IMG/VR virus record: IMGVR_UViG_3300032216_000330
Span: 1-29,984 of that record
Strand: one strand, 5' to 3'
From: a virus
Lineage: Duplodnaviria; Caudoviricetes
Length of the DNA stretch: 29,984 nucleotides
A program made the translations under genes and the position numbers. Positions 1-29,984 of this stretch are shown here, piece after piece (the stretch's first letter is position 1; every line of letters begins with the position of its first letter). The notes under the pieces are model-generated. The model had not been told where the DNA came from. It ran no database searches and saw only the letters and a program-made list of their open reading frames with translations.

Positions 1-3000
1 ATTTTCATCTTAGTAAGGTCCATCTCCATAAAGTTTCTTATAACCTTTTCCTTAGATGGTTTAATATCAACAGGCTCTCCCGTAAATCGGTCTTTGCCTG
101 TTGTTAACATATGGTCGATAGTAGATGATAAAGTGTCGAATAATTTAACTGCTGCTGAACGAACAAATTTCTCTTCCTGCTCTGACATATTTTTCTTTTC
201 TGTCTCCATCATCTTCATCATCTCTTCGTAAGTTAATGTAGAACCTTCAACACCTAATAATTCTTCTACCTGCTCACGCATTGATTCTGTTAACTTTTCT
301 TTCTGAGATTTCATCATCTCTTCTATATAAGCATCTGCAGCTTTTATCTCAATAGTTGGTTTAAAGCCTTTCATTGAAGAGCCTTTGATAGCTTGTTCAA
401 GGTCTGATGCTACTTCATTGTACTTCTCTATGTCATCAACTAATGATGGGTCTATTTTATTAAACTCCTCTCCTAACTTTACTAAATTGCCATCATATTT
501 GTTGCTTTTATTTTTAGATAGCTTTCTGATAGAATCTTTTAAAGCATTTCCTTTTGACAATTTGTTTTGATAATCTGCATCAGCAAAAATCTTCTCAGCG
601 TAATCAATGAATTTATTCAAATGCTCAAAGCTCTCTACATTTAAATTGTTGGCTCTCTTTAATAAAGCATTTACTTGAGCAGCAGATAACTTACCTGCCT
701 TTTTAATATTATCTATTACATCAGTGATTAGCTTTCTCTTCTCTTTGATATTGCCTTTCGCCAACTTTACCTCTTTGATGGTATTAGCAATCATCTTCTT
801 CTCGCTAATCTCTATCTTATCAGACTTAGCTTTGTCAATGATGTCATTGATTTTATCAACTGCTTTGTTTAGCGTTTCTTCATCTTTTACTTTAGCAATC
901 TCAGCCATCACTCTCGTTAAATCCTTACGAGTAAGATTGCCATATTCCTTGACAGAGTCAAAGTATTTTTTAATTGCTTTTACTTTTTCAGTAACACCTT
1001 TAGCACTTTCCTTAGCAGCCTTTAGCTCTGCCTTCATCTTCTCCTTAGCAGCTTTCTCCTCTGCTTTCGCTTTCTCTGCTTCTAACTTGGTCTTACTTAC
1101 CTCGATGATATCTTTGTTTGCATTGTCGATAATATCCGTTATCTTTTTAGAAGCACTCTCTAATGTCTTCTCATCTTTTACATTCTTGATAATGTCAATC
1201 ACTTTTAGCAAGTCCTTACGAGTAAGGTTTGCTACGTCTTTATTCTTAACAACAAAATCTCTGATTTTCTTGACTGCCTCTCTAACAGACGAAGCACCTT
1301 CCTTCGCAGCTTTAATCTCTAATTTAATTTGGTCCTTTAATGCTTGAGCTTCATTAACAGTTACCTCTTTCTCTTTCTTTCCTGTTATGGTCTCTGCTGA
1401 CGGACTTTGCTTCATCTTCTCGCCAAACGCCTCTTTGACATCACGAGTAATCTGCTCACGTTGTTGGTCGGTAGCGTTCTTATAAGCCTCGCTACCTTCA
1501 ACAATCTTCATTACGTTCTTCTCGATGGTTGTTTGCTTTGTCTTTCTGTCAAGCCCTCTTAGGATTTCACTATTGACATCCTCCATCATCTTATCGTAAC
1601 CTTCAACAGTTTCAGAAGAAACTTTCTCAGTCAACTCCTTCATTCCTTTAACGACATCATCAAACGACACCTTATTATCAGCAGCTACTTTAGTGATAGC
1701 TTCTTGCAATGTCATACCACCTTTTACAAGTACCTTCAATGACTTTACAATCGCTTTCATTACAGGAACAGCGATATTGACACCAAGATTTTCTTTTGAA
1801 AATTTAGTCAAGTCGTTATCAATTTTATCCAAGAAGTCATAAACCTTTCCAAGATTTGTTTGGTCTTTCGTATCAAGGTCTAATAACTCATCTACTTCTG
1901 CCTTTGCTTTTGTTGGTTTGTTTAATAAATCCTCAACAGCCTTTACCAACTCAGGATTAGAGCCATCTGCTTTTGCTTTGTGATATGCTTCGGAGATAGC
2001 TTTTTCTTGAGATGGGATAATTAAATCATTTAATTTTTCTTGAGGAATAATTAATATCTCGTGACCTTCTGTAAAACTTACTCCATCAAATCCCGATTTT
2101 AACAGCAAATTATTTAAAGATTCATTAAGACCTTCTACTGCTTTTGCTGAATTTAATTTATTTGCTTCAATAACTCTTGATTCTAAGTTTTCTAATAAAG
2201 AACCAAAATCTTGATTAGGATTTTCTTTTACTGCTTTCTCTAATGCTTTTTGAATATAGATTTCATTATTATCAAAAGAAGATTTTTTTTCTTCAAGTCT
2301 TTTTATCTCTTCTGATATCTCATTATATTCTCTATTGTTTTTTGATTTAGATAAAAGTTCTTTTAATTTATATATAGTTCCATCTACTTCTTTTGAGAAA
2401 GACAATGAATTAAGAGCTTCAGATACTGACATATCACCATTTAATAAATTCAATTTACTTGAATCTAAAAATGTGGACTTATCTCCATAATCAAAATTTT
2501 TAAAAAGATTGCTAAAATAAAATCCCGTTCCATACCTGCCTCTTGTTTGACCTTTTATTTTAGTAGGGTCAAATTTACTTATTACTTCAGAGCCATTATG
2601 TGCTATTAATCCAACAAGATTTCTAAGTTTAACTCCAATAGATTCTTTTCTTTTATTTACTATTGGCTCTAACGCCTTAGCTGTACTCTCAACATCTTTT
2701 AATGCTTCTACTTCTTGCGGCTTCGCAGGAGCGACACCTTCTTGGGGGTCATACTCAAACTTATTTTCGCCAACTTTTTTAAATCCGTTTTTCTCGTAAA
2801 AATCGCTTAACCTTTCTAAGTTAGTTTCAGCATCCAATTCATTTGTAGCGTCTAAAACTATTTTCTTGCCCGTTCTATCAGCTTCTGATTTTACTGTTTC
2901 AAGCACTTTTGTTCCTATGCCTTTACCACGATTTTCTTTTTTTACATAAACAGCAGTTAAACTTAAATCATTTCCTTTAGGAGTCAATAACACACTCGCA

Positions 3001-5864
3001 TCAGGATTTTCTTTTGCTACATTATCATTTACTTCTTTTGCTATAGTATAATCTGCATCTATTGGTTCTCCGCTTACTTCTTTCTGTTTTTCAAGAGTGA
3101 CACCTTCTTGGGTAGTTGCTTCTTGGGCGTTTCCTTCTCCCACTGTTGGCAGTTCCACTTGGGGTTGTTCTGTGCGTAACACGCCTTCCTCTGTTGTTGG
3201 CTCTTGAATGGCATTTTCTTCTTGTAGTTTAGATTGTTGTTTTTTTAAACTGTCTAATGTTTCTTGGTATAATTGTGGAAATTCTTCTCCATCTTTTTCA
3301 TATGCTTTTTTAGAATCCTCATACTCTTTTACTGCATCTGATATGTATTGCTCAGGATTGTTTTTGAGTAATTCTAATTTATCTTTAGTATATTGAGTGT
3401 ACTGCTCATAACTCGGCTTCTTACTAAAGAATCTAACTATTGGATTTTTGCTATCAAATTGTTTTTTTGCATCATTGTAATCTTCTTCATTATACTTTAA
3501 CTGAGTTTCTAAATATTCTTTATAAAAATTTAGACTAGATTTTACATCCTCATCTTGAACCTCATCAAGCGTCTTAGGCTTTGCAGTAGGTTCAGTAGGA
3601 GCAGTTTCAGCAGGTGCTTCAGCAGCAGCTTCGGGAGCAGCTACTTCACGCTTTTGCTTTGACAATTCTTCTAACTCATTATTAATCTCAGCAATCCTTT
3701 CGTTTTGTGGTTTAACTAAAGTTTCATCTTTGTTCTCTATCTTTTTCTTTAATGATGTTCTTTCTTTTAGCAATCCTAACATCTTTCTTTTTTGAGCCGC
3801 AGTATAATCATCAGGCAATTTTTCTAATAACCCAACAGACATATCTACATCGTTAAGATGTGCATCTTTTTCTTTCTCTGTCAGCTCTCCGTTAGCAACC
3901 TTTATATTTAAGTTCTCTTCGTATGCTTGACGTAAAACAGGATTTGTTAATGTCTTATAATTGTCAATAGTAGCATCGCTGATTTTTTCAAAGTTATTAT
4001 CCTTGTAAGCTGTCCCGATAGAATTTATACTTCCCATCATCGCACTTCCCACAGCCATATCTAATCCCGACTCTGCAACCTGTTTTAAATAGTCTCCTGC
4101 ATTATCAGGAAACTTAAACATCTCATCTTTCTTTGCTAAGTTGTATGATTCTTTAACAGCATCACCACTAACTTTCAATTCAACTCCCGTAGCAAATCCG
4201 TGAGCAAGGTTTCCTCCCGTTGTGATAAGACCACGATTCAAAGCAGACTTTACTTCATTGTCAGCAAACTCTTGAACGCTCTTTGCAGCAGTTTCGCTTC
4301 CCATCTTCTTCAAGATGTTTGCAACCATCGCCTTGCCGGGAGCAGTCTCTAAAAATTTATTCGTTGGAGAGTATTTCATAATAGCTGCATTGGCAAATCC
4401 TAATGCAGTAGCTACACCAACCTTCTCGTCTGTTCCAATATCTTTAAATGCAGGATTATCTTTCATCTCTTCCATCGCACCATCATATCCCGATGCAAAG
4501 AAAGCTGTGTATCCTGCCGCAGGATTAACCATAGAAGCTCCTATGGCAGGAAGAAAACCAACAACACCGAGAGCGTTCCTTGCAAGGAAATTTTCTTGTG
4601 CTTTCTTTTTGTATGCCTCACTTACGTCAAACTCAACATTTTCTTTTAATGCTTTCTTGCCTTCCTCAATCCCTTTCGTTACTTGCTCTTTCTCAACATT
4701 ACCCATAGCATTGCTTACCTTCCAAGCATCGCTTAATGATATGTCTCCACGTAAAGCCAAATCAGTAGCGTTGACAATAGCCTTTGCCTTTGAATCAACA
4801 TAAGCACCAACGTCCATCAACCCTGCTCCTATGCCATACAAACCTTCTGTAAGCGTATTTGCAGTTATACCATACCAAGTGCCTGCATCGGCAGTGCTTC
4901 GCGTGTATTTACCAACAGCCTCATCTAATCGCTCGTGGTTTTTCTTGTTAGCCGTTTGCATCTCAGCAAGTGCTGCCGTGCGTTTTGCTATCTCTTCTTT
5001 CTTTTGCGTTAGTAAGTTTAATCGTTCAGCATCAGGAGTCTTTTTTAAAGCCTCCTGCTCTGTTTTCATTTTAAAAATGTCGGCTGCTAAGTTTTTCTTT
5101 TCTAAGTTTATAGAAGAAGTTTCTTGATTGATAGCTTTGTTAGCATCATCAATATCTTTTTGGCTTCGGTATCTCTTGTAGTATTTATCATACTGAGAAA
5201 CCTCATTGTCAATCTTTGGTTTATTGGCATCAACAAATGCTTTAAGTTCATTGGAACTTTCAATGTTTCCTTTATCAGTAAATGAATCAATAGAGATAGT
5301 CTTTGTTTTACCATTAGGAGCTGTTACGTTTATAGCATCATATCCAAATCCTGCTTCTTTAAACTTAAACCCATAATCCCCAAACATACTTTCTAATTGT
5401 GGGACTACAATTTCTTTATCTTTTGTAGTTAAAGATGCATTAACTTCTTTTAAGGAATTATTAAAGTCTTGTTTAGAAACAAATGCTTTATCAGCATTAG
5501 GCTTTGATGGTAATGCCGATGAAGACTCTCCCGAAGGCGATTCCGTAGAACCTTGAGGCTCTTTTTTTTTTAATGCGTCAGGAATAATCTGCCCAACTTT
5601 AGCAAATTCATCTTGTTTATCTTCAGCAAATAAACTTTTAATACCACCGATTGCTCTATCAATTAATCCCGGCTCTTCTTTTTGAAAAGCAGACTTAAAT
5701 GTATCTTCTCCTGTTTCTAAGAATAAATCATTATCTAAGCCAAGATTATATAATGCTGATTGCTGTTCAGGAGTAGCAGTAGAAAATTTCTCAAAACTTG
5801 TAGCATCTGTAATTATACCTTGTTGCTTATACAAGTCATATAACTTTTGTAGTTTATCGTTCAT
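1..5864 (-). CDS. Giant polyvalent/ejection-type virion protein, >1950 aa, 3' end runs out of the window
   Basis: ATG at 5864-5862 (MNDKLQKLYDLYKQQG...), 12 nt after the stop of the 510-aa gene. My manual translation stays open to the window edge (...KVIRNFMEMDLTKMK), which explains its absence from the ORF track. It contains Gly/Ala-rich hydrophobic segments (~4020-4900), GNAT and ART-like domains and helical repeats. It is the last gene after the GNAT-small-medium ejection genes. Confidence 0.92.
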   Translation of the reverse strand, partial: MNDKLQKLYDLYKQQGIITDATSFEKFSTATPEQQSALYNLGLDNDLFLETGEDTFKSAFQKEEPGLIDRAIGGIKSLFAEDKQDEFAKVGQIIPDALKKKEPQGSTESPSGESSSALPSKPNADKAFVSKQDFNNSLKEVNASLTTKDKEIVVPQLESMFGDYGFKFKEAGFGYDAINVTAPNGKTKTISIDSFTDKGNIESSNELKAFVDANKPKIDNEVSQYDKYYKRYRSQKDIDDANKAINQETSSINLEKKNLAADIFKMKTEQEALKKTPDAERLNLLTQKKEEIAKRTAALAEMQTANKKNHERLDEAVGKYTRSTADAGTWYGITANTLTEGLYGIGAGLMDVGAYVDSKAKAIVNATDLALRGDISLSDAWKVSNAMGNVEKEQVTKGIEEGKKALKENVEFDVSEAYKKKAQENFLARNALGVVGFLPAIGASMVNPAAGYTAFFASGYDGAMEEMKDNPAFKDIGTDEKVGVATALGFANAAIMKYSPTNKFLETAPGKAMVANILKKMGSETAAKSVQEFADNEVKSALNRGLITTGGNLAHGFATGVELKVSGDAVKESYNLAKKDEMFKFPDNAGDYLKQVAESGLDMAVGSAMMGSINSIGTAYKDNNFEKISDATIDNYKTLTNPVLRQAYEENLNIKVANGELTEKEKDAHLNDVDMSVGLLEKLPDDYTAAQKRKMLGLLKERTSLKKKIENKDETLVKPQNERIAEINNELEELSKQKREVAAPEAAAEAPAETAPTEPTAKPKTLDEVQDEDVKSSLNFYKEYLETQLKYNEEDYNDAKKQFDSKNPIVRFFSKKPSYEQYTQYTKDKLELLKNNPEQYISDAVKEYEDSKKAYEKDGEEFPQLYQETLDSLKKQQSKLQEENAIQEPTTEEGVLRTEQPQVELPTVGEGNAQEATTQEGVTLEKQKEVSGEPIDADYTIAKEVNDNVAKENPDASVLLTPKGNDLSLTAVYVKKENRGKGIGTKVLETVKSEADRTGKKIVLDATNELDAETNLERLSDFYEKNGFKKVGENKFEYDPQEGVAPAKPQEVEALKDVESTAKALEPIVNKRKESIGVKLRNLVGLIAHNGSEVISKFDPTKIKGQTRGRYGTGFYFSNLFKNFDYGDKSTFLDSSKLNLLNGDMSVSEALNSLSFSKEVDGTIYKLKELLSKSKNNREYNEISEEIKRLEEKKSSFDNNEIYIQKALEKAVKENPNQDFGSLLENLESRVIEANKLNSAKAVEGLNESLNNLLLKSGFDGVSFTEGHEILIIPQEKLNDLIIPSQEKAISEAYHKAKADGSNPELVKAVEDLLNKPTKAKAEVDELLDLDTKDQTNLGKVYDFLDKIDNDLTKFSKENLGVNIAVPVMKAIVKSLKVLVKGGMTLQEAITKVAADNKVSFDDVVKGMKELTEKVSSETVEGYDKMMEDVNSEILRGLDRKTKQTTIEKNVMKIVEGSEAYKNATDQQREQITRDVKEAFGEKMKQSPSAETITGKKEKEVTVNEAQALKDQIKLEIKAAKEGASSVREAVKKIRDFVVKNKDVANLTRKDLLKVIDIIKNVKDEKTLESASKKITDIIDNANKDIIEVSKTKLEAEKAKAEEKAAKEKMKAELKAAKESAKGVTEKVKAIKKYFDSVKEYGNLTRKDLTRVMAEIAKVKDEETLNKAVDKINDIIDKAKSDKIEISEKKMIANTIKEVKLAKGNIKEKRKLITDVIDNIKKAGKLSAAQVNALLKRANNLNVESFEHLNKFIDYAEKIFADADYQNKLSKGNALKDSIRKLSKNKSNKYDGNLVKLGEEFNKIDPSLVDDIEKYNEVASDLEQAIKGSSMKGFKPTIEIKAADAYIEEMMKSQKEKLTESMREQVEELLGVEGSTLTYEEMMKMMETEKKNMSEQEEKFVRSAAVKLFDTLSSTIDHMLTTGKDRFTGEPVDIKPSKEKVIRNFMEMDLTKMK
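774..1319 (-). repeat. Two tandem helical protein repeats (97-codon offset) inside the giant protein
   Basis: EIKAAK...NLTRKDLLKVIDIIKNVKDEKTLESASKKITDIIDNA vs ELKAAK...NLTRKDLTRVMAEIAKVKDEETLNKAVDKINDIIDKA. The 14-mer tccttacgagtaag occurs at 922 and 1213 (291 nt apart). Confidence 0.85.
2020..2630 (-). other. ADP-ribosyltransferase-like domain (ART-PolyVal type) within the giant protein
   Basis: Motifs in canonical order: AHNGS..KFDP (HNGS 2589-2600), YGTGFYFS (2511-2534), DYG, then GFDGV..GHEILI (GFDG 2082-2093, Glu 2058-2060). About 110 helical residues are inserted in the middle. Confidence 0.65.
2708..3112. repeat. 39-nt imperfect direct repeat (2708-2746 and 3074-3112) bracketing the GNAT domain
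   Basis: ctacttcttgcggcttcgcaggagcgacaccttcttggg vs ttacttctttctgtttttcaagagtgacaccttcttggg: 31/39 identical, offset 366 nt (122 codons). Confidence 0.85.
2750..3070 (-). other. GNAT acetyltransferase domain within the giant protein
   Basis: LTAVYVKKENRGKGIGTKVL (acetyl-CoA motif A, RGKGIG at 2913-2930), KIVLDA strand and LSDFYEKNGF motif B. Confidence 0.85.
3074..3214 (-). CDS. Putative overprinted 46-aa basic protein MPFKSQQQRKACYAQNNPKWNCQQWEKETPKKQLPKKVSLLKNRKK (+1 frame of the giant ORF)
   Basis: ATG at 3214, TAA at 3076-3074. It has an A-rich Bacteroidota-style leader (A at -3 and -6). Divergence of the duplicated 3' end is mostly synonymous in this frame. Confidence 0.65.
   Translation of the reverse strand: MPFKSQQQRKACYAQNNPKWNCQQWEKETPKKQLPKKVSLLKNRKK
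5497..5573 (-). other. Candidate programmed -1 frameshift / transcriptional slippage site (A10) with a short transframe tail
   Basis: TTA AAA AAA AAA GAG (T10 at 5562-5571 on +). The -1 frame reads RASRFYGIAFGRVFIGITIKA* (stop 5499-5497). Confidence 0.45.
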
Positions 5865-5876
5865 TATTTTTATTTT

Positions 5877-7409
5877 TTATTTAAACACTGCATCTCCTGC
5901 TCCTGCTCCTGTATTTGTTTCAGTAGCCTTAGGTCTTCTGTCGGTAGAAGCAGTGTCAAACCCTCCTCTTTTTGTATTGATGCTACCATCAGGATTTTTT
6001 TCGTTATATAAACGTTTATTATAGTTTTTGTTTTTTACAGTTTCTAATGCCTTTTTCTTAGCAGCAGAAGGGTCTAAATAGTTCATTGCTCCTGCTTGTT
6101 CAGCAGCACCCATAATAATCTGATTAAATACATCATCCTTATTATCGTCAGTTATTGTATAAGAAATCGGTTCATTTTTATCGGTATAAATATAAAGCGT
6201 ATTCCCTTGCTTAGTTGCATACTTAATATTACCAAGTCCTGCCATACCTCTGAGACCTTGATTCATAAGGTCTTCTGTATCACCATAAATAGCATTTGCT
6301 ACGTTCTGACCAAACATTTCACCATTATACTTCTTAGTTTCAGCAGTTCCTTCTCCTTCCGTTTTATGGTAATCAGCAATAGCAGCAATAGCAGCCTTCT
6401 CCTCCTTGTGGTCTATCAAACCTAAGAATTGGTCTGTAGCATATTGTTCAGCCGCTTTCTTTTGTGCAGGAGTAAGGTCAGGTGTGAAACTTCCATCACC
6501 ATCAGGGTCAATATACATAATCACATTTGGTTTTCCTCTGTCAGCAGGATCAGGATTAATAGATACACGATAAGCATCAGTAGTGCCGGGAACAACACCT
6601 TGATGGTCGGTAAGGATAGACATTACATTAAATGGATTTGCCATTACCTCATTGATAAACCCATTCTTAGCAGCGTCAAAACTTGCCTTTAATTGTTTAT
6701 CTTGTATCTCTATTATCTCCCCGTTCTTTCCTCTACGAGCCTCTCTGAATTTTGATATTTGATAATCTCCTAACTTATCTGTTACGGCTGCTAATTTTTC
6801 CGTCAGTTGATATTTGTCAATCGGTTGATTCATTAGTACGTTCAACTGTTGCATAGACTTAGTATCACCTTTAATCAACTCTCCATTTGGTCCTTTCGTC
6901 ATCTGAGCACCACTAACCCTCCCCGTAGTTGGATTAATCATAAGGCTTAAGTTCTTGAACTTACCAAAAGCAGATACGTCAGAAGCTACATCTAACTCTG
7001 CCTTACTCCCTGTGCTGTTCTTGTTTCTTTCTAATATCTTAGCATAAGCAGTTTGCCAATTCTTTGCATTATCAAAAAGAGATTTAGTATCCTCTTGAAT
7101 GTTCTGCATTATCAAAGTATAATCCTTTGGCTTTAATACTCCTGCCTTTAACAACTTATTTACTTGTAAAAGATATTGTTTTGAATTATCGGCAAATCCT
7201 GTTACAGCACCATTGATATCTTGATTTTCTCCTGTAGGCGAATTAGCTAACTCAGCATAATTATCCTGCATTGCTTTATCTAATGCAGCCTTCTTATCCT
7301 CTCTTATTTTATAAGCAGCCTGTACCGTATCAGTAAGATTCTGACCGAGCTTTCCCCAATCGACGTAGGAACTTGCGTCCCTTTCTGCGTATCCGTAATA
7401 TTCTGCCAT
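5877..7409 (-). CDS. Putative internal virion/ejection protein (510 aa)
   Basis: Long clean ORF, helical and charged N-half. It is the middle gene of a small/medium/giant trio after the GNAT-fold gene, the usual podovirus ejectosome layout. Function is inferred from position. Confidence 0.6.
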   Translation of the reverse strand: MAEYYGYAERDASSYVDWGKLGQNLTDTVQAAYKIREDKKAALDKAMQDNYAELANSPTGENQDINGAVTGFADNSKQYLLQVNKLLKAGVLKPKDYTLIMQNIQEDTKSLFDNAKNWQTAYAKILERNKNSTGSKAELDVASDVSAFGKFKNLSLMINPTTGRVSGAQMTKGPNGELIKGDTKSMQQLNVLMNQPIDKYQLTEKLAAVTDKLGDYQISKFREARRGKNGEIIEIQDKQLKASFDAAKNGFINEVMANPFNVMSILTDHQGVVPGTTDAYRVSINPDPADRGKPNVIMYIDPDGDGSFTPDLTPAQKKAAEQYATDQFLGLIDHKEEKAAIAAIADYHKTEGEGTAETKKYNGEMFGQNVANAIYGDTEDLMNQGLRGMAGLGNIKYATKQGNTLYIYTDKNEPISYTITDDNKDDVFNQIIMGAAEQAGAMNYLDPSAAKKKALETVKNKNYNKRLYNEKNPDGSINTKRGGFDTASTDRRPKATETNTGAGAGDAVFK

Positions 7410-7419
7410 TTCTTATTGT

Positions 7420-8178
7420 TTATTGTTTACCTAATAATATTTTTTGTTGGTCAGGACCAAGACTATCAAACCATTTTTTAAATGTAGCCTTATCCATACT
7501 CTGTACTGTTGCTGCATCATAATTACTACCACCTGTCATTGGAGCACCAAACCCATAAGTTTGGTCCATATTCCCTAATTTAGAATATTGGTCATTACTA
7601 AATGACTTTCCTGCAATTTTTTGTTGTTTTGCGTTTTGACTATACAAATTAGCAGCAGTAATACCTTGTCCAACTGCACTGACAGCACTATTGACAGCAG
7701 CCGTAGTAGCTGCTGCCTTAGCTTCCTGAGCATCACGAGCCGCCTTCTGAGCACCTTCTGCCTGTGATAAATCAATCTGCGTATTAACATCTCTCAATCG
7801 TGAATCCTCCGTAGCACTTAACTTTTCAAGGTCAGTTAACTCCTGACCATAAGCTGTTGCTATCTGACGTTGATTGTCCGTATCAGCCATCATTATTCTT
7901 CCTGCTGTAGCTGCCGTTCCACGCTCACTCTCTTGACCTGCTTGAATAGCTTGTGCTGCTGCTACGTTAGCAGCTTCAATAGCTAACTCATACGGTTCTT
8001 TCTTAACCGATAGTTTATCGTAAAAATTAACATCAAGTTTTGCACGAGCATCTGCGATTGCCTTTGCTGCCTCTGCCTCTGCTTGTTTTTGCATCCTTGA
8101 TTGTTTGGCTGCTTGTGATGCCGACATCCCTGCCGAAACTAAAGTAGAGCCTATTGCTACTGCTGTTGCTACTCCCAT
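7420..8178 (-). CDS. Putative small ejection (pilot) protein (252 aa)
   Basis: Hydrophobic Ala/Gly/Ser N-terminus (MGVATAVAIGSTLVSAGMSA), Ala/Gln coiled coil and a second Ala/Gly segment. The architecture resembles T7 gp14 / P22 gp7. Confidence 0.7.
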   Translation of the reverse strand: MGVATAVAIGSTLVSAGMSASQAAKQSRMQKQAEAEAAKAIADARAKLDVNFYDKLSVKKEPYELAIEAANVAAAQAIQAGQESERGTAATAGRIMMADTDNQRQIATAYGQELTDLEKLSATEDSRLRDVNTQIDLSQAEGAQKAARDAQEAKAAATTAAVNSAVSAVGQGITAANLYSQNAKQQKIAGKSFSNDQYSKLGNMDQTYGFGAPMTGGSNYDAATVQSMDKATFKKWFDSLGPDQQKILLGKQ

Positions 8179-8179
8179 A

Positions 8180-8590
8180 CTATAATATTTTTATCATCTC
8201 ACTCGTATATGAATCGCCTTTGATATATCCGATTTCTTCATACACTTTAATAAGATGTTGGTTTTTAATTAATGCGTAAATATACTTACTTCCTGATGAG
8301 ATAGAAACATTGGTTAACGATTGAATTAATAATCGTAATGCCAATCGTCTTCCCTCTCTATCAGTATAATTTCTGTTTGAAATAATCCAATCTACCCACG
8401 TTGCTTTTGAATTAGTTGCGTAAACAAACCCTGCACATACAGGAGTTTCCTCATCGTAAACAATAAAACCTCCTGTCCCATTATCAGGTAAAAAATCCTT
8501 CTGTGGAGGTGTCCACTTCCAATCGTGCCACCATCCAACAAGGATGTCATCGTAATCGTTTTCAGTAAGTCGTTTTATTGTTAAATCCAT
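8180..8590 (-). CDS. GNAT-fold protein, positional analogue of T7 gp13 / P22 gp14 (136 aa)
   Basis: LTIKRLTENDYD start, GFIVYDEETPVCAGFVY hairpin and LIKVYEEIGY motif B. It lies between the nozzle genes and the ejection genes. Confidence 0.7.
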   Translation of the reverse strand: MDLTIKRLTENDYDDILVGWWHDWKWTPPQKDFLPDNGTGGFIVYDEETPVCAGFVYATNSKATWVDWIISNRNYTDREGRRLALRLLIQSLTNVSISSGSKYIYALIKNQHLIKVYEEIGYIKGDSYTSEMIKIL

Positions 8591-8592
8591 CC

Positions 8593-8604
8593 TTACAAAT
8601 ATAT
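8593..8604 (-). promoter_or_regulatory. Bacteroidota -7 promoter element (ATATATTTGTAA) upstream of the GNAT/ejection genes
   Basis: TAnnTTTG match at 8596-8603 in a 21-nt intergenic gap, 5 nt before the ATG. The same 12-mer occurs at 17350-17361. Confidence 0.65.
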
Positions 8605-8611
8605 TAAAATT

Positions 8612-9412
8612 CTACGGATAACTTTTCATTACCTCTGACTCAAATTGGAACAGCTCCACTTTATTGGTATTGGTATTTTCAAGAGTGAATACGCAGTAAT
8701 GTCCTAACACTCCGTGCGACTCAGCCACCGAGTTCTTCATATACAGGAAGTATGGTGTCTGACCAAGTATTGGCGATGTGCCCGGTATAGCAGTATTTAT
8801 AATAATTTGATTTAATCCACCTGCATAAAAAGTGCTATGATAAATAGCTGTAATTTTTCCTGCTAATATTGGAGCATTATAGTTGGGAGGTATGGCAAAA
8901 TAAAGGTAATCGCCTACACTCATAATAGTCCCTAAAGATATAGTTGCAGGGAAATCAATTCTCGTAAAAGGACCTCCTATATAAACAACCGAGCTTCTTC
9001 CTATGCCACCTAATGAACGTAAAGCATACTCCGATGGATTGGCAGGAGTAGTTCCCGAATTGCGAACAAATGCAAAGTAAACCTGCTCCTTCTTATCATA
9101 CCAAGAAGCCTCTACATATCCCGAATCTTGGATATCAGTTGTAAGCGTTGCTCCCCAAACATCATCTCCTTGAATATCAACCGTCTTGAATAATTTGTTC
9201 TCAAGAGGAGCATCATTAAACACACTCTGAACTAATGAGTTATACTGAACGCCATAGAAGTTATTCCTTGCCGTATTGGCATTGTGTCTATAAAGATTTC
9301 CTCCTTTAAAACTATAGAAGTAATTATTCATTCCAATCATCCAATCGGGAATGTAAGAGTAAAAGGATACCCATCCTTGTACTGTTTCGCTGTATGTTAG
9401 TGTGTATTCCAT
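8612..9412 (-). CDS. Tail structural protein resembling the C-terminal part of nozzle/stabilization proteins (266 aa)
   Basis: TLTYSETVQGWVSFYSYIPDWMIGMNNYFYSFKGGNLYRHN, K.FKT..I.G, KKE..YFAFVR and terminal KVELF...SEV..S motifs. TAATG coupling to the upstream gene. Confidence 0.65.
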   Translation of the reverse strand: MEYTLTYSETVQGWVSFYSYIPDWMIGMNNYFYSFKGGNLYRHNANTARNNFYGVQYNSLVQSVFNDAPLENKLFKTVDIQGDDVWGATLTTDIQDSGYVEASWYDKKEQVYFAFVRNSGTTPANPSEYALRSLGGIGRSSVVYIGGPFTRIDFPATISLGTIMSVGDYLYFAIPPNYNAPILAGKITAIYHSTFYAGGLNQIIINTAIPGTSPILGQTPYFLYMKNSVAESHGVLGHYCVFTLENTNTNKVELFQFESEVMKSYP

Positions 9413-10749
9413 TATATCAATGTAACGTATCCGTAAATATTACAATCTGCATCTAAATTAAAATCAACATCTAAATACTCATAGATTCCTGATGTTGGTG
9501 TTAGTATCTTATAAGCAATAACAACACCATCCTTTTCAATAACCATCTTTACTTGATTACAAGGAGTATATACTTCAAACCAATACATTCTTAATTGAAC
9601 GTGTGTTGTACCTGCTGCTATATGTGCAGTTCCTACGTGTGGTGCATTTTGATTAACATAAGTGGTAGGAGGTTGAGATATTTGAATCCTTAAATTAGGA
9701 ACATTAGCACTACAAGCACCTGCAATAGCATTTTGTACTTGATAATCAATATTCCATTCTATTACTGATGGACAAGTTCCAAATGAAACAATAACGCCAT
9801 CCTGAACTTCAAGCCAATTTTGAGGTGTTCCAAATGGAGGAGGTGCTGTTGGTGGTACTCGTGGAGAACGATAAAATCCATTTTCTAATGGATACTGACC
9901 ATTAAAATCTGAATAAACTAAATCATATAATCCTAATTTACCACTTGGACTTGCGTTTACTGTACCTCTTACATCAGCTACATAATATGTTTGTTCAGCA
10001 ACTGCCATACAAGTTTCAATTCCTGTTGGGAAAACAGTTGTTGATGAAAACGATGCAAGTTTAGTAGGACAATTAATTGTAATGTTAAAATTATTAGGAG
10101 AACAAAGCAGTCTTCCTTGAAAATAAATACTTGATGGTAGTGGCGATAACTTTGGTATAACCATAACACATTTTAATGGACTTCCTGTCGTTAATTGAAG
10201 TTGAGGTCCATAAGCAATAACAGATACTGTTGCACCTGTATTATCAAAAGTATTAGTAACAGCATTGTATTCATACTTAGGAAGAGGTTGAAATGCTGCT
10301 GTTATACCACAATCGTGTGCCACATCTCCAATATAAATAACTTGATTTGCTCCAACAGGACCTTGTAATAATCCAAAAGCTGCTGAACTTACAGTATTAT
10401 ATTGCACTCCATCATATTCAATATAAAATCCTAATGGTGCAGCATTTCCTATAAATGTTATATTTACAACAATAGCTCCTATATCAAATGAAGTGCCTCC
10501 TACTTGTTGATTCATTTCAAGGAATGATTTTCCATTGGTTACATTTATTGGTGTTGAGCTGCAATTAGCTTCACACGGAGCACACGATGATATAACATCT
10601 GTAAATGCTCCTCCTGCCATTTCTCTTATCGTTACTCCATCTGAATAAAATCCATCAGGAGCTACATTTTTTAAATCTGAATCTGTATAAGCTGCCGTCG
10701 CTGCTGTTAGCGACGGTCCGTTTAAATAATATGTTCCTAATGTTGCCAT
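9412..10749 (-). CDS. Beta-rich, Cys-containing tail appendage/structural protein (445 aa)
   Basis: Thr/Gly/Pro/Asn-rich. Two related modules (AYTDSDL..APDGFYSD; VYSDFNG..LENGFYRS), each ending in Cys. It lies in the tail cluster. Confidence 0.6.
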   Translation of the reverse strand: MATLGTYYLNGPSLTAATAAYTDSDLKNVAPDGFYSDGVTIREMAGGAFTDVISSCAPCEANCSSTPINVTNGKSFLEMNQQVGGTSFDIGAIVVNITFIGNAAPLGFYIEYDGVQYNTVSSAAFGLLQGPVGANQVIYIGDVAHDCGITAAFQPLPKYEYNAVTNTFDNTGATVSVIAYGPQLQLTTGSPLKCVMVIPKLSPLPSSIYFQGRLLCSPNNFNITINCPTKLASFSSTTVFPTGIETCMAVAEQTYYVADVRGTVNASPSGKLGLYDLVYSDFNGQYPLENGFYRSPRVPPTAPPPFGTPQNWLEVQDGVIVSFGTCPSVIEWNIDYQVQNAIAGACSANVPNLRIQISQPPTTYVNQNAPHVGTAHIAAGTTHVQLRMYWFEVYTPCNQVKMVIEKDGVVIAYKILTPTSGIYEYLDVDFNLDADCNIYGYVTLI

Positions 10750-10764
10750 TTTAAAATTTGATTT

Positions 10765-13700
10765 TTAACAACTACACTCGTTGTATATTGTAATATCTGC
10801 TGTTCCTGATAGCACTGTTGGGAAGTATGCTTTATCGCAACATATAATTGCTGTTCTATTAGGCTCAACAGTTATTGTTATTGGATTCTTTGCATTACAT
10901 TCCACATATTGAACTTCTACATAAGGTGCTTGTGCATTTGATATGATATATGAATTACACTTACTATCTCCACAATTACTACAACCACAACATACTTCAA
11001 ATCCACTTGTTCCAAAACATAAATCTGTTGCTACTCTATCTCTTAAATCCCATATCAAATATAGGTATTGTTGGATAGGAGGAACTATAAATGTAGCATC
11101 ATTATATGTTGGTAATGTAGTATTTGTGATGGCATTAATTGCTAATGATAATAATGTAGTTATCTCAGCAGTATTATTATTATAAAGCGTATTGCTCATT
11201 AAGTATTTAAAACCATCTTGTAATGGGTCAAATACAAATGTATCAGAAGCAAACTGATTGCTTATTAAATACATTGTGCTGCCTTCTTGAGGGAATCCTC
11301 CTGTACCTACATTTCCTGTTACTGAGTTATATCTTGATATAACAAAGTTAGATGTATCTGTTCCAAATGTAACAAACGCTGACTGCAAAGGAGAGTTATA
11401 AGTTCCTTTTGTATAGCGATACTGAGTATGCAATGTTTTTCCTGACTCATAATTATTAGTCACAACAACTTCGATGATAGTAAGAGGAATAGCTTCAACG
11501 CAAGATACATTAATGTCTAACAATAAAGCATCAGAAGCAATTACTTCAATCTGTATAGTCTGAACATTATTTACATCTTTTGGAATCACAAGCGTTCCTG
11601 CTGATATAACAAACCCTGTCGAGTAAGTCGTTCCATTATAAGTTGCGTTAATTTCAAAATCATTTGCAATAGAAGGACTATAAGTAATTGTTACATTTCC
11701 GACTGCTAATCCTTCAGTAACGCAGAATGAACTTGTCCCTGCTGCTTCAAATGTAAATGTCTGAGCAACACCACAACCTATACATTCAACAGGTTGAGGT
11801 ATTTTTATATCATTTGATGATAATACATACTCATTCATATACGGGTCAAACGCTCCGAGTTTTTGCGTTTGAAAAGAGTTCTTGAATAAATCTCTAAACC
11901 AAGTTCGCATACCACTTTCTGATACAACCTTTAATTGGTCATTAGAATATGAATCTCCTTTCATTTGAATTACCGCTCCACGCTTGGCATCCGTAAAGTA
12001 TCTGTCATATCCCCAATGAACATAACTTTCAGGATTGAAAGAGATGCCATACTTTTCTGTCCTTGCTATCTGCGTTCCTAATACTTCAGGAACGGAAGAT
12101 ATAGCTCCACCTGCTGCTGAGTCGGATAGTAAATTCTTACCTGCTAATACATAAGAAATTTTATCTTCTTGTAGTGTAAGCACGTCTGTTTGTCTTCCAT
12201 CTAAAATATAAATAGGACCAAATGATGACTCGCAATGCTTATAGTTAATAAGTCCTAAGTTAAACTCATTAAGTTTATTTACGTTGGATTCATTGTTATA
12301 GATACCACTATAAGTAATATCAGAGAATCTATCTACCTCTTGGTAATTCTGAGCAGCTACTGATGTTACTCTATTCCCAAGTTCAAGTGTTCTTCCAATT
12401 ATTGAATCACGGATTTTATAAGACTCAGCACCATTCCCAAAAGTATAGCAGTTAAAGAATCCCGTATCAACAATAGCAGGAGTTCCTGAGGTAAAGTCTT
12501 GGTCTTGAATATTTCCTCCGTGAGCACCCGGCTGCAATGAAGGGTAATTAGGATTTGGACCAATAGGTAGCGAAAGTTCATTTTCATAAAATACATCAGG
12601 TAAAGCGTCAATAGGTAAGGTTTCAAATATTAATGTACTTGTAGCCCTATAAACTTTAATATCAACAGCTATATTAGCTATCCTTCCTTGTCTAAATCCA
12701 CCGGGACAACTTGTTCCTCCTGTTACTTGAAATCTTAAATTATTATTAGTTGTATCTCTTGCAAACTGTAAATAATTTGATACTGATATTACAGGAATAC
12801 CCGTTGTTACTAAAGCGTCATTATATGTTATAGAAGGAGGCGTTTGACCATTCCCGGCATAAGCACTTGCATTTGCTGCTGCTTGTATTATTTGAAATAT
12901 ATTCTCCCCATAAAACCAATCATACATATTTGCATAATTAGCAGGAGATGTAAAATCTTGACTAAATGTCCATCCTCTTTTTTCACATAATGAATCGCCA
13001 TCACCTGTACCGGGTCTTTCTGATTTTATGTATATCTTAATAATTGTTCCTTCAGGAACAGTATAATCAATATATGCTGAAGTTGTAGAATCATAAATAT
13101 TCATAGGATAATTTACCTGAGCAGGATAGCTGTCTTGCTTACTTGCATCATCATCAATATATCCCGGCAATACTTTTGAATTTGAATCATTGCTAACAGC
13201 AAAATCATTAGCGTTCATCTTCATATACACTCCGGCAGGTGCTGTAGTAAAACCTAAAAAGTTTGCTCCTTTTGCTTCCTTCTCTAATACCGTTGCGTAA
13301 GAGCAAGTATTTTTAGGACCTGTTGCATCAGCCTTTACAATATATCTATCTCCTACTTCTACCTTTCTTGCATTTTCTCCTTCTAATAAAAGGTAAACTG
13401 AATTTGTAAGTTGGTCTTGAAAGTAAATATCGCTATAAATAGTTTCATACCCTGCTTTGTCAGGCTTAATAACAAACTTATATCTTGTTGCCCAAGCAGG
13501 AGCTACCTGTGTTGGTGGTATAACAACTTGAATAGAGTTTTGTAAGTCAGATGTTCCACAAGGAAAGTGAATAGTATTACGAGGACTTACCAATGCTGTT
13601 GTTGAACGATTAAACTCATCCATATATACAATCCCAATCTCATAATCACGATTGCTATGTAAACTCTTTCTATTACCACGTTCTTGATAAGTAACCTCAC

Positions 13701-15378
13701 TATTTACAAACTCATAGTATTCATAAGCTGTTACAGCAGGAGAAGCAATGCTATCAACAAATTGCATTGCTAATAATTGAATTTTAAAAATAGGACTACC
13801 TGATGTTGCTGTAACACTTATTGGCTGTCCTGCTAAACTAATACCACTTGCTGTTTTAGTATAGTTATTTAATTGATTAGGTATATTACAATTAAAAGCA
13901 TCTGTAAAAGTTGTTCCATCACAAGGAGTTCCTGTTACAGGTTGTATATTTAAAGTAGTACCTACTCTACTTTGAAATTCCACACTTGTTACCATATCAT
14001 ATACCGAAGCATAATTTGTTGGCAACTCAAAAAATAATGATAAAGTTACATTTGATGTAGTCGCTGTTGGATATGTTCCTCCTGAAAAAGCAGCGTGATT
14101 AAAAGTAAAATCAATACTAAGCAATCCACCTTGAACTAAAACAGCTCCTGTCAAATCAACCTCAAGTATAGAGTTGCCTATAGAAATAGGTCCATTTATA
14201 CTATAATTTCCCGGTGTTGCAGATGCTTCAGAATTATAACTTGCTATTCCTATCTCTTCTGATACTCCATTCACAACATACTCCATCATAGTTAAATTAC
14301 CATCCCTATCAATCAAATCATATCCCTCAACATAATTACCATACATCAAGCGATTGCCCATAATAGTTTGAGCCTTTGCTTTTAACGGTACGTTATCATA
14401 AAGCCTTAATAACTCGGACTCAGGAAGGATAGTAAATATCTTGCTATTTGAAAATGTATAACTGTAATTAGTATTATCTGCTAAAGCTAAATCTTTTTTG
14501 TTAACCTTTTCAATAACCTTAATCACATTACTATTCATATCCTTAAATAATAAGTCGATTGATTTTACAAGTGGTCCTCCTGTGTTTATTGTTACAATAG
14601 CAGCATTAAACTCATTAACCATACCTTCATTTAAAAAGGCATCATTAGTAACATCAAACTGTTGAGGGAAAAATGCAGCAGCAGAAAATTGAGAGATAGC
14701 AGAATATTGATTATCTGCATATTCATATCTATAAGCAAAACAAATAAATCTATCTTCAAGATAGTTCTCTTGACCTCCAATAATAGTTAGTTCTATATCA
14801 GGAGATTCAGTAGGTGGTTTCTTAATAACAAGAATAGATTCCCATAACAATGAATCATCAACACCTGCTATTGGCAAAGCATAATTATTTATTATGTTTA
14901 TAAATCGTGGTTGATTGTAATCATCAGTAAAGAATAATAAGTTATCTATTAAGTTAACTCCTGTAATTAAAAACTGAGGATTAAAGTTTAATGTTGTATT
15001 GATACCACCACCATCATTAACACTAATAACGTGATACGTTAATATGTTTGTTGTTTCATCAAAAGAAACAATCATATCAATTTTTCCGGTAGGCGAAGAT
15101 GGATAGTTTGGGTCGTGAACAAACCAATAAATAGTTTCTTTCTCTCCATCAGCAATAGAACCAATCGTTCTTGCATCACTACTAAGAGGAACACCTTCAA
15201 ACTGTAAAGCAGTTAGTGAAATATTGCCTTTTGTATTTTCAATAACACCAATCTCCGACTGCTCAGTAGAACCCATACGGATATTGAGTGCATCAATATA
15301 TTCTCCTTGAGGAACTAATCGTTCATCAAGAACTTTATTCATTCTACCTGCCGTAAAATTCCTTGATATTTTAGCCAT
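10765..15378 (-). CDS. Tail nozzle/muzzle (stabilization) protein (1537 aa)
   Basis: F.AGRMNK.LDERLVP.GEY.DALN start, ITGVNLIDNLLFFTD..NQPR.IN propeller blades, FAYRY.Y.D..YS..S.FS, RLYDNVP.KAKAQ...GNRLMYGNY and YGIS.NPES..YFTD.KRGAV motifs, typical of crAss-related stabilization proteins. Confidence 0.8.
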   Translation of the reverse strand: MAKISRNFTAGRMNKVLDERLVPQGEYIDALNIRMGSTEQSEIGVIENTKGNISLTALQFEGVPLSSDARTIGSIADGEKETIYWFVHDPNYPSSPTGKIDMIVSFDETTNILTYHVISVNDGGGINTTLNFNPQFLITGVNLIDNLLFFTDDYNQPRFINIINNYALPIAGVDDSLLWESILVIKKPPTESPDIELTIIGGQENYLEDRFICFAYRYEYADNQYSAISQFSAAAFFPQQFDVTNDAFLNEGMVNEFNAAIVTINTGGPLVKSIDLLFKDMNSNVIKVIEKVNKKDLALADNTNYSYTFSNSKIFTILPESELLRLYDNVPLKAKAQTIMGNRLMYGNYVEGYDLIDRDGNLTMMEYVVNGVSEEIGIASYNSEASATPGNYSINGPISIGNSILEVDLTGAVLVQGGLLSIDFTFNHAAFSGGTYPTATTSNVTLSLFFELPTNYASVYDMVTSVEFQSRVGTTLNIQPVTGTPCDGTTFTDAFNCNIPNQLNNYTKTASGISLAGQPISVTATSGSPIFKIQLLAMQFVDSIASPAVTAYEYYEFVNSEVTYQERGNRKSLHSNRDYEIGIVYMDEFNRSTTALVSPRNTIHFPCGTSDLQNSIQVVIPPTQVAPAWATRYKFVIKPDKAGYETIYSDIYFQDQLTNSVYLLLEGENARKVEVGDRYIVKADATGPKNTCSYATVLEKEAKGANFLGFTTAPAGVYMKMNANDFAVSNDSNSKVLPGYIDDDASKQDSYPAQVNYPMNIYDSTTSAYIDYTVPEGTIIKIYIKSERPGTGDGDSLCEKRGWTFSQDFTSPANYANMYDWFYGENIFQIIQAAANASAYAGNGQTPPSITYNDALVTTGIPVISVSNYLQFARDTTNNNLRFQVTGGTSCPGGFRQGRIANIAVDIKVYRATSTLIFETLPIDALPDVFYENELSLPIGPNPNYPSLQPGAHGGNIQDQDFTSGTPAIVDTGFFNCYTFGNGAESYKIRDSIIGRTLELGNRVTSVAAQNYQEVDRFSDITYSGIYNNESNVNKLNEFNLGLINYKHCESSFGPIYILDGRQTDVLTLQEDKISYVLAGKNLLSDSAAGGAISSVPEVLGTQIARTEKYGISFNPESYVHWGYDRYFTDAKRGAVIQMKGDSYSNDQLKVVSESGMRTWFRDLFKNSFQTQKLGAFDPYMNEYVLSSNDIKIPQPVECIGCGVAQTFTFEAAGTSSFCVTEGLAVGNVTITYSPSIANDFEINATYNGTTYSTGFVISAGTLVIPKDVNNVQTIQIEVIASDALLLDINVSCVEAIPLTIIEVVVTNNYESGKTLHTQYRYTKGTYNSPLQSAFVTFGTDTSNFVISRYNSVTGNVGTGGFPQEGSTMYLISNQFASDTFVFDPLQDGFKYLMSNTLYNNNTAEITTLLSLAINAITNTTLPTYNDATFIVPPIQQYLYLIWDLRDRVATDLCFGTSGFEVCCGCSNCGDSKCNSYIISNAQAPYVEVQYVECNAKNPITITVEPNRTAIICCDKAYFPTVLSGTADITIYNECSC

Positions 15379-15379
15379 A

Positions 15380-16303
15380 TTATTTTATCATCTTGTCCAT
15401 ACCACGAAGATTCATTAATAGTCTTCCCGGATGTATGTTACTGATTCTGATTTTAGCGTTTCTTAATAAAGCAGTCTTTTCTTTTCTTGCTCTTCCAATA
15501 ATGTATTCTTGAACTCCTAACTTAGCATTTAGTATTTCATATTGAATGTAAGCATAGATGTATTTCTCAAATAATTTATTGACAGAAACCATTGAGTCGT
15601 CTCCATTCTCCATACCATCAGATATGTATTCAAGGATACAACTCTTCTCTGCCATATCAGAACTGAAGTTAATAACTCCTGCTTTCTTATCAATGTTGAA
15701 TGTAGGATTGAAGTTAGCCGTTTCTGTATTCAAACCATATCGCTGACCTACGTTGAAATCAAAATACCATCTACCATCCATATACCATCCATAGCTACCA
15801 TAAAATTGGCTGCCGGGATTTAAGTAAATACTCTTCTTTAAATTGTGAAGTCTATCGTAATCAATCTCTGAGTTCTGCGGCTGTAATATATTCCCATTTT
15901 GGTCAAACAAAATATTACCTGCGTGGTCCTGAAGATATGCTTTTGATGATAACGTCTGAATATTTTCGCTCAATGGTCTTAGGTATCCATTCTCATAAAG
16001 AGAGATGCGAACCCAATTCACAAAGTCGCTTGGCAATACAAAACGTAATGACGCTGCTACCGTTAACTCTAATACTTTTATCTCTTTGAACGCATCGTAG
16101 TTTAATTCTTGAATAGCTCTCTTAGCGTGGAATAATACTTTGTAACGCTCTTCATTGTTTACCAATGAATGATTTCCTGCGTACATCAACATAAAGTTGT
16201 TGACGATATCAAACAGACTTACATATTGGTAAGAACCCCAATTTGCATCTTGGGGATTATTACCATTATTGTCATAATATTCGTATTGTGATATGTATGC
16301 CAT
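15380..16303 (-). CDS. Tail ring/tubular (adaptor) protein (307 aa)
   Basis: VLFHAKRAIQELNYD helix, LPSDFVNWVRI, GVINFSS..ILEYISDG and C-terminal helices. It lies just upstream of the nozzle. Confidence 0.7.
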   Translation of the reverse strand: MAYISQYEYYDNNGNNPQDANWGSYQYVSLFDIVNNFMLMYAGNHSLVNNEERYKVLFHAKRAIQELNYDAFKEIKVLELTVAASLRFVLPSDFVNWVRISLYENGYLRPLSENIQTLSSKAYLQDHAGNILFDQNGNILQPQNSEIDYDRLHNLKKSIYLNPGSQFYGSYGWYMDGRWYFDFNVGQRYGLNTETANFNPTFNIDKKAGVINFSSDMAEKSCILEYISDGMENGDDSMVSVNKLFEKYIYAYIQYEILNAKLGVQEYIIGRARKEKTALLRNAKIRISNIHPGRLLMNLRGMDKMIK

Positions 16304-16315
16304 TGATTATATTTT

Positions 16316-17338
16316 TTATTGTTGCTGACTGAATGTTGGTTGTTCGTGTTGCTCTTGAGCCATACCAAACTGCGTAACTTCTTGCTCTCTGATTGATATA
16401 CCACAATATTGTAATATCTTCATTACTAACTTATATTCGTCTTCTCCTTGAATTTCAAAGTCTTGATAATCGGGTTGCGATTGGTCAAACGAAGGCTCTC
16501 CATTAAACAATGTAATATATGTCCACTTTGGGTCTTTAGGAAATCTAAAATAATTTGCTTGAACTTGACCAAACGTGTTTATAGTAGAAGGATATAATGT
16601 TAATATATTAGGTACTGTATAAGGAGAACCTGTTGAAGGAAAAGAGTTATATACATAAGCAGGATACATTGTTGATGGTGCTGTTAAGTTAGACCTGTTC
16701 AACATAAATATTTTATCTGCTAATACTTTCTCTGCATTATAGGATTGCTTTCCTGAGAATACACCATAACCATCTCCTGCTGCTCCAAATGCAGGACCTT
16801 CTAATAAAATAGTATTTGCATTTATAACAGACAATACATTTGTAACAACATTTGTTGTAGTATTTGAAACTACATCACCGGGCTGTACTCCTAATGTTAT
16901 AAAGTTTACATTACTATCTATTAGTTTATTAAGATTAAAAGCATCAAAATTTGTATTAGTTCCTGTTACAATAGTTACAGGATATGTAATGATGTCATTA
17001 ATCATATAAGCATCATCACCTGTAGTATAAAAACTTGGTACGTAAAAGCTATTATTATTATAAGAATTATTTAATGCACCTCCTATGGCTTTCCATAGAT
17101 AAGCATTAGTCAAAAATGTTTCAAGATTCTCAGCTACTTTTTTTCCTATTGCTGCATAGCCCGTTCCTGACTGACGAGCGTTCTCCATATTAATGGATTT
17201 GTTAAACTGACTAAAATACTCGTCAAACAACTCCATCTGAGCTTGTTTAGCATAAAGATTAAAATCTTGGGGAGAGATGTATCCGTAGTTATTTTTGTTA
17301 AGAACGGCTAATACCGTGTTTCTTACAGCGTTTATCAT
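16316..17338 (-). CDS. Head-tail adaptor/ring protein (~340 aa; start re-assigned to ATG 17338)
   Basis: MINAVRNTVLAVLNKNNYGYISPQDFNLYAKQAQMELF start and Y.R.PKDPKW.Y...DFE....E..LV.KILQYCG end. The track's longer start (17386) lies inside a terminator hairpin and upstream of the promoter element. Confidence 0.75.
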   Translation of the reverse strand: MINAVRNTVLAVLNKNNYGYISPQDFNLYAKQAQMELFDEYFSQFNKSINMENARQSGTGYAAIGKKVAENLETFLTNAYLWKAIGGALNNSYNNNSFYVPSFYTTGDDAYMINDIITYPVTIVTGTNTNFDAFNLNKLIDSNVNFITLGVQPGDVVSNTTTNVVTNVLSVINANTILLEGPAFGAAGDGYGVFSGKQSYNAEKVLADKIFMLNRSNLTAPSTMYPAYVYNSFPSTGSPYTVPNILTLYPSTINTFGQVQANYFRFPKDPKWTYITLFNGEPSFDQSQPDYQDFEIQGEDEYKLVMKILQYCGISIREQEVTQFGMAQEQHEQPTFSQQQ

Positions 17339-17349
17339 CTTAATTGTTT

Positions 17350-17361
17350 TTACAAATATAT
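17350..17361 (-). promoter_or_regulatory. Bacteroidota -7 promoter element (ATATATTTGTAA)
   Basis: TAnnTTTG at 17353-17360, directly after a terminator U-tract and 14 nt before ATG 17338. Confidence 0.7.
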
Positions 17362-17362
17362 G

Positions 17363-17396
17363 AAAAAAAAGAGGGTACAAATGCACCCTCCTTTTT
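17363..17396 (-). terminator. Intrinsic terminator after the 247-aa gene
   Basis: Minus strand: GAGGGTGC-ATTT-GTACCCTC stem (one G-U pair) followed by T8. Confidence 0.85.
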
Positions 17397-17421
17397 CAAT
17401 AGATTATATTTATGTAGATTA

Positions 17422-18165
17422 CTAAGCCATTGAAAGTTCTAACATTTTCATCACTTCGATGCCTTCATCAGACTTCAAATATAATGTTACTGCCTCATAC
17501 GGGTCTTCCCCAAAAGCAATAGACATCATCTTCTTCTTGTTGGTTGGTGTATTAAACCATACTTCTTTCTCGTTGTTTCTAAACTGCAATAGTTTATTAT
17601 CAAAGAACTGACGCACTTTATCTTGGAATTTAAGCATCGGGTCGTTGATAATGTTTAAAAAGTCAACAGGATTGTTTTTAGCAAATACCAATATATCTCG
17701 TTTTAACTCAGCCGTAGATATTGTTGATGGGTCTTTACCAAACATTACACGAGTAACTGTCTCAAGTTGTTCAATACTTAACTGACGAGCTTCAATTAAA
17801 GCATCTACTTCATAGTTAAGATATTCCATTTCCTGAGAAGCATCTTTCTCTTTATCAACTTCTTCAAATACTACATTTCTTAATGGATGATAATATAAAA
17901 ACTCTTGTAATACAGGATTAGTTTTTGCAACTCGTAAAAAACCATCTTCAAAAATGATTGGTTCTAATACTGCATTTCCATCTTGCTCATCCTCAAAAGG
18001 AGACTTTTGATTTACACTATAACGTAGTGTGCGATTAATATTTTTTTCCTCATCAAACCATAATAATGGGAAGCGAGGATGGTTTCTTGAAGCTAATGTA
18101 TATGATAACGGATTTCCGTTTTTTAGCTTATAAACTTTGTCTGTTGGAACTATTTTTTGTTTCAT
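17422..18165 (-). CDS. Conserved-type protein downstream of the major capsid gene (247 aa), function unknown
   Basis: Clean ORF (LLWFDEEK..RTLRY..NQKSPFEDEQ; IIFEDGFL.V..NP.LQEFL..HP). It occupies the slot right after the capsid gene, as in crAss-related phages. Confidence 0.75.
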   Translation of the reverse strand: MKQKIVPTDKVYKLKNGNPLSYTLASRNHPRFPLLWFDEEKNINRTLRYSVNQKSPFEDEQDGNAVLEPIIFEDGFLRVAKTNPVLQEFLYYHPLRNVVFEEVDKEKDASQEMEYLNYEVDALIEARQLSIEQLETVTRVMFGKDPSTISTAELKRDILVFAKNNPVDFLNIINDPMLKFQDKVRQFFDNKLLQFRNNEKEVWFNTPTNKKKMMSIAFGEDPYEAVTLYLKSDEGIEVMKMLELSMA

Positions 18166-18195
18166 TTGATATGATATAATTTAAGTTTGACTTTT

Positions 18196-18228
18196 AAAAA
18201 AGGGGAGTGTACTTGAGTACACTCCACC
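18196..18228 (-). terminator. Intrinsic terminator after the major capsid gene
   Basis: Perfect 9-bp stem GGAGTGTAC/GTACACTCC (18204-18225), 4-nt loop, followed on minus by CC-T6. Confidence 0.85.
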
Positions 18229-18245
18229 TTTAAAACTAACAATAA

Positions 18246-19676
18246 TTATCCTAAACGGAATAATACGAAGTTGTTTGCACCTAAGGTACATACGCAACGC
18301 TCAGATAAGAAGTTAACCTCCATAGCATCTAAGTCGCTTGTAGAAGCACCACCGGCAGAACCTGTAATCCAAGTCTTATAGCGACGGTCTTCAGCTTCTG
18401 ATGCACGGTAACGAACGTGTAAGAAAGGACGCTTTGCGTTCTTACCCATAATTTGGTCGTAAACCGATGTAGAACCTGCCGGAACCATAATACCTGTTAC
18501 TGTTCCTACTGCTGTTGCAGCAACATTTGATAAACCACCACGCATTGTAGGGTCGTTCAAATATTTCCAATCAGACTTGTAGAAGTCATAACCACGACGG
18601 AATCCTGTGAATCCTAAGTTCAATGCCATATTGATGTCATTGTCGAATAAACCGAATGAAGCAGACTGAGCAACACCACCTGAAGTGTAACCGTTAAGAG
18701 TCGCTAACATATTGTCGATGTCAAATGAGAATCCACGATTAACGAACACTACGTTTTCTTCGATAGCTCCTTGCTTATCTAAACGTGATACGATAGTATC
18801 CCAATCAGCTAATGTAGTTGGTGTACCACCACCCCATACGTTACCACGATTGTTTACTACGTAGAAGATACCTTCTGAACCTTTGTATCCAAGACCTACA
18901 GCTCCTGAACCTGTTGCAGCCGGTACAGCCTCAATCATAGCAGTCTCTAAGTAATCTTCAAAACGAAGACGAGTCTCGTGCTCTGACTTTAAGTACCATA
19001 AGTATCCTGTAGCACCATTCTCAGTTGTTACTTCTACCCAACCGATTTGAGCCATATCAGAACCATTAACAGCGTACTTGTCTTTGATGATGATTGGAGA
19101 GTTAGAGAAGATATCATCTTCACCTTCCAATGAACCAACCATTCCGTTAGTACCTTTCTTAAATTCTGAACCATAGATGAATACAGTAAACTGAGCATTA
19201 CCTGCACCTGTACCTGCCACTGCAAGACCACCTGTTTCGTAGAAAGCAACAGTGAATGTAGTAGAAGTAGGAACTGCTGTAACGATTGCTTTATTGTAAA
19301 CACCTGTAGCGTTTCCTTGAATCATTACTGTTTGACCAACACGGATAGCTACGTAAGTAACTCCTGTGTCATTTACTTGGAATGTTGCAGTAGAAGCTGC
19401 TGCTGCTGCTGCTGTTCCTACGCTTACATATTTAATATGCAAACGTCCTTGTTCTGCCCATTTAATTTGGTCAGAGTTTGAAGGCATCTCTGCTCCTACC
19501 ATACGTAAGAAAGATGCGATTGTACGATTACCATAACGCTCAAATTCTTTCTCGTATGTATCAGGAAGATACTGATTTAAGAAATTGAAGTTAGTAATGT
19601 AGTTTGTCTGCAATGCTACTTGCTCAGGAGCAGGTTGCAAAGCATAATTTGGCGTGGATAATAATGCTGAAGCCAT
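18246..19676 (-). CDS. Major capsid protein (476 aa, HK97-fold inferred)
   Basis: Follows portal and scaffold and is followed by a strong terminator. It shows highly expressed-type codon bias (TTC/AAC/TAC/CGT) and motifs QYLPDTYEKEFERYGNRT, IKWAEQGRLH, YGSEFKKG and LNLGFTGFRRGYDFYK. Confidence 0.88.
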   Translation of the reverse strand: MASALLSTPNYALQPAPEQVALQTNYITNFNFLNQYLPDTYEKEFERYGNRTIASFLRMVGAEMPSNSDQIKWAEQGRLHIKYVSVGTAAAAAASTATFQVNDTGVTYVAIRVGQTVMIQGNATGVYNKAIVTAVPTSTTFTVAFYETGGLAVAGTGAGNAQFTVFIYGSEFKKGTNGMVGSLEGEDDIFSNSPIIIKDKYAVNGSDMAQIGWVEVTTENGATGYLWYLKSEHETRLRFEDYLETAMIEAVPAATGSGAVGLGYKGSEGIFYVVNNRGNVWGGGTPTTLADWDTIVSRLDKQGAIEENVVFVNRGFSFDIDNMLATLNGYTSGGVAQSASFGLFDNDINMALNLGFTGFRRGYDFYKSDWKYLNDPTMRGGLSNVAATAVGTVTGIMVPAGSTSVYDQIMGKNAKRPFLHVRYRASEAEDRRYKTWITGSAGGASTSDLDAMEVNFLSERCVCTLGANNFVLFRLG

Positions 19677-19700
19677 TTTGTTTTTTAAGTTTTAAGTTGT

Positions 19701-20789
19701 TTATATTCGTTTCGCACTGCGAATTTTTAAGTTTCTGCCGGAGTCAGGATTCACAGACCTAACCTGAAAACCGTCAGTTGACTTAGTAACTTCCGGTGCT
19801 CTGCGTTCAGACATATTAATGTTCTTAGTCTTACGCATTACATCTTCCGTTGCATCAGCCAAACCCTGCTCGTAGAAGTATTTTGCAAACTTCTCAGGGT
19901 TCATCGCTACTGCTAAAGACCTATGGTATCCTGCTGCGTCTTTCATTAATCCATTCTCATCCAAAAATCTATTAATAAAGTTTGATGGATTTGATTGGAG
20001 TTTCTTTAACTCAGCAGCATCCGAAGGAGCGAAAGCAATCTTTTTGTCGTTGATATTAAATTCAAAACCTTTGAATCCTCCATCAAAAACTTCGTTTGTC
20101 TTCTGCTCAAACCAATTTCTCTTACGGTTGTTTTCTTCTTCTACGGTCTTAGCCTCACTAAGATATTGCTTATACAATTCATACTGCTCTTTCTCTTCAT
20201 TAGAAACTGATGGTCCACTTGACTCAAGCGGCATCTTGTATTTCTCTTTCTGAGTGTTGAAGTATTTCTTTGCTTCAGCAACAGCTTTCTTTTTTGCAAT
20301 CTTTACTTTCTTTACCGTTGACTCATCATCAAGGTCCTCATCGTATCGGTAATCATCCAACATTACATCTACATCTTCTTCGTCGATACCTTCTTGAGTA
20401 GAAAGCAAGTAATTTTTTAATAAATCATCCGAGTCCATTGAATCGTAGTCCTTGTTTAATTTAAGGAAGTCATCAAATCCTCTGCCTGTTTCTTTCTTAT
20501 ATTTAAGATAGGCAGCTACATCTTCAGGTAACTGTTCAGATTCTTTACGTTCAGCCATTAACTCATCGAATGAGCTAATTTGCTTATTGTATCTTTTTCC
20601 AATATATGAAAGAACGTCTTCTTCTTTTAATTCCACAGGTTGCTCTTGTGGTATTATTTCTTGTGGTTGCTCTGCTACTACTTCAGGAGTTTCATTATTC
20701 ATTTCCTGCTCGTGTTTTTCAAGCAACGCTTTTTCTACTTCTTGGACACTTTTTGGTTCAGTGTCTAATGCTCTTACTTTAAATTCCAT
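19701..20789 (-). CDS. Capsid scaffolding protein (362 aa)
   Basis: Very acidic low-complexity N-terminus, helical core and basic C-terminal tip (NLKIRSAKRI). It lies between portal and capsid. Confidence 0.75.
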   Translation of the reverse strand: MEFKVRALDTEPKSVQEVEKALLEKHEQEMNNETPEVVAEQPQEIIPQEQPVELKEEDVLSYIGKRYNKQISSFDELMAERKESEQLPEDVAAYLKYKKETGRGFDDFLKLNKDYDSMDSDDLLKNYLLSTQEGIDEEDVDVMLDDYRYDEDLDDESTVKKVKIAKKKAVAEAKKYFNTQKEKYKMPLESSGPSVSNEEKEQYELYKQYLSEAKTVEEENNRKRNWFEQKTNEVFDGGFKGFEFNINDKKIAFAPSDAAELKKLQSNPSNFINRFLDENGLMKDAAGYHRSLAVAMNPEKFAKYFYEQGLADATEDVMRKTKNINMSERRAPEVTKSTDGFQVRSVNPDSGRNLKIRSAKRI

Positions 20790-20808
20790 TTGATTTAATT
20801 TTAGTTTG

Positions 20809-20820
20809 TTACAAATTTAT
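20809..20820 (-). promoter_or_regulatory. Bacteroidota -7 promoter element (ATAAATTTGTAA) upstream of scaffold-capsid
   Basis: TAnnTTTG at 20812-20819 in the 49-nt intergenic gap. It matches the other two sites at 11/12 positions. Confidence 0.7.
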
Positions 20821-20838
20821 GTAATATTTTTAAATGTT

Positions 20839-23277
20839 TTATCGAGGCTCAAATTCACCTAAATCAAAACCATCTAAACTGTCTTCATTAGATTCAAAGT
20901 TTAATGGAGGTAAATTATTCTTGCGTTGATTAATTAATTTTGACTGCTGCGTATTTTGAAGGCTGATACGGTCTTTCTTTGCTTTCTCCTTTTCTTGCTC
21001 TGTTTGATTTTTCTTAGTTTCTTTTACACCATTCAACTGCATATTGTAATTAAATTCTTCAGCCATTAATTGTCTCTTTAATTCAGCCTCTACTTTCATC
21101 TTCTCAATCTCATAAGATATCTCAGCTTGTTTCACCTGCATCTTCATCTGACCTTCTGCTTGGATACTCTGCATTGCTGTCTGTCCTGCTAACTCCTGAG
21201 ACTTTAATTGCTGTTGAGAAACCATAGCTTGTTTCTGCATCTCCATCTTCTCTTCTCTATCTTGCTTCTGCGTTCTCTTTAACTTCAATAGCTGATTAGC
21301 AAGTTTGATGTTTTTAATCTCACGGATGTCAATAGCATCTTCAAGGTTAATGTCTCCTTTCGATAACGCCATCTGAATGTTTGCTTCAAGTTGTGCTTTC
21401 TGCTCTTCATCAGGTGATACTTCAACAAAGATTCCAAAGTCATAAATGTATAGGTCCTTAATTTCATTAAGAATAGATACATTGTATTTACCAATTCTAT
21501 TAGCAAAGTCATCTTTAAAGTCAGAATACTCAAGAATATCACTAATCCTATAAGTCAATGCTTCTGCTAATGTTCTATAAATAAATAATCCTGACTCAAG
21601 GATATGACGAGTCGCTGTATTTGAATTTAATGCTGCTAACTTCTGAACACCAACTAATGAGTTCGGGTCAGGCATACTGCCATCTCTCGCTTCATTTAAG
21701 CCTGTTACAGAACGAATCATATCTAAGTAATGATTATAGTTCGTTATTAGCATTTGTGTCTTAGAAGCTCCCGAATTTGATGTAAGCTGCGTAATAGGAA
21801 CACGAGCATTGTTAAACTCACCATCCTGCGTAAAGCTACGTCCAATAACACTACCTGTTTGGAAGTATAATCGTAAAGCATCTTCGGGATTATAAGCGTT
21901 TCCTGTTCCTAAGTCAACTTCATTCAAACCATCAGCATCAATAAATACTCCATCAGGAACTATCCTTGCAATTACTTGCTGTAACTTTAAGTGTGTAATT
22001 TGAATTAAGTCAGCAAAAGGAATCATTCTTCTTACTAACGATTCAATAACTCCTTTATACATACGAGGAGCACAAGCCACATAGTTTGGTATAGCGTGTT
22101 GAGATGAAGACTTAGGACGAACCATATTCTGAGACATCTCCCACTTTAATAGGATATTAGTTCCCATTACCATTACGCCTTCATACCAAACATCAATCGT
22201 CTTTTCAATCTTTTCAAAACGTCCTTCTTCCATCATCTCTGTTGGTGGATTGAAAGTTTCGTCTTTCTCTATTACTCTTGTTCCTCCGTTGTCAAGGATT
22301 TTTTTCTTGTAAACAAACTTCTTTGTAGTCTTATAATTAAAATACATAAGAGTACAAGTATCACGATGGAATAAGCTGTTTTGATAGAATTGTGCAACAT
22401 TATAATAATCATACCATCCTTGACTATACATTGTAATTTCTTGTAAGTCTTCTTTTGTCAGTGATGGATTTATTTTTAAAACCTCTGTAACAGGAACAGT
22501 CTTAATCTCCCCCCAATAAAAACAATCTCTAAAGTATGGGTCTTCTGTATAACTATAAACTACATTAGCAGGGTCAACATAAGAAACTTTTATTCCTGAA
22601 CCCGGCAAGAACTCGTGCTTTGCAACAGCAATACCTAATACCGTCATATCATAATCAAGACGCTTACGAGTATCTTGATAATGGTTTTCATCAAAGATTG
22701 TATTGATAGCTTCTTCTTCTGCAATCTCAATAGCAGGTTTGTAGTTTAACTGCATATATAAAGAAAGTTCTTCGTCTGTATTTGGAAGTTCTTCTTCTTT
22801 TGAAACATAGGGATTGATGCCTGACTGCTCTTTGATAATATTTAATACAGGCTTTGCAACCATCTCCGATTCAATCAAGTCTTGATACTTACTTCTCTTA
22901 GCTTGAGACATTGCATCTTGAGCGTATGTCTTTACTTTAAACAATCGGTCTGACATACCATTAACTACTACATCAACAAATTTTGGAAGGATAGGAACAG
23001 GTGTCCAATCTAAATTCAAGTAAGATAAGTCTCCATCAATAGCTAATTCATTCTTATACTTCCCAACAGGCTGCTCTCCACGTGCGTATAAACGAACGTG
23101 ATGAAAGTCTCTCCATTGTGCATAATACCTACACGATGTTCCGTCCTTTCTGAACCACTCATACTGAATAGCTTGACCTACTTGCAAACCAAATTGCTCC
23201 GATGCTTTCTCTGCATCTGAAGCCATTTGACTTGGAAAGGTCGTAGTGAATATTTCTATTTGTATATCTTTCTTCAT
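20839..23277 (-). CDS. Portal protein (812 aa)
   Basis: Directly after the terminase (ATGA overlap). P.LPKFVDVVVNG and I..VTGLNEARDG motifs plus a long Gln/Glu/Lys coiled-coil C-terminal barrel typical of podovirus portals. Confidence 0.88.
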   Translation of the reverse strand: MKKDIQIEIFTTTFPSQMASDAEKASEQFGLQVGQAIQYEWFRKDGTSCRYYAQWRDFHHVRLYARGEQPVGKYKNELAIDGDLSYLNLDWTPVPILPKFVDVVVNGMSDRLFKVKTYAQDAMSQAKRSKYQDLIESEMVAKPVLNIIKEQSGINPYVSKEEELPNTDEELSLYMQLNYKPAIEIAEEEAINTIFDENHYQDTRKRLDYDMTVLGIAVAKHEFLPGSGIKVSYVDPANVVYSYTEDPYFRDCFYWGEIKTVPVTEVLKINPSLTKEDLQEITMYSQGWYDYYNVAQFYQNSLFHRDTCTLMYFNYKTTKKFVYKKKILDNGGTRVIEKDETFNPPTEMMEEGRFEKIEKTIDVWYEGVMVMGTNILLKWEMSQNMVRPKSSSQHAIPNYVACAPRMYKGVIESLVRRMIPFADLIQITHLKLQQVIARIVPDGVFIDADGLNEVDLGTGNAYNPEDALRLYFQTGSVIGRSFTQDGEFNNARVPITQLTSNSGASKTQMLITNYNHYLDMIRSVTGLNEARDGSMPDPNSLVGVQKLAALNSNTATRHILESGLFIYRTLAEALTYRISDILEYSDFKDDFANRIGKYNVSILNEIKDLYIYDFGIFVEVSPDEEQKAQLEANIQMALSKGDINLEDAIDIREIKNIKLANQLLKLKRTQKQDREEKMEMQKQAMVSQQQLKSQELAGQTAMQSIQAEGQMKMQVKQAEISYEIEKMKVEAELKRQLMAEEFNYNMQLNGVKETKKNQTEQEKEKAKKDRISLQNTQQSKLINQRKNNLPPLNFESNEDSLDGFDLGEFEPR

Positions 23278-25520
23278 TGAATTATTTGACTTATATTTCC
23301 ATCATTACTGTATCTTGCGAAGTTAATACTTATTTTCGATTCTTTTTTCTCAGGTACATAGAGGTGTTTTTGATTCGCCATTATCGCTAATCCCGAACTA
23401 ATAGCAGCATCATACATTGTTCTATTATCAATCTCAAACTTAGCCCAATTCTCTAACGTCCTAATGAACGGCATAGTGCCCATCTCATCCGATGGTCTAT
23501 ACGTATTGGCTAAATCCAATCCTACGTACTTCTCTATATAAGATTCTATCGCTGATGCGTGTGCTTGTTTTACATCTTCTGATGAGTTTGGAATACCTCC
23601 AAGCTCTCTCTCAGTCTTTGATAACTTTGCATACGTCTTATCAGGTCTGTTCAAAGAGAATCCTCTGTATCCTCTATTCTTAAAATGATACAATAAACGA
23701 GGTTTATTATTCTCTGCTAATATTGGCATACCATAAAATACACACGCCATCAGTACATCTTCAAAAAATATCTCTGCTGTCTGTGGTCGTGCTATATATT
23801 CTAAGAAAAATTCATTCACAGGACCTTCTTCCACGTGGAACTTAGTCATACCGTGCAACGCTCCATTAGAACCTCTGCCTCCCACTACTGCTGATATATC
23901 ATACGGGTCACAACCGAACGCTCCGATATGCTCATTGCCGGGATAGAACAATCCATTCTTTTCAAAAAACCTGTTCTGAAGGTGTGCCGGTGGTAGCCAA
24001 CTAACAATAAACCTTCCATTCTTCTCAGGACTCCATACTACCTTCGTATCCTTCTCACCATCCTTCCAATGGAAGTTTCCACGAGTAAGGTAATGCTCCT
24101 TAATCATAGAGTCATTATAGTCTATCTGTTGATATATCTTGGTAAGATTGAATAATGACTGCTTACTTTCATCTCTGAAAGCGTGAGACTCCGTTCTTGG
24201 GAACTGACGGTAAAATTCATTTAATGCATCGGAGTCACTCTTGAGTGAATCAACCTCTGCCTCCCAATAATCAACAGCACCATTAGAAATCATCTGCCCA
24301 TCGACACCTTTTACAGCTTCTTTTGGTTTTCTTAGCACAGGCATCCCATAAATGTCTATGAATCCCTCCATATTCCACTCCATAGGAATGAATAATGCAT
24401 ACATCCCACTCTTGGTCTGCCCATTGGCGTTGCGAATACTCACTTTTGAGTCTTCATATAGCTTTTTGAAGTTATCTCCTCCCTTGCTCAACGCATTTGA
24501 AGTCGAACCCATCATACATTTTCCAATAATCTTGCTACCTAAACGCAAACACGTCTTGGTAACACGCCAATTATTCAAGATATTGTTGGGCTTCATCCAT
24601 TTTCCACTCTCGTCGTGGGCTAATAGGACCAATTTCTCCCCATCATAAGAGTTTTCTTCTGTATTCTTCCAATCTATGGTAGTATCCAAACCATCATACT
24701 CATTAGATGCTACTTCGTGCATATTTTTCTTAGTAATCTTGGAAGCAGGTACACGAAATGCTAACTCCGTCTTCGGTTTATCCATACCATCCATAATTGG
24801 TTTGAAGAAAAACGGTAGTTTGCTGTTGATTGGTACGACCTTATCGGTAAACATCTTCTTAGCATCAGCTCCCGTCTTGGATAATATACCAATACGAGCA
24901 TCACGAACGATAGTTCCGGTATTTACACACTCAGCAGATGACATAAAAGAGAACCCTGAACGACGAATCTTGAGATATATCATCCCAAAACTACGCAGGT
25001 CAGCCTTACAAGCCTCCCAAAAAATAAAAAATATCCTATTTGCCTCTCGGTAATCGGGATATCCTACGTCAATACTTGACCATTGGAGATACATATAGTG
25101 AGAACCTGTAACATAAGTAGGTTCTCCTGCGTTCATAAACCAAAATCCTTCGTCTCTGTAGTCAAATTCTTTTTCAATATAGTCCACCCACTGAGATTTA
25201 AACGCTGACGGCATCACATTCCATTGGAAAATAGACTGTATCTTGCTTAATTCTTTAGGTAATGGTCTTCTTTCCCAATACTGTTCACTCTTGATATGAT
25301 TCCTTTTATAGACATCATCGGGAACAGCAGGTAAAGCAATCAATAGTCCTGATATGTTTACTATCTGACCTATCTGTCCATTCTTAGAAATGACCACCAT
25401 ATCATACTTATCATTATATCCATAATGCCAAGTCCTCCCCTTATTCTTACTTTTGATAATATTTAAAGGGACGTGGTTATTTACAACCGAGTATATACTA
25501 TTTTGACCTTCTTTCAGCAA
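23274..25520 (-). CDS. terL: Terminase large subunit (748 aa; start codon uncertain)
   Basis: Variant Walker A YLKIRRSGFS, Walker B LLAHDESGK, motif III MGSTSN and RNase H-like nuclease AFGCDPYD...ILAENNK...YDAAISSG. Confidence 0.92.
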   Translation of the reverse strand: MLKEGQNSIYSVVNNHVPLNIIKSKNKGRTWHYGYNDKYDMVVISKNGQIGQIVNISGLLIALPAVPDDVYKRNHIKSEQYWERRPLPKELSKIQSIFQWNVMPSAFKSQWVDYIEKEFDYRDEGFWFMNAGEPTYVTGSHYMYLQWSSIDVGYPDYREANRIFFIFWEACKADLRSFGMIYLKIRRSGFSFMSSAECVNTGTIVRDARIGILSKTGADAKKMFTDKVVPINSKLPFFFKPIMDGMDKPKTELAFRVPASKITKKNMHEVASNEYDGLDTTIDWKNTEENSYDGEKLVLLAHDESGKWMKPNNILNNWRVTKTCLRLGSKIIGKCMMGSTSNALSKGGDNFKKLYEDSKVSIRNANGQTKSGMYALFIPMEWNMEGFIDIYGMPVLRKPKEAVKGVDGQMISNGAVDYWEAEVDSLKSDSDALNEFYRQFPRTESHAFRDESKQSLFNLTKIYQQIDYNDSMIKEHYLTRGNFHWKDGEKDTKVVWSPEKNGRFIVSWLPPAHLQNRFFEKNGLFYPGNEHIGAFGCDPYDISAVVGGRGSNGALHGMTKFHVEEGPVNEFFLEYIARPQTAEIFFEDVLMACVFYGMPILAENNKPRLLYHFKNRGYRGFSLNRPDKTYAKLSKTERELGGIPNSSEDVKQAHASAIESYIEKYVGLDLANTYRPSDEMGTMPFIRTLENWAKFEIDNRTMYDAAISSGLAIMANQKHLYVPEKKESKISINFARYSNDGNISQIIQ
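23316..23326 (-). promoter_or_regulatory. Possible -7 element variant (TAACTTCGCA) inside the terL 3' end, upstream of portal
   Basis: One mismatch to TAnnTTTG, 40 nt before the portal ATG. Confidence 0.3.
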
Positions 25521-25782
25521 ATCCTTGTATTGATTCTATCTTGTTAGGTGCACTATTGCTTGTATCGAGGTTTTCTTTTTCAGCCTCTATCCTTCCTAAT
25601 ATCTCAAATGCATCGAAGATGGCTAACTTTTTTGTAGCCGCAGCGTTTTTTAACTTATCGGCTGCTAACTCATCATCAGCATTTGGCTTGATAATATCTT
25701 CCTTAGCAACCTTTATCAGTTGCTCAACAGCTTCATATCCTGCTGCTATAATTCTTTCTTTAATCTCCTTCGTACTCTTCAT
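25498..25782 (-). CDS. Small helical protein, candidate terminase small subunit (94 aa)
   Basis: Two long amphipathic helices, immediately upstream of and overlapping terL. The assignment is positional. Confidence 0.55.
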   Translation of the reverse strand: MKSTKEIKERIIAAGYEAVEQLIKVAKEDIIKPNADDELAADKLKNAAATKKLAIFDAFEILGRIEAEKENLDTSNSAPNKIESIQGFAERRSK

Positions 25783-26257
25783 CAGGAATGTATTTTAAAA
25801 ATATAACTTGTATCAATCTTGAAGAGTCTCCCTGTCCAAAGTTTTGATAAATGTTTCGTGAGTGAGGCATATTAGACTCAAAGCCAAACATTCTATTATA
25901 CTTTGAGTAAGCGGTCATCGCTATGCTGCCGTCCTCTTCATATATTGTTGTTCCATCCTCTTTCGGATGTTCTTTATTAAGGTATAGTATCAACGTCACA
26001 TCTCCCATCATCTCATCACTATGGATGAAGTTAGGTTCTTCTTGACCCATTGGCGACTTGCGAACAAAATTGTAAACAACAACAAACTCAGGAAAGTATT
26101 GCGTAGCGAATCGAGCAAACTCATCATCATACGGTCTTTGTTGTATCCCTTTGAATAACTGCTCTCCTACCTGAATATCATAGAAGTCATTCTTTAAAAT
26201 CCTTTCTACATAAGTATCAGGATTCTTAATGACATTATCCATTAGGATTATATTCAT
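25760..26257 (-). CDS. 2OG-Fe(II) oxygenase superfamily protein (165 aa)
   Basis: HxD (FIHSD), TLILYLN..GT, YNR..F....HSR distal His and terminal RL.QV.F Arg: the full metal/2-oxoglutarate motif set. Confidence 0.8.
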   Translation of the reverse strand: MNIILMDNVIKNPDTYVERILKNDFYDIQVGEQLFKGIQQRPYDDEFARFATQYFPEFVVVYNFVRKSPMGQEEPNFIHSDEMMGDVTLILYLNKEHPKEDGTTIYEEDGSIAMTAYSKYNRMFGFESNMPHSRNIYQNFGQGDSSRLIQVIFLKYIPDEEYEGD

Positions 26258-26817
26258 AGTTTGATTGTTATTTGATGGTCAAACATTCGATATAACTTCT
26301 CTCCATCAACCGTGAACTCATATTCACTATCGGGAGCAAAGCATACTTTATCTCCTGCTTTTACACCTCTACTTATTAAGTATTCATTTGGATATTTCAT
26401 AACACCCATCAATGGTTCTTCTGAGAATGGTTTGCTGATATAGGATTCTGTTGCAGGGATAGGTTTCACGAAACAGTATTTATCGTGCGTACACCAATCA
26501 CCATCTTTCTTGTAAAGGAAGAATTGGTCCATCTCAATAAAGAACTTATCGTCCTTAAAGAAACTCTTACCACTCTTTTGTCTTCCTTTCATATCATTAT
26601 AGAATTTGAAAGCGTTGTGATGTACTAATAATGTATCTCCCGGAGCAATAGGTCCTTCGTATCCCAATGGCACTTCAATAACCTCAGCATATCTGTTGGA
26701 AAACTTATGGTCTTCCTCAGATGTGCTTACTATTAGTTCTATGCCACCTATCTCTTTTGTATTGTCGTATCGCTTTCCTTTGTTTGGTCTTGCGATGAAA
26801 TAGAATGGCGACCTCAT
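26254..26817 (-). CDS. Tandem GroES/Cpn10-like protein (187 aa)
   Basis: Two GroES-like halves: FIARP..GGIELI..AEVIEVP..IAPGDTLLV and CFVKP..GVMKY..GVKAGDKVCF..EFTVDGEKLYRM. Confidence 0.65.
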   Translation of the reverse strand: MRSPFYFIARPNKGKRYDNTKEIGGIELIVSTSEEDHKFSNRYAEVIEVPLGYEGPIAPGDTLLVHHNAFKFYNDMKGRQKSGKSFFKDDKFFIEMDQFFLYKKDGDWCTHDKYCFVKPIPATESYISKPFSEEPLMGVMKYPNEYLISRGVKAGDKVCFAPDSEYEFTVDGEKLYRMFDHQITIKL

Positions 26818-27044
26818 TAGTAATTTATATTATATTCGATTGAAATTGGTACGGTTGAGTTGAACTCTTTCCAAAGAACAACCTCTCCCTTTTGATTTAT
26901 GATATAGATTAGAATAGAGTTTTTCTCTGCGTTATACTTAATAAGATGGATTTCATTGGAGTCCCCAAGAACCTTCTGCCCTACGATGTAGTGCATAGCT
27001 CCTCCCTTGTAATCAGGACCAATGGCAATCTTTCTTATATCCAT
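26817..27044 (-). CDS. Hypothetical beta-rich protein (75 aa)
   Basis: Clean ORF coupled by 1-nt TAATG overlaps on both sides. Confidence 0.8.
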   Translation of the reverse strand: MDIRKIAIGPDYKGGAMHYIVGQKVLGDSNEIHLIKYNAEKNSILIYIINQKGEVVLWKEFNSTVPISIEYNINY

Positions 27045-28633
27045 TACGCTGATATTTGATTTACAGTAAGAATAACCGATGGCGTAGCAGGATGAACAGC
27101 ATTAGCTGCTACTGCTTGTATTGAAATAGAACTGTTTGTAGAAGCCCACATAATTTCAATATAAGGATTAGGTAAAGAGACATCTACATAGTAAAAAAGA
27201 TTCCACGATGCTACTAAGACTCCTGCATTAGCTTGAAGATTTATTGATGTATTTGAATTAGGAATATCTGCTCCTCCTTTTCTAAACCATATATCTACTG
27301 TTGCAGAAGCACCACCTGATGTCCTTTTTAATTGAGCAGAAAACTGAATGTTATATATTCCACTTTTATAAAAAGTTATTCTTGTTAAATCTCCAACTGT
27401 ATTAGCATTAATGTTTATATTATAGGAATTATTAACTTGATTTATAATCATTGCCTGTCCAACATTAATTGCTGCAATGTTTTGAGATAAATCACTATAA
27501 GCAATTAAAAAAGGTAAGTACAATGAATCTCCAAGACTACTCCAAGAAGGAACAAATCCTATACCTGAACTTGTCAATATATCCCCTGCCGACCCTTGTC
27601 CATTAGATAATTGAAGACCTTGAGTATTTGAGAGGTCAACAACTCCATTATAGAATGATATATACCCAAGATTCCCATCAATTTGAATATATGTAGAAGA
27701 ACCCGGTGTTGAATCTCCTAAGATTGTTATATCTGTCCCAAGAGCATATACTCCATTTCTTGCAACACCATATCCTCCTGCTCCTCCAAAGAAGATATTA
27801 CCTGAGCCACCTAATACAGGAACAACATTGTTAGCGTTTACATTCGCTGCTGTTAATGAGTAGATACCTAAGTTTACTCCTGTCGTCGCTCCTGTGTATG
27901 GAACAAATCCTGCTAATGAAGTCCAAATAGGACTTGCACCTGCCCCTTGACTTGTTAATACTTCTCCTGTTGTTCCTTCTCCATTTCCAATATAAAATCC
28001 TCCATTAAATTCTATTTTATGTTGACTATCAAATATAGAGATATATGTTGAATTAAAATTACCATTGTAATCTCCTAACTTAAATGTATTTCCTGAAGTA
28101 TCAATAAGAAGTCCTACCGGAGAAGAAGAATCACTTCCAATAAAAATTAATGGACTTGCAGATTTATTATAAATATTGTTAACATAAATCTCAGGAGAAA
28201 ACATAAGCGTAAATGTGGCTACATCAGCATTAATATCATATACTCCTAAGTCAACATTTCCTGTTGCTCCTGAATATGGAACAAACTGAGATAAAGCATT
28301 ACTCCAAGTTGGAGTAGCTCCCGGTCCTTGACTAACTAATACATCTGACGTATTCCCTTCATTTCCATTAAGGCTAATAGCTCCATCTATAAACATACCT
28401 AAATTGGATGTTAGATAAGATGTAGTCAATGTAAATGCACCTAAGTCAACACTACTTGACGCTCCTGTGTATGGAACAAATCCACCGGGAGGAACAATAA
28501 TTGATGCTGCAAGGTTAATGATATCTCCAATCTCGAAGTTCTTCGTTTCGTTGGAGTTCTCATTGTCACTGCCTATTAATCTATCGCTCGTCGTAACTTG
28601 AGAGTCCGACGGGTATGAACTTATCTTGCCCAT
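27044..28633 (-). CDS. Tail fibre / receptor-binding protein (529 aa)
   Basis: Short N-terminal anchor, three FVPY(T/S)GA..V.LG motifs, three G..G....L.S.G.G..P.W motifs and a C-terminal jelly-roll-like head (GIYNIQFSAQL..VDIWFRK..LVASWN..YIEIMWA). Confidence 0.75.
   Translation of the reverse strand: MGKISSYPSDSQVTTSDRLIGSDNENSNETKNFEIGDIINLAASIIVPPGGFVPYTGASSSVDLGAFTLTTSYLTSNLGMFIDGAISLNGNEGNTSDVLVSQGPGATPTWSNALSQFVPYSGATGNVDLGVYDINADVATFTLMFSPEIYVNNIYNKSASPLIFIGSDSSSPVGLLIDTSGNTFKLGDYNGNFNSTYISIFDSQHKIEFNGGFYIGNGEGTTGEVLTSQGAGASPIWTSLAGFVPYTGATTGVNLGIYSLTAANVNANNVVPVLGGSGNIFFGGAGGYGVARNGVYALGTDITILGDSTPGSSTYIQIDGNLGYISFYNGVVDLSNTQGLQLSNGQGSAGDILTSSGIGFVPSWSSLGDSLYLPFLIAYSDLSQNIAAINVGQAMIINQVNNSYNININANTVGDLTRITFYKSGIYNIQFSAQLKRTSGGASATVDIWFRKGGADIPNSNTSINLQANAGVLVASWNLFYYVDVSLPNPYIEIMWASTNSSISIQAVAANAVHPATPSVILTVNQISA
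27887..28483. repeat. 24-nt perfect direct repeat in the fibre gene (27887-27910, 28460-28483) plus a degenerate copy at 28266-28285
   Basis: cgctcctgtgtatggaacaaatcc twice (GFVPYTGA), offset 573 nt = 191 codons. Confidence 0.9.
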
Positions 28634-28640
28634 TGTATTT

Positions 28641-28982
28641 TTAGTTTAGAGTTAGAAGATATAATGTCTTGTCAACTAAGCCAAGCATCTCATCCATAAT
28701 ATTCTGCAACTCCGATGGGTAGTTGTTTCTCTCTGAGTCAATCGTTGACTGCATCTCCTTTAAATGAGTGATAGCATCCATATTCTTTGCTTCAGGGATT
28801 ACAATCTCCACTCTCTTAAACCTACCAAAGTAAGCCTCAGTGAATGTATCGGTTAAATCAAGGATGCCATCATAGTATCCGTTTAATGCCTTATGCTCTG
28901 CAAACGATGTCGTCTGCAAATGTGCAATGTGCATTGTGTCTCTTGAATGGAACAAAGTCCCGATGAATTTTCCCGGTGTCAT
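28641..28982 (-). CDS. Ferritin/Dps-like four-helix bundle protein (DUF5856-like, 113 aa)
   Basis: HIAHLQT.SFAEHKAL..YY......D.F.EAY.G and LQNI.DEM....K..YLL motifs. Confidence 0.75.
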   Translation of the reverse strand: MTPGKFIGTLFHSRDTMHIAHLQTTSFAEHKALNGYYDGILDLTDTFTEAYFGRFKRVEIVIPEAKNMDAITHLKEMQSTIDSERNNYPSELQNIMDEMLGLVDKTLYLLTLN

Positions 28983-28986
28983 AGTA

Positions 28987-29214
28987 TTATTGTTTTTGAG
29001 TTACCTCGCCTGTTTGAATATTAATCACAGCATCAGCACCATACTTATTAATCAACATCTTCTCCTGCATAGCGAACGATGTCTTTAACTCGTTGATAGC
29101 GTTGATAATTGTCTGCTTTTGCAACTCGGTCTCTCCAAGTGCGATTTTCATTTTTGTGAACTCTGCGTTCATTTCTTGGATTTTCTCCAATTCGTTTTTT
29201 TCTAAGTAAGCCAT
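28987..29214 (-). CDS. Small coiled-coil protein (75 aa)
   Basis: Heptad-rich, ending KYG...INIQTGEV. A-rich leader. Confidence 0.75.
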   Translation of the reverse strand: MAYLEKNELEKIQEMNAEFTKMKIALGETELQKQTIINAINELKTSFAMQEKMLINKYGADAVINIQTGEVTQKQ

Positions 29215-29225
29215 TTTTTTTATAT

Positions 29226-29459
29226 TTAATTTGATTCTGATTTGAATAGTTGGTCGTTTGAATTAGTAAACAAGTTCTTGAGTAAATAACTCACAGCAGC
29301 TAACACGCCTGTCTTTACAGCCATTGTTAATTGTGCATCCGTTATGAAAGCTCCTGACTCAATCATACTACCAATTAACGATAGCATCACTGTTCCTGCT
29401 GCAACAGTAGCTCCTTTAACAAGGTCCGCTACATTGATATTTAGGTATGTTGATTTCAT
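29226..29459 (-). CDS. Putative holin (77 aa)
   Basis: Two hydrophobic segments (GATVAAGTVMLSLIGSMI; AVKTGVLAAVSYLL) and an ATGA overlap with the endolysin. Confidence 0.6.
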   Translation of the reverse strand: MKSTYLNINVADLVKGATVAAGTVMLSLIGSMIESGAFITDAQLTMAVKTGVLAAVSYLLKNLFTNSNDQLFKSESN

Positions 29460-29908
29460 ATATGTTGATATACTGTTTTACCGTTTACTTTATATCCTCT
29501 TAAACATTCTTTACGATTCTTTGTTGAGGAATATGATACGTGAACCCAAGCAGGATTTTCATCCGTTCCGAACTCCCATATTACTTGGTCGAAGATAAGA
29601 TTATTTTTTATATAATGAAACAGCTCTGCCGTCCTTTCTCCACAACTTATATCAGCAGCCTGACCAAAGCAGTGTTGGCTTGTCTTGCTGCCTCCAATCG
29701 TTTTATTTAATTCAGGACATCTATACCCACTACTAATCTTGATAGACTCATTCATATGGTCTCGTAGTGGCTGAAGTACTTTTTGACATAACAACAAAAG
29801 GTTCTTTACAACAATATCCGATGGAGTATTATCAATACCTAATCGGATAGCTGTTGTACTTTCGTACATCTCATATAAAGTAAAGTTTTTGGTTAGATTC
29901 AACGTCAT
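29456..29908 (-). CDS. Endolysin, peptidase M15 family (150 aa)
   Basis: LQPLRD...ISSGYRC..LN..IGGS.TSQH..G.AADI and WVHVS zinc-binding motifs. Confidence 0.9.
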   Translation of the reverse strand: MTLNLTKNFTLYEMYESTTAIRLGIDNTPSDIVVKNLLLLCQKVLQPLRDHMNESIKISSGYRCPELNKTIGGSKTSQHCFGQAADISCGERTAELFHYIKNNLIFDQVIWEFGTDENPAWVHVSYSSTKNRKECLRGYKVNGKTVYQHI

Positions 29909-29984
29909 TGACCTCTATTATTATTAACGTAATTCTTACTGCTCTTTAACGAACATGATTTAGTCTTGGCAAAAACACCATTAC
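29905..29984 (-). CDS. 3' end of a small basic protein (...NGVFAKTKSCSLKSSKNYVNNNRGQ*)
   Basis: Open frame from the window edge ending in a TGA that overlaps the endolysin ATG (ATGA). Confidence 0.6.
   Translation of the reverse strand, partial: NGVFAKTKSCSLKSSKNYVNNNRGQ

Follow-up and report, generated by a model that had tools for sequence, protein, structure and literature searches.

A selected small gene nested in the +1 frame of a giant phage gene belongs to a large phage family

A small gene under selection in its own reading frame, and belonging to a huge phage family, appears to have been engulfed by a giant virion-module gene that reads the same DNA as an acidic linker; its product is likely a basic, two-helix, head-internal peptide that binds DNA. 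We put the probability of this reading as a whole at about 0.55. That the nested frame is a real gene, as an earlier note on this DNA had proposed, is almost certainly correct and strongly supported by frame-specific pN/pS ratios, a fixed ATG and free-standing homologues.

The stretch of DNA analysed here (the window, 29,984 bases) is a whole virus contig. Its minus strand carries a head and virion module with terminase, portal, a 362-aa scaffold-like gene, the major capsid gene, virion proteins (including a crAss-type muzzle domain) and a giant gene (3..5864, minus strand) of more than 1954 aa that is ended by the contig edge. A homologous locus in the Flavobacterium phage elemoA bears the GenBank note ‘structural protein’, and the closest cultured relatives with the nested ORF are Flavobacterium phages of the genus Elemovirus (68 of the 73 GenBank records matched). 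The enzyme cassettes of these giant proteins vary, as do their flanks: the window encodes a GNAT acetyltransferase (2747..3073, minus strand; PF13508, E = 9e-9, giant-protein residues 963-1030) between two copies of the small gene’s tail, L193 an ADP-ribosyltransferase and elemoA a DUF3293 domain. The scaffold-like gene (19701..20789, minus strand), so called for its position between portal and major capsid gene, matches PHROG 16786, which is annotated as of unknown function. It holds no nested copy in the window, but in a sister lineage homologues of it carry the small gene, as its second host. Also beside the head genes, at 26254-26817 and 28641-28982, lie matches to a GroES-like co-chaperonin and to a Dps-like ‘starvation-inducible regulator’ PHROG.

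The nested gene (3074..3214, minus strand) belongs to the two-cysteine subtype of what we call the MPFKS family. As the earlier note had described, it is a 46-codon ORF that starts with its own ATG at 3214 and stops with its own TAA at 3074, lying in +1 relative to the giant ORF (5864-3); the 46-aa peptide contains 13 K/R and 2 D/E residues. In the host frame, the same DNA (3074..3215, minus strand) reads as an E/Q/V/T-rich linker of the giant protein, Glu making up 21% of the linker across nested copies. The length of the ORF lies within chance, as the same giant gene has a 71-codon stop-free +1 stretch elsewhere (5323-5111, minus strand). That stretch holds a 40-aa ATG ORF after an AAA leader, for which no recurring homologue was seen. 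According to the available text of PMC6847099, Flavobacterium starts favour A at -3, -6, -12 and -13 and have no Shine-Dalgarno motif. The predicted start region of the nested gene (3215..3240, minus strand), which lies inside host codons and likewise has no Shine-Dalgarno motif, is A-rich, with A at -3 and -6 and TAAA at -17 to -14; it has none at -12/-13, and its start-site score falls at the 77th percentile of control out-of-frame ATGs. The A-rich leader pointed out earlier is thus present but not outstanding in the window itself. Since neither length nor leader of this ORF goes beyond chance, the case rests on comparison.

Across the family, the leader signal is strong. AAA at -13..-11 precedes 76% of 66 nested copies. 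For the remaining +1 ATGs within these genes the figure is 7% (of 2,528), and for ordinary starts 39% (of 219). Judged by the full-matrix leader score, nested copies are intermediate (median -2.2, compared with 6.5 for true starts and -8.5 for controls). Leaders resembling Shine-Dalgarno sequences occur in 3/3 nested copies from unrelated, GC-richer phages versus 0/79 in the window’s family. The A-rich leader would be the site where ribosomes initiate internally on the late mRNA. Contigs from RNA run X6 cover the nested ORF, although contigs cannot show expression. Programmed frameshifting out of the host gene, yielding a truncated host protein with a basic tail, might account for the open +1 stretch that starts 0-19 codons before the ATG, and for a database protein (P0005) that joins the peptide to a scaffold-like linker. 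Yet ATG-CCN is invariant in all 117 of 117 nested rows and follows a start-type leader, free homologues begin with the identical Met, and fusions carry the family domain at their N-terminus, leaving frameshifting very improbable.

Selection acts on the small frame. Among 49 non-redundant of 71 copies, pN/pS was 0.18-0.29 in the small frame as opposed to 1.14-1.38 in the host frame, and the third position of the small-frame codons was the most variable (0.78 versus 0.39 and 0.33 bits). Because this set was recruited by peptide similarity, which favours low pN, we performed three further tests. Across 44 close scaffold pairs, host pS fell from 0.29 outside the overlap to 0.046 inside, and the small frame (pS 0.249, pN 0.028) resembled a conserved host domain (0.29 and 0.025). 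Variants recruited by DNA from four public runs were synonymous in the small frame in 16 of 33 cases, with 16% expected (P = 2e-5, transition bias ignored), and in the host frame in 7 of 33; the lone apparent stop among them pairs with a neighbouring change of the same depth in the same run, the two together giving Trp. Lastly, of 80 contigs picked by scaffold similarity, 34 were searched over their full length. Sixteen matched, 15.6-19.1 kb downstream, and 15 of these copies were intact and nested in the giant gene, the other (L202) being cut to 33 aa on a contig with an upstream frameshift. The 18 negatives comprise 17 contigs ending less than 14.5 kb downstream and one that ends inside the giant gene before the site. 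In one scaffold host (L065), a stop interrupts the overlap.

As a negative control, a recurring +1 frame in the terminase gene gave a pN/pS of 2.0 and stops in 13/30. This ORF, tried as a second conserved nested gene, proved to be a shadow frame, and the starts and ends of the other recurring +1 ORFs, which lie in terminase, portal and capsid genes, are not constant. Such behaviour bears on the idea that the nested ORF is untranslated, being either the shadow of a conserved linker or a conserved DNA or RNA site that serves recombination only. Stop-free +1 stretches of its length do occur by chance, and DNA similarity among relatives does peak at the small ORF; however, variation follows the small-frame codons, the host linker is not conserved, the true shadow frame behaves oppositely and free protein homologues exist. 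We consider an untranslated ORF largely refuted and the least probable of the readings weighed here. The host linker, for its part, appears to be under no detectable protein-level constraint except that of staying open. The codon for Phe3 is TTC in 49/49 and 31/31 nested copies; in free copies from AT-rich loci it is TTT in 18 of 21, and TTT-AAR would create a host-frame stop. Separately, Q/E/P/T-rich linkers resembling +1 ORFs occur in the giant genes of L196, L199, L014 and L178, and basic +1 ORFs with a shared end motif lie ~700 nt behind the nested gene, near 5675-5693, in L225, L227, L228 and L230.

To gauge how the gene is distributed, viral contigs were scanned with alignment A1, and the best 80 of 189 confirmed stretches (about 3,100 estimated) were taken. 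All of these best 80 encode the full ATG-to-stop peptide: 64 are nested near the 5’ end of the scaffold-like gene, 13 lie in giant ORFs (nine of which BLAST-match the window’s giant and four assigned by size) and three are free. A second scan, which included cysteine-free types, scored 79 of 80 loci, five on contigs already seen. Thirty of the 79 are free, 18 in giant, 14 in scaffold and five in other large ORFs, the GC-rich ‘nested_other’ cases L248 and L258 being left out of the nested count; the remaining loci comprise seven partly overlapped by the end of the upstream gene, three fusions and two doubtful cases. The host reading frame is identical in every nested or overlapped case. In L253, L255, L259, L260, L271 and L280, the C-terminus of the upstream gene reaches 27-42 codons into the small gene in the frame used by full hosts; these loci are possible intermediates of engulfment. 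Of 50 contigs searched, 32 matched, among them 9/9 of those with a completeness of 90% or more; these each carry a single intact copy, one of them plus an extra 5’ fragment. Giant ORFs of three unrelated phages (49-64% GC), which gave no match to this group’s capsid gene, also nest the small gene. All 44 matches in a prokaryote genome collection lay in metagenome-assembled contigs, and therefore fit a viral family. Sampling by the N-terminal part of the giant gene returned no relatives, and the tail DNA pattern used as query found 0 contigs.

The family extends far beyond these hosts. A profile search returned 2,777 clusters at E ≤ 0.001, with members in phages of Actinobacteria, cyanobacteria and Bacteroidetes. 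Free copies, which bear out the stand-alone MPFKS genes mentioned in the earlier note, adjoin terminase, portal, scaffold, protease or capsid genes: gp4 of Gordonia phage MScarn sits between small and large terminase, and gp10 of both PBI1 and Patience follows the portal gene, exceptions being some free copies by tail, lysis or nucleotide-metabolism genes. Unannotated free copies are present in Synechococcus phage S-CBS2, Prochlorococcus phage P-RSP2 and phage C75C1 (L085:3501-3608, L086:3501-3620 and L089:3501-3602). At L082:4576-5800, a free copy lies upstream of terminase amid other small K/R-rich ORFs, similar to Patience gp10-12 and gp17. Among 149 new top profile hits, the domain starts at residue 1-2 in 132, and 69 are fusions of 90 aa or more. 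In L246, the domain begins a 1,495-aa ORF. A few fusions carry InPase PF18823, DUF5661, ParB-like or DnaJ domains, and 61 of 71 fused tails gave no Pfam hit above or near the cut-off. P0128, possibly a chimera of the assembly, joins the domain to the C-terminal domain of translation initiation factor IF3. A K-x-A motif follows within 10 residues of the domain end in 28 of 67 fusions (P0012-P0160; background 8% of windows), and ES in eight (background 2.5%); these could be maturation-protease sites or the domain’s own lysine-rich end.

The peptide itself has an invariant MPFKS..Q and W; net charge has a median of +11 to +13 in all classes, and nested peptides measure 39-68 aa. Pfam has no family for it, with scattered weak hits in 1-3 of 35 rows, and sequence searches of the PDB gave nothing relevant, the hits of A3 being summed 3-bit matches to designed beta-propeller repeats. 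The ESM Atlas returned unnamed clusters of 44-47 aa at 0.93 and DUF3008 at 0.88; the latter is absent from the Pfam scans, and the likeness is a lead only.

These data speak to the direction of origin. The available text of PMC8227390 sets out a distribution criterion, according to which de novo overprinted frames are narrower in distribution and have no remote homologues. Here, with 2,777 clusters, the small frame is the more widely distributed and hence the older, and the linker reading of the host came later; the small gene was engulfed, and the description of it as overprinted in the giant ORF has to be reversed. Free copies contain about five stops in the host-used frame, which is open in 1/30, while the other frame is open in 13/30; nesting therefore needed recoding. 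The sole use of one frame would fit either the spread of a cassette recoded once or a selective advantage of an acidic linker.

A second, partial copy of the tail clarifies how the region evolves. The 39 nt at 2746-2708 (2708..2746, minus strand) comprise the last 13 codons with the stop and are a direct repeat of 3112-3074. They differ by eight substitutions in six codons and, just as had been claimed, four of the six changed codons are synonymous in the small frame (TCA/TCG, TTG/CTG, AGA/CGC and TAA/TAG), the others being K/R and N/S. Counted by substitution, 5/8 are synonymous against 20% expected (P = 0.01, transition bias ignored). The second tail has no start of a gene, however, and was ruled out as a second gene or selected copy. 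In L177, the motif found just after tail 2 in the window comes immediately after the intact gene, a run X2 contig has an intact tail with at least six of the eight letters that mark tail 2, and contigs from runs X2 and X3 (records 9 and 18) depart from the window exactly at 2709. Together with the missing start, these junctions identify tail 2 as the relic end of another allele at a putative module exchange point. The synonymous bias noted earlier is hence real, but it reflects functional copies before recombination rather than selection on the second copy.

Similar relics recur elsewhere. The ADP-ribosyltransferase cassette of L193 lies between tails identical at 38/39 bases, and partial copies flank cassettes in 5/29 giant loci plus L201. 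Taken with the similarity peak on the small ORF, this supports the earlier suggestion of a recombination anchor, and we infer that cassettes are exchanged by crossover in or beside the nested gene. The small ORF, as the most conserved DNA among diverged giant genes, would serve as the crossover point for enzyme cassettes; swaps of GNAT (window) or ADP-ribosyltransferase (L193) would leave partial repeats, and a unit recoded to be stop-free in the host frame would be portable as an in-frame cassette.

The gene may also have moved between hosts. In quick trees of scaffold and capsid, scaffold-nested and giant-nested phages are separated by one change (SH-aLRT 99 and 97), the trees being unrooted with respect to the direction of that move. 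Each of the four peptide subtypes is represented in giant and in scaffold genes, with as many as 29/29 residues identical across the two hosts, hinting at possible allele exchange between them; in an AU test on 42 columns, scaffold-nested peptides as one clade were not rejected (p-AU 0.28). Three contigs of the same family (L222, L244 and L270) carry a free copy a few bases behind the giant’s stop; the capsid tree includes one of these and places it among the giant-nested phages, which suggests an escape from nesting.

As for function, a role in the virion module is probable. Basic charge, a head-module context in unrelated phages and N-terminal fusion together point to a head-internal peptide with a universal ligand, which would most simply be DNA. 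Whether the peptide is a DNA-binding core peptide stands at even odds in our judgement, its DNA binding being predicted from charge. The structure model has helices at 6-15 and 22-28 and a flexible basic tail (mean pLDDT 74, pTM 0.38), and the peptides are as small (39-68 aa when nested) and as strongly positive as a core peptide would be. The DNA-condensing or core role proposed in the earlier note is thus plausible; its alternative, a chaperone, is not supported. Patience gp10 is a distant homologue: one of three profiles matched it at E = 6e-4 (database size 110), the other two at 0.03 and 0.14. PMC4324244 names it among the virion proteins (Table 1), with one particle spectrum (Table S1). 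The Patience gp4 capsid accessory family was dropped as a lead, as gp4 is unmatched by the three profiles.

Two other roles for a real nested gene deserve consideration. The peptide could serve as a packaging tag or assembly adaptor whose partner is a head protein (scaffold, portal or capsid interior) and not DNA. The prevalence of N-terminal placement and long fusions among the top hits would suit such a tag, as would cargo-like partners (InPase PF18823, DUF5661, ParB-like), the 1,495-aa ORF, and an invariant MPFKS..Q and W that look like a binding motif. But head proteins are unrelated across the phages of Actinobacteria, cyanobacteria and Bacteroidetes, so that a universal ligand fits better, and most fused tails (61/71) match no family. 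We think this role unlikely; the score of 0.00 from a complex prediction of the peptide with two capsid subunits tells neither for nor against it. Still less likely is a late peptide outside the virion that acts on the host, be it on nucleoid, ribosome, RNA polymerase or a defence system. Copies of cluster B mycobacteriophages outside the head module would agree with it, but all nested copies belong to structural-module genes, the free copies that were mapped are mostly neighbours of head genes, and K/R-rich peptides yield few tryptic spectra. Spectral counts do favour a host-directed peptide in the case of Patience, where gp10 gave 4 and 2 spectra in infected cells versus 1 in particles (PMC4324244). 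Returning to the DNA-binding head peptide, one may tentatively extend it, at well under even odds, to a roaming nested gene: an essential head peptide whose stop-free cassette moves between giant, scaffold and free locations, acting as a recombination hub, and whose same 40 residues, placed at the N-terminus of thousands of other phage proteins, would load these into the head. If the domain is such a head-loading tag, this would explain many unannotated fusions.

The findings imply that a near-universal gene of an abundant group of aquatic Bacteroidetes phages is invisible to annotation; neither of two nested GenBank records examined lists the small gene. In addition, the overlap is a clean natural example of one that arose when an old gene was engulfed, not when a new one was invented; its free, partly overlapped and fully nested forms can be compared, as can its two hosts. 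The gene is present in cultured phages (68 Flavobacterium elemo records, with 486 actinophage records matching the distant form), making its expression and function directly testable. Our literature search, conducted outside subscription papers and bioRxiv supplements, found no description of the nested gene.

Several known systems resemble parts of this arrangement. PHROG 1375, of unknown function, includes MScarn gp4 and Mycobacterium phage Barnyard gp9 and shares the core FKS..Q...a....A..W..ET..LP. It was matched by 6/10 members of alignment A1 (best E = 1e-4), by the nested L193 copy at 0.012 and by the free L082 copy at 2e-4, and MScarn gp4 in turn matches our profiles at E of about 1e-6. 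The window peptide, which had 0 hits against PHROG 1375, differs in being of the two-cysteine subtype and nested instead of an annotated free gene. Patience gp10, gp11, gp12, gp17 and gp111 are likewise small, K/R-rich and encoded between portal and protease, but free-standing; the same source, in its available parts, reports two embedded out-of-frame ORFs found by mass spectrometry and not clearly conserved (PMC4324244). Polyvalent proteins (PMC5512222), in the text available, are comparable to the giant host in carrying swappable enzyme domains, here in a virion module. That paper suggests cassette recombination, and a term search of its main text shows ‘overlapping’ to be absent and no exchange point formed by a nested gene. 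De novo overprinted viral genes, as covered by the available text of PMC8227390, share the internal same-strand +1 overlap; here, by contrast, relatives of the small frame number in the thousands, and the newer reading is that of the host linker.

The closest parallel is with embedded spanins such as lambda Rz1 in Rz (PMC6139136), where a small gene likewise lies wholly in the +1 frame, in a flexible linker of its host. The nested peptide sequence has no hydrophobic signal stretch; unlike spanins, the peptide lacks a lipoprotein signal or membrane anchor and is encoded outside the lysis cassette, the endolysin gene being 24 kb away and the host a structural-module protein of more than 1954 aa. 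Embedded, overlapped and separated spanin architectures exist, the embedded one thought to derive from the separated one, yet in the accessible part of that survey no family joins embedded with overlapped or separated members, and Rz1 is always found in its partner (PMC6139136). The MPFKS family, by contrast, has members in all three states, and its nested ones occupy two or more unrelated host genes and also occur in unrelated phages.
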